A stretch of DNA of 64,000 bases from Tepidisphaeraceae bacterium (GTDB taxonomy: Bacteria > Planctomycetota > Phycisphaerae > Tepidisphaerales > Tepidisphaeraceae), in assembly GCA_035634055.1 (NCBI GenBank), contig DASQDR010000048.1, positions 35,492 to 99,491 on the forward strand. The letters are read 5' to 3'. The notes beneath the pieces are model-generated. The model did no database searches and was not told the DNA's origin. It saw only the letters and a list, made by a program, of their open reading frames with translations. Positions 1-64,000 of this stretch are shown here, one piece after another; position 1 is the first letter of the stretch, and the number at the start of each line of letters is the position of its first letter. Made by a program: the position numbers and the translations under genes.

Positions 1-1
1 G

Positions 2-841
2 CTGATCCCGGCGTACTTCAAGCTGATCGCGCACGTCTCGCCGCTGCTGGTGCTGGCGCACCGCGTGGTCTGGTCGTTCCTCTTCCTGGCGCTGCTGGTC
101 GCGCTGCTGGGCAAGTGGCGGGACGTGGCGGCGACGCTGCGACGGGGGCGAACGGTACTTCTGCTCTCGCTGTCGACCGTGCTGCTGGCGTGCAACTGGG
201 GCGCGTTCATCTACGCCGTCTCCACCGGACGGGTGATCCAGTCGAGCCTGGGGTACTTCATGGTCCCGCTGGTCAGCGTCGCGCTGGGAGTCGGGGCGCT
301 GGGCGAGCGACTGCGGCGATGGCAGGTCGCCGGCCTGCTGGCGGCGGTGGCGGGCGTGGCGGTGCTGACGGCGGCCCGCGGGCGGCTCCCGTGGATCGCG
401 CTCGCGCTGGCGTTCTCCTGGGGCGGGTACGGCCTGGTGCGAAAAATCGCCCACGTGACGCCGCTGGTCGGCGTATTCGTCGAGACGATCCTGCTGCTGC
501 CGCTCGCCCTGCTCTACCTGGCCGTCACGCCCGCGCGGCGCGCCGCGTCGGCCGAGCCGCTGGCGCGATCGGATTATGCGCTGCTCCTGCTGGCGGGCGT
601 GGTAACGGCCGTCCCGCTGCTGTGGTTCACCGCCGCCGCCAAGCGGCTGCGCCTCTCCACGCTCGGCTTCCTCCAGTACGTGACGCCGACCGGGCAACTG
701 CTGCTGGCCATCTTCGCCTACGGGGAAGCCTTCGGGCGGGCGAACTTCGTCGGCTTCGCGCTGATCTGGCTCGCCTTGATCGTCTACTCGCTCGACTCCT
801 GGCGGGCGCACGCGGGCGCGGATGACGCGGCGCGGGGGTGA
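2..841 (+). CDS. rarD: EamA/RarD-family permease (5' end outside window)
   Basis: The frame is open from the window edge (LIPAYFKLIAHVSPLLVLAHRVVWSF...). It has multiple hydrophobic helices and the AHRVVWS motif typical of RarD/EamA carriers. Stop at 839-841. Confidence 0.75.
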   Translation: MIPAYFKLIAHVSPLLVLAHRVVWSFLFLALLVALLGKWRDVAATLRRGRTVLLLSLSTVLLACNWGAFIYAVSTGRVIQSSLGYFMVPLVSVALGVGALGERLRRWQVAGLLAAVAGVAVLTAARGRLPWIALALAFSWGGYGLVRKIAHVTPLVGVFVETILLLPLALLYLAVTPARRAASAEPLARSDYALLLLAGVVTAVPLLWFTAAAKRLRLSTLGFLQYVTPTGQLLLAIFAYGEAFGRANFVGFALIWLALIVYSLDSWRAHAGADDAARG

Positions 842-895
842 GCGGCCGAGGGGGCGACAAATCCTACTCGCCGTCTCCCCTCAGCCAGAGCCGTC

Positions 896-1192
896 TCATC
901 CCTTCCCCGGCTCCTCGAATACCCGGTGCCGCGGGCGCGAGCGGAGGATCTCGGCGCGGCCCCACGCGACCGCCTGTTTGAAGGCGTCGCTCTTGAGGAA
1001 CGCTTCGTACGCTTCCCTGCTTTCCCACTGGGAGAGGATGACGTAGCTGCCGAGGGAGGCGACGTCCTCGTAGAGGTGGGAGTCAACGTGCCCCGGGAGG
1101 GTCTTGAGGAGGTCGAGGACGCCGAGGAAGCCCCTCTCGAATTCCTCTTCCTTGCCCGGGCGGACCTCGTAGTGCATTCCGATGGTGGTCAT
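896..1192 (-). CDS. Antibiotic-biosynthesis-monooxygenase (ABM) domain protein
   Basis: MTTIGMHYEVRPGKEEEFERGF...ILSQWESREAYEAFLKSDAFK is the classic ABM/ferredoxin-like fold signature. The internal ATG at 1192 is preferred over the ORF-track start at 1291, whose upstream part is Arg-rich junk. Confidence 0.8.
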   Translation of the reverse strand: MTTIGMHYEVRPGKEEEFERGFLGVLDLLKTLPGHVDSHLYEDVASLGSYVILSQWESREAYEAFLKSDAFKQAVAWGRAEILRSRPRHRVFEEPGKG

Positions 1193-1645
1193 GGGATTGT
1201 CAGTGTGTCGTGTCGCCGCCGGTTTTCGTCGCCGGCGCGCGCCAGTCGTGACCGCTGGCGCCCGGCGGACAAGGGTACCGTGGCGCCTCACCGACGGCGA
1301 GGGCGCGCTCGGCCGGCGGGGGCGGTTGGAAGTCTACCAATTCGCGCAAGCGACTGAACGGAACGTGCCCGCGCTCGCTCGCCTTGGAGCCTGGCGAAAA
1401 GCGCCGCTCGGCCGGCCATCACCCGCTCCTGCGCCCGAGGTAGTCGCCGGGTCAGTGATGATCGTTTCAGCCGTCGCGGGCGCGGGTGGAGGCTCAGGAA
1501 AAACAGAGTCTTTGGTTAAGACTTCAAAGTTTGCAGGTCGCGTATTCCGTTCGCCCCCGCGGGTGGCTAATATCCGCCGCATCCGCGCCCATGAGGGAGT
1601 GTTTTTCGACGCTCGCGCGGAGCGCGAAGGGACGACCGAACGACC

Positions 1646-3649
1646 ATGAAAACCCCGCTGCGCCAGCTCTACCTCCGCCGGCTGCTGGCCCGCGCGCTCC
1701 AGTACAAGTGGCTCCTGGCGATCTCCGTGTGCGCGGGGGCGGTGAACCTGGGGCTCACGTTCGTCTTCCCCTGGCTGATCGGCGCCGCCATCGACAAGGT
1801 GATCGCCCCCGACTGGGTCCGCCGCGGCATGCCCTCGCCGCCGACGTACGAGGAGCGAATGAGCTGGCTGTGGATGCTCATCGCCATGGGGGCGGGCACC
1901 GCGGTGATGTTCGGCGTGATCACCTACACGCGCGGGCACTACACGGTCAAGCTCGGCAACCGCATCATCGCCGACCTCCGCCGCGACCTGTTCGATCACC
2001 TCCAGCGGCTCAGCCTGCACTTCTACTCCAAGGAGAACACCGGCAGCATCGTCGCCCGGTTGATCAACGACATCCAGGAGGCGGGCAACCTGATCAACGG
2101 CGGCGTGCTGCTGGTGGTGATGGACCTGGCGCAGACGGTCGTCGGGCTGTTCCTGCTGTTCGACATCAGTTGGAAGCTGACCCTTGCCTGCATCACGATC
2201 TTGCCGCTCTACGTGATCACCTTCAAGCTGTTCAACCACCGCGTGCGGGTCGCCGCCGACCGCGTGCAGAGCCAGATCAGCCGGATGAGCGGCACGCTCC
2301 AGGAGCGGCTGAGCGGGATCGCGCTGGTCAAGACCAACGACGGGGAGGACCGCGAGCGCCGCCACTTCGCCGACCAGACCGAGGAGCACTTTGGTCGGGT
2401 CGTCCAACAGAGCAGCGTCGCCCACTTTGCCGGCGCCATCTCCGAGACACTGATCCACACCGGCACCGTGATCGTGGTCGGTTACGGCTCCTACTTGGCG
2501 CTGGTGCGCGACGGCGGGATGAGCGCGGGGGACATGACGCGGTTCCTGGGGTTCCTCGGCGTGATGTACGGCCCGGTCCGTCGGCTGGCGGAACTGAACA
2601 TCATGTACCAGAACAGCATGGTCTCGCTAGACCGCGTCTTCCGCGTGTTAGACATCACACCGAAGATCGTCGACAAGCGCCGCGCCGTCACCCATCGTCC
2701 CGAGGCCGGCGAGGTGATCTTCGAGGACGTGCACTTCTGTTACCACGATGACAGCGAGGAGTCGCGCGTGACCCTCAACGCCGACGCCCACGGCGCCAGC
2801 GTCGCGATATCCACCGGCGCCCGCAACGGCAATGGTGGTGGTGGCGGCGGCGGTGGCGGCGACGTTGACGGTGTCGCCGCCGCGCTCGCCCGCCCGCGGG
2901 CGCCGGTCGCGCACAAGTGGGTGCTGGACGGGCTGTGCTGCCGCGTCGCCGCCGGTGAGCGGGTGGCGCTGGTGGGGCCGTCCGGGTCGGGCAAGACGAC
3001 GCTCGTGTCGCTGCTGCCCCGGCTTTACGACGTGGGCGAGGGGCGCATCCTAATCGACGGCGTCGACGTCCGCGACTACCGCCTGAGCATGTTGCGCCAG
3101 GCGATCGCCGTCGTGCAGCAGGAGTCGATGGTCTTCAGCGGGACCATCCGCGACAACCTCAAGTACGGCCGGCCCGCGGCCAACGAGGAAGAGGTGATCG
3201 AGGCCGCCAAGGCCGCCAACGCCCACGGCTTCATCACCGCGCTGCCCGACGGCTACGACACCCGCCTGGGTGAAAACGGCATCAACCTTTCCGGCGGCCA
3301 GCGGCAGCGGCTTTCCATCGCCCGCGCGCTGCTAAAGGACCCGCGCATCCTGATTCTCGACGAGGCCACCAGCGCGCTGGATACCGAGAGCGAGGCGATG
3401 GTGCAGGCGGCCCTGGAGCGACTGATGCGCGGGCGGACCTGCTTCATCATCGCCCACCGCCTGAGCACCGTGCGCGGCGCCGACCGCATCCTGGTGGTCG
3501 ACAAGGGGCGGATCGTCGAGTCCGGGACCCACGACGAGCTCCTCACCCTCGACGGCACCTACGCGCGCCTCGTGCGCCACCAGTTCCCCACGTCACACCT
3601 GCCCGTCGCGACGGTCGGAATGGCCGAAGTTACGGGCCTGCGCTTCTAA
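1646..3649 (+). CDS. ABC exporter, fused permease/ATPase (MsbA-like), with low-complexity insert in the NBD
   Basis: Six N-terminal TM helices, Walker A GPSGSGKTT, signature LSGGQRQR, Walker B ILILDEATSALD and H-loop IIAHRLST. An insert of about 50 aa (DDSEESRVTLNADAHG...NGNGGGGGGGGGDVDG...) lies between the first NBD strand and Walker A. Confidence 0.93.
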   Translation: MKTPLRQLYLRRLLARALQYKWLLAISVCAGAVNLGLTFVFPWLIGAAIDKVIAPDWVRRGMPSPPTYEERMSWLWMLIAMGAGTAVMFGVITYTRGHYTVKLGNRIIADLRRDLFDHLQRLSLHFYSKENTGSIVARLINDIQEAGNLINGGVLLVVMDLAQTVVGLFLLFDISWKLTLACITILPLYVITFKLFNHRVRVAADRVQSQISRMSGTLQERLSGIALVKTNDGEDRERRHFADQTEEHFGRVVQQSSVAHFAGAISETLIHTGTVIVVGYGSYLALVRDGGMSAGDMTRFLGFLGVMYGPVRRLAELNIMYQNSMVSLDRVFRVLDITPKIVDKRRAVTHRPEAGEVIFEDVHFCYHDDSEESRVTLNADAHGASVAISTGARNGNGGGGGGGGGDVDGVAAALARPRAPVAHKWVLDGLCCRVAAGERVALVGPSGSGKTTLVSLLPRLYDVGEGRILIDGVDVRDYRLSMLRQAIAVVQQESMVFSGTIRDNLKYGRPAANEEEVIEAAKAANAHGFITALPDGYDTRLGENGINLSGGQRQRLSIARALLKDPRILILDEATSALDTESEAMVQAALERLMRGRTCFIIAHRLSTVRGADRILVVDKGRIVESGTHDELLTLDGTYARLVRHQFPTSHLPVATVGMAEVTGLRF

Positions 3650-3750
3650 CGATGCGAAGCGGGGTGTAGCGCGCAGGCGCTGCCGTCGTTACCACATGAT
3701 GGTCCCGCGGGCCCGCGCAAGAACGCCACGAGTTAGTAGAGGTTTTTCTC

Positions 3751-3780
3751 TTCATTCGTGAAGATTCGTGAAATTCGTGG
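3751..3780. repeat. Half-copy of ATTCGTG-armed repeat (same unit layout as right arm at 17555-17584)
   Basis: ttcATTCGTGaagATTCGTGaaATTCGTGg has three ATTCGTG units at 10- and 9-nt spacing. This matches the layout tATTCGTGttcATTCGTGccATTCGTGg at 17556-17584. It sits in an AT-richer intergenic stretch. Confidence 0.6.
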
Positions 3781-3812
3781 ACGGAGATCCTTCGGACGAC
3801 GCTGGCCGCCGC

Positions 3813-4700
3813 CTACGCCGCGACAGGCACCTGGCTCGGCGCGGGCGGCGTCGGCTGCGTCATCTTGAAGGAATCGATCGGCGTGACGAGGTCGTCCGCC
3901 ACCTCGTCCATGTGCACGAGGAACTTCTCGAGCTTGGCGGCGCCGAAGGAGGTCGTCAGCGCCACGTCGGTGGCGTCGCGCCCGCGCGCCATGAGCACGC
4001 GGCCGATGCGCGGCGTGTTGTGGCGGGCGTCGAGCGTCCACCAGCGTCCGCCGAGGTAGACCTCCATCCACGCGCTGAAGTCCATCGGCAGCCCGTCCGC
4101 CGGCACGCCGATGTCCCCGAGGTAGCCGGTCGCGTAGCGGGCTGGGATGTTCAGCGCGCGCATCAGCGTGATCGCCAGGTGCTGGAAGTCGCGGCAGACG
4201 CCCTTGCGCTCGTACCACACGTCGTAGGCGGTCTTGTTCACGCGTGCGAACTTGTAGCCGAACGTGACGTTCCGGTGCACCCAGTCCATCACCGCCTGCA
4301 CGCGCTCCCACGTCGCCGGCGTCTTGCCGAACAGGTCCCACGCGACCGCCCCCAGCCGATCCACCTCGCAGTAGCGGCTGCCGAGCAGGTAGGGCATGAC
4401 GTCGTCGGGCAGCTCCTCGATGCGGTGCAGGTGCTGGCCGTCGATGCGCGGCTCGTGCGTGCCGGGATCCCACGCGACGTTGTCATAGGTGATGCGCAGC
4501 TTGCCCGGCTGCCCGATCAGCCGCGCGCAGCAATTGCCGAAGGCGTCGGTGAACGTGCCGACCGGCAGTTCCGGGTCGGTCCGCAGCACCTCCGGCCGCT
4601 GGAGGACGTGCGCCTGCTCCGGGTGCGCGTGGAGCATCAGCAGCATCGGCGTCACCGTCGTCAGTTCAAACTGGAATTCGTATCCGATGCGAAGGAACAT
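3813..4700 (-). CDS. Transglutaminase-like family protein
   Basis: MFLRIGYEFQFEL start typical of the family, plus the cysteine-protease-like core GVCRDFQHLAITLMRALNIPARYATGY. The start at 4700 is preferred over 4739. Confidence 0.85.
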   Translation of the reverse strand: MFLRIGYEFQFELTTVTPMLLMLHAHPEQAHVLQRPEVLRTDPELPVGTFTDAFGNCCARLIGQPGKLRITYDNVAWDPGTHEPRIDGQHLHRIEELPDDVMPYLLGSRYCEVDRLGAVAWDLFGKTPATWERVQAVMDWVHRNVTFGYKFARVNKTAYDVWYERKGVCRDFQHLAITLMRALNIPARYATGYLGDIGVPADGLPMDFSAWMEVYLGGRWWTLDARHNTPRIGRVLMARGRDATDVALTTSFGAAKLEKFLVHMDEVADDLVTPIDSFKMTQPTPPAPSQVPVAA

Positions 4701-4979
4701 CGCTCTCACCCACCGCGCTCGCGTGACTGGCTTACCCACAGCCCGCGGCCGTGACGCCGCGGGCTCCCAACGCCCCTCTTATCGGCAGCTTTCGCCCGCC
4801 CCTGTGACTCGACCTTTCCCGATGCGTCTTTGTCACCCCGCCGGGCGGGAAAGCCGATAATGATTCGGATAGCATGCCTGCCAACGCGGCTCGCCGCCGG
4901 TGAATTTCCCGTGCGCCGCTCCCGTTACCCGTCCCCGCGCCGCGGGTGACCCGCGACAAACGACTACTGACGACCACGC

Positions 4980-5882
4980 ATGACCTACTGCCTCGGCATC
5001 ATCACCAAGCACGGCCTGATCATGGCCTCGGACTCGCGCAGCAACGCGGGGTACGACCAAGTCAACGTCGTGAAGAAGATGCACACGTTCGTCGTCCCCG
5101 GCGAGCGAGTGTTCGTCATCCTGGCCAGCGGCAGCCTGTCGCTGACGCAGTCGATCATGACCCTGCTGCGGCGCGACTTCGACGCCGGCAAGGGGCTTGC
5201 CGTCGCGCCGTCGATGTACGACGCGACGCGCGTGGTCGGGCAGCAGGTGCGCAAGGTCTCGGACCTCGACCGGGAGGCGCTGGAGCGCGACGAGTACCGC
5301 TTCAACGTCCACATGCTGGTCGGCGGGCAGGTGAAGGGGCAGCCGCCGGAGCTGTACATGGTCTACCCGCAGGGGAACCCGCTGGCGGCGACGGCGGAGT
5401 CGCCGTTCCTCCAGATCGGCGAGACCAAGTACGGCCGGCCGATCCTCGACCGCGGCATCCGCTTTGACCGAACCACGCTGGAAGAGGCGGCGAAGTATGC
5501 GCTGCTGTCGCTGGACTCGACGATGAAGTCGAACGTGACGGTCGGCCCGCCGATCGACCTGCTGGCCTACCCGGTGGACGAGCTGGCGGTGACGCGGCAG
5601 CGGCGCTTCGCCGCCGACGATCCCGACCTGATGAAGATCCGAGGGCGCTGGGAGCAGGCGCTGCGGCAGGCGATCCTGCGACTGCCGGAGCTGCGCTTCC
5701 GCCCGCGCGGCGCCAAGTCGCCGGCCGCGCCGCAGGAGGAAACAATCGAGGTGGTCGAGCCCCCGCCGCAGTCGGTGGCGGAGGTGACGGCCGAGGCGCA
5801 ACAGCAGCTCACCGCCCCGCCGCTGACGCCGACGACGCCGCCGCCGCAGGCGAAGGGCGCTAGGTCACAGCCGCCGGATTAG
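4980..5882 (+). CDS. Anbu-type proteasome beta-subunit homologue (Ntn hydrolase) with Pro-rich C-terminal tail
   Basis: N-terminus MTYCLGIITKHGLIMASDSRSNAG, with Thr directly after Met, then SDSR.NAG. The fold is about 240 aa, followed by a Pro/Ala/Gln tail of about 60 aa. Confidence 0.85.
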   Translation: MTYCLGIITKHGLIMASDSRSNAGYDQVNVVKKMHTFVVPGERVFVILASGSLSLTQSIMTLLRRDFDAGKGLAVAPSMYDATRVVGQQVRKVSDLDREALERDEYRFNVHMLVGGQVKGQPPELYMVYPQGNPLAATAESPFLQIGETKYGRPILDRGIRFDRTTLEEAAKYALLSLDSTMKSNVTVGPPIDLLAYPVDELAVTRQRRFAADDPDLMKIRGRWEQALRQAILRLPELRFRPRGAKSPAAPQEETIEVVEPPPQSVAEVTAEAQQQLTAPPLTPTTPPPQAKGARSQPPD

Positions 5883-5915
5883 CACCGAAGGCCGCCGCGC
5901 CCGCCGCCGAGTGCA

Positions 5916-6572
5916 TCACAGGATCCCGCTCAGGTACGCCCGCACTTCCAGCAGCGACTCGTACACGCCCTGCGCCTTGCCGCGCACCTCTTCGCACGGC
6001 TGCTTGAGGTCCGGGACCATGCAGACGGTCATGCCGGCCGCGTGGGCGCCGGCGACGCCGGCCTCGGAATCCTCCAGCACGATGCACGCCCGAGGGTCGG
6101 CGGGAATGGTGCTGGCCGCGAGCAGGAAGATATCCGGCGCCGGCTTCCCGCGCTGCACCTGGTCGCCGGTGGTCACCGACGCGAAGCGGCCCAGCAGGCC
6201 GGCTCGCTCCAGCTTCGGGATGGCGCGCGAGCGGCGCGTTGACGTCGCCACCACCTTCGGCACGCCGCGCGACTCGATGAAATCCAACAGCTCGATCAGC
6301 CCGCGCTTGATCGGCGGCGGGGTCTGCCCGAAACAGACCTCGTAGTGGTGGGCCGACCGCTCGCTGAACCGCTTGAGCAGCGCTTCGTCGCCCCAGCGCC
6401 GCCGCAGGATCTCGGTGGTGTCCTGCGAGGTGCGGCCCAGCAGTTGCTCGTGCAGTTCCTCCTCGAACACCACGCCGCAGTCGGCGGCGGCGCGGTTGAA
6501 GACTTCCTTGTACACCCGCTCGCTGTCGAGCATCAGGCCGTCCATGTCAAAGATCACCGCGGAGCACTTCAT
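5916..6572 (-). CDS. HAD-superfamily hydrolase (beta-phosphoglucomutase-like subfamily IA)
   Basis: Motif I AVIFDMDGLMLDSE, motif III K (GKPAPDIF) and motif IV EDSEAG. GGAAGGA lies upstream of the ATG at 6572. Confidence 0.88.
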   Translation of the reverse strand: MKCSAVIFDMDGLMLDSERVYKEVFNRAAADCGVVFEEELHEQLLGRTSQDTTEILRRRWGDEALLKRFSERSAHHYEVCFGQTPPPIKRGLIELLDFIESRGVPKVVATSTRRSRAIPKLERAGLLGRFASVTTGDQVQRGKPAPDIFLLAASTIPADPRACIVLEDSEAGVAGAHAAGMTVCMVPDLKQPCEEVRGKAQGVYESLLEVRAYLSGIL

Positions 6573-6616
6573 GCCGCCGAATCCTTCCCGCGTGGCGAAA
6601 CCTGGAGCCAAAGGGA

Positions 6617-7522
6617 TCAGATCCGGCCGAGCAGTTCACCGACGTACTCGCGCACGCCGGCGGGACCGCGCCGCAGCGCGGTCGCGTTGCCGTGACGGGC
6701 GAAGAAGCCGGTTGCCTTCGCAGTGTCGAACTGGTTCTTCGGCCCCGCGCCCTTGCGGTCGATGATCTCGGCGGACGATCCGCTCAGCTCCTTCGCGAAC
6801 TCCGCCGCCGCCTGCCAGTAGAGGTAGCCGTCGACGAGGTTGTAAAACTGCCCGGCCACGCCCTCGTCCCCCACCGCCAGCGCCAGCGCGTCGGCGACGT
6901 CCTGCACGTGGGTGATCTTGCCGCCCTGCGCGGTCTCGATCCGGCCGCCCTGCTTGGCGCTTCGGACTAGGTCAAGCCACTGCGAGCGCTCGAGGTTCGG
7001 ATCGATGCCGTAGACCGCCGCCGGGCGCCAACTGCTGGTGTTCAAGCCGAACGTCTGGTGATACGCCACCAGGTGCGGCTCGACGGCCGCCTTGTACGCG
7101 CCGTAGATCGAGCCGGGCCAGGTGGCGATCTCCTCGGTGATCCGCCCGTGGGCCGACGGCGGGATGACGTGATGGACGGCGACGGAACTGACGAACAAAA
7201 ACTGCCGGGCGCCCGCCTGCCGCGCGGCGTCCAGCAGGTCCAGCGACGCGCGCACGTTGCGGTCAAAGTTGACGCCTGGAGAGCGGCCCAGCGCGTCCCA
7301 GTCAACGGCGTCATGAATGACGGCGTCAACGCCGGCCACCAGCCCCGCGATCGCCTGCCGGTCGGCGACGTCGCCCTCGGTCCACTGGTCGACGTGGTCC
7401 GCAATGTGATCGCGGCGGCTCGTCCGCCGGACCAGCGCCCGCACCTCGTGCCCGGCGGCGCGCAGCGCGCGGGCGGTGTAACTGCCGATGAACCCGGACG
7501 CACCAGTGAGGGCGACAAGCAT
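6617..7522 (-). CDS. NAD-dependent epimerase/dehydratase family protein
   Basis: Rossmann motif LTGASGFIGSY and YGAYK catalytic motif. The start is ambiguous (7522 ATG or 7549 GTG). Confidence 0.85.
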   Translation of the reverse strand: MLVALTGASGFIGSYTARALRAAGHEVRALVRRTSRRDHIADHVDQWTEGDVADRQAIAGLVAGVDAVIHDAVDWDALGRSPGVNFDRNVRASLDLLDAARQAGARQFLFVSSVAVHHVIPPSAHGRITEEIATWPGSIYGAYKAAVEPHLVAYHQTFGLNTSSWRPAAVYGIDPNLERSQWLDLVRSAKQGGRIETAQGGKITHVQDVADALALAVGDEGVAGQFYNLVDGYLYWQAAAEFAKELSGSSAEIIDRKGAGPKNQFDTAKATGFFARHGNATALRRGPAGVREYVGELLGRI

Positions 7523-7622
7523 GAACGATGGTACGCGCGCAACCGGCACGACGCCGGGGAGATAGCCTCAATTCATGGCGCGGCGGCGTTCGCCTCAATT
7601 CCGCGGTCCGGCGGGGCCGGGG

Positions 7623-9458
7623 CTACGTCGGCGGCGGGATGGTCTTGTCACCTGCGGTGCCGCCCGGCGTGGTCGCCTGCGGCCCGTCGGCGCCGGCGGG
7701 CGCCGCAGCCGCGCCCGGCTCACCCGGCAGCGGCGCGCCCGGTCCGGCGCCCGTGCTGACCGGCGACGCGGTCGTCGTCGGCGGCGGCGACGCCGACGCA
7801 CTGTCGACCACCACCGCCCCCACCGCCGCCGCCGGAGCGGTCGCGATCGGCGCGGTCGTGTCGGTGAAGTCTTCCTCCGACTGCTCGAGGTAAACGTCGT
7901 CCATCTCCGTCGCGTCCACCTCGCGCCGCATCAGGTAGTAGATGAGGGTGTTGGCGCTGAAGTAGAAGCTGATGACGAACGCGCCGAGCATCGAGACGAC
8001 GAGGTAGACCCAGAAGGCGACGAGGAACGCCGCCACGTCCTGGTCGCCGCGCAGGGTGAGGAAGTCGATGTCGTACGAGAGGGTGCCGGTCGCCTGCGGC
8101 CCGGGCCACATGGTCGGCCAGAGCGGCGCGTGGCTGGGGGCGCGGCCGAAGTAGCCGGCGCCGACGAACGAGTGCGTCAGCGACAGCATCAGCCACAGGA
8201 ACAGCCGCACGAACAGGTAGCAGAGCGCCCCGTAGATGATGGCCACCAGCGTGTAGAAGACCATCCGCCACGGGCGGGCGTAGACGTAGCTGAAGCTGCG
8301 GCTGATGGCGTCGAAGCTGTCGGACCCCTCGACGGCGATCGTCGGGTACATCAGGTTGAACCCGCCGAACGTCCCCAGCAGCACCAGCGTCATCACGAAC
8401 CCGGCCGCCAGCACGAGCACGAACAGCGCGCCCATGAGGATGTTGAAGATCGGCCCGAGGTACGGGATGCTCGAGAGCAGCCCGGCGATGAGCGGCACGA
8501 GCCCGACGAACAGCACGATCACCAGTGGGATCAGCGGCGCCGAGACGAAGGAGAGGAACTTGCCGAGCGAGAAGGCCAGCGCCGCGCGCACCGAGAGCTT
8601 CTCGTCGCGCGCCACGTGCACGGCGGCGATGCGCGCGATCGCCCCGCCGAAGATCGCCCAGATGGTCAGGAACCAAAGCGTGAACAGGATGAAGTAGAGC
8701 GGGTGGTGCCGCATGAGCCAGACGGGGCCGATGCGGAAGAAGTTGATGACCGAATCGACCACGCCCGCGCGGCCGTTGCCGCGGCCGAGCCAGTTCCAGT
8801 GCGTCACGCCGTGGATCACGCCGTAGACCTGCTCCGCCTGGTAGTGGAACAGCGTCTGGAACAGCCCCTGACCGTTGCTCTGCTTGGCGGATTGGAGATC
8901 GGTGTAGGCGTCGGCGTAGGCGCCGCGCACGGCGGACTGGTAGGCGTCGTAGGCGTCGCGGCGGAGGCGGGACTTCTGGCTGGCGTCGGTGGTCGCCTCG
9001 GTCTGCGCCCAGACGGCGTCCTTCGCCGCCTGCGCCTCCTGCGCGCGGCGGGCGCGCGTCTCGCGGATCCTGGCCTCGACCTTGTCGAGGTGGTCGCCGC
9101 GCTCGGCGGCGGCTTGTGCGGCGCCGCGGTCGGCGACGATGCCCTGCGACACCAAGCGCTCGGCGTACGCGGCGCGGATCCGCTCGCGCTCGAGCCGCCG
9201 CTCGGCCACGAACTGATCGGTCGAGCCGCCGGTCTTCACGTTCTGTTCATAGCGCTCCACCTCGCGCGGGATCGCCAGCGCGTCCTCGTCCCACAGCCCG
9301 TCCAGCGCCCGCCCGCCGACGTAGAGCGCCAGCAGCGCGATCAGTCCGAGGATCAGCTTGGAGGGGTGAACCGCGATGCGAAAGGCGCGGAACAGGTGGG
9401 TGAAGGCGAACGTCTCGCGCCAGTTGATGCCTCGGATCTGCTGCGGTTCGTCCGCCAT
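7623..9458 (-). CDS. Large polytopic membrane protein, function unknown
   Basis: 611-aa ORF with strong GC3 bias, at least 8 hydrophobic helices, a long Ala/Arg/Glu-rich predicted helical loop after TM1, and a Pro/Ala/Thr-rich tail. I recognise no family motif. Confidence 0.75.
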   Translation of the reverse strand: MADEPQQIRGINWRETFAFTHLFRAFRIAVHPSKLILGLIALLALYVGGRALDGLWDEDALAIPREVERYEQNVKTGGSTDQFVAERRLERERIRAAYAERLVSQGIVADRGAAQAAAERGDHLDKVEARIRETRARRAQEAQAAKDAVWAQTEATTDASQKSRLRRDAYDAYQSAVRGAYADAYTDLQSAKQSNGQGLFQTLFHYQAEQVYGVIHGVTHWNWLGRGNGRAGVVDSVINFFRIGPVWLMRHHPLYFILFTLWFLTIWAIFGGAIARIAAVHVARDEKLSVRAALAFSLGKFLSFVSAPLIPLVIVLFVGLVPLIAGLLSSIPYLGPIFNILMGALFVLVLAAGFVMTLVLLGTFGGFNLMYPTIAVEGSDSFDAISRSFSYVYARPWRMVFYTLVAIIYGALCYLFVRLFLWLMLSLTHSFVGAGYFGRAPSHAPLWPTMWPGPQATGTLSYDIDFLTLRGDQDVAAFLVAFWVYLVVSMLGAFVISFYFSANTLIYYLMRREVDATEMDDVYLEQSEEDFTDTTAPIATAPAAAVGAVVVDSASASPPPTTTASPVSTGAGPGAPLPGEPGAAAAPAGADGPQATTPGGTAGDKTIPPPT

Positions 9459-9734
9459 GGGGCGGTGCTCCTTTCCCTGCGAATACTGCGGTGCCGAGAG
9501 GACGGGCCGCGATTATAGTGAAGGCAACCGCCCCGGCAATCGCCCCGCCACCGGCGGGAACGGGCCCGCCGGCGGACCCGACGGCGCACCGCGCCCGCCG
9601 ATCCGAGCGCCGCGGCAGGTCCGACAAAAAGTGGCGAATTTCGGGTATAACATCCGATGCTGGGTGACTAAGGCGGGCCGCGCGCGCCTCTCTCTGGCGC
9701 AGGCGCGCAGGTGTTCCCGCGCGGCTGCGCGACG

Positions 9735-18653: not shown

Positions 18654-20330
18654 ATGTGGCTCAAGCAGCTCTTCACCGACACCTCGAGCGCCGCGCACGC
18701 GCTGATGATCCTGGCCCTGGTCGCCGCGGTCGGGCTGGCCTTTGGGTCGATCCGCGTGTTCAGGATCCACCTTGGCGTGGCGGGCGTGCTGTTCGCCGGG
18801 CTGGCGTTCGGGCACTTCGGCATCGGCATCAACCACGAGGTGCTCGACTTCGCGCGCGAGTTCGGGCTCATCCTGTTCGTCTACACGATCGGCATCCAGG
18901 TTGGGCCCGGCTTCCTCGCGTCACTGCGGCGCAACGGGCTGCCGCTGAACCTGATGGCAGCGGCGATCGTGCTGCTCGGGGTGGCGACCACGCTGGGGGT
19001 ATGGGCGGCGTTCATGGACCGCGCCGATCTCCCCGCCGCCGTCGGGCTCTTCTCCGGCGCCACCACCAACACCCCGAGTCTCGCCGCCGCCCAGGAAGCG
19101 CTCCGCGACAAGGCGGGCGCGCGCTGGGACGCGCTGCGCGTGCTGCCCGGGCTCGGCTACGCGGTCGCCTACCCGTTCGGCGTGGTCGGCATCATCCTCA
19201 CCATCCTGCTGGCGCGGCGGGTGTTCAAGATCGACCCGGAGGCGGAGGCGGCCGCGCTGGCGACGCTGCGCGGCGGCGAGGCGGAGCCGCTGGCGACCGT
19301 CAACCTCCGCGTCACCAACCCCAACCTCTTCGGCGCCCGCCTCGGCGAGGTGCCCACGCTGGCGGCGAGCGGCGTCGTCGTCTCGCGCATCCTGCACAAC
19401 AACGACCTCTCGCTGGCGCGCCCCGACAGCGTGCTGCGCGAGGGCGACGTGATCCTCGCTGTCGGGCCGCGCCCGCAGCTCGACCAGTTGCGGCTGATCG
19501 TCGGCCCCGACAGCGACGTCCGCCTGACCGAGGTCCCCAGCCCCATCACCGCCCGGCGCGTGCTCGTCACGCGCAGCGGCGTGCTCGGGGAGACGGTGCC
19601 GAGCCTGAAGCTGCGCGAGCGCTTCGGCGTCAGCGTCACCCGCATCGAGCGCAGCGCCGTCGAGCTGCCCGTGACCGGCGACGTGCGGCTGGCGTTCGGC
19701 GACCGGCTGACCGTCGTTGGCGAGGAAGCCTCCATCGCGCAGGCGGGCAGGGAGCTCGGCGACTCGATCAAGAAGATGAACGCCCCGCAGATCATCCCGG
19801 TGTTCGTCGGCATCACCCTGGGCGTGATCTTCGGGACGATGCCGATCGTCGTGCCCGGCCTGCCCGGCGCGGTGAAGCTCGGCCTGGCGGGCGGGCCGCT
19901 GCTGGTCGCGATCGTGCTGAGCCGCCTGGGCAACGTCGGGCCGCTCGTGTGGTACCTGCCGACCAGCGCCAGCCTGGTCCTGCGCGAGGTCGGCATCGCG
20001 CTGTTCCTCGCCTGCGTCGGGCTCAAGGCGGGCGACAAGTTCGTGGCCACGCTGCTGCACGGGCACGGGCTGCTCTGGCTGGCGTGCGGCGCGGCCATCA
20101 CGCTCCTCCCGCTGCTGGCGGTCGCCGCCTTTGCGCGGCTGGTCTGGAAGATGAACTACCTGACGATATGCGGCCTGCTCTCCGGCAGCATGACCGACCC
20201 GCCCGCGCTGGCGTTCGCCACGACGATGACCGCATCCGAAGCGCCGTCCGTCGCGTATGCCACGGTCTACCCGATGACCATGATCCTTCGCGTGCTCTGC
20301 GCGCAGCTCATGATCCTGCTCTTCATGTAG
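18654..20330 (+). CDS. YidE/YbjL-family (AspT-type) transporter with two internal TrkA-C/RCK_C domains
   Basis: MWLKQLFTDTSSAAHALMILALVAAVGLAFGSIRVFRIHLGVAGVLFAGLAFGHF... The architecture is duplicated permease halves flanking two RCK_C-like domains. Confidence 0.85.
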   Translation: MWLKQLFTDTSSAAHALMILALVAAVGLAFGSIRVFRIHLGVAGVLFAGLAFGHFGIGINHEVLDFAREFGLILFVYTIGIQVGPGFLASLRRNGLPLNLMAAAIVLLGVATTLGVWAAFMDRADLPAAVGLFSGATTNTPSLAAAQEALRDKAGARWDALRVLPGLGYAVAYPFGVVGIILTILLARRVFKIDPEAEAAALATLRGGEAEPLATVNLRVTNPNLFGARLGEVPTLAASGVVVSRILHNNDLSLARPDSVLREGDVILAVGPRPQLDQLRLIVGPDSDVRLTEVPSPITARRVLVTRSGVLGETVPSLKLRERFGVSVTRIERSAVELPVTGDVRLAFGDRLTVVGEEASIAQAGRELGDSIKKMNAPQIIPVFVGITLGVIFGTMPIVVPGLPGAVKLGLAGGPLLVAIVLSRLGNVGPLVWYLPTSASLVLREVGIALFLACVGLKAGDKFVATLLHGHGLLWLACGAAITLLPLLAVAAFARLVWKMNYLTICGLLSGSMTDPPALAFATTMTASEAPSVAYATVYPMTMILRVLCAQLMILLFM

Positions 20331-20363
20331 GCGGCGGAAAAGCGGGCGGGCGCGGCGGTGCTT

Positions 20364-20434
20364 GGGGATTGAAGATTGATGACTTGAACGGCCGTGCCTC
20401 GCGCCGTTCAAGCTCCAATCCTCAATCTCCAATC
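20364..20434. repeat. Hairpin with heptamer-unit arms (GATTGAR / YTCAATC), likely bidirectional terminator
   Basis: The left arm ggGGATTGAAGATTGATGACTTGAACGGC pairs with the right arm GCCGTTCAAGCTCCAATCCTCAATCTCCAATC. It lies between convergent stops at 20330 and 20443. Confidence 0.7.
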
Positions 20435-20442
20435 GTCACTCA

Positions 20443-21171
20443 TCACCCGCCCCGCGCGATTCGGGACCAATCGACGACGCCGATGGCGGCCAGCACGTCC
20501 GCCGGGACGTGCGTGGTAATGGCGGGCCCCGCGTCCGGCACGATCGCCAGCACCGGGATCCTGCCCCACTTCTCGATGGCGCGCGGGTTGGTTTCGGTCG
20601 CGAGGTCGGGCGTGTCGGTCGGGTAGCGGTTGATGACGACGCCCGCGACGGGAACGCCGCGCGATCGCAGGGCCTCGATCGTCAGCAGCGTGTGGTTGAT
20701 CGTCCCCAGGCCCGCGCGGGCAACGATCACGGCGGGCAGGTTCAGCCAGGCGGCCACGTCGAGCACGGTGTGCTTCGGGTCCAGCGGGACCATGATCCCG
20801 CCGACGCCCTCTACGACCATCGCGTCGCTGTCGCGCGCGATCATGGCGAGGGACCTGGCGACCGCATCCCAGTCGAACCCCACACCCGCGCGCTGCGCGG
20901 CGACCGCCGGCGCGAGCGGCTCGGCGTAACGCACGGGCGCGATGACGTCCAGCGGCTGGGCGGCGTCGGCGCAGTGGGCGAGGAACTCCGCGTCCTCGCT
21001 CACCCACCCCTCGCGCCGGTGGACGCACCCTGTCGCCGCCACCTTCAGCACGCCGACCCGATGCCCCTGCCCGCGCAGCGCCCGTGCGATGGCGCCGGCG
21101 ACGACCGTCTTGCCGACGCCCGTATCGGTGCCGGTGACGAACAGCCCGGGAATGCCAATGCGCGGAAGCAT
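20443..21171 (-). CDS. bioD: Dethiobiotin synthetase
   Basis: MLPRIGIPGLFVTGTDTGVGKTVVAGAI P-loop typical of BioD. The ORF-track extension upstream of 21171 runs through a palindromic repeat and is rejected. Confidence 0.9.
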   Translation of the reverse strand: MLPRIGIPGLFVTGTDTGVGKTVVAGAIARALRGQGHRVGVLKVAATGCVHRREGWVSEDAEFLAHCADAAQPLDVIAPVRYAEPLAPAVAAQRAGVGFDWDAVARSLAMIARDSDAMVVEGVGGIMVPLDPKHTVLDVAAWLNLPAVIVARAGLGTINHTLLTIEALRSRGVPVAGVVINRYPTDTPDLATETNPRAIEKWGRIPVLAIVPDAGPAITTHVPADVLAAIGVVDWSRIARGG

Positions 21172-21186
21172 TCCGTGGACTTTACT

Positions 21187-21212
21187 CCCTCTCCCCGTAC
21201 CCGGGGAGAGGG
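21187..21212. repeat. REP-like palindrome CCCTCTCCCCG-N4-CGGGGAGAGGG
   Basis: Perfect 11-bp stem. The same core is present at 33455-33486. Confidence 0.75.
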
Positions 21213-21388
21213 TTGGGGTGAGGGCAATGGCGTGGATCAGCGGGGATGGTGTTTCGCAGCGCGGTGTTGCGGGCGATGTGAGGTCGGCGAGCGCACGGGA
21301 GACGAAGCACCCGGCCGCGGGCGATGGCCGCGCGTGGCAGGTCAAACTCACGCTACAAATCCCCCGCCGCACGGGCTAAACTACGCTC

Positions 21389-23194
21389 GTGCTGACGTTG
21401 ATGGTTTTGCAGGGGCCGGACAAGGGTCGGCGGTTTGACTTGCCGGACGTGCCGACGCTCGTCGGCCGCGAGAGCCGGCAGTTGCCGCTGGGCGACAATA
21501 CGGTCTCGCGCCGCCACGCCGAGCTCGTCCCGGGCGACGACGGGTGGATGCTGCGCGACCTCGGCAGCTCCAACGGCACCTACATCAACGGGCAGCGCGT
21601 CACCAACCGGTACGTCCTGAAGCTCGGCGACCAGATCCGCGTCGGGCGGACGCTGATGGTCTTCGGCGCCCAGCCAGGCGTGAACCGCGCGCGCGGCGGC
21701 GACGTGGCGCTCACCGGCGAGGAGGCGGGCCTCGACGCCTCGATCATGCACACCGTGCCGTCCAACGACGACTCCATGGTCCTGGCCGTCCCCGAGCCGG
21801 CGGCGGCGGCAATGACCAACCTCAAGATCCTCTACCAGCTCGGCGCGGCGCTGGGCAGCAGCTTCGACATCGACCAGGTGCTCGAGGTGGTGATGGACCT
21901 GGTCTTCGAGCACGTGAAGGCCGACCGCGGCATCATCATGCTGCTGGACGAGAAGACCAACGAGGTCGTTCCCAAGGTCGTCCGCACCCGCGAGGACCGC
22001 GAGGCCAAGCGGCAACGCGAGAAGGAAGCCGCCGAGGCCGCGGAGGCGGAGGGCGAAAAGATCCCCGTGACCGCCAGCGGCAACGGTGACGGCGCCCCCA
22101 CCGGCGCGGGCGCCGCGGGCAGCGCCCGGGTGAACCTCCCGCCGGGCGAGAAGATCCACGCGTCGCGCACGATCATCAACCACGTGGTCAACAACGGCGA
22201 GGGCGTCCTCTCCAGCAACGCGATGACCGACAAGCTGTTCAGCAAGTCCAAGAGCGTCCACGCCATGAGCATCCGCTCGGCCCTGTGCGTGCCGATCAAG
22301 GCGCGCAAGCTCGACGGCAAGGGCGGCGACGAAGTGCTCGGCGTCATCTACATCGACAGCTCGGCCAAGAACTACACCTACGCGCCCGACCAGCTCCGCC
22401 TGCTCACCGCCATCGGCCTGCAGGCGGGGCTGGCGATCCAGAACGCCAAGCTTTACCAGCAGGGTTTGCAGGCCGAGCGCCTCGCCGCCATCGGCGAGAC
22501 CACTGCCGCGCTGTCGCACAGCATCAAGAACATCCTCCAGGCGCTGCGCGGCGGGGCGGACGTGGTGGAGATGGGTATCCGCGCCAGCAACCTCGTGCAG
22601 GTCGGCAAGGGGTGGCGGATCGCCGAGCGCAACCTCCAGAAGATCTACAATTTAACGATGAACCTGCTCGCCTACAGCAAGCAGCGCGAGCCCAGGCTGG
22701 AGCTGATGAACCCGCGCGTGCTGGTCAACGACTGCGTCGAGCTGATCGCCCCGATGGCCAACGAGAAGGGCGTCATGGTGGTGGCGGACATCGACAAGGA
22801 CCACCCCGCCGTGCCGATCGACCCCGACGGCATGCACCAGGTGCTGATGAACCTGCTGAGCAACGCCCTTGACGCCGTCGAGCCGCAGCGCGGGCTGATC
22901 CGCGTCGTCGGGCGCTACGAACCCGACACGCGCTCGGCCGTGCTGGAGGTGATCGACAACGGCGTCGGCGTCGCCCCGCCGATGATGAAGCACATGTTCG
23001 AGCTGTTCCACTCCACCAAGGGCAACCGCGGCACCGGGCTGGGGCTGGCAGTGGCGAAGAAGATCGTCGACGAGCACGACGGTGCCATCACCGTCAAGAG
23101 CGCCCCCGGCGAGGGGACCAGCTTCACCGTGCGGCTCCCGGTCTACCAGCTCAACCTGAACGGCCCCTCCCACACGCACGGGCCGGCGCGGTAG
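21389..23194 (+). CDS. FHA-GAF-histidine kinase hybrid sensor
   Basis: N-terminal FHA (TLVGRESRQLPLGDNTVSRRHAEL...GSSNGTYINGQRV), a central GAF-like region, HisKA (AALSHSIKNILQAL), and HATPase N/G boxes (LLSNALDA, GTGLGLAVAKKIV). Confidence 0.9.
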   Translation: MLTLMVLQGPDKGRRFDLPDVPTLVGRESRQLPLGDNTVSRRHAELVPGDDGWMLRDLGSSNGTYINGQRVTNRYVLKLGDQIRVGRTLMVFGAQPGVNRARGGDVALTGEEAGLDASIMHTVPSNDDSMVLAVPEPAAAAMTNLKILYQLGAALGSSFDIDQVLEVVMDLVFEHVKADRGIIMLLDEKTNEVVPKVVRTREDREAKRQREKEAAEAAEAEGEKIPVTASGNGDGAPTGAGAAGSARVNLPPGEKIHASRTIINHVVNNGEGVLSSNAMTDKLFSKSKSVHAMSIRSALCVPIKARKLDGKGGDEVLGVIYIDSSAKNYTYAPDQLRLLTAIGLQAGLAIQNAKLYQQGLQAERLAAIGETTAALSHSIKNILQALRGGADVVEMGIRASNLVQVGKGWRIAERNLQKIYNLTMNLLAYSKQREPRLELMNPRVLVNDCVELIAPMANEKGVMVVADIDKDHPAVPIDPDGMHQVLMNLLSNALDAVEPQRGLIRVVGRYEPDTRSAVLEVIDNGVGVAPPMMKHMFELFHSTKGNRGTGLGLAVAKKIVDEHDGAITVKSAPGEGTSFTVRLPVYQLNLNGPSHTHGPAR

Positions 23195-23262
23195 AACGAG
23201 CGGGGCGCGACGCCCGCGTGGCGCCATACGACTTCACCGGCCGCTTGAGTGGAAGCAACCTC

Positions 23263-23910
23263 GTGATCATCACCATGACCACCGGCGGCATCGCCGGCAC
23301 CAACAGCTACCTCGTCGGCGATGAAGCCTCCGGCAAGGCAGTCATCTTCGACGCGCCCGACCACACCGTCGCCGCGCTGCTCGACGAGGCGCAGGCGCGC
23401 GAGCTGGACGTGATCGGCCTGTGGCTCACGCACGGGCACTTCGATCACGTGGCGGATCACCAGGCGGTCATCGGGCGCTACCCCGGCGCCCGGGTGCTGA
23501 TCCACCGGCTCGACGAGCCGAAGCTCCGCGACCCGGGCAGCAGCTTCTTCACGCTCCCCTTCACCATCCCGCCGCGCGGCGCGGACGCGCACGTTGAAGA
23601 TGGCGACAAGCTCAAGCTCGGCCAGCTCGACGTCGAGGTGCTCTACACGCCCGGCCACTCGCCGGGGCACGTGATGTACCATTTTCCGAAGGAAAAGCTG
23701 CTGATCGGCGGCGACCTGATCATCATGGGCGCCGTCGGCCGCACTGACCTGCCCGATGCCAGCGCCGCCGACCTTGAGCGATCGATCCTCCGCGTCATGC
23801 GCCTCCCGGGCGACACGCGCCTGCTCCCCGGGCACGGCGATCCCAGCACCTTGGACGACGAGCGCCGCACCAACCGGTTCGTGGAGTACGTGCTGGCGGG
23901 CGCGCGATAG
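23263..23910 (+). CDS. MBL-fold metallo-hydrolase (glyoxalase II-like)
   Basis: THGHFDHV motif and TPGHSPGH. The start is ambiguous (23218, 23263 or 23275). Confidence 0.85.
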   Translation: MIITMTTGGIAGTNSYLVGDEASGKAVIFDAPDHTVAALLDEAQARELDVIGLWLTHGHFDHVADHQAVIGRYPGARVLIHRLDEPKLRDPGSSFFTLPFTIPPRGADAHVEDGDKLKLGQLDVEVLYTPGHSPGHVMYHFPKEKLLIGGDLIIMGAVGRTDLPDASAADLERSILRVMRLPGDTRLLPGHGDPSTLDDERRTNRFVEYVLAGAR

Positions 23911-23918
23911 CGACCGCG

Positions 23919-24014
23919 CCGCATGGCCGCATGGCCGCATGGCCGCATGGCCGCGTGGCCGCGTGGCCGCGTCGGCGCGGTGCGGCATGGGCGCGGTGCC
24001 GCGTTGCCGCCGGG
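23919..24014. repeat. Octanucleotide tandem repeat, about 12 units
   Basis: CCGCATGG x4, CCGCGTGG x2, then degenerating units (CCGCGTCG, GCGCGGTG, CGGCATGG, GCGCGGTG, CCGCGTTG, CCGCCGGG). It lies between convergent stops at 23910 and 24035. Confidence 0.85.
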
Positions 24015-24034
24015 CAGCGGCGCTGGCGGGTTGT

Positions 24035-25525
24035 TTACTTCTCGCCTAGCCAGGTCACGACGGATCGTGCCGGGATCTCCAGCCATCCGTCCGCCGCCAG
24101 TTGCTGGCGCTCGAGGTTCTTCGATTCGGACGTGATGTACAGGCTCGACCTGCCGACGTTCATGCCTTCCACCGTCAGCCGCACGCGCTGGGCCTCGGGC
24201 AGCAGGTTGACGTACACGGCGGCGAGCTTGCCGCCGGCGGGGTCGACGTAAGCGGAAGCCATCAGGCCGGTGTCGGAGTGGTTCTCGCCCGTCAGCTCCA
24301 CGCGCTTCCACCCCGGGCGGACGAAGCGGCTGAAGTTGCCGAACGACCAGAGCATCTTCGATTCCAGCACGCCCTCCGGATCGCCCGGCTTCTTCCAATC
24401 CGTGTAGAGCAGCCCGTCCTTGTAGTCGTAAGGCGACAGCGCCAGCCACCAGTGGAACGCCGCCGCACCCTCGATGGCCATCATCGCGTGGACCATCCGC
24501 GCCAGCGTCAGCCCGGACTCCATCCCGAGGTCGCGCCCGCGCTGCATGATGCAGATCTCGCTCATCCAGATCTTCCAATCGGGGAAGCGGCTCATGCGCT
24601 CGCGCATCGTGCGGGCGGAGGTGATCAGGTCGCGGCCGGTGTGGGCGTTGTAGATGTGGTGGCAGATCGTCTTGTTCAGCGCCGCCGCCATTTCCGGGTC
24701 GGAGCAGATGACGTTGATGTAGTCGCCGACGGCGTAGCCGAAGCGCGTGGTCGGCCCGTTGGAGAGGGCGCGCATCTCCTCGGTGGAGGCGGATTCCGGC
24801 GCGACGATCCGCGTCGGCTCGCCCCGCCGCTTCAGCTCGTCGTGCAGGGCAAGGACCACCTTGCGGATGGTCACGTTGTCCATCCGGCACCCCTCCTGCC
24901 CCTGGTTCCAAGGGACCTGCGGCTCGTTGATCGGCGAGACGTAGTCGAACGCCAGCCCCTCGGCGCGGAAGTGGGCGAGGATATCGACCAGGTAGCGCGC
25001 GAAGTCGTCCTCTGCGCCTTCCTCGAGATTGGTCGGGGCCGAGGTGGGGCCCGCGTTGGTCAGGCCGGAGCGCGTCAGCCGCGCGGGCGGGCTGTTGGTG
25101 AAGGCGAGCAACTGCTCCACGCCGTGCTGCTTTGCCGCGCGCAGGAACCACTGCTCGCCCGCCTGCCGCTTCCAGTCGTACCGCCCGGGCACGACCTCGA
25201 ACGTCTCGGCGGACCGCAGCGGATCGCGGATCGTCTGGCTCTGCTTCCCCGCCCCGACGTTGAACCGCCAGCAGGACAGGCCGATCCCCTTCTCGCGCGA
25301 GAACAGCAGCTCCGCCACCCGCTCGCGCAGCTTCGGGTCCCACTTTCCGACCTCTTGAAAGCTCCAGGCATCGGAGGCCCCGAAGCTGTCGACCGTCTGG
25401 TGGAGCTGCGCGACGCGGACCACGTCATGATGATCGGCCGACGCGGGTGTGGTCGCCGGACGCGTCGCTTGGCCGAGCAGCGGTTGGACCAAAATCGCCA
25501 GGGCGAAGAGGGCAGGTTTGAGCAT
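24035..25525 (-). CDS. Secreted clan-A glycoside hydrolase, GH30-like
   Basis: Signal peptide MLKPALFALAILVQPLLG, DSFGASDAW, acid/base SPINEP and nucleophile region WMSEIC. The 730-aa ORF-track entry is an artefactual extension. Confidence 0.8.
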   Translation of the reverse strand: MLKPALFALAILVQPLLGQATRPATTPASADHHDVVRVAQLHQTVDSFGASDAWSFQEVGKWDPKLRERVAELLFSREKGIGLSCWRFNVGAGKQSQTIRDPLRSAETFEVVPGRYDWKRQAGEQWFLRAAKQHGVEQLLAFTNSPPARLTRSGLTNAGPTSAPTNLEEGAEDDFARYLVDILAHFRAEGLAFDYVSPINEPQVPWNQGQEGCRMDNVTIRKVVLALHDELKRRGEPTRIVAPESASTEEMRALSNGPTTRFGYAVGDYINVICSDPEMAAALNKTICHHIYNAHTGRDLITSARTMRERMSRFPDWKIWMSEICIMQRGRDLGMESGLTLARMVHAMMAIEGAAAFHWWLALSPYDYKDGLLYTDWKKPGDPEGVLESKMLWSFGNFSRFVRPGWKRVELTGENHSDTGLMASAYVDPAGGKLAAVYVNLLPEAQRVRLTVEGMNVGRSSLYITSESKNLERQQLAADGWLEIPARSVVTWLGEK

Positions 25526-25587
25526 GCGTCGAGGATAACCCGCTCTGCGAGCGCGGCCAAAGGGGCCGCCGGTGCCGGGGCGGCGAC

Positions 25588-26790
25588 TCAGGAGCCGAGC
25601 TGCACGAGCTTTTCCTGTTCCTTCCGGCGGAGCTGTCCGCAGGCGGCGTCGATGTCGCCGCCGCGGCTCTTGCGCACGTGCGCGTTCACGCCGTTGCGCC
25701 GCAGGATTTCCTGGAACGTCACCACGTCCTTCGCCAGCGGGCGCTTGAACGGCAGGCTCGAGACCTCGTTGTAGCGGATCAGGTTGACGTTGGCGCGCAT
25801 CGTCTTGCACAGCCTGCTCAGCTCGCGGGCGTGCTCCGGGCGGTCGTTGACGCCGCTGAGCAGGATGTACTCCAGCGTGATCTCGCGCCCGCTCTTGTCG
25901 AAGTAGTACCGGCAGGCGTCGAGGATGTCCGGCAGGGCGAAGTGCTCCGCCCAGGGGATCAGCTCCCGCCGCAACGGCTCGTTCGGCGCGTGCAGTGACA
26001 GGGCGAGGTTGATCGGCAGATCCTCCTCGGCGAGCTGCCTCATCTTCGCCGGCACCCCCACGGTCGAGATCGTGATCCGCCGCGCCCCCATGTTCAGGCA
26101 CTTGCGGTCGTTCAGGATGCGGACGGCCTGCATGACGCTGGCATAGTTCGCCAACGGCTCGCCCATGCCCATGAAGACGACGTTGGTGATCCGCTCGGAA
26201 GACGAAGGCACGAAGGCACGGAGGCACGGAGGGTGTGATGAGGGACCGAGGGAGGAAGTGAATTCACCTTCTCCCTCCGCGCTGTCTCCACCCCTTCGTG
26301 CCTCCGTGCCTGACGCCTTCGTGCCTTCCGCGAGGGTCTGATTCAACCGATACACCTGCTCCACGATTTGCCCCGCGGAGAGGTTCCCCTTCACGCCGTT
26401 GACGCCGCTGGCGCAGAAGCGGCACTGGACGGGGCAGCCGACCTGGCTGCTCACGCAGGCGGTGCGGCGATCGCCGTCGGGGATCATGACGGTCTCGGCC
26501 TGCGCGCCGTCCGGCCACCCGAGCAGCAGCTTGATCGTGCCGTCGCTGCTGATCTGCCGGGAGACGATGCGCGATGAGGTGATTTCGACGCGCTCGGCGA
26601 GCGCGGCGCGGTCGGCCTTGCTCAGGTTGGACATCGCCTCGGGCGAATCGACCAGCCGCTCGTACGCCCACTGCCGCACCTGCTGCGCGCGGAACGCCGG
26701 CCAGCCCCAGGTCTTCACCAAGGAGTCGAACTCGCGCGGGAGCAGGTCGAGAAAGCGCGTTTTTTGGCTCGGCAGCACGTCCAGAGGCAT
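25588..26790 (-). CDS. rlmN: 23S rRNA/tRNA adenine-C2 methyltransferase RlmN (radical SAM) carrying an insert of about 44 aa
   Basis: Radical-SAM CPVQCRFCASG, ITNVVFMGMGEPL, SLHAPN and C-terminal GGDIDAACGQL. The start at the ATG at 26790 (MPLDVLPSQK) is preferred. Confidence 0.93.
   Translation of the reverse strand: MPLDVLPSQKTRFLDLLPREFDSLVKTWGWPAFRAQQVRQWAYERLVDSPEAMSNLSKADRAALAERVEITSSRIVSRQISSDGTIKLLLGWPDGAQAETVMIPDGDRRTACVSSQVGCPVQCRFCASGVNGVKGNLSAGQIVEQVYRLNQTLAEGTKASGTEARRGGDSAEGEGEFTSSLGPSSHPPCLRAFVPSSSERITNVVFMGMGEPLANYASVMQAVRILNDRKCLNMGARRITISTVGVPAKMRQLAEEDLPINLALSLHAPNEPLRRELIPWAEHFALPDILDACRYYFDKSGREITLEYILLSGVNDRPEHARELSRLCKTMRANVNLIRYNEVSSLPFKRPLAKDVVTFQEILRRNGVNAHVRKSRGGDIDAACGQLRRKEQEKLVQLGS
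26198..26331. repeat. Palindromic octamer-armed element inside rlmN coding sequence (in-frame)
   Basis: Arms of AGGCACGR units and their complement surround a GAATTC-centred core. The 19-nt core 26249-26267 is identical to 47408-47426. Confidence 0.8.
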
Positions 26791-26910
26791 ACCATTTACT
26801 GTACGATGGTGCGGAGCCCTCGGGTCAGACCGTTTTTCGGCCAACTACTCGCCAAATCAGGTTTTGGCGTTGACCGATCGGACGGTAGCTGGTTTGCTGT
26901 GGGGGTGCAA

Positions 26911-27639
26911 ATGAACGTGTCCACGCACAAGAGCGATGGCGGGCCACGTCCCGACGGGGGCAAGAGCCTGAACCCCGACGACGAGGGCGGCGGCGCCATT
27001 GCCCGCGCCGGCAAGGTTGTCGGCCCCGCACGCCCTGTCATGCGCGAGGAGCCGACCGACGAGCAGTTGCTGGCCGAGTACCGCGCCGGCGACAAGACCA
27101 AGTTTGCCGTGCTGGTCCTGCGCTACCAGCGGGAGCTCTACCACTTCCTCGTCCGCTTCCTGGGTGACCGTGCGGCGGCGGAGGACGTGTTCCAGGAGAC
27201 TTTCCTCCAAGTCCACCAGTCCGCCGACCAGTTCGACCCCACCCGCCGCTTCCGCCCGTGGCTCTTCACCATCGCCGCCAACAAGGCGCGCGACCTGATC
27301 CGCAGCCAGGCGCGCCGCCCGACCAACCCGCTCCAAGCGTCCATCAGCGGCGGGGACGACGACAGCGGCGAGTTCATCGACCTGATGCAGGCGGCGGAAT
27401 CAATGCCGGGCGAGCCGATGGAGCGTGAGGAGCTCCAGCAGCAGGTGCAGAAGACGGTCATGTCGATGCCGGAGCACCTCAGGGAGATTCTTCTGCTCTC
27501 GTATTTCCACCAGTTTCCCTACAAGCAGATCGGCGACATCCTCGATATTCCGCTGGGAACCGTGAAATCGCGGCTTCATGCGGCGGTCGCGCACTTCGCT
27601 GATCGGTGGCGCGCGAACCACGGGAGAATGGCTTCGTAG
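26911..27639 (+). CDS. ECF-type RNA polymerase sigma-70 factor with N-terminal extension
   Basis: Region 2 (DVFQETFLQVHQSADQFDPTRRFRPWLFTIAANKARDLIR) and region 4 (LREILLLSYFHQFPYKQIGDILDIPLGTVKSRLH). Confidence 0.9.
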   Translation: MNVSTHKSDGGPRPDGGKSLNPDDEGGGAIARAGKVVGPARPVMREEPTDEQLLAEYRAGDKTKFAVLVLRYQRELYHFLVRFLGDRAAAEDVFQETFLQVHQSADQFDPTRRFRPWLFTIAANKARDLIRSQARRPTNPLQASISGGDDDSGEFIDLMQAAESMPGEPMEREELQQQVQKTVMSMPEHLREILLLSYFHQFPYKQIGDILDIPLGTVKSRLHAAVAHFADRWRANHGRMAS

Positions 27640-27809
27640 GACTGGCGTGTACTGATGTAGGTGCACCTCGCAGAGTAACGTAAATCACGTCGGCGCTTGC
27701 AGATAAGCCGGGGCCGCCCGCCACCTTCACGGCGCGGGCAACGCCTCGGCTGCAACAGGGTAGTGAGGCTGGGCAAGCGAACCGACAAGTCTTCTGTCAC
27801 GGGGAAACC

Positions 27810-28127
27810 ATGACACGGAAGTTGAACAGTGCTGACCGGGCTGCCGTCGACATGATCTTCGACCGGCTGAATACCACCCACGCCAACGGCGGCGACGGGT
27901 TCGTCGCCATGACCGCGGCCGTCGAGGACCGCCGGCTGGGAGCGGTTGAGACGGTCCTGAACGTCCTCGCGCAAATGCCGGCCCCCGAGCCGAGCAGCGA
28001 CCTGGCCGTCCGGACGCTCCAGCGCATCGCCACCGCCATCCCGACCATGACCGCCCCGGCGATGACCGCGCCCGCGGAAATGCCGGCGATGCCCGCCTTC
28101 ATCGATCCGAACCAGCCGCTGGCCTAA
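27810..28127 (+). CDS. Hypothetical protein downstream of ECF sigma (possible anti-sigma-like partner, no TM seen)
   Basis: 105-aa ORF with good GC3, positioned 170 nt after the sigma gene. No recognisable motif. Confidence 0.5.
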   Translation: MTRKLNSADRAAVDMIFDRLNTTHANGGDGFVAMTAAVEDRRLGAVETVLNVLAQMPAPEPSSDLAVRTLQRIATAIPTMTAPAMTAPAEMPAMPAFIDPNQPLA

Positions 28128-28208
28128 AGCCTCGGAGCCTGGTTGCTCGGCCGGCGCCGTTCAGACGACGTGTGGCCGCCGGATGGCAATGTGATCTTCA
28201 AAACACCG

Positions 28209-28250
28209 CGAGGAGCGGACGCGTCTGCGTTCGCTCCTCGTTGCGTTTCT
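28209..28250 (+). terminator. Candidate intrinsic terminator
   Basis: Stem CGAGGAGCG (28209-28217) pairs with CGCTCCTCG (28232-28240), followed by TTGCGTTTCT. Confidence 0.5.
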
Positions 28251-28271
28251 CCCTGAAGCGCCGCAGGTCGG

Positions 28272-28472
28272 TTACCCTGCACGCTCGGCCCGATCGGGTG
28301 CCGGCGGCGGCTGGCGGACGTCCCGCGTCCCGGGGTGCTCCTGTGCTTGCAGGTGCCGACCGAGGCGGGTCACGTCGTTGCCGAAGCGATCCGATCGCTC
28401 CCGCCGTAGCGAGCGCACCTCGTCCACCAACGGGTCCGCCGGCACGCTGGCGGGTTGCGTTTCGTCACTCAT
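28272..28472 (-). CDS. Small partner protein of the PIN-like toxin module (66 aa)
   Basis: MSDETQPASVPADPLVDEVRSLRRERSDRFGNDVTRLGRHLQAQE resembles small proteins I recall encoded next to this PIN subfamily. Its ATG overlaps the upstream stop (ATGAGTGA). Confidence 0.6.
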   Translation of the reverse strand: MSDETQPASVPADPLVDEVRSLRRERSDRFGNDVTRLGRHLQAQEHPGTRDVRQPPPAPDRAERAG

Positions 28473-28943
28473 CGTCCGTCTCCCAAAGCAGGTCCGGCGT
28501 CACGATCTGAGGCGCGACCAGGCCCGCCCGGCCGCACACCGTTCGAAGGTGTGCGAGCTTGTTGGGGTTCGCCAGGTGCCGGACGTTCCACGATAGCACG
28601 AGTTCGACCGCGTGCACCGTCGCCACGGTGATGTGCAGCGCGTCGCCGGCCACCGGAGATGGCATCACCCGCTCCCGAACCAGCACGCCGGCCAGCGCGA
28701 TGACCGCTTCGGTGACGGCCAGCAGCGCGGGACCGATCGAATCCCTCGCAGTGCTTCGTCGCGCCGCGGGTAGCGCGGATTCGACAGCTCGGCGATGACC
28801 TCCTGCGACACGAACAACTGGTGCGGCGGCGCCTGCGACTGCCAACACCCGAAGCTCGCCTGGCGGCGGTACGCGCTGGCGACGTCGGACCGGGTCGTGA
28901 CGCACGCGCTGACGAAGCTGGTCGCCAGCTAACCGCGCGGCAC
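28465..28943 (-). pseudogene. PIN-domain (VapC-like) toxin, disrupted by an in-frame TAG and a 1-nt frameshift
   Basis: Frame a reads GTG(28943) PRG-TAG(28931..28929)-LATSFVSACVTTRSDVASAYRRQ...LFVSQEVIAELSNPRYPRRDEALRGIRSVP. The sequence continues in another frame as LLAVTEAVIALAGVLVRERVMPSPVAGDALHITVATVHAVELVLSWNVRHLANPNKL...TPDLLWE. Confidence 0.65.
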
Positions 28944-28978
28944 GCATCAGAGCCCACCACGCGTGCGCCCCTCGCGCG

Positions 28979-30232
28979 TCACAAGCGGCCGAGCGCCGCA
29001 ACCAGCCGCTCCACCTCGTCATCCCGGTGTTCGCTCGATAGCGTGACGCGCAGGCGGCTCGAGCCCTTCGGGACGGTGGGCGGGCGGACGGGGAGGACGA
29101 GCAGGCCGGCGTCGCGGAGGCGGTTGGCGGCGGCGGTGGCGGCGCGCTCGTCGCCGAGAATCAGCGGGAGGATCGGCGAGTCGGCCGGTCCGGGCGGGAA
29201 GCGGAAGCCGGCGCGGGCGAGCTCGGCGCGCGCGTGCTGCGCGAGGGTGCGCACACGGCGCTGTCGCTGCGGCTCGTCGCGCAGGACGCCGACCGCGGCT
29301 TCCGCGGCGGCGGCGAGCGCGGGGGGTGTCGCCGTCGAGTAGACGTACGCTCGGCCGAAGTTGGCGACCGCATCGCAGAACGCGCCGCTCGCGCAGATCG
29401 CCCCGCCGGCGGCGCCAAGCGCCTTGCTGAGCGTGACGATGAAGACGTCCACCGCCGACGCCAGCCCGTGCTCGGCGGCGTATCCCGCGCCGGCGTGGCC
29501 GTAGACGCCGCTGCCGTGCGCCTCGTCCAGCACGAGCGTGAACGGGTGCTCGCGCTTCAAGGCTGCAAGGCCCGCCAAGTCGGCCGCGTCGCCGTCCATG
29601 CTGAAGATCGACTCGGTCACCACCACCTGAATTTCGTCAGGGGCCGCGTCCCGCAGCAGGCGACTGAGCTTCGCCAGGTCGTTGTGCGCAAAGACCCGGA
29701 AGCCGCGTCCGGCCGACCCTTCTCCGCGATCGCCGACGCTTCCGCCGGTCACCGCGCGGATGGCGTCAACCAGCGACGCGTGGGCGAGCTTATCGAGCAG
29801 GAACCGTACCCGCCCCCCCGCCGCCGCCGCGGTGCCGGCGATGGCCTGGATCGCGGCGTGGTTTGCCTGGTAGCCGCTGGGCAGAAGTAGCGCCGCCTCC
29901 GTTTGCTTCCACCGCGCCAGCGCGGCTTCCGCCGACGCGTGGGCGGGGGTGTGGCCGGTGATGAGCGGCGACGCGGCCGAGCCGGCGCCGTGTTCTCGAA
30001 CGGCCCGCGCCATCGCTTCAATGACCCGCGGGTGATGGCTGAGCCCGAGGTAGTTGTTCGAGCAGAAGCTCGTCAGCCGCCGGCCGTCGATGTCGACGTG
30101 GGTGGCGTCGATTGCCCGCACGATCTGCCGTCGGCGGAGCTGATGGTCGCGGTCGCGGGTCACCAGCGCCTGCTCGATGGCGCGGGTCAGGGAGCTGTTG
30201 TCGGTCGAGTTGTTGTCGGTCGTGCCAGGCAC
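28979..30232 (-). CDS. bioF: 8-amino-7-oxononanoate synthase
   Basis: PLP-dependent alpha-oxoamine synthase: NNYLGLSHHPRV, LVLDEAHGSG and the lysine motif TLSKALGAAGG. Confidence 0.9.
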   Translation of the reverse strand: MPGTTDNNSTDNSSLTRAIEQALVTRDRDHQLRRRQIVRAIDATHVDIDGRRLTSFCSNNYLGLSHHPRVIEAMARAVREHGAGSAASPLITGHTPAHASAEAALARWKQTEAALLLPSGYQANHAAIQAIAGTAAAAGGRVRFLLDKLAHASLVDAIRAVTGGSVGDRGEGSAGRGFRVFAHNDLAKLSRLLRDAAPDEIQVVVTESIFSMDGDAADLAGLAALKREHPFTLVLDEAHGSGVYGHAGAGYAAEHGLASAVDVFIVTLSKALGAAGGAICASGAFCDAVANFGRAYVYSTATPPALAAAAEAAVGVLRDEPQRQRRVRTLAQHARAELARAGFRFPPGPADSPILPLILGDERAATAAANRLRDAGLLVLPVRPPTVPKGSSRLRVTLSSEHRDDEVERLVAALGRL

Positions 30233-30382
30233 GTCGCGAGGGTACGGGGAGGCGCGATCAAAGTCAGGATTGGGTTTGTTTTGCTGCGCAACGGATCAGC
30301 AGAAGGAATGGGAACCCACGGGCGGTTCCAGGCGAAGCCGGAAGCGGTCCGGGAACGCGTCGCGACGCGCTGCGGCCTGAAC

Positions 30383-30775
30383 TTACGCGTGCTCGGCCGC
30401 GTCGCCATTGTTGTTGTCGTCGTCGTCATCGTGACCGGTCTCGGCCATCTCGGCGACGTCGCCGGCCTCATCGTCGATCGCCACCCCGGTCAGCGCCGCC
30501 AGCCGCTGCTTCATCAGCCGGCCGACCTTGAACTTGACCGTTCGCTTTTCCGGCACTTCGACCGGTTCGAGCGTCTTGGGGTTCTGCGCCTTGCGCGCCT
30601 TGCGGAGCTTGGTCTCGAAAACGCCGAAGTCGCGGAACTCCAAGCGGTTGCCCTTGCCGAGTTCGTTGACGACCTCGTCGAGGAACTGCTGGATGACCTT
30701 TTTGACCTGAACGCGCCGGTGGCCGGTGCCGTCGGCGATCCGGTCGATCAGTTCCTTCTTCGTGATGGTAGCCAT
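30383..30775 (-). CDS. HU/IHF-family DNA-binding protein with acidic C-terminal tail
   Basis: MATITKKELIDRIADGTG...RLEFRDFGVFETKLRKARKAQNPKTLEPVEVPEKRTVKFKVGRLM, then an acidic tail ...HDDDDDNNNGD. Confidence 0.88.
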   Translation of the reverse strand: MATITKKELIDRIADGTGHRRVQVKKVIQQFLDEVVNELGKGNRLEFRDFGVFETKLRKARKAQNPKTLEPVEVPEKRTVKFKVGRLMKQRLAALTGVAIDDEAGDVAEMAETGHDDDDDNNNGDAAEHA

Positions 30776-30933
30776 GCCGCCCTCGACGATTGGTAACGTA
30801 CGGTGGACAACAGACTTAATCACTATGACTTCGCCAACTGGCAAATTCAAGTCGATTTGCGTCCGATAACAGCGTCAGTGCGTCGCGGGACGGCCTGCCC
30901 GCACCTTTTTTGCCGTAAAGATCGTTGCCACCG

Positions 30934-31911
30934 TTAGATCTGGTAATCCAAGGCGAAGTCCTGCTGGCGCATGCTCTTGGGCCGGCGGTCGCGGTAGCGG
31001 AGCTTGGGGGGTTCTGCGCTGACCTGGTTGAGCGGCGGGACCGACGAGGTGATGAACACGTTGCCGCCAATGGTCGCCCCGCGCCCGATGACGGTATCGC
31101 CGCCGAGGATGGTCGCCCCGGCGTAAATGGTTACGTCGTCCTCGATCGTGGGGTGCCGCTTGTGACCGCGCAGCGCCTGCCCGAACGCCGGCGCCAGCGC
31201 GCCGAGGGTGACGCCCTGGTAGATCTTGACGTTGTTGCCGATCTCGGTGGTCTCGCCGATCACCACGCCGGTCCCGTGGTCGATGAAGAACCGCTGCCCG
31301 AGCTGCGCGCCCGGGTGGATGTCGATGCCGGTCAGGTTGTGCGCGTACTCGGTCATGATCCGCGGCAGCAGCGGGACCTTCATGCGGTAAAACTCGTGCG
31401 CCAGCCGCTGGACCGAGATCGCGAACAACCCCGGGTAGCAGAAGATGGTCTCGTCGGTGCTCTGGGCGGCGGGGTCGCCGTCGAACGCCGCCTGCACGTC
31501 GGTCGCCAGGACCTCGCGCACCGCCGGGATGCGCTCGAAGAAGCGGGCGACGATCTCGGCGGCCTCGTGGTCGCACGCCTCGCAACGCTCGTCGTCGCCG
31601 TTGGTTCCGGGCAGTTGCTCGCGGTAGCGCAGGCAGCAGCGGACCTGCTCGTACAGCAGGTCCGACAGCTCGATGACCAGCTCCCCCAGGCGGAACGGCA
31701 CGTTGGCGGTGGTCAGCCCCTGCTTGCCGAAGTAGCCCGGGAAGAGCAACTGCCGCAGCCGCTCGATCGCGCCGACGATCGCGTCCCGGCTGGGGAGGTA
31801 GACGCGGTTGAGGTGCTGAAGGTGCGGCTGGTCAACCACGCTCTTGACGATGGCGTTCACCACGCGCGGCAGTTGGTCGTTCAGGTCGTTGCGGTTCATT
31901 GATTTTCGCAC
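30934..31911 (-). CDS. cysE: Serine O-acetyltransferase
   Basis: SATase N-domain plus hexapeptide repeats IHPGAQLGQRFFIDHGTGVVIGETTEIGNNVKIYQGVTLG. Confidence 0.88.
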   Translation of the reverse strand: MRKSMNRNDLNDQLPRVVNAIVKSVVDQPHLQHLNRVYLPSRDAIVGAIERLRQLLFPGYFGKQGLTTANVPFRLGELVIELSDLLYEQVRCCLRYREQLPGTNGDDERCEACDHEAAEIVARFFERIPAVREVLATDVQAAFDGDPAAQSTDETIFCYPGLFAISVQRLAHEFYRMKVPLLPRIMTEYAHNLTGIDIHPGAQLGQRFFIDHGTGVVIGETTEIGNNVKIYQGVTLGALAPAFGQALRGHKRHPTIEDDVTIYAGATILGGDTVIGRGATIGGNVFITSSVPPLNQVSAEPPKLRYRDRRPKSMRQQDFALDYQI

Positions 31912-32197
31912 CCGTCGTCGACGCGGGCCAACCCGGCACGGCGACGGATCCTTCTGGTTCGGTCGAACTCTGCAAGCAGCGCGCGACGGATGGACGCACG
32001 ACGAACGGACGACGGGGCGGGAGCCGCGATTACTCGCGGCCGGTACAGCGGCACGACAGCAGGCGAGGCACGGTCATGACCCCCCGATGATACCCACGCC
32101 CACCCCACCGGGCAAAGCACGCCGGCCCCGACCCGCGCCCGTGCGCTCCCGCCGCGTCATAACCCCCCGCCCGGCCAACGGTTGACGCCAAGAACGG

Positions 32198-32328
32198 CAA
32201 ATTGGGTTCGTTTTGCACGTTTGCTTGCGCGCCTCCGTCGCGCCGTCCAATTGGGTTCGTTTTCGCGTTTCGCTGCCGCCGAGCAGGCTAAGTGACCCGC
32301 CGCAAATTGGGTTCGTTTCGACGTTTGC
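32198..32328 (+). repeat. Three direct repeats CAAATTGGGTTCGTTTTGCRCGTTTGC at 49/56-nt spacing
   Basis: Copies at 32198-32224, 32247-32273 and 32303-32328. A fourth, related copy (GATTGGGTTTGTTTTGCTGCGCA) lies at 30268-30290. Confidence 0.75.
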
Positions 32329-32449
32329 AGGTGTCGCCTCCGTCGTCGTTAAATCCCTGGTCCGTACGGCTGCAACCATAGCAAACGGAATCACGGGCGT
32401 CGGCCAAAAAGCGAGTGGGGGCGTCGGTGAAGGGGTACGCGCCCGACAA

Positions 32450-32469
32450 GGGCGAGGCAAGCCTCGCCC
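32450..32469. repeat. REP-like hairpin GGGCGAGGC-AA-GCCTCGCCC
   Basis: Perfect 9-bp stem. A related copy (GGCGAGTCAGGCCTCGCCCC) lies at 52544-52563. Confidence 0.7.
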
Positions 32470-32700
32470 CTACTTCCGATGGGCGGTGAGCATCCCGATC
32501 CGTAAGTTCCTCCCTCCACCTCTCGCTTACCCGCGGCTGCCGGAAATCCTTGGGGTGCTTCGACCGCTCCGGGCCCGCCGCTGCCGGGGTAGGTTGCTCC
32601 GTCAGGACGCGCCGCGTGGTTACCGCCCGGCGTGCCGGGGCGTTCCCGGCCCGGGTCACGTCTTTGCCGCCGATCGCGCGTCCCAGTGGGATGGTGCCTT

Positions 32701-33396
32701 ATGCCTCGACTTCGCTCCAAGCTCGCGCTCGCGGTGGCCGGCGTGCTGGCGGTTCCGCTCGTCGCTTCCGCCGAGCCGGTCACGTACACCGGTGACTTCC
32801 ACCCGTCCAACGGCTCCGGCGTCACCGGAACGACGCAGCTCACGCTCGACGGGACGACCCTGACGGTGCAGATCAACGCGACCGGCCTGGCGCCCGATCA
32901 GCCGCACCCGGCGCACGTGCACGGGTTCCCCGACGGGCGCGAATCGGTCTGCCCGCCGGAGGTGCTGACGCCGTCGATCGACCTGAACGCCAACGGGATC
33001 CTCGACGTCCCCGAAGCCGAGGCGCTGGTCGGCCCGCCGATCCTGCCGCTGACCGTGGACGATAACGATGACGCCACCACCGGCGAGGCCGAGCCGCACC
33101 CGACCGCGCCGGGCGGCGTGATCAACTACACGCGCACGTTCGAGAACGTGGACCTGGCCATGCTCGGGCAGCTCGAGCAGCGCGCCGTCGAGCTGCACGG
33201 GCTGATGCTCGGCGAAACGTACGACCCGCTCCTGCCGATCGCCTGTGCCGAGCTGGCGCTGCTGGACACCGGCGGCGGCGGCGGCGGCGGCGGCGGGACG
33301 GTCATCCCGCTCCCGGCGGGCGTCTGGTCGGGGCTGGTCCTGCTCGGCGCCCTCGCCGGCAAGGCCAAGCTCCGCCGACGCGGCGCGATCGTCTGA
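32701..33396 (+). CDS. Secreted CHRD-like domain protein with poly-Gly linker and PEP-CTERM-like anchor
   Basis: Signal peptide MPRLRSKLALAVAGVLAVPLVASA, AHVHG motif, GGGGGGGG linker, then IPLPAGVWSGLVLLGALAGKAKLRRR. Confidence 0.7.
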   Translation: MPRLRSKLALAVAGVLAVPLVASAEPVTYTGDFHPSNGSGVTGTTQLTLDGTTLTVQINATGLAPDQPHPAHVHGFPDGRESVCPPEVLTPSIDLNANGILDVPEAEALVGPPILPLTVDDNDDATTGEAEPHPTAPGGVINYTRTFENVDLAMLGQLEQRAVELHGLMLGETYDPLLPIACAELALLDTGGGGGGGGGTVIPLPAGVWSGLVLLGALAGKAKLRRRGAIV

Positions 33397-33454
33397 AACG
33401 CCTCGATGCCAAGACCGACAATGCGCCGCGCCTGGCGCGTCGCGCGGAACGCTC

Positions 33455-33486
33455 CCCCTCTCCCCGGCCCGCGCCGGGGAGAGGGG
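33455..33486. repeat. REP-like palindrome CCCCTCTCCCCGG-N6-CCGGGGAGAGGGG
   Basis: Perfect 13-bp stem between convergent genes. Same core as 21187-21212. Confidence 0.75.
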
Positions 33487-33520
33487 TCTGCCGCGCGCGG
33501 CCCCCCGCGCATGAGGCGTC

Positions 33521-34558
33521 TCAGGCCGGCGGCACCGGCCAGCCGTTGGTCCCGGCGGGCCTGTTCGACACCTCCGCGGGCGTCGCCGTGGGCGCGGCCG
33601 TGGGCGCTGGTGAGCCGTTGGTCCCGCCGTCGGTGTTGGCATTCGTCACGGGCTTCTCCGCCGGCACCACTTTGAAGACCGTCACTTCCGGCCGGCACCA
33701 GTACTGCACGCGCTGGCCGTAGCTCAGGCCGCGGTTGACATAAAGGTGCCGCCCGTCCACGCAGTAGTAGCCGTGCGTGTAGTGGCGGTAGAGCTTGGGG
33801 TAGAACCGCTGTCCGAATTTGCTCGTGGCCACCTGCCGCCCGTGCGTGTGTCCGGCCAGCATCCACTGCCAGGGGTAGGGCATCAGCTCCCTCACGTTGG
33901 CGGGGTTGTGGTTCAGGCAGATGATCGGCAGGGCGGGGTCCACGTTTTGCCAGGCGCGGTCGGGGTCGATGTGGCCGGACCACTCATCGTCCAGTCCCAC
34001 GATCGCCAGCGGCGTTCCGCCGCCCTGCGGCTTCACGTACGCCGTCTGGTTGCGCAGCACGATGAGGTGGCGGTCCTGGAGGCACTTCTGGAGGTAGTCG
34101 GCGCGGCGCTTGCCCTCGCCGGAGCCGTTCTTCCCGTAGATCGAGTAGTCGTGGTTGCCGAAGGTGCAGATCACGCCGTGGCGGGCGCGCAGGTGCGAGA
34201 GGATGGTGGCCACGCGGTGGGCGAAGCGGTACCCGCCGGTGATCAGGTCGCCGGTGATGACCACCAGGTCCGGCTCCAGCTCGTTCACCCAGCGCATGTA
34301 CTGGATCAGGTAGCGCTGCCAGACGACCGGGCTGTAGTGAAGGTCGGAGAGCTGGACGATCTTCAGCCCGGCGAGCTGCGGGTCGAGCCCGTCGATGGGC
34401 ATCTTGCGGCGGTGGATGTCCACCCAGCGGCGGTTCAGCGGCAGCGCGTGGACGCCGGTCAGGCCCATGCGCGACATCGTCATCCAGACCATCCGCCGCC
34501 ACCCGTGCTGGCGGCGCCAGTCGGGCGTCTTCAGATAATCTTTCACTCCCTCGATCAT
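33521..34558 (-). CDS. Calcineurin-like metallophosphoesterase (membrane-associated) with Pro/Thr-rich tail
   Basis: VQLSDLHYS, VVITGDLITGG, GNHDY and GHTHG motifs. Confidence 0.88.
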   Translation of the reverse strand: MIEGVKDYLKTPDWRRQHGWRRMVWMTMSRMGLTGVHALPLNRRWVDIHRRKMPIDGLDPQLAGLKIVQLSDLHYSPVVWQRYLIQYMRWVNELEPDLVVITGDLITGGYRFAHRVATILSHLRARHGVICTFGNHDYSIYGKNGSGEGKRRADYLQKCLQDRHLIVLRNQTAYVKPQGGGTPLAIVGLDDEWSGHIDPDRAWQNVDPALPIICLNHNPANVRELMPYPWQWMLAGHTHGRQVATSKFGQRFYPKLYRHYTHGYYCVDGRHLYVNRGLSYGQRVQYWCRPEVTVFKVVPAEKPVTNANTDGGTNGSPAPTAAPTATPAEVSNRPAGTNGWPVPPA

Positions 34559-34624
34559 AAGTTTGATTGTGAATTTCCCGGCGGCGATTGTGGAACGGGC
34601 GATCTCGACGGGCGCGGCCGGGCC

Positions 34625-37600
34625 CTACACGCTGTGGATCATCCGGGCCGACAGGAAAACGAGGTGAACGCGGCTGACGCTCTGCCCGGTAATGCCTTTG
34701 ACCGCCCGGCGGTAAAGTTCCATCTGCGGCTTGTACCGCTCCACCCGCGCGGCGACGGTTTCGGGCGTGACGCGGTCGGTCTTGTAATCGACGATCTCCA
34801 GCCCCGCGGGCGTGGGAACGAGCACGTCGATGCGGCTGCGGACCATCACGCAATCCTCCGGGTCGCCCGAGGCGGGCGCGGACGGATCGAGCTCGTTCGC
34901 CGGCAGCGGGAAGTAGACCGGCAGCTCCCGGCGGACGCGTTTCGCGTGCGCGCGGATGAGCTGTCCGACGGCGCTGCCGACCAGCCAGCAGAGCGATTCG
35001 AGGTCCACGTGGTCCGCCTCGGCGGGCGCGATCAGCCGCTTGTCCGCCAGCCACTGCACCTGCTGCTTCAGGTCATCGATGTCGCACGGCCGGTCGAAGT
35101 CCAGGTGCTGGAGGGCCAGGTGCGTGGCCGAGCCGACGTCGGCGGCGGACGGCTTCACTTCCGTGCGCACCGCGCGCGGCAGCTCGAGCGTGCGGACCCA
35201 ATCGGTTCCCGGCGGCTCGGATGCGCTCGCGCCGTTGCCGTCAGCCCCGCGTGCGCCGCCGCCGCCGCCCCGTGCGCCCCCTGCGCTGCCCGCGCCGTGA
35301 GCCGGGTGCTTCGCCAGCGCCGTCGCCGCCTCGGCGGCCTGGATCCGCGTGAACGGCTGGTGCGGGTACTTCGCCGTCAAGCGGGCGATGATGCGGTCCG
35401 CCTCGTCGCTGGGCGGCGGCGGCGGGTCGAGCGGTTCCAGCCGGGCGAGGCGGCGCTGCCGCTCGCCGTCGGACGGGCGCATCGATTCCGGCGTCGGCCA
35501 CTGCGCGACATCGTCGCTGGCGTGGCGGACGACGCGGATTGGCTCCTGCGCGCCCTCGCCATCGCCGTGGCCGCGCTTGAGGATCGTGGCGACCGGCCCG
35601 AGCCAATCGAGCATGCAGCGCGCCCCGACGACGGCGTCGGCCGGCAGCGGACCGTCGCCGTGGCTTGCCCAGCGCGCCGCCCAGGTGTCGGGCGCGGCCT
35701 CGCGGCACGTGCCGATCAGCACCAGGTGTTCCTTGGCGCGCGTCATCGCCACGTACAGCACGCGCAGCTCCTCGGCCATCGCCTGTTGCCGCAGGCGGTT
35801 TGACACCAGCTTTGAAGCCAGCGACGGGTAGCGCACCTGCTTGGCCTCGTCGACCACTTCCATCCCCAGCCCGCCGTGGCGGTCGAGCAGGATCGGGCCG
35901 GAGCAGTCGCGCACGTTGATCGCCTTGCCGAGGTCCGGCAGGATCACGACGGGGAACTCCAGCCCCTTGCTGCGATGGATGGTCATGATGCGGACGACGT
36001 CTTCACCTTCGCTGGCGACCGACGGTTGGCCGAGGTCCGACTCCTCGCGCAGGCGGTCGAGGAACGCCAGGAAGCGCGCCAGCCCCTGCCGCTGGAAGGA
36101 GCCGAACTGCCGGGCGCGCTCGTGCAGGTCGATGAGGTTCGCCTTGCGCTGCTCCCCGTCGCGCAGGCCGGCGCAGAAGGCGAGGTAGCCGGTGGAGTCG
36201 TACACGTCCCAGATCAGCTCCGCCAGGGGCCGGCGCTGGGCCATGTCGCGCCAGCCGTCGAGCTGCGCCAGCACGTCGCGCAGCTTGGCTGCTAATTCGT
36301 CGTCGTGATCTTTGGCGTAGCGCACGACCGCCTGGTGGAACGGGACTTCCTTGCGGTCGTACGCCAGCCGCACGCGCGCCAGCGCGTCCTCCGCGTCGGG
36401 CAGCGCCGCGAGCGGGCTTCGCAGCAGGCCGGCCAGCGGGATGTCCTGCCGGCGGTTGTCCAGCACCTTCAGCAGGGCCAGGACGTCGCGCACCTCCATC
36501 GAATCGAAGTACCCGCTGCCGCTCTCGCTGTGGGTGGGGATGCCCGCGCCGCGCAGCACCTCGGCGTAGTCGTCCCCCTTGTAGCGCATGGAGCGGAGCA
36601 GCACGACGATGTCGCTGCGCCGGATCGGCCGGGGGGTGAGGATGCCGTCACGATCTTTCTCGATGACGCACATCGGCCGCCCGCCGTCGGCGCCCGTCAT
36701 CTGGCGAACGAGCCGCGCGACGAGCAGCGCTTCGCGCGCGGTGCGGTCCGGCTCGATCGCGTCCGCGCCACTGCCGCCACCACTGCCGCCGTGATCGTCA
36801 ATGCCGGCCTGCGGGTCGGCATCCACGTCGTGCGGCAGCAGGTGAAGCTCGACCGGCGCGCCGGCGAAGCACGACTTGCCGTCGCCGGCGGGGTATTTCA
36901 GCCCCGGCCGCAGCTCGTGCGTGTGGTCGTACTGAAGGTCCGCCGCCTCCTTCGTCATTAGCTTGGTGAAGACCTGGTTCAGCACGTCCAGCAGCGGCGC
37001 GCGGCTGCGGAAGTTGGCCTGGAGGTCCACCACCATCCCACCGCCCGCGCCCGCCCCGCCGCCTTCACGAAAGCGCTCGTGCCGCGCGAGAAACCGCGCC
37101 GGCTCGGCCAGCCGGAACCCGTAAATGCTCTGCTTCACGTCCCCGACGCAGAAAAGGTTGGAGGAGAAGGATGAAGGGGGATCGAGGAAGGATGAATCAG
37201 AAGCACGGCCGTCGGCGGCAGCATTTGTCTTTCCCTCTTCTTCATCCTTCCTCCTTCCGACTTCATCCTTTCCCGCGATTTCATCCCCCACGCACTCGCG
37301 GCTGGCGAGGCGGAGGATCCCGTCCTGCACCTCGTTGATGTCCTGGTACTCGTCGACCAGCACGTGGGCGAACTGCCTGTGCAAGAGGCGGGCGACGCTG
37401 GACGGGCGGTCGGTGTCGCCGTCGCGCAGGGCCTTGAGCGCCAAGCGCTCCAGGTCCGTGAAATCGACGCCGCGTAGCGCCGACTTCTCCTGCTGGTAGC
37501 GCTGCCCGAACGCCTGCACGAGATCGAGGAACAGCTCGGCGTGCGGGCGGACCGAGGCGATGCCTTCGATCCACTGCGCGGTCGTGAACCGCAGCGCCTG

Positions 37601-38617
37601 GCGGATCGGGCCGCACTTGATCTCGTCGCGCACCAGCTCCACCAGCGCCTTGGCCGTCTCCTTGCCCGGCGTGGCGTTGCTGACGGTCGGCAGCTTGGGG
37701 AGCTGGATCTCCGATTCCGCCGCCAGCGCGTCCAGCCCGTCGCTTTGCAGCACGGCCTGCCAGTGCGCGACGATCTGGCGGCAGGATTTGAGGTCTTCGA
37801 CGTACTTCGCGAAGCCGTCCATGCGCGACACGGCCGCGAGCGACGCGTCGCACTGCTGCGCGAGCGCGGCCAGGCGCCGGCGGAGGTCGGCGACGAGCTG
37901 TCGGCCCAGCTCCGATTCCTCCAGCGGCTTGCCCGCCGACACTTCCTCCAGTCGCCGCCGCGCGTCGGTCAGCCACTGCTGCGGATCGACCAGGCTGCCG
38001 AGCAGCTCGTGGGCGTCGATCAGCTTGGCCACCAGCCGCTCGTCGTTCCCCTCCGCGTAGGCGTCCACCAGCGCCTGAAACTGCTCCGACCGCGGCGGCG
38101 CGGCCTCGTACTGCTCCGCGAACAGCTCGCGCGCCACCTCCAGCCGCAGCAGCGCCGCCTCGTCGCCGTCCAGCACCGTGAACGCGGGGTCGAGCCCGAG
38201 CAGGTGGAAGTGCTGGCGGATCAGCTTCGCGCAGAACCCGTGCAGGGTGCTGACCTGCGCCCGATCGATGAGCGCGAGCTGGCGGCTGAGCCGGCGGTCA
38301 TCGGGGCTCCTGGACAGCCGCTCGTGCAGCGCCCGCTCGATGCGCGACTTCATCTCCGCCGCCGCCGCCTCGGTGAACGTCACCACCAGCAGCTCGTCGA
38401 CATCGCACGCCGGCTCGGCGTCGCAGACGAGGTAAGCGCAGCGCGCCGCCAGCACCGCGGTCTTGCCCGACCCGGCCGCCGCGGAGACGAGCAGGCTTTG
38501 GCCCGTCGTGGCGATGCCGGCCCACTGCTCGTCGGTCCAGTTCGTGCCGACCGGCTTGGGCGGGAGCTGGAATTTCACCACGCGGTCGCGCGTCGGCTTC
38601 TTCGCCTTAGTCGCCAT
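34625..38617 (-). CDS. addA: ATP-dependent helicase/nuclease subunit A (AddA/UvrD-like plus PD-(D/E)XK nuclease)
   Basis: Motif I AAAGSGKTAVL, motif II VLVDEYQDIN, motif III FCVGDVKQSIYGFR, motif VI VAMTRAKEHL, and a C-terminal nuclease (IDVLV...IVDYKT). Confidence 0.92.
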   Translation of the reverse strand: MATKAKKPTRDRVVKFQLPPKPVGTNWTDEQWAGIATTGQSLLVSAAAGSGKTAVLAARCAYLVCDAEPACDVDELLVVTFTEAAAAEMKSRIERALHERLSRSPDDRRLSRQLALIDRAQVSTLHGFCAKLIRQHFHLLGLDPAFTVLDGDEAALLRLEVARELFAEQYEAAPPRSEQFQALVDAYAEGNDERLVAKLIDAHELLGSLVDPQQWLTDARRRLEEVSAGKPLEESELGRQLVADLRRRLAALAQQCDASLAAVSRMDGFAKYVEDLKSCRQIVAHWQAVLQSDGLDALAAESEIQLPKLPTVSNATPGKETAKALVELVRDEIKCGPIRQALRFTTAQWIEGIASVRPHAELFLDLVQAFGQRYQQEKSALRGVDFTDLERLALKALRDGDTDRPSSVARLLHRQFAHVLVDEYQDINEVQDGILRLASRECVGDEIAGKDEVGRRKDEEEGKTNAAADGRASDSSFLDPPSSFSSNLFCVGDVKQSIYGFRLAEPARFLARHERFREGGGAGAGGGMVVDLQANFRSRAPLLDVLNQVFTKLMTKEAADLQYDHTHELRPGLKYPAGDGKSCFAGAPVELHLLPHDVDADPQAGIDDHGGSGGGSGADAIEPDRTAREALLVARLVRQMTGADGGRPMCVIEKDRDGILTPRPIRRSDIVVLLRSMRYKGDDYAEVLRGAGIPTHSESGSGYFDSMEVRDVLALLKVLDNRRQDIPLAGLLRSPLAALPDAEDALARVRLAYDRKEVPFHQAVVRYAKDHDDELAAKLRDVLAQLDGWRDMAQRRPLAELIWDVYDSTGYLAFCAGLRDGEQRKANLIDLHERARQFGSFQRQGLARFLAFLDRLREESDLGQPSVASEGEDVVRIMTIHRSKGLEFPVVILPDLGKAINVRDCSGPILLDRHGGLGMEVVDEAKQVRYPSLASKLVSNRLRQQAMAEELRVLYVAMTRAKEHLVLIGTCREAAPDTWAARWASHGDGPLPADAVVGARCMLDWLGPVATILKRGHGDGEGAQEPIRVVRHASDDVAQWPTPESMRPSDGERQRRLARLEPLDPPPPPSDEADRIIARLTAKYPHQPFTRIQAAEAATALAKHPAHGAGSAGGARGGGGGARGADGNGASASEPPGTDWVRTLELPRAVRTEVKPSAADVGSATHLALQHLDFDRPCDIDDLKQQVQWLADKRLIAPAEADHVDLESLCWLVGSAVGQLIRAHAKRVRRELPVYFPLPANELDPSAPASGDPEDCVMVRSRIDVLVPTPAGLEIVDYKTDRVTPETVAARVERYKPQMELYRRAVKGITGQSVSRVHLVFLSARMIHSV
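37160..37288. repeat. Hairpin element (GGATGAA / TTCATCC arms) inserted in-frame in addA
   Basis: AAGGATGAA occurs at 37167 and 37188. TTCATCC occurs at 37241, 37262 and 37280. The 129 nt are AT-richer than the surrounding gene. Confidence 0.7.
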
Positions 38618-41600
38618 CGCCGCCGCCCCCCTTCAGCACCATGTCCAGCACGTCCGAGCGCTTCATCGCCGGCAGCGAGAGGTAGCGGTTAAGGCCCGCG
38701 TCAAACCGGCAGACGCCGCGGTAGGGGCAGTTGGGGCACGGCGTGTCGCGCCCGATGCGATAGGGGCGCGCCTCGACCGAGCCGGCAATCATCTCGTCGG
38801 CGAGCTGCCCGACCTTGCGCTTCACGAAGCCGAGCAGCGCGGCGAAGGCGCCGGCGTCGGCGACGTCGGTGGTGTCGAGCTTGCCGAACCCGCCGTCCTT
38901 GTTGACGTGAACCTGCACGACCTGCGACGCGCCGCACTCCAATTCAGCGTCGAGCTGCTGAACGTATCGCGCGTCGAAGATCCCGCGCGGCTTCACGCGC
39001 AGGTCGAACGCCGGGTCCGTCTCGTCCGGCGCCTCGTCGGGATGATCCACGGATTCCAGGCTGCGCAGCAACTTGGCGTAGAATGCCGCCACGGGCGAGA
39101 CCTTCTTGCCGAACAGCTTCTCGCCGCTGGCCTCCAGCACCAGCAGGTAGGTCAGCAGTTGCAGCGAAAGCCCGTGGTAGACCTCGTGCAGCGCCAGGCG
39201 GTCGTCGCGCAGCTTGTAGTCGATGACGGCGACGGCGTTGCCGTCGCGCAGCAGGTCGACGCGGTCGATCTTGCCGTGCAGCCGCACGACGCGCCCGCGC
39301 GGGGTCTTCAGCTCCAGCGGCGGCAGGCCGTCGGCGCCCTGGCCGAAGCCCAGCTCCGCGTACGCCGGGCGGAACCCGCCGCGCGACAGCGCCGCCTGCT
39401 GCGCGGCGCAGACCTGCTCGACCGTCCTGCGCACGCGCTGGAGCAGGTACTTGTTGCGCGCGTTGCTGAGCATCAGCTCCCCGCGCAGCGCCTTGCCGGC
39501 GCGGTCGGCCAGCTCGCCGACCATCTGCCGGGTGATCTGCCGCTCGACCTCGCACCAGTCGGCGCGCTGCCGCAGCGTCTGGCGGACGACGCCCTCGAGG
39601 ATCTGGTGGTAGACGTTGCCAAGGTCCAGCGGGGTGACGTCCGATTGCTCGCGCTCCTGCAGCCCCAGCCCGAAGCGCGCGAAGTGCTTGAACGGGCAGG
39701 TGGCGAACGTCTCGATGCGCGTGACGCTGGCGTGCAGCTCGCCGCCGACCAGCCGCTGGGCCGTCTCGGGCGAGAGCCGCGCGTCGTTCTGGTAGCCGAC
39801 GGCGCGCCACGCGCGGAAGCGCATGATGTCGATGGCGTCGTCGCAGCAATCGTGCTGCCGCAGCCAGCCGTAGAGCGACGCCCAGGGCTGCTCGGCGTCG
39901 GCGGCGTCGTCGCAGCGGCGGGCCCAGCGCATCAGCGCGGTCACGAGCTGCCGCGGCGTGCCGATTCCCGCCGGGCCGGCGTCGGCCTCGCGCTCCTCGC
40001 GCGCGACCTCGTTGTGAGGGAACATCCGCCGCAGGCGCGCCCAGTAGCCGGAGCCGTTGATCGGCTTGTTGTCGTTCGACGTCGCGCGCGTCACCACCAG
40101 GCCGTGCGACGCGCGGGTGAAGGCGATGTACGCCAGCAAGTTCTCATCCAGCAGCCGCCGCTCGCTGTCGGGGTCGACGTCGAGGTGGTGGCTGCGCAGC
40201 GACCGCCGCTCGGAATCGGACAGCACCGAATCCTCGCGCGACACCCGCGGGAACTGCCCCTCCGCCAGCCCGAGCACGAACGCGGCGTAAACGCGCGTCG
40301 TCCGCGTCCGCTCCGCCTGCCCGACCAGCACCTGATCCACGCGCGGCGGCGTGAGGGCGAGGTCGAACTGCTCGAGCCCGGCCTCGAGGATCTCCACGAA
40401 ATCGCCCGGCGTGACCGCCGCATCGCCGAGCAGCTCCGCGAGCTGGTCGAACATCTTCACCAGCTCCGCCCACACCTGCTCGTGCTCGCCGCGCTGCTCC
40501 GGATCGTTGTTGGCGATGGCGTCATTGATCCACGTCGCCAGCGTGCCGCGCACGTCGAAGCGGGCGTACAGCTCGAACAGCTCCACGATCGTCTGTCGGA
40601 TCGGCCGCTTCTCCTCGGCGCGCAGGCGGGCGACGAACGGGGCGAGGCGATCGCTGACGTGGCGGCGGAGCCGCTCCATCTCCGCGGCCTCGGCGCGCTC
40701 CGCGAAGGCGGCGGCGTCCACGTCGTCGCCGTCGCCGCGGGCGATCGTGCGCGCGAACGCCCACGCGTCCGCGCCCGACCACGCGGGCCCGCCGCGGATG
40801 CGGTGGAGCAGCACGTAATTCTCCAGCGCCTCCGCCTGGTCGTGCTCGAGCCCGCACAGGCCGCTCTTGACCACCGCCATCACCGCATCGTGCGGCCAAT
40901 TGTGGCGGGCGATCTGAAAGACCGCGCGGGTGAATTGCAGCAGCGGGTGGTGTCCCGCCGAGCGCCGGCGATCGACGAAATACGGCACATCGTGCTCGCG
41001 GAACGATGCGGCGATCAGCTCGTCGTAGTCGTCGATATCACGGACCAGCACCGCGACGTCGCGCAGCCGGCGGCCGCCGCGCAGCATCTCACGGATCCGC
41101 CGCGCCACCGCATCCACTTCCCCGCGCCGGTCGGGCGCCTCGACGAACTGCACCGCCCAGCACTGCGCCTGCGGCCTCGCCCCGTCGAACAGCCGCGCCT
41201 CGACCTCCGCCAGCGCGCCGTCGGCGAACCGCCCCGCGCCGCGCAGCAGCAGCGGCGGCTCGACTTCCACCTGCGCCTCGGCCAGGGTGAGCACCAGCTT
41301 TCGGTAGGTGGTTTCCGTGCGATGAAAGAGGCTGAGGTCGTCCGGCAGGTGGTGGACGTCGCGAAGGGTCGGGCTGCGCGGGTCGATCAGCAGCGTGACG
41401 TCCACCCGCCCGCAGGTCTCGCCCAGGGCGACGATCATCCGCCGCTCGCGGTCGGTGAACTCGTGGAAGCCGTCGATGTAAACCGTCGCGCCGCGCAGCG
41501 GGCGGTGATCGTGCAGGCAGGCCAGGACCTGCTCGAGCCGGCGGTGCGGGTCGACGCGCTCCTGGCCCAGCGCGTCGCGGTAGGCGCGGTAGAGCAGGTG

Positions 41601-42113
41601 GAAGTCGGCGACCTTGTCGCGCAGCACGCGCTCCTCGACGCGCTCGCCGGCACTGTCGGCCAGCTCCTTCGCCAGCGCGCCGAGCGTGTCGGGATCCTTG
41701 CCGCAGCGCTCGAACTCGGCGAAGGTGGCGTCGAGCCGCGCGGCCAACCCGGGCTGGCGGGCGACGCTGCGGAAGAACTGGAGCTGGTCCTGGTGCGCGC
41801 GGAGCAGGTAGCCGAGCAGCATCTGCCGCCCGATGGCGCTGAGCTCCGGCACCGCCGCCCCGCCGCACGCGGCGAGCACTTCCTCGCCGAGCAGCTCGAA
41901 CGACAGCACGCGGGCGCGGCAGAATCCGTCAAGCCCGCTGCGGGTGGTCAGCTCGCGCTCGGCGGAGAAGGTGGCTTGCTTGGGAAGGATCCAGTAGATC
42001 GGCGGGCCGAGCGGCTCGGCGCGCATCGCCTCGACGATGGCATCGAAGCAGTGCTTCGTCTTGCCACTCCCCGCCCGGCCGATAACGAATCGAACGCCCA
42101 CGTCGCACGCCAA
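38607..42113 (-). CDS. addB: Helicase/nuclease subunit B (AddB-type, Fe-S cluster nuclease)
   Basis: N-terminal P-loop GRAGSGKT, PD-(D/E)XK region (GKIDRVD...VIDYK) and the terminal cysteine cluster CPNCPYRGVCRF. It overlaps the addA start by 11 nt. Confidence 0.88.
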   Translation of the reverse strand: MACDVGVRFVIGRAGSGKTKHCFDAIVEAMRAEPLGPPIYWILPKQATFSAERELTTRSGLDGFCRARVLSFELLGEEVLAACGGAAVPELSAIGRQMLLGYLLRAHQDQLQFFRSVARQPGLAARLDATFAEFERCGKDPDTLGALAKELADSAGERVEERVLRDKVADFHLLYRAYRDALGQERVDPHRRLEQVLACLHDHRPLRGATVYIDGFHEFTDRERRMIVALGETCGRVDVTLLIDPRSPTLRDVHHLPDDLSLFHRTETTYRKLVLTLAEAQVEVEPPLLLRGAGRFADGALAEVEARLFDGARPQAQCWAVQFVEAPDRRGEVDAVARRIREMLRGGRRLRDVAVLVRDIDDYDELIAASFREHDVPYFVDRRRSAGHHPLLQFTRAVFQIARHNWPHDAVMAVVKSGLCGLEHDQAEALENYVLLHRIRGGPAWSGADAWAFARTIARGDGDDVDAAAFAERAEAAEMERLRRHVSDRLAPFVARLRAEEKRPIRQTIVELFELYARFDVRGTLATWINDAIANNDPEQRGEHEQVWAELVKMFDQLAELLGDAAVTPGDFVEILEAGLEQFDLALTPPRVDQVLVGQAERTRTTRVYAAFVLGLAEGQFPRVSREDSVLSDSERRSLRSHHLDVDPDSERRLLDENLLAYIAFTRASHGLVVTRATSNDNKPINGSGYWARLRRMFPHNEVAREEREADAGPAGIGTPRQLVTALMRWARRCDDAADAEQPWASLYGWLRQHDCCDDAIDIMRFRAWRAVGYQNDARLSPETAQRLVGGELHASVTRIETFATCPFKHFARFGLGLQEREQSDVTPLDLGNVYHQILEGVVRQTLRQRADWCEVERQITRQMVGELADRAGKALRGELMLSNARNKYLLQRVRRTVEQVCAAQQAALSRGGFRPAYAELGFGQGADGLPPLELKTPRGRVVRLHGKIDRVDLLRDGNAVAVIDYKLRDDRLALHEVYHGLSLQLLTYLLVLEASGEKLFGKKVSPVAAFYAKLLRSLESVDHPDEAPDETDPAFDLRVKPRGIFDARYVQQLDAELECGASQVVQVHVNKDGGFGKLDTTDVADAGAFAALLGFVKRKVGQLADEMIAGSVEARPYRIGRDTPCPNCPYRGVCRFDAGLNRYLSLPAMKRSDVLDMVLKGGGGDGD

Positions 42114-42137
42114 GATAGCAGAACGAGCGTGGCGGCG

Positions 42138-42824
42138 TCACGGCGACGGAAGCGTGGCGGGCGCGGCGGGCGGGACGCTGGCGGGATCGGGCGCGGCCGC
42201 GGTCGTTGGCATCGCCGGCGGGACGTAGAGCGGCATTGTTGCCGGCTCGGTTGACGAAGCCTCCACGGCCGCCGGCGGCGACGGCGGCGCGGCGGGCGCG
42301 GCGGCGCGGCGGCCGCCCCACGCCAGGCCGGCGACGGCGGCGACCGCGAACATCGCGAACCCGAACGCCAGCTTGCTCACGATCCCGTAAAGCCTGCCCT
42401 TCGCCGCCCCCACGCCCACGCGCAGCGAGTGGCGCAGATCCTTGTCCGTTAGCTCCATCACGGCCGCCCCGATGAAGGCACCGAGGCACGCGCCGATCAC
42501 CTGCGCCACGATCGGGATGGGGATCACCGACAGGAAGATCGCGCCGAGGAACCCGCCGACGATCGCGCCGATCATCCCGCGCTTGCGCCCGCCGGCGGCG
42601 GCGGAACCGGCGGCGCCGGCGACGAATTCCACCACCTCCGCCAGCACCGCCAGCACGAAGACCGCGATGAACGACGGCCAGCCGACGTAGTTGTTCCACC
42701 CGGTCCACCAGCCGTACAGCCCGTAAGCGCCCACCATGAGCCACAGCCCGGGCAGGCCCAGGATGTTGACCAGCCAGCCGACCAGCAGCACGAGCAACAT
42801 CAGGAAGTAGTAGACCCAGTCCAT
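42138..42824 (-). CDS. DUF456-like small membrane protein with Pro/Ala-rich extension
   Basis: MDWVYYFLMLLVLLVGWLVNILGLPGLWLMV..., four or five TM helices and a Pro/Ala tail. Confidence 0.7.
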   Translation of the reverse strand: MDWVYYFLMLLVLLVGWLVNILGLPGLWLMVGAYGLYGWWTGWNNYVGWPSFIAVFVLAVLAEVVEFVAGAAGSAAAGGRKRGMIGAIVGGFLGAIFLSVIPIPIVAQVIGACLGAFIGAAVMELTDKDLRHSLRVGVGAAKGRLYGIVSKLAFGFAMFAVAAVAGLAWGGRRAAAPAAPPSPPAAVEASSTEPATMPLYVPPAMPTTAAAPDPASVPPAAPATLPSP

Positions 42825-42882
42825 TTGCGTTCAGCTCCTCGGTCGCCCCGCTCCGCTCCGGCTCCCGCGCCCGCACCGCGGG

Positions 42883-43596
42883 TCAACGTTGAACGATTTC
42901 GTACAGCTTCCACGCGCCCCACGCCAGCGCGGCGACCAGGATGATCTTGGCGAGCAGCGCGACCCACCGCGCCCATCGCCGCAGGCGCACCTGGCGGAAG
43001 ACGACCTTGTTCACCGTGGGGATCAGTTGCGCCTCGTCGGGCGTCAGGTGGGCGTAGGCGTCTTGCAGCTTTTTGACCAGCGGATCGTAATCCGCGCCCG
43101 CGACCAGGCGCAGCGCGTCCTCCGCCGCCTTCAGGTGGTTCTGCGCCGCCTCGGTGGAGCAGTCCATCGCCAGTGCGCAGTAGCGCGGGTTGAGCTTCTC
43201 GCCGTGCCAGAGCAAGAACGCCTCGCGCTGCTGCGCGTCGAGCTTGCGCACAGCCGAGACGAACGCGACGTACTCCGGCGGCGCGGGCGGCGCCGCCTGG
43301 AGCACCAGCACGTCCTGCCGCGGGTCGGCCGGGCGGTGGTGCGCCGAGCGGCGCGACGTCATGATCGTGAAGCGGTGATACCAGTTGGCCGGGTCGTCGT
43401 CCGGCTTCCACTTGGGCATCATCCTGACGCTGCGGTTGAGCACGAACCGCGCGATCCCGCGTCCGACGTCCCACCGCCCGGCCAGCGCGTAGGCGATCCG
43501 GTAGACCGGCGCCACCTGGCTTTGCAGCACGCGCTGCACCGCCGCCGGCTTGAGGCGGCGCGCGTCGTGGATGACATCGGCGTCGAGCAGCGTCAT
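42883..43596 (-). CDS. Sigma-70-like (degenerate region 2/4) protein with C-terminal TM helix
   Basis: VYRIAYALAGRWDVGRGIARFVL and LDAQQREAFLLWHGEKLNPRYCALAMDCSTEAAQNHL (region-4-like HTH), ending in the TM WVALLAKIILVAALAWGAW. Confidence 0.6.
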   Translation of the reverse strand: MTLLDADVIHDARRLKPAAVQRVLQSQVAPVYRIAYALAGRWDVGRGIARFVLNRSVRMMPKWKPDDDPANWYHRFTIMTSRRSAHHRPADPRQDVLVLQAAPPAPPEYVAFVSAVRKLDAQQREAFLLWHGEKLNPRYCALAMDCSTEAAQNHLKAAEDALRLVAGADYDPLVKKLQDAYAHLTPDEAQLIPTVNKVVFRQVRLRRWARWVALLAKIILVAALAWGAWKLYEIVQR

Positions 43597-43667
43597 GGCG
43601 GCCGCGCGCGATCTTAGCAGAACCGGCGCTCGCGCGTCGCCGCCCGGCGGCGTACGCTTGGCCGACC

Positions 43668-45134
43668 ATGCGGCCGATCCTCTGCTGCGCGATTCTCGCC
43701 TCATTCGCCTGCGGGTGTACGGCGCTGGCGCCGTCGAAGGGCGGCGGGCAGGTGATCCCGTCGGCGTCGCGCCGCGTTAACCCGGCGGACATCGCCGTGC
43801 CGCCCGGCTACCGCGTCGAGGTCGTCGCGACCGGGCTGAACTTCCCCACCGGCGTCGCGTTCGACGACCAGAACCGCCCGTGCGTCACCGAGGCCGGTTA
43901 CAGCTACGGCGAGGTTTTCACCACACCGCGACTCGTGCGCATCGAACCGGGCGGCCGGCTCGCGCCGATCGCCACCGGCAGCCCGGAGGCCGGCCCGTGG
44001 AACGGCGTGGACTTCCGCGACGGCGCGTTCTTCGTCGCCGAGGGGGGCGAGAAGTCCGGCGGGCGCATCTCGCGCATCGACGCCAACGGCACCATCACCC
44101 CGATCGTGCGGAACCTCCCGTCGCTCGGCGATCACCACACCAACGGTCCGGTCGTCTCGGCCGACGGATACGTCTACTTCGGCGTCGGCACCGCCACCAA
44201 CAGCGGCATCGTCGGCGAGGACAATTTTCACTACGGCTGGCTGAAGCGGGTCCCCGATTTCCACGACGTCCCCGCCCGCGCTGTGAAGCTCGTCGGGCAC
44301 AACGTCACCACCGACAATCCCGTGACCGCCGAGCAGGGCGACACCGCGACCACCGGCGCTTACGTCCCCTTCGGCACGCCGACGCAGCCCGGCCAGGTGA
44401 TCAACGGGCGCATGCCGTGCAACGGCGCGGTGATGCGCGTGCGCGCCACCGGCGGTGAGCCGGAACTCGTGGCGTGGGGCATGCGCAACCCGTACGGGCT
44501 GGCGTTCGACGCCGAGGGCAAGCTGCTCGTCGCCGAGAACCAGTTCGACGACCGCGGCAGCCGCCCGGTCTGGGGGGCGGGCGACCTGCTCTGGCGGATC
44601 GACCGGCCCGGCCTGTGGTACGGCTGGCCGGACTTTCACGGCGATCGGCCGCTGGCGTGGAAGGACCATTACCAGCCGCACGGCAAGGACGCGCCGCGCC
44701 CGCTTCTGGCGGAGCGCCCGAACGATCCGCCGGCGCCGGCGGCGGTGCTCGGCGTGCACGCGTCGGCGTGCGGGCTGGACGTCTCCCGCACCGATGCCTT
44801 CGGATTCGCCGGGCAGGCGATGGTCGCGCTGTTCGGCGACATGGCGCCCGAGGTCGGCAAGGTGCTCGAGCCGGTCGGCTACGCTGTCGTGCGCGTCGAT
44901 CCCAGTTCCGGCGTGATCGAATCGTTCGCAGTGAACCGCGGCGGCAAGACCAACGGCCCGGCGTCAAAGCTCAAGACCGGCGGGCTCGAACGCCCCATCG
45001 CCGCGCGCTTCGACCGCACCGGCACGGCGTTGTACGTCGTCGATTTCGGCCAGCTCGCCATCACCCCGACGGGCCCGACGCCGGTGCAGAAGACGGGCGT
45101 GCTCTGGCGGATCACGCGGGAGGCGGCGCGATGA
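43668..45134 (+). CDS. Lipoprotein, soluble PQQ-dependent sugar (sorbosone/glucose) dehydrogenase-like beta-propeller
   Basis: Lipobox-like signal sequence ASFACGC and PGYRVEVVATGLNFPTGVAFDD... It is followed by a translationally coupled cytochrome c. Confidence 0.65.
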   Translation: MRPILCCAILASFACGCTALAPSKGGGQVIPSASRRVNPADIAVPPGYRVEVVATGLNFPTGVAFDDQNRPCVTEAGYSYGEVFTTPRLVRIEPGGRLAPIATGSPEAGPWNGVDFRDGAFFVAEGGEKSGGRISRIDANGTITPIVRNLPSLGDHHTNGPVVSADGYVYFGVGTATNSGIVGEDNFHYGWLKRVPDFHDVPARAVKLVGHNVTTDNPVTAEQGDTATTGAYVPFGTPTQPGQVINGRMPCNGAVMRVRATGGEPELVAWGMRNPYGLAFDAEGKLLVAENQFDDRGSRPVWGAGDLLWRIDRPGLWYGWPDFHGDRPLAWKDHYQPHGKDAPRPLLAERPNDPPAPAAVLGVHASACGLDVSRTDAFGFAGQAMVALFGDMAPEVGKVLEPVGYAVVRVDPSSGVIESFAVNRGGKTNGPASKLKTGGLERPIAARFDRTGTALYVVDFGQLAITPTGPTPVQKTGVLWRITREAAR

Positions 45135-45511
45135 CGTGGGCGCACCGCATCGTCGCCGGCTGCTTTATCGCTGCGAGCATCGTCGCGGGCGCGCTGCTCG
45201 CCCCCGGCTGCGCGTCCGCGCGGCGCGACGAACCGCTCGTCGGCCCGGTCGAGCTGCCGACGCCCGAGCTGCGCATGGGCCAGCAGGTCTTCATGCGGCA
45301 CTGCTACCAGTGCCACCCCGGCGGCCGCGCGGGCGTCGGTCCGGCGCTGAACAACAAGCCGCTCCCGGCGGCGCTGATCAAGACGCAGGTTCGCCAAGGC
45401 CTTGGCGAGATGCCCGCCTTCGGCACCGACATCCTCCGCGAAACCGAGGTCGACGCCGTCGCCGACTACATGATCGCCCTGCGGCAGAACAAGCCGGACA
45501 AGAGGAAGTGA
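45131..45511 (+). CDS. Membrane-anchored mono-haem cytochrome c
   Basis: CYQCH haem-binding motif and a distal Met (GLGEMPAF). ATGA overlaps the upstream stop. Confidence 0.85.
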   Translation: MTWAHRIVAGCFIAASIVAGALLAPGCASARRDEPLVGPVELPTPELRMGQQVFMRHCYQCHPGGRAGVGPALNNKPLPAALIKTQVRQGLGEMPAFGTDILRETEVDAVADYMIALRQNKPDKRK

Positions 45512-45520
45512 CTTCACCCG

Positions 45521-45565
45521 GCCCCGCTCCCGTTGCGCCGGGAGACGCAGCGGGCGGGGTTTTTT
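45521..45565 (+). terminator. Intrinsic terminator after cytochrome c gene
   Basis: GC-rich nested hairpin (CTCCCG ttgcgc CGGGAG within CCCCGC...GCGGGCGGGG) followed by TTTTTT at 45560-45565. Confidence 0.7.
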
Positions 45566-45640
45566 GACGCCCGTCAGGTGGGGCCCGCGGTGTTTTATGC
45601 CGGCGGGAACCGGGCACGGCGATTGCACGGACGCGCTGCA

Positions 45641-47335
<1,695 letters not shown>

Positions 47336-47344
47336 AGTTCAATG

Positions 47345-47523
47345 ATGGGAGGCACGGAGGCACGGAGGCACGGAGGCACGGAGGCACGAAGTGGGTTGAA
47401 GGGGACAAGGGAGGAAGTGAATTCACTCTATCCCTTCTCTCTTATCACTCCCTTCGTGCCTTCGTGCTTCCATTCCCTCCGTCGCTTCGTCCCTCCGTCG
47501 CATCGTCGCTTCTTCCTCCCCCC
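47345..47523. repeat. Intergenic octamer-armed palindromic element (GGAGGCAC)x5 ... GAATTC core ... (CTTCGTGC-type)x9
   Basis: Five perfect GGAGGCAC units at 47348-47387. Core agggaggaagtgaattcac at 47408-47426. Nine 8-nt units at 47452-47523 (cttcgtgc cttcgtgc ttccattc cctccgtc gcttcgtc cctccgtc gcatcgtc gcttcttc ctcccccc). Confidence 0.85.
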
Positions 47524-47559
47524 CTCCATCGCGCCCGCCCCCTTTGGTACATTGCGCCG

Positions 47560-48120
47560 ATGGAGATCCGCGCTGCAACGCAATCCGACCTTGACGGCCT
47601 GCGCGAGATCGACGGGACGGTCGAATCCGCGCAGTACCTCCACCTCGAGCGCACCGGTGAGGGGTTCGCGAGCGGGTGGCAGCTCGAGCAGCGGCCGGCA
47701 CGGCAGAAGACGATCGAGCCGAACCGGCTCGACGACGACGCGTGGTTCACCCTCAAGCAGGTCGCCGGCGGCATCGAGGAGGGGATGGCGCTGATGATCG
47801 AGCACGACGATCAGCCGGTCGCGATGCTGCTGGCCCGCCCGGACCCGGCGGCGGGGACGCTGCGCATCGTCGACCTTCGCGTCGACTACGACTACCGCCG
47901 GCAGGGCATGGGAACCGCGCTGGTCTTCCACCTGATCCAGATGGCGCGCGACGGGGCGTTCCGCGCGATCGGCGCCGAGGCGCTGACGAACAACCTGCCC
48001 GCCAACGCGCTGCTGGCCAGGTGCGGGTTCGAGCTGAGCGGCGTCGACACGCGCCGCCGGACGAACCACGACCTGGTGAAGGAAGCGGTCACGCTTTTCT
48101 GGTACGTTCCGCTGGACTAA
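47560..48120 (+). CDS. GNAT-family N-acetyltransferase
   Basis: Acetyl-CoA motif A RRQGMGTALVFHLIQMARDGAF and NLPANALLARCGFELSG. Confidence 0.85.
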   Translation: MEIRAATQSDLDGLREIDGTVESAQYLHLERTGEGFASGWQLEQRPARQKTIEPNRLDDDAWFTLKQVAGGIEEGMALMIEHDDQPVAMLLARPDPAAGTLRIVDLRVDYDYRRQGMGTALVFHLIQMARDGAFRAIGAEALTNNLPANALLARCGFELSGVDTRRRTNHDLVKEAVTLFWYVPLD

Positions 48121-48171
48121 AGTCCCCCACGTCTCCGGGCCGGATTTCGCGTTCGCCGTCAGACGCCACGC

Positions 48172-49668
48172 ATGAGCGAGAGGACGCCGACAACTTCGTC
48201 CGCGCAGCAACCCCGCACGCCCGCGGGCGGGGACGGGAATGGCGCTGCGCCGCCGTCCGGCGGTGACGCCCAGGCTGGGACGCCCGCCTCGGCGGGCGCC
48301 GCCACGGCCGGTGCGACCGCGACGGCAACCGCCCCGCCCAAGGTGTCGTCCGCCGCCCAGCCGAGCTACCTCGCCCACACCATCGAAGCCATCCCGGCCC
48401 CCGACGGCGCGCAGCTTCTGGCCGACCTGGAGCCGGGGGCCGCGGCGCAGGTGGCGGAGTTCCTCGACCCCGAGACTGCCGGCGACGTGCTCGCCGAGAT
48501 GGAGCCCGTCGCCGCCGCCACCGTCATTACCGACATGGAGCCGCCGGAGGCGGCCATGGTCCTTCAGGAGATGGACCCGGACGACCGGGTCGACATCCTC
48601 GCCCACGTCGCGCCCGAGCGGCGCGAGGCGCTGCTGGAGGAAATGGACGCGCGCGAGGCGGCGGAGGTGCGCCACCTCCGGCAGTACCCGCCTGATTCCG
48701 CCGGCGGCATCATGACCACCGAGGTCACCGCCCTGCCCGACTCGCTCACCGTGCAGCAGGCGATCGAGGAACTGCGCCGGCTGAGCGAAGAGCTCGAGCA
48801 GATGTTCTACGTCTACGTGATCGACCGCCACGGGCACCTCGTTGGCGTGCTGTCGATGCGCGACCTGATCCTCGCCAAGCCAGACCGCCGCATCCGCGAC
48901 ATCATGCACCGCAACGTCACGTCGGTGCAGGCGACCACCGACCAGGAGGACGTGGCGCGGCTGATGCGCAAGTACAAGTACCTGGCCGTCCCGGTTACCG
49001 ACGCGCGGAACCACCTGGTCGGGCTGATCACGGTTGACGACGTGGTGGACGTGATCCAGGACGAGGCGACCGAGGACGTGCAGCGCATGGCGGGCGCGGG
49101 CGCGGAGGAGCGGCTGACCAGCCCGTGGTTCTTCAGCTTCAAGAAGCGGATCTGGTGGCTCCAGGTGAACCTGGCGACCGCCTTCGCCGCCGCCGCCGTG
49201 ATCGCCATGTTCCAGGACGTGATCGAGGAGGTCGCGATCCTGGCCGCGTATCAGACGATCGTCAGCGGCATGGGCGGCAACGCCGGCGCGCAGGCGATGG
49301 CGGTCGCCATCCGCGGGATCGCGCTGGGTGAGGTCGATCGCTCGCTGCTGCGGCGGATCCTGTGGCGCGAATTCCTCGTTGGCTTGCTCAGCGGCCTCAT
49401 TATCGGCGCCACCACCGGCATCATCGCCGCGGTCTTCAACTACTCGGAGCACGGCGTGCTGGTGGGCGTGGTGATCTTCCTGGCGCTGGTGATCAACCAC
49501 GTCGTCGCCTGCACGTCGGGCGTGGCCATCCCGTTCGTGATGCGCTGGCTCGGGTTCGATCCCGCGCAGTCGGCGACCATCTTCGCCACCACCGTCACCG
49601 ACTGCGGCGGCTTCTTCGCCACCCTGGGGCTGGCGGCGCTGGCGCTGCGCTTCTTCCACGGTTCGTGA
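48172..49668 (+). CDS. mgtE: Magnesium transporter MgtE
   Basis: MgtE N-domain, tandem CBS domains, and a TM domain with GMGGNAGAQ and the C-terminal DCGGFFATLGLA motifs. Confidence 0.92.
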   Translation: MSERTPTTSSAQQPRTPAGGDGNGAAPPSGGDAQAGTPASAGAATAGATATATAPPKVSSAAQPSYLAHTIEAIPAPDGAQLLADLEPGAAAQVAEFLDPETAGDVLAEMEPVAAATVITDMEPPEAAMVLQEMDPDDRVDILAHVAPERREALLEEMDAREAAEVRHLRQYPPDSAGGIMTTEVTALPDSLTVQQAIEELRRLSEELEQMFYVYVIDRHGHLVGVLSMRDLILAKPDRRIRDIMHRNVTSVQATTDQEDVARLMRKYKYLAVPVTDARNHLVGLITVDDVVDVIQDEATEDVQRMAGAGAEERLTSPWFFSFKKRIWWLQVNLATAFAAAAVIAMFQDVIEEVAILAAYQTIVSGMGGNAGAQAMAVAIRGIALGEVDRSLLRRILWREFLVGLLSGLIIGATTGIIAAVFNYSEHGVLVGVVIFLALVINHVVACTSGVAIPFVMRWLGFDPAQSATIFATTVTDCGGFFATLGLAALALRFFHGS

Positions 49669-49720
49669 GCGCGAACCTCGCTCGGCGCGATCTGACACGC
49701 GGGCCCCAACGGGCCGCCCA

Positions 49721-50329
49721 TCAATCCTTCTGCTTGGTCGCCCCCAGCTCCTTGGCGATCTCGCTTTCCAGCTCGTCGAGCTTGCTCAGCTCCTGCTTCT
49801 CGCTGGCCAGCACCTCGGCCTGGATCATGCGGTCGATCTCGTCGTCGCTGACGAGCTCCTCGCGGGCGGTGGCGGCGGTGCCGGAGCGGGCGGCGTCCTC
49901 CATCGAGTCCAGGAAGATCTCCATCCGCTCCTCCATCGACCCCGCCTGCGCGACCGCCTTTTCCCACTGCGTCTGCGTCTTGGTCAGGTCCATCTCGCCG
50001 AAGATGTCGCCGATCTGCCGCGCCATGACGTTCATCGATTCGGCGAACTGCTGGCTCGCCTGCGCCTGCTGCTGGATCAGCATCGCGTTGCGGATCGCCA
50101 GCAGTTGCCGCTCGAGCATCTTCTTCACCGCGGCGGTCTTCTTCAGGGCCGATCGGATGAACAGGTACTGCCCGTTGTCGCCGATCTGCTTGGCGTGGCG
50201 GGCGTTGCGGATGAAGTCCTCGGTGAACTTCTCCTGCTGGCGGATCGAGCGCTCGATCGAGCGCATGCCGGCCTTGATCTTCATCTCGCGCTCGATGCGG
50301 CGCTCGTCCTTGCTCTTGAACAGGCCCAT
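49721..50329 (-). CDS. ESCRT-III/Snf7-like coiled-coil protein (PspA/Vipp1 superfamily)
   Basis: MGLFKSKDERRIEREMKIKAGMRSIERS...HAKQIGDNGQYLFIRSALKK... The sequence looks predominantly alpha-helical with heptad-like spacing and an acidic C-terminal third (ELVSDDEIDRMIQAEV...LDELESEIAKEL). GAGGAA lies 7 nt upstream of the ATG at 50329. Confidence 0.65.
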   Translation of the reverse strand: MGLFKSKDERRIEREMKIKAGMRSIERSIRQQEKFTEDFIRNARHAKQIGDNGQYLFIRSALKKTAAVKKMLERQLLAIRNAMLIQQQAQASQQFAESMNVMARQIGDIFGEMDLTKTQTQWEKAVAQAGSMEERMEIFLDSMEDAARSGTAATAREELVSDDEIDRMIQAEVLASEKQELSKLDELESEIAKELGATKQKD

Positions 50330-50404
50330 GTGCGGTTCCTCGCTTGGACGTGTGTGTAACACGGCGCCCGCCGGGCGGGCGAGTGGAAAAGCCGGCTGTC
50401 GATT

Positions 50405-50848
50405 CTAAGGCCGCAGCGGCACGCGGAGCACCAGCCCGATGAGCAGCCCGCCGACGATCATCCAGAACGTCACCGCTTCGTCGCGCGACAGCCCCGCGCC
50501 GAAGGCGCCGAGCACGCAGGCGACGCCGATCGCGAAGATGATCTGGCTCCGCCCGCCGAGCCGGGCGACCGTGGCGGCCCCGGCAGCCCGCACGGACGCG
50601 GCGAACGGACCGGCGGCGGCGGCGAACTCGCTGGCGACGTAGCGAAGCCATGCGACGGCCTTCCAGAACGTCGGGAAGATTGGGTTCACGTCCGACTTGG
50701 CGTACTCGAGCCGAACGTGCGGGTCGCGCGGCGTGCCCGCCCTGCTCGCCGAGCCCGCCGCGCCGCCGGCGCCACCGCCCGCATCGCGAGCGGCTGGTCC
50801 CGCATCCGGTTCCCCCCGCCTCGGCGTTACCACCACGCGCTCGCCCAC
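50405..50848 (-). CDS. Two-TM membrane protein upstream of the ESCRT-III-like gene
   Basis: GGAGGTGAGC precedes the GTG at 50848. C-terminal helices are IIFAIGVACVLGAFGAG and VTFWMIVGGLLIGLVLRV. The N-terminal 45 aa have weaker codon bias, so the start is uncertain. Confidence 0.55.
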   Translation of the reverse strand: MGERVVVTPRRGEPDAGPAARDAGGGAGGAAGSASRAGTPRDPHVRLEYAKSDVNPIFPTFWKAVAWLRYVASEFAAAAGPFAASVRAAGAATVARLGGRSQIIFAIGVACVLGAFGAGLSRDEAVTFWMIVGGLLIGLVLRVPLRP

Positions 50849-50850
50849 GC

Positions 50851-50958
50851 TCACCTCCGCCCTTTGAACTTCTCGATCGCCCAGGCGATCGGCACCAGCG
50901 GCACGAGCAGCGCCCACATGACCCACTCGGCGGCGTTCTTGCGGTGCAGGTTGCTCAT
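50851..50958 (-). CDS. 35-aa single-TM micro-protein, first gene of the putative operon
   Basis: MSNLHRKNAAEWVMWALLVPLVPIAWAIEKFKGRR. Its stop lies 2 nt before the next start. GGAG lies upstream. Confidence 0.4.
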   Translation of the reverse strand: MSNLHRKNAAEWVMWALLVPLVPIAWAIEKFKGRR

Positions 50959-51061
50959 CGCCGGCGTTCGCTCCGCCAGACATGCTAGCGTAAACCGCCG
51001 CGACGCGGGGAGGCCCGGCGGCCGCGTGACCCGGCAGGAGTATGCATCGCAGGGGCTCAAA

Positions 51062-51112
51062 CGAAAAAGGGGCAGGAGCCGGCGCCCGTACAGCGCGCTC
51101 GGCTCCTGCCCC
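51062..51112 (-). terminator. Intrinsic terminator of the RTX-repeat gene
   Basis: 13-bp stem GGGGCAGGAGCCG (51069-51081) pairs with CGGCTCCTGCCCC (51100-51112). On the minus strand it is followed by TTTTTCGTTTG. Confidence 0.8.
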
Positions 51113-51135
51113 GCAATTCTAAGTGCGGCCCGCGA

Positions 51136-52356
51136 TCAGGCGGCCTGGGGCCACTCGACCTTCGCCCACTGCGATTCGCCCGTGCCGATGCTGTAGCGGA
51201 TGAGGGCGAACTTGCCCTCGTCGCCGTGGTCGGCCACCACCGCCTTCACCACCGCACCGGGGTGCTCGGACAGGAACGCCGCGACGGTGGCCGACGGCAG
51301 ATTGCCCGGGGCCACCTCGTAGCTGTCGAGCTCCACGGTCTCCGATTCCTCGAACGGGTGCGAGCCGGTGAAGGTGAAGCGGGCGTGGTAGACGGCGCCG
51401 TCGCCGTTGTAGCGGTAGAGCATCGTGAAGGTGTGGTCGTCGTTGACGCGCACGCCCACCGGCTCGGAATCCGGGAACGTGTCGACGAACGCCTGGCGGT
51501 AGGTCTCGGGGACGTAAGAGAGGTCGACGGGCACGTAGAGGCGGTCCTCGCCGGCGGTCTGGTCGGCGACGAGGTCGAGGACGGCACCGGGGGCGGTGGC
51601 ATCCTCGGAGGCGAAGTCGTCCTGCCCCGCGCCGCCGGAGAGCGCATCGCTGCCGGCGCCGCCGTCAAGCTGGTCGTCGCCGCGCCCGCCGCCGAGGGCG
51701 TCGTCGCCGGCGCCGCCGACGAGATGGTCGAAGCCGCCGTTGCCGTTGAGGGCGTCGTCGCCGGCGTTTCCGTCGGCGAAGTCGTCGCCCGCGCCGCCGG
51801 TGAGGACGTCGTCGCCGTTGCCGCCGTCGAGGGCGTCGTCGCCGTTGCCGCCGACGAGGGTGTCGTTGCCGTCGCCGCCGGCGATGAGGTCGCGAGCGCT
51901 GCCGCCGACGATGCGATCGTTGCCCGCGCCGCCGTCCACGCGATCGCGCCCGCCGCCGCCGAACAGCACGTCATCGGCGCTGCCGCCGATGATCAGGTCG
52001 TTGCCGCCGCCGCCCAGCACCGTCATCGGCACCGAGATGCCGCCGGCCGCGCCGGAGGCGACCACAACGTGATCGCGCCCGCTGCCGACGTCCACCTGGA
52101 TACCGGCGACGGCCGTGCGGTCGAAGGTGCTCCAGGCGCCGTTGACGTTGACGCGGAGCACGCTGGCGTCGCTGGCGTCGCCGGCGATCAGCACGTGGTC
52201 GCCGGCATCGGTGCCGGTGACGTAAAGCTGCGTGCCCGACAGCGCCGCTGAGAAGAGCCGGCGCGCGGCGAGCGGCTCGATGCGAGCGGCCGGGGCCGGG
52301 AAGTTGGACGACTTGGGCGACTTCGACAACGACGAGGAAGGACGGCGGCGGTTCAT
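51136..52356 (-). CDS. Secreted RTX/hemolysin-type calcium-binding repeat protein
   Basis: N-terminal [12 protein letters not shown] motif and at least 10 GGxGxD nonapeptides ([51 protein letters not shown]...). The ATG at 52356 has GGAG upstream. Confidence 0.88.
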
Positions 52357-52543
52357 TTCTCTGCTCCGTGGGTGAACATCGCGCGGGCCGCGCGAAACGA
52401 GCGGGCCCACGGTGGAGCTATCGGAACGCCGCGGGCGCGGGTTAACCGGGCGGTGCGGGATAACGCGAATAACGGGACGGGTTCGCCGGGCGCGACGCCG
52501 TAGCGGCGACGCTTGCGTCGTCCTTCGCCGACCCGAAATAGAA

Positions 52544-52563
52544 GGCGAGTCAGGCCTCGCCCC
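52544..52563. repeat. REP-like hairpin (copy 2 of GGCGAG..GCCTCGCCCC), possible terminator of the giant gene
   Basis: GGCGAGTCAGGCCTCGCCCC. On the minus strand it is followed by TTCTATTTCGGG. Confidence 0.55.
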
Positions 52564-52674
52564 CAACGGGTGATGATGGTCCTGGATCCGTATAACGCGT
52601 CGGCCGGGACGGCTGCGCGTGTCGCTGGGGCTGCCGCGTCATCGGGGTCGCCGGCAGGTGAAGAAAGCGGATCC

Positions 52675-55600
52675 TTATCGGGCCTGGCCTTCGGCGAACA
52701 ACCTGCGGCTGGCGGCGACGTAGTCGAGCATTTGCTCCGACGACAGCGATCGCCAGCGGAGGAACTGGCGGCGAAGCTCGGTGAGGAACGGGCGGTTCAT
52801 GCGGTACCACGACCCGTCGTCGCCGCTGAGCCGGCGGAGCGTCACGCGCACCTCGTAGATATCCGGGTGCTCGCCCGGGCGGATGACGAGAGTCAATTCC
52901 TGGCGGACGCCGAGGTCGAACGGCGTGAGCCACACGATGGTCCGCAGCCCGCGTCCGGCATTGCCGTTGGCGGCGGGCGCGGCGGCGCCGCCTCGGTCGC
53001 CATTGCCGCTGCTGTTCGGGCCGTGGGTCAGGCTGGCAGCGCCGGCGGGCGCGGCGCGATTGGCACCGTCGCCAACCGCGCTCATGCCCGGGCCAGGGGC
53101 CGTGTCCACCAGCACCACGTTGCCGCGGTTGGCATCGCCGTCGCCATTGCCCCGGGCATAGCCCGGCCCGGAGAAGGCTTCGATCCGGTCGGCGGAGAAC
53201 TTGCCGATCGAGCCCTCGCGGTGGGCGGCGAAGAACTCGGCGAGATAGGCGATGGCCCCGTCGGCGGCGGTGCGGTTGATGGTGAACGGGAGGTCCGCCT
53301 CGATCTGCCCATCGCGCGGGCCGGGCACGCGCCAGCTCCGCTCGATGCTCGGCGCGGCGACGCGGGCAGCCATCCGCGCGGGGACGATGCTGCTGGCCAG
53401 CACGATCAGCAGGATCAGGCCCATCGTCATCATCGCGCTGGTGCCGGAGTAGTTGAGCGTGACGCCCGAGCCGAGCAGCCCGAGCTTGAGCAGCAGCGTT
53501 CCCGCCCCCTGCCCGATCACGTAGCCGAACACCACGCCGATCAGCCCGTAAACCATCGCCTCGGCCACGAAGAGCGCGCCCACGTGGAGCGGCGCGAGCC
53601 CGAGCGAGGTGTAGACGTGGATCTCGCGACGCCGCTCGGCGATCGAGCCGAGCATGGTGTTGAAGATGATCAGCCCCGCGATCGCCAGCGGGATGGCGAC
53701 CTGCCCCGCGCCGCTGACCGACGACAGGTTGCCGGCCGAGACCATCCGCACGCCGTCGCTGTAGCCGGCGAAGAGTGCGACGGCGAACCGGCGGGCCAGC
53801 TCGTCGGCGAGCAGCTTCACGTCGGCATCCGCGCGCGCCCCCCCGGCGGCGCTGTCGGCGGCGCGGACGGCGACGCTGCGCAACGCCGCGTTGGGCAGCA
53901 GCCGCGACAGCGACGCCGGCACGATCGCGAAATCCTGCGCGGGCAAATACTCGTACGTCGCGCCCAGCTCGCGGCCGGCGGCGTTGGCGTTGAGGTCGAG
54001 CGACTCGGCCGACGCGTCGCTCATCTGGCGCCCGCCGGCGTCCAGCAGGTTCGCCTCGAACTTCAGCGGCGCGATTGGCTCGCCGCTGAGCGCGCGCACC
54101 TCGCGGTCGAACCGCGCGGCGTCGAACAGCCCGGCCACCTGCACGTCGATGCCACCGATGCGGACGACGTCCCCCTCCTTCAGCCCGGCGGGGGCGGCCA
54201 TGGCGGTGCTGAGGTAGACGATGTCGCGCTCGCCGCGCTCCAGCCGCGCGAACTGCTGCGCCCCGAGGACCGACGCGACCGGGGAAAGCTGCGACTCCCC
54301 CGGCGACAGCCCGAGCAGCGCCGCGGCCGCGACGACCCGCGGCTTCCCCCCGCCGCCGCCCCACCAGTGGCTTGAGGTTCTGCACGATCACCGGCGGCAG
54401 CGGGCGGTAGCCGCGCTGGCGGAGCATCACGCCGGCATAGCGGCTGGCCTCACCCGCCGGCAGGGTGATCGTGTCGAGGTAGCGCGTGGTGCTGGTGAAG
54501 CACAGGACCGCGAAGGTGATCAGCACGATGGTGGTCGACGTCAGCACCGTGCGGAACCGCCGGCGGCGCATGTTGGCGATGCCGAGCAGCACCGCGCTGG
54601 TCAGCACGCTGGCGCGGGCGAAGCTCATCGACGTCGCCGGCGCCTCGCCGCGGCCGCCGGCGCGCAGGCGCTTCAGCTCGGCGTCGAACTTGCCGTAGAT
54701 GACGTACGTGACGACCGCCGACATGAAGATGATCGCGAACGCCAACACGATGATCAGCGGCGAGGAGCTGATCCGGAACGCCGGGTGAAACGCCCACAGC
54801 GCCGCGGTCATCAGCGCGAAGATGCCGACGGCGGCGGCGATCTGGCGGTAGATGCTGCTGGCGGCGACCAGCAGCCGCTCCATGCAGAACGCGAAGGGCA
54901 CGCAGAGCAGCAGCAGGAAGATCGCCCCGCGCACCACGTCGTTGGCCAGGTCCTGCGTCGCCGAGTAGACGCGCGCGTCGCTCGCCCAGGCACCGGTGGC
55001 GTGCCCCATGACCACCGAGGCGTCGCGCCCGGCAACGACCGCGGCTGCGGCGAGCTGCGCCTGCGACGTCGCGCTGACCTGCAACGAGTCGATCAGCGTG
55101 CTGCTCACGCCCGCCCGCCGGTAGTCCGCCTGGCGCAGCGCGTCCAGCCGGTTGAAGTCCCACGCCGTCGCCAGCGCCAGCGGGTGGAGCGCGCGAAGCT
55201 CCGCGACGGTGTAGCCCGCTCCCAGCTCCAGCGATGCCCGCCCGGCGTCGCTCGGGCGCGAGGTCGCCATGGCGCGCCCGCCGCTCATGTTGGTCAGCAG
55301 CAGGCGGTTGCCGACCCGGCCGAAGCGGAAGATCAGCGACGTGCGCGCCCCGGGCTCGACAAAGCCGGCCATCACGCGGTCGGCGACGACGACGTTGAAC
55401 CGCTGCGGCTCGGCGTTGCGCCGTGCGTCCAGCGGGACGACCTCGCCGAGGTCCTGGAGGAATCGCGGGTCGTACAGCCCGACCAGCGGGAACTCCTCGC
55501 ACGTGAACACGACGCTGCGCAGCGGGGGCAGGTCCTGCTTGAGGTCCGCGTAGAGCTTGATGGCGCCGAGCTGTCGGCCGAGGTCCGTGCAGGCGGTGAT

Positions 55601-57880
55601 CTGCCCGCTGCCCGGCTCCGGCCGGAAGGCGGCGACGGCGACGATCTGCTGCTCGCCAAGGCGCGGCATCGCCTCGAACAAATACGCGCCGTCGGCGTCG
55701 GTGGCGCGGACCTCGCTCCGGCGGACGCCCATGGCGTAGGGCATCGCCCTGGGCTGCGGGATGCGCGGCAGGTTGCTCTCGGTGTGCGCGTAGGTGACGA
55801 GGAACCCGTCGCGCGGCAGGTCGGGCACCGGGCGGCCGGGGGCGGCGCTGACGACCTGCCCGCTGAATTGCGTCCGCTGCCACTTCAGCTCCGCCGGGCC
55901 GCGAAACGCGGGGTCGGACCAGGCGCGGAGCAACAGCTCGCGCACGGCCTGGAACTGGCGGAAGATCGCGTCGGCGTCGAGGCGCTCCGGCGTGTCGGTC
56001 GGCGTGTCGCGGCGCAGGCGCACGTCGTCCAGCGTCATCAGTGTGAACCCGGGCACGCCCCACGCCTGGCACAGCTCCGACCCGATCGCCACCGGCGCGG
56101 CCCGCCAGGTCTCGGCGCTGCGCGCGCCGGCGAAGGGGGCGAGGTCGACTCGCCCGGCGATCTCGCCCCACCACGCCGCCGCCGGATCGTTGTCCAGGAA
56201 CGCGCGCTCCTGGCGGGTGAACCAGTCGCGGTGGTCCTGGATCTGGCTGATGTTCGAGGTGTCCTGGAAGTTGCCGACGAACATCGGCCCGACCCGCACG
56301 CCCCGGTCGGAGAGGTCCAGGGCGACCAGCAGCTCGATCAATCGGCTGTCGTTGGCGCGGGCGGCGGGATTGACGTCGCGGCCGATCGCGCGGGCGAGCC
56401 ATTCGTAAAGGTCGACGCGGTCGCGCAGCACCCTCAGGCGGGCCTCGTGCTGCGACGCCAGCGCGCGGGCGCGCGAGAGGGTGCGGACGAGGTATTCCCG
56501 TGCCGGCGGGTCCATCTCGCCGGTCAGGTCGCCCGGGCGCTGCACGAACGCGTAGCGGAGCCGGCCGAGCAGGCCCTGGCGATCGTCCAAATGCTTCTCG
56601 CGCTGGAGCGCCTCCGCGTTGGACGCCAGGCCGAGGTCGCGGCGGACGCGGAAGAGGATGTCCTGCTCCAGCGCCGCATCGGTCTCGATCACGCTGGCGA
56701 TGCGGTCGACGGCCGCGCGGTCCCGCGCGGGATCGAGCTGCGCCGGGGTTTGCGCGACGGCCGCCAGGCGATCGACGATGGCGCGGGTGCTGGTGAGCTT
56801 ACGCTCGACCTCCCCGATCTCCGGCCGCCAGTGGGCGGGGACGTCGCCGAGGGCCATGAACAGGTTCCGCGTCGCCAGCATCTGCACGCCGTCGCCGCCG
56901 CCGAAGAAGAACAGCACAGGGCGCGACGGCGGGTTGGCGGCAAGGTGGCGGAGCAGCGCCAGGCCGCTCGCGGTCTGCGCCGCCTGGCTGGCGCCGGGGG
57001 AGAGGTCGGGGACGAGGGAGGTCGAGTCGTAGGGGACGCTGATGACCAACGCGCCCGCGGCGCCGCCCCGCACGCCCGCGCTCCCGCCCCCGCTGCCGCC
57101 CCGGCTGCCCGGGGATCGATTTGCCGCGACCGGCGTCCCCGCGGGACGGACCAGCGCGTAGAAGTTGGTCGCGCTGCGGGGTTGCCAATCGACGGCGGCC
57201 CGGAGCGTCACCGGGTGCTGGATCGCGCCGGAGCGGAGGTCGTCGGCGAGCTTGCCGGGCGGGACGTAGAACCGCGGCAGGTCGGCCGGGGCAACCAATT
57301 CGTGGTGGCGCAGGTCGGCGTTGTTGGTCTGGTCGTTCCCCAGGATCAGCACCGCGCGGGCGCCGAAGGAAAAGGCGTGGGTCCACGCCGCCCCCGCCGC
57401 CGCCTCGACTACTGCGATCTGCCCCGCCAGGTCGCGCGGGGTGATCTGCTCGAAGCCGGCGTGGCGGACGTAGACGCAGCGGCCGGTGATGCCGTCGGCG
57501 GGCGTGGCGTTGACGCGGACGCCGGCGGGCCAGAAGGGGTAGATCTTCTCTCCCGCCCCGCCGCCCCCCCCGCCCCCGCCGACCCGCACCAGCTCCGCCC
57601 AGCGGGTGATGGGCACCATCACCTCGAACTCGTGGCGGCGGAAGTCGACGTTGGGCAGCTCGCGAAGCTGCCGCTCGATCCACTGCCCGGCCGCCTGGTA
57701 GCCATCGGAGCCGACGACGCGCGACGGGTGGGCGCAGAGTTGACGCAGGTCGGCGCGGAATCTGTCGCGGTCGCCGCCCGGTGCGTCGGCGGCGCCGGCG
57801 GCGCGGGTGAGCAGCGCGCAGGCGGTGGCCAACGCGAGGAAAATGGCCCGAAAATGACGCCGTCGGCACGGGGTAATCAC
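52675..57880 (-). CDS. Giant membrane protein: signal peptide, PA/M28-peptidase-like domain, two MacB/FtsX-type permease modules, about 230-aa C-terminal domain; reading frame broken once at a G-run
   Basis: Frame 1 (57880 down to about 54365) ends meaningfully at ...VIVQNLKPLVG. Frame 2 continues GGGGGKPRVVAAAALLGLSPGESQL...; it contains the FtsX motifs (IAERRREIHVYTSLGLAPLHVGALFVAEAMVYGLIG) and runs to the stop at 52675. Confidence 0.75.
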
Positions 57881-58450
57881 GTGGTCCTTTTAACGCCTTC
57901 CGGGGCGTCGGGGATTATCCGTTGGCGGTGGCGGCCCGGCAATTGCTCTGAGCCCCCTTGTCTCGCCGCGGCTCGGGAGTTGTCCCGGGGGCGGCCGGTA
58001 GTGTAAGATTCCGAGCAGGGTTGAGTGCTCCCTTCAACAGCTCTCGCACCTGATCCGGACAACCGGAACCCGATGCGATCGTTGCCGCCGCCGACGGAGC
58101 GCGCCGCTTCGCTGCCTGCCTACTGAGTGTAGGACCAGCGGTGCGGCAGGCGCGTGTCGGTCGGGCAGAGGGTCGAAGTGCATCCGCCGCCGCCGCGGTC
58201 CGACCCGCGCTGACGCCCGCGCGTCGCGCGGCGTCCAAAGCGCGCGGCCCGGGCCCGGAGCAGGTGGGCAGCAGCCGGGCGAAACTCGGGGCAGTTCACG
58301 GGCGGACCCCAGTTGTTGCAGGGTAATCCGCCGAGCCGTTGTTTGACGATGTAGAGGAAGCCAAGTCTTTCGCGCAGTCCCGGCACGAGGCCGGGCCCTT
58401 ACGGGGAATCCGTACCACACGCACGATCGCACGATGGAGGCGAATCGAAG

Positions 58451-58792
58451 ATGAGCCGTTTAGACAAGGTGCGTCCGCCGGTCACGCTTTCCGCGATCAC
58501 CGCGATCCCGGACCGGCGCCGCGACAACCGCAAGCCGCTGCACGGGCACGCCGTCCTGAAGGTGCTGGACGGCCCCGGCGCCAACACCACGCACGAGATC
58601 ATGACCCGCGACCTCTCGTTCAGCGGGGTCTCGTTCCTGCTCAAGGAGAGCCTGAGCGTCGGGCAGGAGTGCCACATCGAGATGCCCGGCCCGGGCGCCT
58701 CGACCACCACCCACCGCTGCGAGGTGATCCGCTCGCGCCCGCTGAGCAACGGCCGCTTCGAGATGGCCGTGCAGTTCCGGGCGAAGGTCTGA
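58451..58792 (+). CDS. PilZ-domain (c-di-GMP receptor) protein
   Basis: RRRDNR (RxxxR) followed by DLSFSGVSF (D/NxSxxG). Confidence 0.85.
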
Positions 58793-58903
58793 TTTTTTCC
58801 GCGATGACGAGGTGACCGAGCTGAGAGAGGCGCTTGCCGCCGCCTGCTCACCTTCTCGCGCGGGGGCTGTCACGCCGGGCGGGCGTGCGGCTATCTTCCC
58901 TCC

Positions 58904-60820
58904 ATGCCCCTCACCGGCCTGAGCCCGTTCGGACCGATCTTTGGCAAGGAGCTTCGCACCGCCGCCCGGCGAAGGCGAAACTACCTGCTGCGCGTGGCCT
59001 ACCTCGGGGGGCTGCTGCTGTTCCTGCTGCTGGCGTACACCAGCACCCGCTCGGACTTCGGCGGCAGCACCTCGGCGCGGGCGCAGGCGCAGGAGCAGCT
59101 CGGGCGGGTCTTCTTCGTCTTCTTCTCGATGTTCTGCACCGGGGCGATGGCGCTGATCGGGCCGGTCGTCACCTCCACCGCCATCAACGGCGAGCGGCAG
59201 GCCAAGACGCTGCACGTGCTGCTCATGACGCCGCTGACGGCGTGGCAGATCGTCTCCGGCAAGCTCTTCTCCCGCCTGCTGACCCCCCTGACGCTGATCG
59301 GCCTGAGCCTGCCGGTGCTGGCGCTGGTGCGGTTGCTGGGCGGGGTCGAGCTGTGGGAGATGTTCTCGGTCATTGGCCTGAGCGCGACCGTCGCCATGAC
59401 CGGCGCGGCCGTCGGGCTGCTGCTGTCGATCGTCAACCGGCGGGCGTACGCGGTGATCCTGCTCGCCTACTTTGCGATGGCGGTGGTCTACATCTTCACG
59501 CCCATCCTGATCATGTCGTTCATCGCGGGGACCGGGCGGCTGGGGATGCTGCCGTGGTTCAAGTTCATCGCCGGCTACAACCCGTTCTTCGCCGTGATGA
59601 CGATCTCGATGCAGCAGGCTCGGATGTTCGCGCCGTCGCCGTTGGCGTGCATCCTGGGGCACCTGGCGGTGATCGCGGTGCTGCTGGCGGCGTCGGCGGC
59701 AATGGTCCGGCGGCTGGCGCGGCGCGAGGGGGAAGGAGCGGCGCTGGTCGTGACGCCGGCCTCGGGGGAATCGACAGCAGCGGACGGTCAGCCGGTTGGC
59801 GTCACGCCGGGCGACGCGCGGGCGGCGGCGACGGACGCCGGGGCGTCCGCGTCGTCTGCGGCGCGGGCGGCGCGACCGGCGCGCGGCGCCCGCCACGGCC
59901 GGACCGTCTCCGACCAGCCGGTCGCCTGGCGCGAGCTGCGCCGCCCGCTGATGGCCAAGCGGTGGCACCGGTTTGCCGCCGGCATCGTCGTCGCCGCGCT
60001 GATGCTCCTCGCGTACGGCGCCGCCTACGCCAATGACGGTTTGAACGACCGCGACTTTCACATCATGATCGCCTGCACCTTCCACACGCTGCTGGCGGTG
60101 CTGGCGTGCGTGCTGGCGGCGACCTCGATCGCGCAGGAAAAGGAAGGCGACTCCTGGATCGTCCTGCTCGCCAGCCCGCTATCGGGCGGTCAGATCATCT
60201 GGGGCAAGGCGGTCGGCGTCCTCCGCCGGCTGCTCTGGCCGGTGCTGCTGATCTGCGCTCACTTCATCGCGTTCGCCGTTGCCGGCATCGTCCGGCCGCC
60301 GGCGCTGGTGCTGGTGCTGGCGGTCATCATCTGCTTCAACCTGATCTGGGTGGCGACCGGCGTGCTGGCGTCGCTCTGGTTCCGCAAGGTCGCCGTCGCC
60401 GTCATCGTCAACCTCGCGCTGCCCGTCGCGCTCTATGGCGCGCTCACGCTGGTGGTGGCCGTGATCGACCAACTGCTGCACGCGCGCGAGGGGCTCCTGA
60501 ACCAGGTGCTGTGGTACCTGCCCTACTACTACCTCACCGAGGGGCTGCGAACCCGCCCGAGCGGCTGGGGAGGCATGGGCGGGGATGCACGCGTCTATGA
60601 GCTGCCCGGCGGGCTGGACACGCGGGTGGATCTGGGCGGCTTTGCGCTGGTGGCGGTCATCGTATCGCTGCTGCACGTCGCGGCGGCGGCGGGGATCCTG
60701 GCGCTGGCGGCGCGGGCGCTCAACGGGATGGTCGGGCGGGCGCCGCAGCGCGACCCGCTGCCGCGCAGCTCACCCGCGCCCGACCGAGCCGCGCCAAGCT
60801 GGGCGTCGCCGGCGGCTTAG
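58904..60820 (+). CDS. Fused double ABC-2-type permease (no ATPase adjacent)
   Basis: Two homologous halves, each starting with a KELR/WRELRRPL-type N-terminus and 6 TMs with the NGERQAKTLHVLLMTPL / AQEKEGDSWIVLLASPL motif. They are joined by an Ala/Arg-rich linker. Confidence 0.75.
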   Translation: MPLTGLSPFGPIFGKELRTAARRRRNYLLRVAYLGGLLLFLLLAYTSTRSDFGGSTSARAQAQEQLGRVFFVFFSMFCTGAMALIGPVVTSTAINGERQAKTLHVLLMTPLTAWQIVSGKLFSRLLTPLTLIGLSLPVLALVRLLGGVELWEMFSVIGLSATVAMTGAAVGLLLSIVNRRAYAVILLAYFAMAVVYIFTPILIMSFIAGTGRLGMLPWFKFIAGYNPFFAVMTISMQQARMFAPSPLACILGHLAVIAVLLAASAAMVRRLARREGEGAALVVTPASGESTAADGQPVGVTPGDARAAATDAGASASSAARAARPARGARHGRTVSDQPVAWRELRRPLMAKRWHRFAAGIVVAALMLLAYGAAYANDGLNDRDFHIMIACTFHTLLAVLACVLAATSIAQEKEGDSWIVLLASPLSGGQIIWGKAVGVLRRLLWPVLLICAHFIAFAVAGIVRPPALVLVLAVIICFNLIWVATGVLASLWFRKVAVAVIVNLALPVALYGALTLVVAVIDQLLHAREGLLNQVLWYLPYYYLTEGLRTRPSGWGGMGGDARVYELPGGLDTRVDLGGFALVAVIVSLLHVAAAAGILALAARALNGMVGRAPQRDPLPRSSPAPDRAAPSWASPAA

Positions 60821-61027
60821 CAAGAGCCCAACATCGTGATGCAGGTCACCGCCTGCGCGAAAAATGCGCCGCGGGCGAACTTCCGCGATCTTTCCGGCAT
60901 ACCGACTGGTGGGAGAGGCTTTCGAGCCGTTCACTTCTGACGCGTGTGCCCCGTGCGCACGCGGGGGAACAGTTCGGGTTCTCGCGCTTTAGTTGGAAGG
61001 CTACCTCACGCTTGAGGAGTCGAGCCC

Positions 61028-61303
61028 ATGTCGGACGAAACAAACCGCCGCACTTACGACGTCGCCATTGTCACCCAGTCGCTCGGGCAGCTTCACGAAT
61101 TCGTGACGCGCTGCAACGGCCGGATCGAGATCACCCGCCCGGGGAGCGACGAGCGCTGCGTGCTGATGAGCAAGCAGGAGCTGGACTGCCTGGAGCGGGC
61201 GCTGGAGATCCTCAGCGACACCGACGGCGTCCGCGACATCTGCGGCAAAATCGCCCAACTCGCCGCCGCCACCACCGAGCGAAGCGAGGCGCTGCCGGCG
61301 TAA
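61028..61303 (+). CDS. Phd/YefM-type antitoxin, apparently orphan
   Basis: CVLMSKQELDCLERALEILSDTDGVRDI matches the Phd/YefM C-terminal pattern. GAGGAG lies 8 nt upstream of the ATG. No toxin-like ORF lies downstream. Confidence 0.65.
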   Translation: MSDETNRRTYDVAIVTQSLGQLHEFVTRCNGRIEITRPGSDERCVLMSKQELDCLERALEILSDTDGVRDICGKIAQLAAATTERSEALPA

Positions 61304-61364
61304 CTCGCCCACCGCGGCGGCGCCGCCGCGGCGCGAGCTAAAGCGGCTCGCGTCCGGGTGTGCG

Positions 61365-61388
61365 TGGGCAGCACGCGTGCTGCCCACG
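61365..61388. repeat. Perfect 24-nt palindrome GTGGGCAGCACG|CGTGCTGCCCAC
   Basis: Direct reading. It lies 60 nt after the antitoxin stop and has no T-run. Confidence 0.8.
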
Positions 61389-61550
61389 CGGAGCGCGCCG
61401 ACTCGCGTGTCGTTCCAGCCCGCACTTCGTGCCGGCCTGCCCACTACACCTACTCGCGGAGCGCACGAGTGCCGATTGCTCAGGCGTTGGACGTGGAAGG
61501 CTGACCGCCTTTCCCTTCGTCGCTTCGTCGCTCTGTCTCTCTCCCCTCCC

Positions 61551-63605
61551 CTACTTCTTCCTCCCCACGCTCGCCAAAATCTGATCGATCCGTTGCTGCG
61601 CTTCGGGCGGCTGGGTCGCGCGGAGCTGCCTGAGGACACCGGTGACGACCGGGCCCATGGCGGTCAGCTCGGCCTCGGCGCGGTCGCGCACCTTCCAGTC
61701 ATCGGAGTTGAGCTGGCCGACGGTCGCCTTGATCTTGTCGATCATCCCGGTGGCCGGCTGGGGTTGCGGCTGGTTGTACTCCTCGACTAAGGCCACCGGG
61801 ATGCCGACCGTCACGCCGCTCTCGAGCTGGCAGGTGAGCGTGGGCTCCTGGAGCTGGCCGGAGACGATGGAGGCATCCCACAGCGTCACCTGAACGTCCA
61901 GGGCCCCTTCCTTGCCGCGGCCGAGCTTGCGGACCTGGCCGGCGTCGATGGTGAGGGTGTCGAAGGCGGTGTCGAGCTTCATCGCGCCGACCAGGCCGCC
62001 CACCAGCGTGTCGTTGTTCATCAGCGTGAGCGTGGGCGCATCGTCGCGCGCCGCCTCCGCGGGCGGGCCGGCGAACTGGATCCGGCTGACGCTGCTCGCG
62101 GGGAAGCGGACCACCTGCGGCGCCGGGCTCGCCGCCCCCGCCCCTGCCGCTGCCGCCGCCCCGCCGCCGTCGCCCGCCGGGCGCGTCGTGCTCGATCCCG
62201 TGCTGAGCTTCATCTCGAACTGCGCGGCGCTGACCAGCCCGGCGAACTTGCTGCCGTCGGTCAGGTGGATGTCGTGCACGCCGTGCTCCTCGGACTGAAA
62301 GACGACGGTGGCGATGCTCTTGGGGTCGAGCTTCAGCACGCCGTAGCGGGTAACGACTTCGATCGGATCCGCCGGCATCTCCACGCCCACGCGCTCGCCG
62401 CTGCGAAGGGAGACGAACGGCTTGTCGAAGGTCCACTCTTCCGGCTCGCCGTCGCGCTTGCGGTAGCCGGCGCGGGTGACCTGGCTGAGGGGGATCTGCG
62501 TGGTCTGGCCGGTGCCCATCTCGAGGTCGAGGGTTTCCTTGGCGAGCTTGCCGCCGAAGATCTCGCCGTCGACGGTGACGATGAGCTGGCGTGGCCGGAA
62601 CTCGCCGACGTTGATCACGCCGACCACGCGCGACGCCGGCAGCTCGACGTCGCCGTAGAAGGTCGTGAGCTTGAAGCTCTGTTCCTTGATGCTGCCGCGC
62701 ATCTGGTCCCCGCCGCGGATTTCCACCACGTCGAACAAATCGCCGCGGAGCAGCTCGCGGTCGTTGATGAACCCTTGGCCGGCGGAGAAGTTGACGACCG
62801 CCTTGCGCAGCTCCGCCGGCAGCGACGCGAGGAGCTTGCCCTCCTTGAACTTCTCGACGAACTGCACGCCCTGTTCCGGGGTGGCGACGATCCCGTGCAG
62901 GTGGACGATCGCCACCTCCTTGCCGGCCGGCACCGCCACCTGGATCTGCGCTTGCACGGTGTTGTTTCCCTGCTGGTAGCTTATGTTGGGCAGGAGCTTG
63001 GACCCCTTGCCGGCGTACATGTCGACGATCGCCCGGCCGTTGCCGTTGCTGGTGGTGAAGCCGATCGCGTTGTCCTTCCTGCGCGGGTCCTGGATGTTCT
63101 GCCCCGCCTCGATGCCGAAATTGAGGTTCGACGCGAGCTGCACGTTGACCGACTCGTCCTGGGCCTTGGGGTTCTTCAGGATGTCGACGTAGCGGATGTA
63201 AGAACCCTCCTTGTCGACCAGGATCCGGCGGGTCAGCTGGTAGCCGGCGATGCTCATGTTCTCGAAGACGACCTCGCCGGTCTTGTCGTCGAGCTTCGCC
63301 TGGTTGTTGCGCATGCCCGGCTGCGAGCCGTTGATGGTGAACATGCCGGCCTGGCTGAACAGGGGCTGGTTGCCCTGGAGCTGTACCCAGCCGGTGGGGT
63401 AGATCATCCACTGGTTGCCGCTGGCGTCGGTGACGCTGTGCGGCATCGAGATCGCGCCCGCCGCCCCGGCGCCACCGCCGGCGCGGACCACGCGCGCTGC
63501 TGCGGCATCGCCGGCGGCAAGCGAAACGACCAGGGCCCCGGCGAGGGCAATCGTGAGGACGGCGGCGGCGGCGGCGGCGGCGGACGGGCGGGGGTGCGCT
63601 TTCAT
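61551..63605 (-). CDS. Secreted repeat protein, function unknown (six internal modules of about 40 aa, HEAT-like C-terminus)
   Basis: AAGGAG lies 8 nt upstream of the ATG at 63605, followed by a poly-Ala signal peptide. Repeated G-x-hydrophobic ... T..G.V.(I/L)P...V..(I/V) modules are present. The C-terminus is DDWKVRDRAEAELTAMGPVVTGVLRQL. Confidence 0.8.
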   Translation of the reverse strand: MKAHPRPSAAAAAAAVLTIALAGALVVSLAAGDAAAARVVRAGGGAGAAGAISMPHSVTDASGNQWMIYPTGWVQLQGNQPLFSQAGMFTINGSQPGMRNNQAKLDDKTGEVVFENMSIAGYQLTRRILVDKEGSYIRYVDILKNPKAQDESVNVQLASNLNFGIEAGQNIQDPRRKDNAIGFTTSNGNGRAIVDMYAGKGSKLLPNISYQQGNNTVQAQIQVAVPAGKEVAIVHLHGIVATPEQGVQFVEKFKEGKLLASLPAELRKAVVNFSAGQGFINDRELLRGDLFDVVEIRGGDQMRGSIKEQSFKLTTFYGDVELPASRVVGVINVGEFRPRQLIVTVDGEIFGGKLAKETLDLEMGTGQTTQIPLSQVTRAGYRKRDGEPEEWTFDKPFVSLRSGERVGVEMPADPIEVVTRYGVLKLDPKSIATVVFQSEEHGVHDIHLTDGSKFAGLVSAAQFEMKLSTGSSTTRPAGDGGGAAAAAGAGAASPAPQVVRFPASSVSRIQFAGPPAEAARDDAPTLTLMNNDTLVGGLVGAMKLDTAFDTLTIDAGQVRKLGRGKEGALDVQVTLWDASIVSGQLQEPTLTCQLESGVTVGIPVALVEEYNQPQPQPATGMIDKIKATVGQLNSDDWKVRDRAEAELTAMGPVVTGVLRQLRATQPPEAQQRIDQILASVGRKK

Positions 63606-63945
63606 CGGGTGTACTCCTTGCACGGCAGCGAGCTTCGGACGCCGCCGCGGGCGGAGAGTTCCCCCTGCGGCGAGGATTCCCCCGGCGACGGCAGCGGCGC
63701 CGCGGCGCCGGGTGAAGATTCTAACTGGCCCCGCGGCCGGAGCGAGCTAGAATCCCCCGCGGCGTCGTCGCGCCTCGCCGAACGGAATCCGGACCGCCCG
63801 TCGCGCTGGCGCGGCGGAGCTGCACCCGGGTTGCGCGGCGACAGCATCACGGCGGCGACACCTTTGGCGCCGGGCGCTGCATTGTGCGGCGACAGTGAGT
63901 ACCGTTCCGCAGTTCTCCCTTCCACCTGCCGGAGGCGAACCGCCC

Positions 63946-64000
63946 ATGGCCGCCCAAACTCCTGATCCGCACGCCCGCCAACCCGTCGTCACCGCCGGCC
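63946..64000 (+). CDS. Possible start of a gene continuing beyond the window
   Basis: GGAGG lies 9 nt upstream of the ATG at 63946 (MAAQTPDPHARQPVVTAG...). Only 18 codons are visible. Confidence 0.3.
   Translation, partial: MAAQTPDPHARQPVVTAG

What the first reader, a model, noticed from the sequence alone, without database searches (positions are those of the whole stretch)
26198..26331. Palindromic, tandem-octamer-armed element inserted in-frame inside rlmN
Within rlmN (minus strand) a segment of about 132 nt forms a long imperfect hairpin centred on GAATTC (26260-26265). The left arm (26198-26237) is five 8-nt units: gaagacga aggcacga aggcacgg aggcacgg agggtgtg. The right arm (26293-26331) is the complementary series: ccttcgtg cctccgtg cctgacg ccttcgtg ccttccgc. 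The 19-nt core agggaggaagtgaattcac (26249-26267) is identical to 47408-47426 in an intergenic copy, so this is a repeat family member and not lineage-specific protein sequence. Its length is a multiple of 3 and the frame stays open. It adds about 44 aa (EGTKASGTEARRGGDSAEGEGEFTSSLGPSSHPPCLRAFVPSS) between IVEQVYRLNQTL and ERITNVVFMGMGEPL. From memory, RlmN of E. coli has only a short linker at this position. The segment is visibly AT-richer than the gene. In-frame colonisation of conserved genes by hairpin repeats is known for Rickettsia palindromic elements. I am not aware of it being described for a high-GC lineage or for elements with tandem-unit arms.
Basis: partly seen in the sequence, partly recalled or inferred. 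Interest (0 to 1): 0.82.

Follow-up and report, generated by a model that had tools for sequence, protein, structure and literature searches.

The report
Hairpin repeat translated inside rlmN
A 132-base hairpin-forming repeat with tandem 8-base arms sits in frame inside the conserved rRNA/tRNA methyltransferase gene rlmN of a soil planctomycete, and the same protein loop holds different hairpin repeats in many related bacteria, so this is a Rickettsia-like "coding palindrome" in a new, GC-rich lineage, at a site that turns over unusually fast.

Summary
Window 26197-26328 (44 codons, minus strand) is a strong imperfect hairpin (-95 kcal/mol, z=-9) with octamer-array arms, lying in frame inside a genuine rlmN. 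It belongs to a dispersed repeat family. A covariance model built only from other genomes finds exactly three full copies in the window: this one, an intergenic copy (~47362-47482) and a second in-frame copy inside addA (37160-37288). The insert lacks the host's codon signature (GC3 0.59 vs 0.95). AlphaFold models it as a disordered loop between helix α1 and strand β2.

The new result is that this linker is the only internal indel site in RlmN. Of the 120 closest orthologues (Tepidisphaeraceae), 48 carry inserts there, from at least five unrelated hairpin families, and the states are scattered almost randomly on the tree. Pairs with 94-95% identical cores carry different families or none. Mfd and AddA show the same same-site recurrence.

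The best reading is a selfish or neutral hairpin repeat, translated and tolerated in a permissive loop that is an insertion and replacement hotspot. In-frame palindromes are known (Rickettsia RPEs; intragenic REPs in GC-rich bacteria), so this is a new variant of a known kind. How the element moves is unknown.

The parts
25588..26790 (-). rlmN (dual-specificity radical-SAM RNA methyltransferase), 400 aa; the host gene
   Evidence: TIGR00048 380 bits (cutoff 290). 6e-80 to RlmN structure 6fz6. 100% identical to NCBI protein P0001 from a Tepidisphaeraceae MAG.
26197..26328 (-). In-frame hairpin element (family A), 132 nt = 44 codons (EGTKASGTEARRGGDSAEGEGEFTSSLGPSSHPPCLRAFVPSSS), residues 155-198
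   Evidence: CM R1, trained on other genomes, hits 26196-26330 at 51.7 bits, E=6e-10. GC3 0.59 vs 0.95 in the rest of the gene. pLDDT 47-68.
26198..26237 (+). Purine-rich arm: about five 8-nt units (GAAGACGA AGGCACGA AGGCACGG AGGCACGG AGGGTGTG)
   Evidence: TRF 26202-26232, period 8, 95% matches.
26249..26276 (.). Inner near-perfect palindrome AGGGAGGAAGTGAATTCACCTTCTCCCT centred on GAATTC (26260-26265); holds the 19-nt core shared with the intergenic copy
   Evidence: both strands match; apical stem.
26293..26331 (+). Pyrimidine-rich arm: complementary units (CCTTCGTG CCTCCGTG CCTGACG CCTTCGTG CCTTCCGC), one unit shortened to 7 nt
   Evidence: TRF 26293-26328, period 8, 65% matches, 6% indels; inverted repeats I2 and I14.
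47345..47500 (.). Intergenic sibling copy (family A), between a recQ-like helicase gene (ends 47335) and a GNAT acetyltransferase gene (starts 47560). Its outer right arm mixes A-type and B-type units.
   Evidence: Fold -102 kcal/mol, z=-8.6. CM R1 39.6 bits. No T-tract terminator.
37160..37288 (-). Second in-frame hairpin element (family D, AAGGATG-type arms) inside addA/uvrD-like helicase-nuclease (34625-38617, minus strand), between helicase motif II (DEYQD) and motif III (GDVKQSIY)
   Evidence: (I4). GC3 0.51 vs 0.93. CM R1 31.4 bits. Motif II-III spacing is 70 aa vs 21-32 in homologues.
61503..61535 (+). Solo right arm of family B (CGCCTTTCCCTTCGTCGCTTCGTCGCTC), a remnant lying just downstream of a minus-strand gene
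   Evidence: Matches the arm shared by L081 and L162.

Best explanation
**What it is.** The segment is one copy of a dispersed, non-coding-derived hairpin repeat. The superfamily has arms made of tandem 7-8-nt units and is found in Tepidisphaeraceae and related Planctomycetota. This copy has landed in the one permissive loop of RlmN: the linker between helix α1, which follows the CX3CX2C iron-sulfur motif, and strand β2 (ITNVVFMGMGEP).

**How it survives there.** Its length is 3n and it has no stop codon in the gene's frame, so it is transcribed and translated with the gene. It adds a 44-residue, low-complexity, disordered surface loop that the enzyme tolerates. Being stop-free is largely built into the architecture. 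The 5' arm is almost T-free and the 3' arm almost A-free, so the arms cannot contain TAA, TAG or TGA.

**The hotspot.** The rlmN linker gains, loses and swaps such hairpins very fast relative to protein divergence. The gene keeps only in-frame outcomes. Intergenic copies sit just downstream of genes, as REPs do.

**Shown:** family membership, in-frame status, absence from orthologues, disorder, foreign composition, and recurrent same-site occupation by unrelated families.

**Inferred:** translation of the insert, neutrality, and mobility as the source of new copies.

**Unknown:** the enzyme or mechanism that moves the elements, and why this site is hot.
For: **1. Family membership.**
- The 19-nt core and the octamer arrays are shared with 474xx, and the two copies align over the full length.
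- A covariance model built only from L081, L162, L163, L167 and L168 finds 26196-26330 (51.7 bits), 47362-47482 (39.6 bits) and 37163-37274 (31.4 bits). Nothing else scores above 20 bits.

**2. Not ancestral protein sequence.**
- 72 of the 120 closest RlmN have a ~5-aa linker.
- More distant Phycisphaerae also have short linkers, and solved RlmN structures have ~7 aa there.

**3. Foreign composition.**
- GC3 is 0.59 in the insert vs 0.95 in rlmN, and 0.51 vs 0.93 in addA.

**4. Tolerated loop.**
- AF2 mean pLDDT is 88, with the insert at 47-68 and no secondary structure, between helix 139-164 and strand 203-209.
- This linker is the only internal indel site in the RlmN alignment.

**5. The reading frame is maintained.**
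- Family B elements are open in 6 of 6 frames, with T-free and A-free arms.
- In 4 of 4 coding copies of family C, the single heptamer unit whose xGA falls in frame reads CGA, while out-of-frame units keep TGA.

**6. Repeated events, not drift.**
- Flanks of L081, L082 and L083 are 88-90% identical, but their inserts are at shuffled-sequence level (0.47-0.62 vs 0.47).
- L166 (D) and L168 (B) have ~93% identical flanks up to fixed boundaries, with a completely different hairpin between them.
- Fitch parsimony gives 28-33 presence/absence changes and 36-40 family changes on 120 tips, close to permuted labels (38 and 46).

**7. The same families occur in other genes.**
- Family B is in mfd (L162), with a 48-nt arm identical to the L081 rlmN copy. 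Family C is in both rlmN and mfd of L165. Family D is in addA of this window.

**8. Precedent.**
- RPEs and intragenic REPs behave this way (PMC10969869; PMC3733652).
Against: - No transposase, target-site duplication, conserved target motif or clean empty-site footprint was found. Mobility is inferred from distribution only.
- Occupancy of the rlmN linker is 40% of orthologues, with near-random turnover. That is much higher than random insertion plus a selection filter would predict. Some targeting, homing to existing hairpins, or a selective benefit is needed and remains unexplained.
- Translation of the insert has not been observed directly.
- This exact sequence comes from a single MAG assembly. 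P0001 has one member on one contig, and no reads were available.
- The opposite orientation of the shared centre motif in L167 versus L081 could reflect independent insertion. It could also be a flip by recombination between the arms.
Confidence: 0.75

Rival explanations
1. A single ancient insertion happened in the ancestor of the clade. The arms then diverged in place by concerted evolution (slippage plus arm-to-arm correction), and the insert was lost many times. On this view the 'families' are divergent descendants of one event rather than separate insertions.
For: - Families A, B and D share a centre motif G[AG]AAGACA at the same relative position (0.40-0.44), against a background of 2.2e-5 per nt.
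- Their units all contain GAAG.
- The intergenic window copy mixes A-type and B-type units in one arm, so units can interconvert.
Against: - Genes with 94-95% identical cores and ~93% identical flanking DNA carry unalignable inserts (B vs D, E vs empty).
- Families C and E share nothing with A, B or D.
- The same families, and even an identical 48-nt arm, occur in different genes and genomes.
- Outgroup Phycisphaerae are empty.
Confidence: 0.07
2. The hairpin or the loop is functional and selected at this site. One possibility is an mRNA roadblock that pauses ribosomes about 30 codons after the CX3CX2C motif, giving time for Fe-S cluster loading or folding. Others are a structure that tunes rlmN expression, or a flexible protein loop that alters substrate handling.
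For: - Occupancy is very high (48 of 120) at one site.
- The insert begins about 28 codons after the last cluster cysteine.
- Very stable RNA structure (-95 kcal/mol) lies inside a coding region.
- Hairpins also sit at domain boundaries of Mfd.
Against: - 60% of close relatives, and all distant ones, lack any insert.
- Presence is almost phylogenetically random.
- Identical elements lie in intergenic DNA.
- The window copy is a decayed hairpin, 73% complementary with indels. That argues against maintenance of structure.
Confidence: 0.1
3. The insert is an assembly artefact: a metagenomic mis-join or collapsed repeat placed a dispersed repeat inside rlmN.
For: - The sequence is a dispersed repeat, which assemblers handle poorly.
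- This exact protein is known from one MAG contig only.
Against: - Both flanks are contiguous rlmN in the same frame.
- Dozens of independent assemblies from JGI, ENA, NCBI and Logan show analogous in-frame hairpins at exactly this site, including family A in L163.
- A mis-join would not return to the same gene in frame.
Confidence: 0.02
4. The insert is present in the DNA but is not part of the mature protein. It would be removed or bypassed at the RNA or translation level, for example by processing of the hairpin or by translational hopping.
For: - The stem-loop is extremely stable, and the take-off and landing regions would be brought together at its base.
Against: - Length is always a multiple of 3 and the frame is open in every full-length orthologue.
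- The TGA-to-CGA change occurs exactly at in-frame units in family C. That would be unnecessary if the segment were skipped.
- No known bacterial mRNA religation pathway exists (own knowledge).
Confidence: 0.03

Closest known systems
Rickettsia palindromic elements (RPE-1 to RPE-10; Ogata et al. 2000, 2002; summarised in PMC10969869)
   Same: - Dispersed ~100-150-nt palindromic repeats found both between genes and in frame inside unrelated conserved genes.
- They encode extra peptide segments compatible with the protein fold.
- Copies decay over time.
   Different: - The host here is a free-living, 65-70% GC planctomycete, not an AT-rich reduced intracellular genome.
- The arms are tandem arrays of 7-8-nt units.
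- Many unrelated families use the same site.
- The site turns over rapidly, instead of holding vertically inherited insertions.
- No sequence relationship to RPEs was tested.
Intragenic REPs of the GTAG/CGTC superfamilies, linked to RAYT transposases (Di Nocera et al. 2013, PMC3733652)
   Same: - In-frame palindromic repeats in GC-rich bacteria, including the PVC member Opitutus terrae.
- Hosts are enriched in DNA-repair and RNA-modification genes (UvrD/Rep helicases, RecBCD, UvrA, TruB), which parallels addA, mfd and rlmN here.
- Intergenic copies lie just downstream of genes.
   Different: - REPs are 20-40-nt stem-loops with an unpaired GTAG or CGTC tag and encode 20-30 aa as dimers.
- The elements here are 70-135-nt single hairpins with tandem-unit arms and no terminal tag.
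- Association with a RAYT gene could not be examined.
- The family E inserts in L082 and L161 do look like short REP doublets (CCGGACTC...GAGTCCGG).
Bacterial MITEs found inside genes (ERIC, BOX, Correia, Coxiella QMITE; PMC10969869, PMC5896051)
   Same: - Small non-autonomous repeats with inverted termini that can create in-frame fusions.
   Different: - No target-site duplication, no defined terminal inverted repeats distinct from the body, and no cognate IS was identified.
- The whole element is one hairpin.
Coding palindromes in Nematomorpha mitochondrial genes (PMC6649704)
   Same: - Long hairpins embedded in translated genes.
- Gains and losses are dynamic.
- Arm-to-arm conversion has been proposed.
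   Different: - In Nematomorpha both arms encode conserved protein sequence and the repeats are perfect.
- Here the arms encode dispensable low-complexity loops, and the elements are dispersed copies of shared families.
Palindromically arranged simple repeats: (A)n-TATA-(T)n elements of Fusarium mtDNA (PMC7218506) and cyanobacterial STRR heptamer arrays (recalled from memory, not checked)
   Same: - Arms are built from tandem short units arranged as an inverted pair.
- Length varies by slippage.
- Presence is optional between close relatives.
   Different: - Those are organellar or cyanobacterial, and essentially intergenic.
- The units are mononucleotides, or heptamers not generally paired as hairpins.

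Membership tests
RlmN (host gene) | Match to the RlmN equivalog model above its curated cutoff, plus the radical-SAM CX3CX2C motif | tested here: met
   TIGR00048 scores 380.1 bits against a cutoff of 290. CPVQCRFC is present. E=6e-80 to the RlmN structure 6fz6.
RPE-like protein-coding palindromes (functional class) | The same repeat family is present both in intergenic DNA and inside genes | tested here: met
   CM R1 hits the rlmN insert, the addA insert and the intergenic copy at 47362-47482. It also hits intergenic copies L167 5052-5241 and L001 16542-16643.
RPE-like protein-coding palindromes (functional class) | The insertion keeps the host reading frame, and orthologues lack the segment | tested here: met
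   The insert is 44 codons with no stop. 72 of 120 orthologues have a ~5-aa linker.
RPE-like protein-coding palindromes (functional class) | The insert lies in a surface or loop position compatible with the fold | tested here: met
   In the AF2 model the core has pLDDT above 90. The insert has pLDDT 47-68 and is unstructured, between helix 139-164 and strand 203-209.
Rickettsia RPE families proper | Sequence homology to the RPE-1 to RPE-10 consensus sequences | not tested
The host phylum, base composition and arm architecture make membership unlikely. Filed as 'works like', not 'is a member'.
REP (GTAG/CGTC-tagged) elements | A 20-40-nt stem-loop with a conserved unpaired GTAG or CGTC tetranucleotide at one end | tested here: not met
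   The element is a 132-nt single hairpin whose termini are GAAGG...CCTTC. There is no GTAG or CTAC, and CGTC occurs only inside the arm units.
REP (GTAG/CGTC-tagged) elements | A cognate RAYT (Y1 HUH transposase) gene flanked by the repeats | not testable with these tools
   This needs the whole genome. Only 64 kb plus 20-kb loci were held, and the genome scan was exhausted.
MITE | Target-site duplication flanking the element | tested here: not met
   No direct repeats appear at the junctions of 12 rlmN inserts. Filled and empty alleles differ by replacement of the whole linker.
MITE | A related autonomous IS with matching terminal inverted repeats | not testable with these tools
   No whole genome was available. 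No transposase lies next to any copy in the loci examined.
Known structured RNA families (Rfam 15) | A score at or above a family's gathering threshold | tested here: not met
   The only matches are generic long-hairpin hits to eukaryotic miRNA precursors at 20-41 bits, against gathering scores of 62-200.

The most novel reading that the evidence does not exclude
Tepidisphaerales would carry a previously undescribed class of mobile hairpin elements, defined by arms of tandem 7-8-nt units around a conserved centre. These elements would not insert at random. They would home to a small set of sites, or to pre-existing hairpins, inside housekeeping genes (rlmN, mfd, addA). Repeated insertion, imprecise excision and cassette-like replacement would make those protein loops hypervariable on very short evolutionary timescales. 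This would imply a structure- or site-directed ssDNA/hairpin transposition or templated-repair mechanism that has not been characterised.
Probability: 0.3. Interest if true: 0.8.

Novelty: new variant of a known kind. Interest (0 to 1): 0.66.

Why it matters
- **Extends a known phenomenon.** It shows that the Rickettsia phenomenon of selfish palindromes translated inside essential genes also operates in a free-living, GC-rich phylum, with a different element architecture.
- **Offers a natural experiment.** One 15-nt linker in a universal enzyme has been filled, emptied and refilled dozens of times by unrelated hairpins. That makes two long-standing questions testable by comparative and population genomics: how REP-like hairpins move, and why they favour DNA-repair and RNA-modification genes.
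- **Has practical consequences.**
  - These elements inflate and distort protein predictions. Public databases hold many domain-less short ORFs and N-terminal extensions that match their arm peptides and look like translated hairpins.
  - They create false lineage-specific insertions in alignments of marker genes.
  - They mark permissive loops where RlmN, Mfd and AddA appear to tolerate inserts of about 25-80 residues.

Tried and rejected
2. **RNAfold-based sliding hairpin detectors.** These were hopelessly non-specific in 68% GC DNA. I replaced them with a Watson-Crick 'tandem array plus its reverse-complement array' detector and a covariance model.
3. **phmmer of the 44-aa insert peptide against 1.84 billion representatives.** It returned only two unrelated tandem-repeat proteins, so it gave no census of host genes.
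4. **Synthetic periodic arm-peptide query.** It found about 280 proteins, mostly short domain-less ORFs laid over intergenic hairpins or N-terminal over-extensions (pilin-like N_methyl proteins, CarA). This shows the element type is widespread, but it is not a clean list of in-frame hosts.
5. **Target-site duplication, common target motif or excision footprint.** None was found.
6. **Host GTCGTCTTC (codons NVVF), 18 nt downstream, as microhomology guiding the arms.** Filled and empty alleles do not differ consistently there. I dropped the idea.
7. **Orientation bias ('purine-rich arm first').** This is trivial, because a palindrome reads the same on both strands.
8. **Intergenic copy as an intrinsic terminator.** There is no T-tract.
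9. **Rfam.** No family matched.
10. **Literature search for cyanobacterial STRR hairpins.** Uninformative. That comparison rests on memory.
Full report
**1. The observation.** The window holds a minus-strand ORF, 25588-26844, whose annotated form (25588-26790, 400 aa) is RlmN. It scores 380 bits against TIGR00048 (cutoff 290) and matches RlmN structure 6fz6 at E=6e-80. It is 100% identical to an NCBI protein from a Tepidisphaeraceae MAG.

Inside it, 26190-26340 folds into one long imperfect stem-loop centred on GAATTC. The MFE is -95.3 kcal/mol, with z = -8.97 against dinucleotide shuffles. The arms are period-8 arrays: 26202-26232 at 95% matches, and 26293-26328 at 65% matches with an indel. 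The 19-nt core recurs exactly at 47408-47426, and the octamer pattern occurs 8 times against 0.03 expected, only at these two places. The two copies align over their whole length.

The insert is exactly 44 codons (window 26197-26328, residues 155-198) and is stop-free. Solved RlmN and Cfr structures have about 7 residues at this position.

**2. It is a repeat, not protein sequence.** Three results support this.
- *Composition.* GC at codon positions 1/2/3 is 0.61/0.70/0.59 in the insert and 0.64/0.44/0.95 in the rest of rlmN. The insert has none of the host's coding signature.
- *Orthologues.* Of the 120 closest RlmN proteins (64-77% identity, mostly Tepidisphaeraceae from soil metagenomes), 72 have a ~5-aa linker such as APRGE. 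More distant Phycisphaerae are also short.
- *An independent model.* A covariance model was built only from elements of other genomes (L081, L162, L163, L167, L168). It finds three full members in the 64-kb window: 26196-26330 (51.7 bits, E=6e-10), 47362-47482 (39.6 bits) and 37163-37274 (31.4 bits). Scores then drop to 20 bits or less.

Rfam has no matching family.

**3. A second in-frame copy in the same window.** The hit at 37163-37274 lies inside a 1330-aa AddA/UvrD-type helicase-nuclease (34625-38617, minus strand; PF00580 at 1.8e-50, PF13361, PF12705). It encodes GDEIAGKDEVGRRKDEEEGKTNAAADGRASDSSFLDPPSSFSS between helicase motif II (DEYQD) and motif III (GDVKQSIY). Its GC3 is 0.51, against 0.93 for the gene. 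Homologues have 21-32 aa between these motifs; the window has 70. Five other homologues carry unrelated 48-83-aa inserts at the same place.

So two of the three full copies in this window are translated parts of conserved genes. The third lies between a recQ-like gene and a GNAT gene. It folds at -102 kcal/mol and has no T-tract. A solo family-B arm lies at 61503-61535.

**4. The rlmN linker is a hotspot.** This is the main new result.
- *One site only.* The RlmN alignment has a single internal indel site, and 48 of 120 sequences carry extra residues there.
- *Several insert families.* The inserts fall into families that are translations of different tandem-unit hairpins. Counts are; unit sequences are.

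| Family | Peptide signature | DNA unit | Sequences |
|---|---|---|---|
| A | EGTKA...CLRAFVP | GAAGGCAC | 3 |
| B | SDEATKRRSDE...SSLRRSVASS | GAAGCGAC | 7 |
| C | GSGFRVQGSG...LNPEPRTLNP | AGGGTTC | 12 |
| D | KDEGGRMKDE...SSFILHPSSF | AAGGATG | 8 |
| E | REP-like (DRARDGAG...) | short GC-rich palindromes | 4 |
| other | various | | 14 |

- *DNA confirmation.* Loci L081, L083 and L163-L168 hold near-perfect hairpins of -38 to -110 kcal/mol.
- *Distribution on the tree.* States are scattered. Fitch parsimony needs 28-33 presence/absence changes and 36-40 family changes, close to permuted labels (38 and 46).
- *Close pairs differ.* Pairs with 94-95% identical cores have different states: P0051 (D) vs P0049 (B); P0007 (E) vs the empty P0015 and P0019; P0012 (D) vs P0002 (B); P0034 (C) vs the empty P0044.
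- *Nucleotide level.* L081, L082 and L083 have 88-90% identical flanks, but their inserts are no more alike than shuffled sequence. L166 and L168 are ~93% identical right up to ...AATCAGATT(C/T)TGAA and again from CGCATCACCAAC..., with a D hairpin in one and a B hairpin in the other.

The linker therefore behaves as a cassette with fixed boundaries. I saw no target-site duplication and no clean footprint.

**5. The same happens in mfd.** On contigs that carry rlmN, mfd holds family B in L162 and family C in L165 at one site (GYLHRGF-WEG | LLGHHELFHRYE). L107 holds family C at a second site (RLAEG | LIVAPIQALM). Other copies are empty at these sites. The 48-nt right arm of the L162 mfd element is identical to that of the L081 rlmN element, which is a different genome and a different gene.

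Families A, B and D share a centre motif G[AG]AAGACA at the same relative position, against a background of 2.2e-5 per nt. In L167 the motif is in the reverse orientation. The window's intergenic copy mixes A-type and B-type units in one arm. A, B and D therefore form one superfamily with fast-evolving arms. C and E are separate.

**6. Why the gene survives.** AlphaFold2, run with 85 homologues, models the enzyme confidently (mean pLDDT 88, pTM 0.87). The insert has pLDDT 47-68 and no secondary structure, between helix 139-164 and strand 203-209. From established knowledge of radical-SAM partial TIM barrels, the α1-β2 loop lies on the face opposite the cluster and SAM site. This point is an inference; I did not measure it.

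The architecture itself limits stop codons. Family B arms are T-free on the 5' side and A-free on the 3' side, and those elements are open in 6 of 6 frames. Family A copies are open in 2-4 frames; the rlmN copy is open in 3. Where the unit can form a stop, selection is visible. In all four coding copies of family C, the one heptamer unit whose xGA is in frame reads CGA, while the out-of-frame units keep TGA. This argues that the inserts are read by ribosomes.

**7. Mechanism.** The best-supported explanation (about 0.75) has four parts.
- The insert is a copy of a dispersed hairpin repeat.
- It is translated as a dispensable disordered loop.
- It is neutral or slightly deleterious.
- It sits at a site that repeatedly gains, loses and swaps hairpins.

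What moves the elements is unknown. Occupancy of 40% at a 15-nt site, with near-random turnover, is hard to reconcile with random insertion plus filtering. Some targeting, whether to the site, to a DNA structure or to resident hairpins, is likely.

The rivals are these, each with its confidence and the main evidence bearing on it.
- *One ancient insertion that diverged in place (0.07).* Contradicted.
- *A selected function (0.10).* An example would be ribosome pausing about 28 codons after the Fe-S motif. The absence of the insert from most relatives and the decay of this copy argue against it.
- *An assembly artefact (0.02).* Many independent assemblies show the same phenomenon, although no reads were available for this MAG.
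- *Removal or bypass of the insert (0.03).* argues against it.

**8. Comparison with what is known.** The closest analogues are the Rickettsia RPEs (PMC10969869) and the intragenic GTAG/CGTC REPs of GC-rich bacteria (PMC3733652). The REP hosts are enriched in UvrD/Rep, RecBCD, UvrA and RNA-modification genes, a striking parallel to addA, mfd and rlmN.

The elements here fail the REP definition: there is no terminal tag and they are 70-135-nt single hairpins. They also show no MITE target-site duplication. RPE sequence homology was not tested. Nematomorpha coding palindromes (PMC6649704) and Fusarium (A)n/(T)n palindromes (PMC7218506) are more distant analogies.

I found no description of hairpins with tandem-unit arms in Planctomycetota. 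I also found none of rapid multi-family turnover at one site of a housekeeping gene. Hence the verdict: a new variant of a known kind.

**9. Wider occurrence.** I queried with a synthetic periodic sequence made from the arm peptides. This works because an 8-nt unit read in three frames gives one cyclic 8-aa peptide. The query retrieved about 280 database proteins. Most are short domain-less ORFs or N-terminal over-extensions, for example of pilin-like N_methyl proteins and CarA. Of the best 120, 48 contain both arm types. Such hairpins are therefore widespread and frequently mis-annotated. Related one-armed arrays appear even in Burkholderia (P0259, P0271).

Noticed in passing
window 37160-37288 (inside addA, 34625-38617, minus strand): A second in-frame hairpin element (AAGGATG-type arms) encodes 43 aa between helicase motifs II and III of an AddA/UvrD-like helicase-nuclease. 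Five homologues carry unrelated inserts at the same site.
   Followed up: yes
L162 12442-12553; L165 9137-9212; L107 3505-3612: mfd (transcription-repair coupling factor) of relatives carries in-frame hairpins of families B and C. Two different families occupy the same site, and there is a second site in L107. The 48-nt arm in L162 mfd is identical to the L081 rlmN copy.
   Followed up: partly
window 23918-24010: A tandem array of (GCCGCATG/GCCGCGTG)n, about 11 units, lies between two convergent genes. It is an octamer array without an obvious complementary arm.
   Followed up: no
window 17490-17585 and 20360-20440: Two further intergenic hairpins have tandem-unit arms of other sequence: CACGAATGGA x2 / CATTCGTG x3, and GATTGAAG-type / CTCCAATC-type. 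No spanning ORF has host-like GC3.
   Followed up: partly
window 61503-61535: A solo right arm of family B (CGCCTTTCCCTTCGTCGCTTCGTCGCTC) lies just downstream of a minus-strand gene. It is a half-element remnant.
   Followed up: partly
window 47440-47515: The outer right arm of the intergenic copy switches from A-type units (CCTTCGTG) to B-type units (CCTCCGTCGC / TTCGTC). Unit types therefore mix within one element.
   Followed up: partly
L082 and L161, rlmN linker: Family E inserts are not tandem-armed hairpins. They are REP-like short GC-rich palindromes (for example CCGGACTC-TAC-GAGTCCGG and GCGGAC-GCA-GTCCGC), so the same linker is used by a second class of repeat. L085 carries only a 23-nt mini-hairpin there.
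   Followed up: no
L001 592-662, 1260-1332, 16548-16637, 17752-17813; L161 5360-5477; L167 5052-5241: Intergenic tandem-armed hairpins with yet other units (GATGAACGCG, AATGCAA, ACACAGAG, CTGAGTG, CGAAATC) occur in relatives, including a genome whose rlmN site is empty. L167's copy has composite CACAGAGA + GGCACGGA arms.
   Followed up: partly
proteins P0243-P0362: Public databases hold many short 'hypothetical proteins' and N-terminal extensions (of N_methyl pilin-like proteins, CarA, and an MlaE-MlaF fusion) whose sequences match the arm peptides and look like translated hairpins. One hit may be an in-frame insert in sucD (P0299). One-armed (GACGAAGC)n arrays occur in Burkholderia (P0259, P0271).
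   Followed up: partly
proteins P0121-P0240: The closest AddA homologues in the protein collection are all fragments of 180-540 aa, even on contigs above 100 kb, although AddA is about 1300 aa. The cause is unknown (split gene calls or database truncation).
   Followed up: no
window 51629-52014: A long 27-nt-period tandem repeat of about 11-14 copies at ~70% identity, GC-rich. It is presumably a 9-aa protein repeat.
   Followed up: no

What the first reader, a model, noticed from the sequence alone, without database searches (positions are those of the whole stretch)
47345..47523. Intergenic master-like copy: (GGAGGCAC)x5 arm, GAATTC core, nine-unit complementary arm
The element lies directly after the recQ stop. 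It has five perfect GGAGGCAC octamers (47348-47387) and a core shared with the rlmN copy. On the other side are nine 8-nt units (47452-47523) that are progressively degenerate complements. The period of 8 is not a codon multiple. The left arm presents five Shine-Dalgarno-like GGAGG motifs, and the right arm supplies CCTCC-type complements. The RNA would be a long hairpin that could act as terminator, processing site or ribosome/anti-SD decoy. Unequal arm lengths (5 versus 9 units) imply slippage-type expansion and contraction.
Basis: seen in the sequence. Interest (0 to 1): 0.65.

Follow-up and report, generated by a model that had tools for sequence, protein, structure and literature searches.

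The report
Octamer-armed palindromic repeat after recQ
The sequence after recQ is one copy of a dispersed palindromic DNA repeat whose two arms are tandem runs of the 8-base unit CACGRAGG; a homologous copy sits in-frame inside rlmN, a differently-united hairpin sits in-frame in addA, and the same arms occur across many bacterial phyla without, as far as I could find, having been described.

Summary
(GGAGGCAC)x5 is perfect at 47348-47387. An 18-nt core with GAATTC recurs exactly inside rlmN. A complementary right arm follows: two units match 7/8, then a 1-nt register slip, then a degenerate 16-nt duplication. Both strands fold equally well (about -110 kcal/mol), so this is a DNA-level palindrome. 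There is no T-run terminator and no Rfam match.

It is one member of a repeat family. The rlmN copy is homologous over about 80 nt of core plus arms and is translated in-frame. Three more hairpins with 7-10-nt tandem arms lie in the window, one of them in-frame in addA.

In relatives, the rlmN site is empty or holds inserts. Two inserts share a core, but their arm units changed together on both sides (GGCACGAA to GCGACGAA).

CACGRAGG arms in the same G-rich-first order occur in many phyla, usually as TTCAC plus three units. I saw no target duplication, transposase or RAYT.

Best reading: a REP/RPE/MITE-like selfish palindrome. Slippage and templated conversion plausibly shape it; neither was observed. 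The copying mechanism is unknown. The Shine-Dalgarno decoy idea is unsupported. I rate it a new variant of a known kind, of moderate interest.

The parts
45638..47335 (+). recQ-family helicase gene upstream of the element (probable ATG at 45638; stop at 47333-47335)
   Evidence: Pfam DEAD, Helicase_C and RecQ_Zn_bind; ORF listing
47348..47387 (.). Left, G-rich arm: (GGAGGCAC)x5, which is the same array as CACGGAGG read in another register
   Evidence: 100% identical units
47388..47408 (.). Left sub-core, homologous to the left sub-core of the rlmN copy
   Evidence: Alignment A2
47409..47426 (.). 18-nt core GGGAGGAAGTGAATTCAC, centre of the palindrome (GAATTC at 47419-47424); identical at 26250-26267
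   Evidence: (I1, I2)
47427..47450 (.). Right sub-core. Position 47440 is T here but C in all 10 related Logan contigs; it lies in the stem
47451..47466 (.). Right, C-rich arm, proximal part: CCTTCGTG x2 (7/8 each against CCTCCGTG)
47467..47523 (.). Right arm, distal and degenerate part: a 9-nt irregular unit, then alternating CCTCCGTC and GCWTCGTC units (16-nt duplication at 47474-47507)
47560..48120 (+). GNAT acetyltransferase gene downstream
   Evidence: Pfam Acetyltransf_1; the identical protein is found on 22 Logan contigs
26196..26330 (-). Second copy of the same family, in-frame inside rlmN. It encodes about 45 extra residues (..LAEGTKASGTEARRGG..PPCLRAFVPSSSE) between GQIVEQVYRLNQT and RITNVVFMGMGEP
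37160..37285 (-). Related-architecture hairpin with GGATGAAG / CTTCATCC arms, in-frame inside addA between the DEYQD and VGDxKQSIY helicase motifs
   Evidence: (I4)
17494..17582 (.). Intergenic hairpin: CACGAATGGA x2, then a loop, then ATTCGTGnn x3
20367..20434 (.). Intergenic hairpin with 7-nt arms (GATTGAA x3, then CAATCTC x3.7) between convergent genes

Best explanation
Window 47345-47523 is one copy of a dispersed, non-coding palindromic repeat. It resembles a foldback element in the manner of REP, RPE or MITE families.

Anatomy: a G-rich arm of tandem CACGRAGG octamers, a palindromic core of about 80 nt centred on GAATTC, and the complementary C-rich arm.

Shown:
- It is a DNA-level palindrome.
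- It has at least one homologous copy at an unlinked locus, inside rlmN.
- Hairpins of this tandem-arm build sit at gene 3' ends, or in-frame in tolerant protein loops.
- Arms keep their sequence and complementarity while cores and unit types turn over.

Inferred:
- Copies spread at the DNA level by an unidentified route. Candidates are a trans-acting enzyme encoded elsewhere, or recombination and template switching between copies that uses the arms as homology.
- Unit number changes by replication slippage; the perfect x5 left array would be a recent expansion.
- The two arms, and different copies, are homogenised by hairpin-templated or ectopic conversion.
- The element has no dedicated regulatory role here. 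When transcribed with recQ it would form a hairpin of about -110 kcal/mol. That hairpin could incidentally stall 3' exonucleases or RNA polymerase.
- The constant G-rich-first order may persist because the C-rich arm is paired as soon as it is made, so no Rho-loading site is exposed. This last point is speculation.
For: Palindrome and statistics. Equal folding of both strands.

Second copy: an identical 18-nt core, with homology across sub-cores and arms.

In-frame copy in rlmN. The protein matches solved RlmN structures in two blocks; query residues 167-215 are extra, falling between chain residues 158 and 167. An in-frame hairpin also lies in addA.

The rlmN site in relatives:
- The loop has no insert in roughly half of 120 relatives.
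- It carries 20-65-residue inserts in the others.
- Empty-site DNA is seen in L135 and L325.
- L132 and L326 share the core GGAAAGACA..CTGCTTCGCC, but their arms are GGCACGAA/TTCGTGCC in one and GCGACGAA/TTCGTCGC in the other.

Other tandem-arm hairpins in the window and relatives. Placement in the window: four at convergent 3' ends, two between co-directional genes, none between divergent genes, two in coding sequence.

Beyond this lineage:
- CACGRAGG arms run in the order G-rich then C-rich in 67 adjacent pairs, against 7 in the reverse order, in 120 genome loci from many phyla.
- The same counts are 45 against 4 in IMG/VR loci.
- Arms are 3+3 units in 32 of 67 pairs. TTCAC is the commonest flank, at 30 of 145 ends.
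- Alphaproteobacterial gene-transfer-agent clusters carry one in most intergenic gaps, as REPs do.

Logan assemblies of the same strain all break inside the array. This fits repeated k-mers.
Against: No route of mobility was found:
- No target-site duplication.
- No pair of arms enclosing a transposase.
- No recurrent neighbouring protein family in 1.9 Mb of element-bearing loci beyond phage and housekeeping genes.
- No transposase, Y1/RAYT, integrase or reverse transcriptase among 38 window genes.

Other weaknesses:
- Only two copies of the GAATTC-core subfamily are in hand. That core was not found with arms in the metagenome collection.
- In the cross-phylum class the interiors are unrelated even within one genome (L100, L019). 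This is unusual for a MITE.
- Homology between the window's elements and the cross-phylum TTCAC class rests on the shared octamer and architecture, not on an alignment.
- No orthologous recQ-GNAT spacer exists to show an empty site.
- Conserved arm sequence across phyla could instead mean a conserved binding partner.
Confidence: 0.6

Rival explanations
1. The hairpin is mainly a functional RNA element. It would act as a U-tract-independent (possibly bidirectional) transcription terminator, a 3'-end stabiliser, or an RNase III site that sets recQ and GNAT expression. The repeat family would then be a genome-wide set of such signals.
For: The stem is very stable. All six intergenic tandem-arm hairpins and half-arrays in the window follow a gene's 3' end, and four lie between convergent genes. 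In the gene-transfer-agent operons one element sits in most gaps, and some are followed by T-rich runs. The two SNPs seen among strains in this copy are both C/T: 47440 lies in the predicted stem and 47468 in the right arm. High-GC bacteria are reported to use terminators without U-tracts (my own knowledge, not checked here).
Against: No T-run follows this copy. Two of five hairpins lie inside essential-type coding sequences, where termination would be harmful. The two strands fold equally. Placement at 3' ends is also what purifying selection gives any selfish insert. There is no Rfam family.
Confidence: 0.17
2. The octamer arrays are protein-binding iterons. A DNA-binding protein, for example a ribbon-helix-helix type that reads 7-8-bp tandem units, would coat the arms, and the elements would serve a DNA-level role such as processing, partition or topology.
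For: The arm sequence, not only the pairing, is conserved across phyla, with a fixed 3-unit layout and fixed polarity. On Ri plasmid pRi1724 the same octamer forms 11 tandem units (9 CACGAAGG, 2 CACGAGGG) 8 nt from a T-DNA border repeat. From my own knowledge, 8-bp repeats there were reported as a T-DNA transfer stimulator (Hansen, Tempe and Brevet 1992). I saw only the citation.
Against: No candidate protein was identified. Relatives swap the unit for others at the same site, which a fixed binding protein would not tolerate. Many different units (7-10 nt) show the same architecture in one genome. The copies inside genes argue against a positional role. The pRi array has no inverted partner.
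Confidence: 0.1
3. The element arose where it is. A short native hairpin grew by repeated 8-nt slippage, with each arm templated on the other. Similarity to other copies would be convergence or later gene conversion, not transposition.
For: Concerted unit change happened in place at the rlmN site. The empty rlmN site, AAAGAGCACGGCGAG in L325, already resembles a unit. Long-unit simple repeats (5-11 nt) are known to accumulate in some genomes (Mrazek 2007, as summarised in PMC4679880). Burkholderia stagnalis carries a 270-nt pure octamer satellite that includes (GGAGGCAC)x8.
Against: This copy and the rlmN copy share an 18-nt identical core and about 80 nt of homologous core at unlinked loci. 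The same 30-nt end recurs across phyla. Growth by 8 nt per arm inside a gene would shift the reading frame at most steps.
Confidence: 0.1
4. One reading: the five GGAGG motifs and the CCTCC-type complements act as a ribosome or anti-Shine-Dalgarno decoy or sequestration device.
For: GGAGG occurs five times in the left arm.
Against: CACGAAGG units and non-SD units are used interchangeably. The motifs are base-paired in the stem. Two hairpins lie within ORFs. No SD-like sequence lies next to the GNAT start.
Confidence: 0.03

Closest known systems
Rickettsia palindromic elements (RPE)
   Same: Palindromic repeats of about 100-150 nt that are dispersed in the genome and repeatedly found in-frame inside functional protein genes, adding a peptide loop (as reviewed in PMC10969869). 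Here this is seen in rlmN and addA.
   Different: The host phylum differs (Planctomycetota and others). The arms are tandem octamers with a fixed G-rich-first order. No sequence comparison with RPE families was made.
REP / BIME / REPIN elements mobilised by RAYT transposases
   Same: Intergenic hairpin repeats that sit at gene 3' ends and within operons, with no target duplication and many copies. The gene-transfer-agent clusters with one element in most gaps look like REP-bearing operons.
   Different: There is no GTAG or CGTC head (PMC3733652). The elements are much longer, their arms are tandem repeats, some copies are intragenic, and no RAYT gene was found.
Bacterial MITEs
   Same: Short non-coding elements bounded by inverted terminal sequences, folding as long hairpins. 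A 30-nt end is conserved.
   Different: No target-site duplication. No autonomous partner. Interiors are unrelated within a genome. The terminal repeats are themselves tandem arrays, which is more like eukaryotic foldback elements (my own knowledge).
Long-unit simple sequence repeats (5-11 nt units; Mrazek et al. 2007) and cyanobacterial STRR heptamers
   Same: Head-to-tail arrays of 7-8-nt units, probably made by slippage, and abundant in particular lineages. The Burkholderia octamer satellite is an example.
   Different: Here two complementary arrays face each other around a core. The same unit recurs at dispersed loci and across phyla.
8-bp repeat 'T-DNA transfer stimulator sequence' beside the right border of Ri plasmids
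   Same: The octamer is the same: 11 tandem CACGRRGG units on pRi1724.
   Different: The plasmid array is a single direct array next to a relaxase nick site, with no inverted partner. The window element has no border-like sequence. The functional link is a lead only.

Membership tests
REP/REPIN (RAYT-associated) | Short (20-40 nt) imperfect palindrome with a conserved GTAG or CGTC head | tested here: not met
   The element is about 180 nt. Its arms are CACGRAGG arrays and no GTAG or CGTC tag lies at the ends. The definition is from PMC3733652.
REP/REPIN (RAYT-associated) | A cognate Y1 (RAYT) transposase gene in the genome, usually flanked by the repeats | tested here: inconclusive
   None among 38 window genes. 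No recurrent candidate next to elements in 1.9 Mb. The whole genome was not available.
MITE | Terminal inverted repeats | tested here: met
   Complementary arms are present. A conserved 30-nt end is seen in the cross-phylum class.
MITE | Target-site duplication flanking the element | tested here: not met
   No direct repeat flanks any of 78 scored arm pairings (some overlap within tandem clusters), nor the window copies.
MITE | An autonomous insertion sequence with the same ends | tested here: inconclusive
   Only one arm pair 0.6-4 kb apart was found, and it encloses pyrF and rplD-like ORFs (identified by eye from the translations, not by a search), not a transposase. Whole genomes could not be scanned.
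Rickettsia palindromic elements | Palindromic repeat inserted in-frame in protein genes with the ORF preserved | tested here: met
   rlmN and addA.
Rickettsia palindromic elements | Sequence homology to RPE-1 to RPE-10 | not tested
   No RPE sequences were compared. The different phylum makes homology unlikely.
Intrinsic (Rho-independent) terminator | GC-rich stem followed directly by a U-tract | tested here: not met
   The stem is present. No T-run follows and the scan found 0 sites in 47000-47900.
Variable-number tandem repeat / long-unit SSR | Head-to-tail repeats of a 5-11-nt unit | tested here: met
   TRF: period 8, 5.1 copies, 100% matches.
Variable-number tandem repeat / long-unit SSR | Copy-number polymorphism among strains | not testable with these tools
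   All 10 Logan contigs of the same strain end inside the array. No orthologous spacer exists in relatives.
Integron attC site | RYYYAAC and GTTRRRY core sites at the ends, within cassette arrays next to intI | tested here: not met
   The window copies lack these boxes. The dense arrays examined are phage-like gene-transfer-agent operons, not cassettes.
Rfam RNA families | Match at the gathering score | tested here: not met
   0 matches in the window and in 18 element-bearing loci. Only sub-threshold generic miRNA-hairpin hits appeared.

The most novel reading that the evidence does not exclude
The CACGRAGG-armed palindromes form a previously undescribed, cross-phylum superfamily of hairpin elements. 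They occur in Planctomycetota, Acidobacteriota, Gemmatimonadota, Proteobacteria, Verrucomicrobiota, Bacteroidota, Cyanobacteria and viral contigs.

They share a conserved 30-nt end (TTCAC plus three octamers) and an obligatory G-rich-first polarity. Interiors are free to vary. There is no target duplication and no linked transposase. This would imply a new mode of spread or maintenance. One option is a trans-acting protein that reads octamer iterons, as beside the Ri-plasmid T-DNA border. Another is repair-coupled capping of DNA ends.

They would also be a general source of in-frame peptide insertions in housekeeping enzymes.
Probability: 0.3. Interest if true: 0.75.

Novelty: new variant of a known kind. 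Interest (0 to 1): 0.55.

Why it matters
If the reading is right, high-GC soil and freshwater bacteria carry a class of palindromic repeats built from short tandem units. These behave like the in-frame elements of Rickettsia: they add 40-50-residue loops to enzymes such as RlmN and AddA without destroying them.

The class also offers a clean natural case of concerted evolution of the two arms of a palindrome.

The same octamer arms in many phyla, with fixed polarity and no recognisable transposase, point to an unknown copying or binding factor.

There are practical consequences too. These elements break short-read assemblies, as every Logan contig here ends in the array. They inflate protein length variation. 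They can create spurious ORFs in annotation.

Tried and rejected
- Rfam at gathering score on the window and on 18 loci: nothing. At E-value threshold only generic miRNA-hairpin noise appeared.
- Terminator and promoter scan: nothing.
- Orthologous recQ-GNAT spacer: none exists. The closest relative has a 663-residue TPR gene there, and others have a methyltransferase upstream of GNAT.
- Target-site duplications: none.
- Autonomous element: the one distant arm pair encloses pyrF and rplD-like ORFs.
- Guilt by association over 1.9 Mb: only phage portal and terminase, ABC ATPase and SDR clusters recur. The Mu-portal cluster comes from one phage lineage, and in the one locus checked (L214) the pattern falls inside a coding gene.
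- Integron attC idea: rejected, because the dense arrays are gene-transfer-agent tail operons.
- Phage collection BLAST: no match.
- Literal sequence searches of open full texts: no paper. Keyword searches found only neighbouring topics.
- Unit number from Logan contigs: not recoverable, because contigs stop in the array.
- A repair-scar or telomere-like end-capping origin fits the polarity, the lack of duplication and the synteny break. It does not explain the homologous cores of the two window copies or the conserved TTCAC flank, so it is kept only within the novel case.

Full report
OBSERVATION

The sequence is as described. After the recQ-family gene (Pfam DEAD, Helicase_C and RecQ_Zn_bind; stop at 47333-47335) come five perfect GGAGGCAC units at 47348-47387 (TRF: period 8, 100% matches, score 82). 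Next is a core holding GAATTC at 47419, then a C-rich arm. The GNAT gene starts at 47560.

By a strict periodicity test the 64-kb window holds only three period-8 arrays, and none of period 7, 10, 11, 12 or 13.

The 18-mer GGGAGGAAGTGAATTCAC occurs exactly twice, at 47409 and 26250.

The 'nine complementary units' need a correction. In a fixed register only the first three beat chance (7, 7 and 5 of 8). With one extra base after the third unit the scores are 7, 7, 5, 7, 5, 7, 4, 4 and 3 of 8. The distal part is a 16-nt duplication whose GCTTCGTC-type units belong to a second unit family.

STRUCTURE

The 226-nt spacer folds at -109.8 kcal/mol as plus-strand RNA (z = -6.8) and at -109.4 as minus-strand RNA. 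The copy at 26190-26335 gives -94.9 and -98.0. The symmetry is therefore in the DNA, and neither transcript is favoured.

No T-run follows the stem, and no promoter-like or terminator-like site was found. Rfam has no match at gathering score. At a relaxed threshold only generic miRNA-precursor hairpins appear, far below their cut-offs.

A FAMILY, NOT A SINGLETON

The second copy (26196-26330) aligns with this one across arms, sub-cores and core.

It lies inside rlmN on the minus strand, and the reading frame stays open through it. It adds ..LAEGTKASGTEARRGGDSAEGEGEFTSSLGPSSHPPCLRAFVPSSSE.. between GQIVEQVYRLNQT and RITNVVFMGMGEP. Against solved RlmN structures the protein matches in two blocks. 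Residues 167-215 are extra, falling between chain residues 158 and 167.

A hairpin with GGATGAAG / CTTCATCC arms lies in-frame in addA, between the DEYQD and VGDxKQSIY motifs.

Two more hairpins with tandem arms are intergenic: 17494-17582 (10-nt units) and 20367-20434 (7-nt units). Half-arrays lie at 3754 and 61515.

On a GC3-based gene map the intergenic ones all follow gene 3' ends. Four lie between convergent genes, two between co-directional genes and none between divergent genes.

None of 38 window genes is a transposase, Y1/RAYT, integrase or reverse transcriptase.

RELATIVES

The names that source databases give to RlmN homologues place the organism in Tepidisphaeraceae or Phycisphaerae.

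In 120 RlmN relatives the same loop has no insert in roughly half. In the others it has 20-65 extra residues. These read as translations of palindromes with different tandem units: EGTKALRHEGT/PSCLRASVPSCL, SDEATKRRSD/SSLRRSVASSL, KDEGGRMKDE/SSFILHPSSF and GFRVQGSG/LNPEPRTLNP.

The DNA confirms this:
- L135 and L325 are empty sites.
- L132 has CACGAAGG arms at the same position as the window copy, but a different 20-nt core.
- L326 shares that core (GGAAAGACA..CTGCTTCGCC) with L132, yet its arms are GCGACGAA on the left and TTCGTCGC on the right.

So one ancestral insert changed its unit on both arms together. Complementarity is restored after change, by selection or by templating.

Relatives also carry heptamer-armed palindromes, for example a near-perfect one inside mfd (L135 12420-12500).

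For the recQ-GNAT spacer no orthologue exists. The closest relative has recQ, then a 663-residue TPR gene, then GNAT, with no element. Others have a methyltransferase upstream of GNAT. The element therefore sits at a synteny breakpoint.

The same strain appears in 22 Logan contigs. All ten examined begin inside the array, as expected if its k-mers are repeated. They show two C/T differences in the element: 47440 in the predicted stem and 47468 in the right arm.

BEYOND THIS LINEAGE

About a thousand chance hits are expected in 596 Gb, so the raw count means little. The architecture does.
- In those loci, arrays are followed 2-450 nt later by the complementary array in 67 cases, and the reverse order occurs in 7. 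The reverse cases are mostly junctions between neighbouring elements.
- Hosts include Planctomycetota, Acidobacteriota, Gemmatimonadota, Alpha-, Beta-, Gamma- and Deltaproteobacteria, Verrucomicrobiota, Bacteroidota, Chloroflexota and Cyanobacteria.
- Most ends read (A)TTCAC CACGRAGG CACGRAGG N CACGRAGA. Arms are 3+3 units in 32 of 67 pairs, and TTCAC flanks 30 of 145 ends.
- Interiors vary even within one genome. Only 14 of 47 long interiors are strongly structured.
- No target duplication was seen.
- Elements are spanned by stop-free frames less often than random windows (60% against 87%), but some lie in long ORFs.
- IMG/VR contigs show the same pattern, 45 against 4.
- Alphaproteobacterial gene-transfer-agent tail operons carry one element in most intergenic gaps.
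- The Tepidisphaerales and Phycisphaerae copies lack TTCAC and have longer arms.

Whether these are homologous to the cross-phylum class, or only share its unit and build, is not proven.

In eight of ten tandem-arm hairpins from this lineage the 5' arm is G-rich and the 3' arm C-rich.

RELATED OBSERVATIONS IN ANNOTATED RECORDS

Burkholderia stagnalis has a 270-nt pure octamer satellite that includes (GGAGGCAC)x8, with no inverted arm.

Ri plasmid pRi1724 has 11 tandem CACGRRGG units 8 nt from a T-DNA border repeat. From memory this is the 8-bp-repeat 'T-DNA transfer stimulator sequence' of Hansen et al. 1992. Only the citation was verified.

LITERATURE

Literal searches for the arrays in open full texts found nothing. 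The nearest described kinds are these:
- REPs with GTAG or CGTC heads (PMC3733652).
- RPEs and other in-frame MITEs (PMC10969869).
- Long-unit simple repeats and heptamer repeats (PMC4679880).

None describes palindromes with tandem-octamer arms. Subscription papers and supplements were not searched.

INTERPRETATION

The best-supported reading (about 0.6) is a selfish or neutral palindromic repeat of the REP/RPE/MITE kind.

The palindrome, the second copy, the in-frame copies, the 3'-end placement and the concerted arm turnover are shown.

The copying route, slippage as the source of the perfect x5 array, conversion between arms and between copies, and the Rho-avoidance explanation for G-rich-first polarity are inferred.

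The rivals are a functional RNA hairpin (0.17), protein-binding iterons (0.10), purely local origin (0.10) and the Shine-Dalgarno decoy (0.03). The first two could also be secondary uses of a selfish element.

VERDICT

The finding is real and more interesting than an ordinary terminator. It falls within the known category of palindromic repeat elements, so I rate it a new variant of a known kind, with interest 0.55. There is about a 0.3 chance that the cross-phylum family is a distinct, undescribed system.

Noticed in passing
window 23918-24010: A third period-8 array, (GCCGCATG)x6.6 decaying to GCCGCGTG-like units, lies between the convergent 3' ends of a metallo-beta-lactamase-fold gene and a GH30 glycosidase gene. 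It is partly self-complementary and folds at -89 kcal/mol over 23906-24030.
   Followed up: partly
window 37160-37285 (addA, 34625-38632, minus strand): An in-frame insert of about 45 residues (..GDEIAGKDEVGRRKDEEEGKTNAAADGRASDSSFLDPPSSFSS..) made by a GGATGAAG / CTTCATCC palindrome. It lies between helicase motifs II and III of an AddA-type helicase-nuclease.
   Followed up: partly
window 47336-47559 compared with L137 7997-10000: In the closest relative found, a 663-residue TPR gene lies between recQ and GNAT. In the window only the 224-nt spacer with the element is there. Two further genes upstream of recQ in L137 (an AP endonuclease and a TPR gene) also appear to be missing. The element marks a synteny breakpoint.
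   Followed up: partly
L135 12420-12500: A near-perfect palindrome with (GGACTGA/GGACTTA)x4 arms lies in-frame inside the mfd (TRCF) gene of a relative. Its heptamer resembles the TAACTGA repeats described in Beggiatoaceae.
   Followed up: no
L241 4626-12512; L256 1135-6813; L223: Alphaproteobacterial gene-transfer-agent-like tail operons (DUF2460, Gp84-like hub, Phage-tail_3, Rcc01698_C) carry a CACGAAGG(A)-armed hairpin in most intergenic gaps. Elements at the same gaps in two genomes keep their arms but differ in the loop.
   Followed up: partly
L327 1437-1524 (pRi1724): Eleven tandem CACGRRGG octamers (9 CACGAAGG, 2 CACGAGGG) end 8 nt from a T-DNA border repeat (TGACAGGATATATTCTAAAGTAATG on the other strand). 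This is probably the published 8-bp-repeat transfer stimulator sequence. The unit is the same as in the window's arms.
   Followed up: partly
L131 2940-3210 (Burkholderia stagnalis plas1): A 270-nt intergenic satellite made only of octamers: blocks of GGAGACGC, GGAGGCAC x8, AGACACGC and GGAGACAC. There is no inverted partner.
   Followed up: no
L111 6654-7057: In a Tepidisphaeraceae MAG, 45-nt inverted ends that include octamers and a second repeat (CTCCCGCTGCGCGGGAACCCTCGG) bracket 290 nt lying within a 3.8-kb stop-free frame. This may be a nested or cargo-carrying copy inside a gene.
   Followed up: no
L001-L010 (Logan contigs), position 1: Every short-read contig that encodes the identical GNAT protein starts 194-196 nt upstream of it, inside the octamer array. 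The repeat systematically breaks k=31 assemblies.
   Followed up: yes
window 51629-52014: A long 27-nt-period repeat (11-14 copies, about 70% identity) lies in a gene with RTX calcium-binding nonapeptide repeats (HemolysinCabind). It is an ordinary coding repeat, unrelated to the finding.
   Followed up: partly
L032 and L044 interiors: Some cross-phylum elements enclose other palindromic repeats, for example GTCATCCCGAGGCGAAGCGAAGGATC-type sequences, which to my recollection are common in soil bacteria. This suggests nesting of hairpin repeats within one another.
   Followed up: no

Follow-up and report, generated by a model that had tools for sequence, protein, structure and literature searches.

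Do bacteria encode proteins that belong to the Snf7 side of the ESCRT-III superfamily rather than to the side of PspA, and what might such a protein do next to two small membrane proteins? This question is raised by a short gene cluster in the genome of a Tepidisphaeraceae bacterium, whose last gene encodes a coiled-coil protein that we call E3-B. The host is a soil planctomycete. The cluster lies in a stretch of 64,000 nucleotides, referred to here as the window, and consists of the following features, with coordinates counted from the first nucleotide of the window:

49721..50329, minus strand: E3-B (202 aa), ATG start, from the ORF and its translation
50330..50404, minus strand: spacer of 75 nt between the two-TM gene and the E3-B gene, from the sequence
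50405..50848, minus strand: two-TM membrane protein (147 aa), GTG start, from gene finders and a phmmer cluster
50851..50958, minus strand: single-TM micro-protein (35 aa), ATG start, from homologues and gene finders
51070..51087, minus strand: terminator-like hairpin with a T-run, just after the upstream RTX-repeat gene

The three ORFs lie on the minus strand at the coordinates stated in the initial annotation, the gaps of 2 nt (35-aa to 147-aa ORF) and 75 nt (147-aa to 202-aa ORF) had been given correctly there, and all peptide stretches that it quotes are found in the translations. None of the three ORFs has arisen by chance from the 70% GC content of the genome, and gene callers that were run independently on three public contigs of this species predict exactly these genes. 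An SD-like GAGGA is located 8-12 nt ahead of the ATG of the 202-aa ORF, and an SD-like GGAGG precedes the start of the 147-aa ORF. For E3-B, the start at 50329 is preferred over a GTG further upstream at 50362, since MGLFK is the consistent N-terminus across the family. We tentatively take the hairpin at 51070..51087 as the probable 5′ boundary of the three-gene transcription unit; a terminator scan returned one site where 1.0 was expected by chance, which is chance level. No promoter was found in a sigma-70 scan, and an alignment of the regions upstream of E3-B from 80 loci contained no conserved block that would correspond to a leader or promoter.

E3-B founds an unannotated family, mostly in Planctomycetota (Tepidisphaerales, Phycisphaerae), with 2,555 homologues that fall into 310 clusters at 50% identity. 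The protein is single-copy, with a median identity of 78% across 80 species-level genomes, and it is found in 358 species genomes, its locus being vertically conserved, syntenic and near-universal within the Planctomycetota clade. A cultured and fully sequenced carrier of the system is Fontivita pretiosa B-254, with the genome sequence NZ_CP191258.1. When a family profile built from 52 diverse members was searched against 177,635 PDB sequences (hmmsearch), it matched CHMP2A (2.3e-6), CHMP3 (1.8e-5), Snf7 (4e-4), CHMP1B (8e-3) and CdvB (0.018); the matches were collinear over about 140 residues, the top 12 were all ESCRT-III, and PspA/Vipp1 chains were absent up to E=10. The bias term in this search was large (22.7 on a 30.3-bit match), as is expected for coiled coils. 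The window E3-B sequence alone also matched CHMP3 in the PDB, at 5e-3.

The initial annotation had called for a comparison with the Pfam profiles of the two branches. Snf7 (PF03357; gathering threshold 27.3 bits) was touched by 33 of the 52 family members, the best of them at 1.1e-7. The window protein itself scored 10.3 bits (E 0.55), which is below the cutoff, though the alignment spans positions 4-163 of the 171 in the profile, and 10 other members scanned singly gave 11-19 bits or no score, all of them sub-threshold. Because the single scores are sub-threshold while the best member reaches the value given above, the window protein does not qualify as a strict Pfam Snf7 member, but homology at the level of the family is supported. 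PspA_IM30 (PF04012), in turn, was matched up to E=10 by neither the window protein nor any of the 10 members, and it was outside the top 25 Pfam families over the 52 members. The string 'EDP' does not occur in the 202-aa protein, such that the absence of this PspA motif had been noted rightly. Judged from the profiles, homology of the E3-B family to the ESCRT-III superfamily (the PspA/Vipp1/Snf7 clan) is supported.

The predicted fold points in the same direction. An AF2 model of E3-B (pLDDT 83.3) contains helices at residues 7-48, 52-110, 116-153 and 162-201. The MGLFKSK N-terminus is followed by a basic helical hairpin formed by the first two of these helices, and the acidic C-terminal half ends in ...KLDELESEIAKELGATKQKD; in this model, the arrangement is that of an alpha1-alpha2/3 hairpin followed by alpha4 and alpha5. 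With Foldseek, the top 8 matches of the model were all ESCRT-III, though the best E was only 1.4e-3, and CHMP2A/3, Asgard CHMP4-7 and ESCRT-IIIB, CHMP1B and Snf7/Shrub ranked ahead of Vipp1 (rank 9, E 0.12) and PspA (rank 35, E 1.4). Residues 1-110 have a net charge of +10 and a pI of 10.6, residues 111-202 a net charge of -13 and a pI of 4.3, and the family medians are likewise +10 and -13 for the two halves, which is the basic-core/acidic-tail pattern of ESCRT-III. The description of the protein as a basic helical hairpin with an acidic tail is thus borne out by predicted helices and charge, and the claim that it resembles ESCRT-III/Snf7 more than PspA holds for the PDB profile, Pfam, the predicted fold, the Foldseek ranking and the charge halves alike. 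The conserved N-terminal MGLFK motif, moreover, hints at membrane insertion by E3-B.

What, then, are the two small proteins encoded ahead of it? The 35-aa micro-protein (MSNLHRKNAAEWVMWALLVPLVPIAWAIEKFKGRR) has a single, Pro-containing TM helix, a juxtamembrane HR(K/N)NAAEW motif and a basic tail. The motif is invariant across 22 intact homologues of this ORF, and the homologues always lie just upstream of E3-B and, wherever a 204-aa partner protein (see below) is encoded next to it, between this partner and E3-B. The 147-aa protein has a Gly/Ala/Pro-rich N-terminus, a 'RLEYAK' motif of the PLxY type, an amphipathic segment and, close to the C-terminus, a pair of Gly-rich TM helices. By phmmer, it clusters with 11 other upstream two-TM proteins, and the PL(D/G/E)Y motif and the TM pair are common to all members of this cluster of 12; the two-TM proteins at loci L055 and L015 begin with MGERV..., which matches the GTG start in the window. 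Neither the 147-aa nor the 35-aa protein falls into a Pfam/NCBIfam family or matches PspC or PspB. A TM ORF is present upstream of E3-B in 34 of 82 loci, and since more than half of the related loci do not have the small membrane ORFs, these are not obligatory receptors. Both ORFs are therefore real, conserved and linked to E3-B, but optional. In five loci from sister Phycisphaerae (L078, L080, L081, L082 and L094), a PspC-domain protein is encoded directly upstream of E3-B, with scores of 88-89 bits in L078, L081 and L094. The initial annotation had compared the cluster with the anchor/effector pairs LiaI-LiaH and PspBC-PspA, and this analogy gains support from small ORFs that are conserved and linked and from PspC in the same slot of relatives. 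Conservation of the three-gene order was confirmed only in part: the small ORFs are conserved, but the order is facultative and lineage-specific.

Clustering of ORFs showed that E3-B is the usual last gene of a larger module conserved in Planctomycetota, whose other genes encode a zinc-ribbon-bearing Ser/Thr kinase, membrane proteins with zinc ribbons, a protein of ~497 aa and a helical-hairpin protein of 204 aa. In the window genome, the rest of the module is located about 69 genes from E3-B (in the same MAG, the gene for the 204-aa partner is VER17_04005 and that for E3-B is VER17_04350). The three-gene set in the window is a detached fragment of this module that has been separated by rearrangement. 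By eye, the 204-aa partner and also the last ~170 aa of the ~497-aa protein had looked like extra ESCRT-III subunits, but this idea was not supported. PDB profile searches with the two proteins returned nothing relevant, their comparison with the E3-B profile by hhalign yielded only 0.3% and 1.8% probability, Pfam Snf7 was matched by 0 of 27 and 0 of 24 members, and an AF2 model of the 204-aa partner (pLDDT 72) had no Foldseek match better than E about 1. Since these coiled-coil proteins of the same operon serve as controls and are free of Snf7 matches, the Snf7 signal of E3-B is more than the background to be expected of any coiled coil.

A further question that came with the first description of the cluster was whether the genome contains a Vps4-like AAA ATPase. 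The window contains no classical AAA, none was found within 10 kb at any of the Tepidisphaerales loci, and a protein search for a Tepidisphaeraceae AAA yielded only close Phycisphaerae/Planctomycetes homologues, without Tepidisphaeraceae or VER17 names. In relatives, however, an AAA ATPase is encoded directly downstream of E3-B (L076, L081, L084, L085, L087 and L088), and in L094 an MIT-like AAA is adjacent to or near E3-B. These proteins contain a single AAA domain (1e-33 to 1e-41) with AAA_lid_3, and a profile of their N-terminal part weakly matches MIT domains (2mpk, 1e-5; 2v6y, the Sulfolobus Vps4 MIT, 0.07; 2cpt, 0.24). Vps4_C scores 21.5 bits in L084, where the AAA is encoded at 10673-11779, as compared to a cutoff of 21.3, and is sub-threshold in the other relatives, while about half of the close AAA homologues have a precomputed PF09336 match. 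Lid and C-terminus match Cdc48 D2 at 1.5e-10 versus 9e-6 for VPS4B, and we have downgraded the reading of this ATPase as a Vps4 orthologue, given a core that is nearer to Cdc48 D2 than to Vps4. The E3-B proteins of the AAA-linked relatives have tails with a MIM1-like LxxxLxxL[KR] core. The C-terminal tail of Tepidisphaerales E3-B is unlike them, a qualitative difference from which L076 is excepted; a regex search that asked whether a MIM1-like motif at the C-terminus co-varies with AAA linkage gave zero matches.

Set beside the known systems, E3-B shares with eukaryotic and archaeal ESCRT-III its size of about 200 aa, the hydrophobic/basic N-terminal motif, the basic alpha1-alpha2/3 hairpin with alpha4, alpha5 and the acidic C-half, the collinear full-length profile matches and, in relatives, the operon linkage to an MIT-like single-domain AAA together with the MIM1-like tails. 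The N-terminus of CHMP3, for comparison, reads MGLFGK. Unlike ESCRT-III, it is bacterial, neither the window protein nor any of the 10 singly scanned members reaches the Pfam gathering score, and in place of ESCRT-I/II or CdvA it has as neighbors a Ser/Thr kinase, membrane proteins with zinc ribbons and either PspC or novel small TM proteins; no AAA lies near Tepidisphaerales E3-B, and that of the relatives has a core nearer to Cdc48 D2. With PspA/Vipp1/LiaH (PF04012), it has in common the superfamily fold and the position of a gene for a cytoplasmic coiled-coil effector beside small inner-membrane proteins and, in the relatives with a bona fide PspC-domain protein immediately upstream, a component of Psp itself. 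In contrast to PspA/Vipp1, E3-B has neither PspA_IM30 similarity at any threshold tried nor the EDP motif, and in contrast to Psp and Lia, there are no PspF, PspB or LiaF/Toastrack partners, and neither the HRKNAAEW peptide nor the PLxY two-TM protein is a member of a described family.

Rare bacterial Snf7-clade proteins, some of them with AAA+ ATPases, have been described by Ravi et al. 2024 (mSystems, PMC11237479), and an ATP-dependent membrane remodelling was suggested there for bacterial 'Snf7+' homologues. The examples include RND fusions in Actinobacteria, proteins from Deltaproteobacteria and Bacteroidetes, and TM-containing Snf7 proteins with ABC/OmpA operons. In its main text, that paper names no Planctomycetes, Verrucomicrobia or PVC and no module of kinase, PspC and micro-protein.

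We consider it fairly probable that the small membrane proteins recruit E3-B as a Snf7-type ESCRT-III polymer. This proposal starts from homology, predicted fold, charge pattern, gene linkage and conservation, and extends them to membrane recruitment, polymerisation, ATPase coupling and a physiological role by analogy with ESCRT-III, PspA-PspBC and LiaH-LiaI. Soluble E3-B would be kept in an autoinhibited state by its acidic C-terminal half, which would pack against the basic hairpin. The micro-protein with the HRKNAAEW motif and the two-TM protein with the PLxY motif, presumably co-transcribed with it, would act as receptors or sensors in the inner membrane and would recruit or nucleate E3-B at the cytoplasmic face, possibly with the help of the N-terminal MGLF motif. 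E3-B would then polymerise, and the membrane would be stabilized, repaired or remodelled. In the sister Phycisphaerae, PspC takes the slot of the small membrane proteins, and the MIT-like AAA that follows E3-B may recycle the polymer via the C-terminal MIM-like helix. In the window genome, the three-gene cluster would have been cut off from the remaining module by the rearrangement.

A different possibility, which we regard as rather unlikely but as the best of the alternatives, is that E3-B is an envelope-stress effector of the Psp/Lia type and thus a functional equivalent of PspA/LiaH in Planctomycetota, without an ESCRT-like cycle driven by an ATPase. PspC, the HRKNAAEW peptide and the two-TM protein would then be the sensors, and E3-B would be recruited to the damaged membrane as a protective carpet, such that this reading differs from the recruitment of a Snf7-type polymer mainly in the physiological role and in having no need for an AAA. 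PspBC-PspA and LiaI-LiaH typically have small membrane partners encoded beside the effector, and the PspC gene directly upstream of E3-B in the five sister loci fits this picture. PspA systems operate without Vps4 (PMC7619361), and an AAA is lacking near E3-B in the window and in every Tepidisphaerales locus. However, neither sequence nor profile searches revealed a similarity to PspA/Vipp1, whereas the Snf7-type similarity is consistent; the linked MIT-like AAA and the MIM1-like tails of relatives suggest that the cycle is, or at least ancestrally was, powered by ATP, and the conserved kinase/zinc-ribbon module is unlike known psp or lia operons.

More ambitious, and in our estimate improbable, is a role in cell division. 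Planctomycetes are without FtsZ, and the driver of the binary-fission-like division of Phycisphaerae is unknown (PMC6952346). The kinase, the ~497-aa and 204-aa proteins, PspC or the micro-protein, E3-B and the MIT-like AAA could conceivably form a bacterial ESCRT-like machine, the missing FtsZ-independent apparatus for division or membrane scission in Phycisphaerae and Tepidisphaerales, in which E3-B, its partners and the AAA would constrict the division site in a Cdv-like manner. The strong conservation of a single-copy gene would suit such a role, an operon of a Snf7-like protein and an MIT-like AAA does exist in Phycisphaerae, and the kinase of the module could supply cell-cycle control. 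This case is purely circumstantial, though, the AAA is unlinked in Tepidisphaerales, and distant homologues reside in mobile, defence-like islands of low-GC bacteria, which is a poor fit to a core division role. Such islands in turn bring up a stress or anti-phage module that would act by abortive infection or membrane protection, as a mobile cassette of Band_7/SPFH and coiled-coil proteins and an AAA. The homologue in L087 lies between an integrase with Band_7_1 and an AAA with BrxL and a TIR-TPR protein, a trypsin-like protease and a NERD/RuvB-AAA fusion are encoded near the homologue in L088, and a HicB-like gene is inserted in L004. We nevertheless hold this to be highly improbable. A known defence system was rejected, since PADLOC v2 gave no match for E3-B, the 204-aa partner, the ~497-aa protein or the Band_7_1 neighbors, and the AAA matches IetA/TRIP13 there only by generic AAA similarity. 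No relatives were found on viral contigs, so that a phage origin was dismissed as well, and the vertically inherited and near-universal locus of Planctomycetota, which in the window has housekeeping-type neighbors (MgtE, RecQ, a GNAT), is unlike patchy defence islands.

Current reviews equate bacterial ESCRT-III with PspA/Vipp1, while the E3-B family sits on the Snf7 side of the superfamily. Because sister lineages link E3-B in operons to both PspC and an MIT-like AAA, the system appears as a hybrid of the Psp and ESCRT worlds. The family thus blurs the supposed split of the superfamily into a bacterial and an archaeal part, and it bears on whether Snf7-type proteins predate archaea. It also brings in new small membrane partners, the 35-aa HRKNAAEW micro-protein and the two-TM protein, as candidate receptors for ESCRT-III. 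If the division machine outlined above were real, it would be a bacterial counterpart of archaeal Cdv that is either ancient or acquired from archaea. E3-B is in any case a candidate for membrane remodelling, and perhaps even for division, in a phylum that is without FtsZ and known for its complex endomembranes.

The initial annotation had placed three ORFs on the minus strand of the window, and both their positions and their gaps hold up on translation. On three public contigs from the same species, gene callers predict exactly the same three genes.

50851-50958, minus strand: 35-aa ORF, ATG start
50405-50848, minus strand: 147-aa ORF, GTG start
49721-50329, minus strand: 202-aa ORF (E3-B), ATG start

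Spacers of 2 nt and 75 nt separate the 35-aa from the 147-aa ORF and the 147-aa from the 202-aa ORF, respectively, and SD-like sequences precede the starts of the 147-aa (GGAGG) and 202-aa (GAGGA) ORFs. The E3-B product is identical to "hypothetical protein VER17_04350" of a Tepidisphaeraceae MAG (Planctomycetota). The flanking genes are unrelated neighbours: an MgtE gene lies downstream in convergent orientation, and immediately upstream there is the gene for an RTX calcium-binding-repeat protein (51136-52566, minus strand), after whose end comes a terminator-like hairpin. Beyond the RTX gene, 52550-57880 on the minus strand contains very long overlapping ORFs, including an FtsX-like permease (52675-54201).

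By itself, the window's E3-B reaches only E 0.55 and 10.3 bits against Pfam Snf7 (cutoff 27.3), covering profile positions 4-163 of 171; it thus falls below Pfam's own threshold and is therefore unannotated. As a single sequence searched against the PDB, it finds CHMP3 at E 5e-3. There are 2,555 homologues, with a Pfam domain assigned in none of them, and 310 clusters at 50% identity. A profile built from 52 diverse full-length members (22-82% identity) and run against 177,635 PDB sequences matches only bona fide ESCRT-III, namely CHMP2A (2.3e-6), CHMP3 (1.8e-5), Snf7 (4e-4), CHMP1B (8e-3) and archaeal CdvB (0.018), in collinear alignments of ~140 residues; no PspA/Vipp1 protein appears among its matches in this set up to E=10. 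When the 52 members were scanned one by one, 33 touched Pfam Snf7 (best 1.1e-7), and PspA_IM30 was not seen in the Pfam scans of individual members. The hmmsearch bias values for the profile are high, as is expected of coiled coils, yet zero ESCRT-III or Snf7 matches were obtained with the controls, a further two coiled-coil proteins of the same operons, and the signal of E3-B is hence specific.

The AlphaFold2 model of E3-B (pLDDT 83) has helices at 7-48, 52-110, 116-153 and 162-201, so that two further helices are predicted to come after a long hairpin. In Foldseek, the top ranks are taken by CHMP2A/CHMP3, Loki CHMP4-7, Asgard ESCRT-IIIB, CHMP1B and Snf7/Shrub, Vipp1 coming 9th and PspA 35th, with a best E-value of only 1.4e-3. 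Charge differs between the two halves, basic on the N-terminal side (+10, pI 10.6) and acidic on the C-terminal side (-13, pI 4.3), a pattern that holds throughout the family. The likeness to ESCRT-III/Snf7 noticed by eye is thus borne out by profile, fold and charge, as is the view that it exceeds the likeness to PspA. E3-B is very probably a bacterial protein that belongs to the ESCRT-III superfamily, on its Snf7/CHMP side.

The initial annotation had also treated the three genes as one unit, and this stands with qualifications. The 35-aa ORF has 22 intact homologues of ~34-57 aa, always just upstream of E3-B, which have in common the invariant motif HR(K/N)NAAEW(V/I)M, a TM helix that contains Pro, and a basic tail. 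By phmmer, the 147-aa ORF groups with 11 other membrane proteins upstream of E3-B that are characterized by two TM helices rich in Gly and by the motif PL(D/G/E)Y; the members from the related loci L055 and L015 begin MGERV..., like the GTG start in the window, and L055 repeats the window's order of peptide, two-TM protein and E3-B. Both small ORFs are thus real genes with a functional tie to E3-B. The order, however, is lineage-specific and the small membrane genes are facultative: only 34 of 82 loci carry any TM ORF on the same strand directly before E3-B, and many leave <170 nt there. A PspC-domain protein fills this position in L094 and in four Phycisphaerae loci that are more divergent (Pfam PspC at 88-89 bits, cutoff 25, for two of these proteins; a precomputed hit in L094). 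In another locus (L005:1643-3055), the HRKNAAEW micro-protein frame runs without a stop into a 470-aa ORF that contains another hydrophobic stretch resembling a signal peptide; the fusion may be real or may be an artefact of assembly or read-through.

ORF clustering of related loci revealed a co-directional module comprising, in order, a four-TM protein of ~130 aa, a Ser/Thr kinase whose C-terminus carries zinc ribbons, two zinc-ribbon membrane proteins (the first of ~100 aa with two TM helices, the second a TM protein of ~320 aa), a ~497-aa protein, a 204-aa helical-hairpin partner, small TM genes where present, and E3-B. The conserved partner immediately precedes E3-B in 63 of ~85 loci. No module member except E3-B is found in the 64-kb window, and the partner gene (VER17_04005), preceded by the gene for the ~497-aa protein, lies elsewhere on the same 113,681-bp contig of the MAG. 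The window therefore holds a detached end of the module, its three-gene unit being a separated piece of it in an arrangement specific to the lineage. Upstream of the partner (L004:3954-8490; 31-57 loci have equivalents), zinc-ribbon motifs form the ends of the kinase and of two membrane proteins alike, and the ~497-aa protein is without a Pfam match. The junctions appear to tolerate insertions of unrelated small genes: a HicB-like antitoxin between the ~497-aa protein and the partner (L004:8708-8926), and DUF3800 and nucleotidyltransferase genes between E3-B and an AAA gene (L094:4960-6426).

As to a Vps4-like AAA ATPase, raised as a possible companion, no classical AAA gene occurs in the 64-kb window or within 10 kb of E3-B in any Tepidisphaerales locus. 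A single-domain classical AAA ATPase does occur downstream of E3-B, next to it or close by, in divergent Planctomycetota (L076, L081, L084, L094), and likewise with distant homologues of other bacteria (L085, L087, L088). Over its first ~70 residues it matches MIT domains (2mpk, 1e-5; Sulfolobus Vps4 MIT, 0.07-0.15; VPS4B MIT, 0.24), and a Vps4_C helix is found at gathering score in L084 and as a precomputed hit in about half of the close AAA homologues. Since core and lid are nearer to Cdc48 D2 than to Vps4, assignment as a Vps4 orthologue was dropped; by architecture and linkage, the ATPase may be called Vps4-like. Where E3-B is linked to an AAA, its C-terminus is often a MIM1-like core (e.g., ISERLEKLK, LRAELDSLK), whereas the Tepidisphaerales tail is invariantly ...KLDELESEIAKELGxxKQKD and has a deletion of 3 residues when set against the family consensus. 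Because L076 is an exception, this correlation of tail type with AAA linkage is only suggestive. On a Planctomycetes contig (L093:7001-10829), the MIT-like AAA lies away from E3-B and has a methyltransferase and a Band_7 protein of 593 aa as neighbours, such that the linkage is frequent, not universal.

Distant homologues occur in varied settings. In L087:2637-12938, from a low-GC bacterium (GC 39%, bacterial uS9), the E3-B homologue lies in an apparent mobile or defence island, in the order integrase, Band_7_1 protein with zinc ribbon, 126-aa protein, 207-aa coiled-coil protein, E3-B, 497-aa AAA (DUF7862), BrxL and 1169-aa TPR/TIR protein. P0269 (L088:8001-10403) is an 800-aa fusion of an E3-B-like N-terminus to RuvB-like AAA+/WHD and NERD domains, after which (L088:10396-15154) come a trypsin-like protease, a Band_7_1 protein and a coiled-coil protein of 344 aa, then another E3-B homologue with the canonical MIM1 core ISERLEKLK at its end, and an MIT-like AAA. 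In P0225 and P0244, both ~420 aa, a ~220-aa N-terminal domain of unknown function is fused to an E3-B module.

Reviews equate bacterial ESCRT-III with PspA/Vipp1 and regard Vps4-like ATPases and ESCRT-III/Vps4 systems as absent from bacteria (PMC7619361; PMC10936438). Ravi et al. 2024 mention that Snf7-clade proteins occur sporadically in bacteria, in some cases together with AAA+ partners; Planctomycetes go unmentioned in the main text, and term searches of it found no features of the E3-B module (PMC11237479). Our literature search found no paper tying ESCRT-III/Snf7 or Vps4 to Planctomycetes or Phycisphaerae, the system is not among the defence systems of PADLOC, and no viral relatives were found. 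The window's unit is best described as a probable Snf7-type ESCRT-III in a bacterial setting with Psp-like membrane partners.

By analogy with ESCRT-III, PspA-PspBC and LiaH-LiaI, the small inner-membrane proteins would be receptors or sensors that recruit autoinhibited E3-B to the cytoplasmic membrane face, where it would bind lipid through the MGLF motif at its N-terminus and the basic hairpin, and would polymerise. Lineages that have the MIT-like AAA may recycle the polymer via the C-terminal helix, and the module's kinase and zinc-ribbon proteins are probably regulatory. E3-B could serve in envelope-stress protection or membrane remodelling. FtsZ is missing in Planctomycetes and the division driver of Phycisphaerae is unknown (PMC6952346); most speculatively, E3-B may act in FtsZ-independent division.
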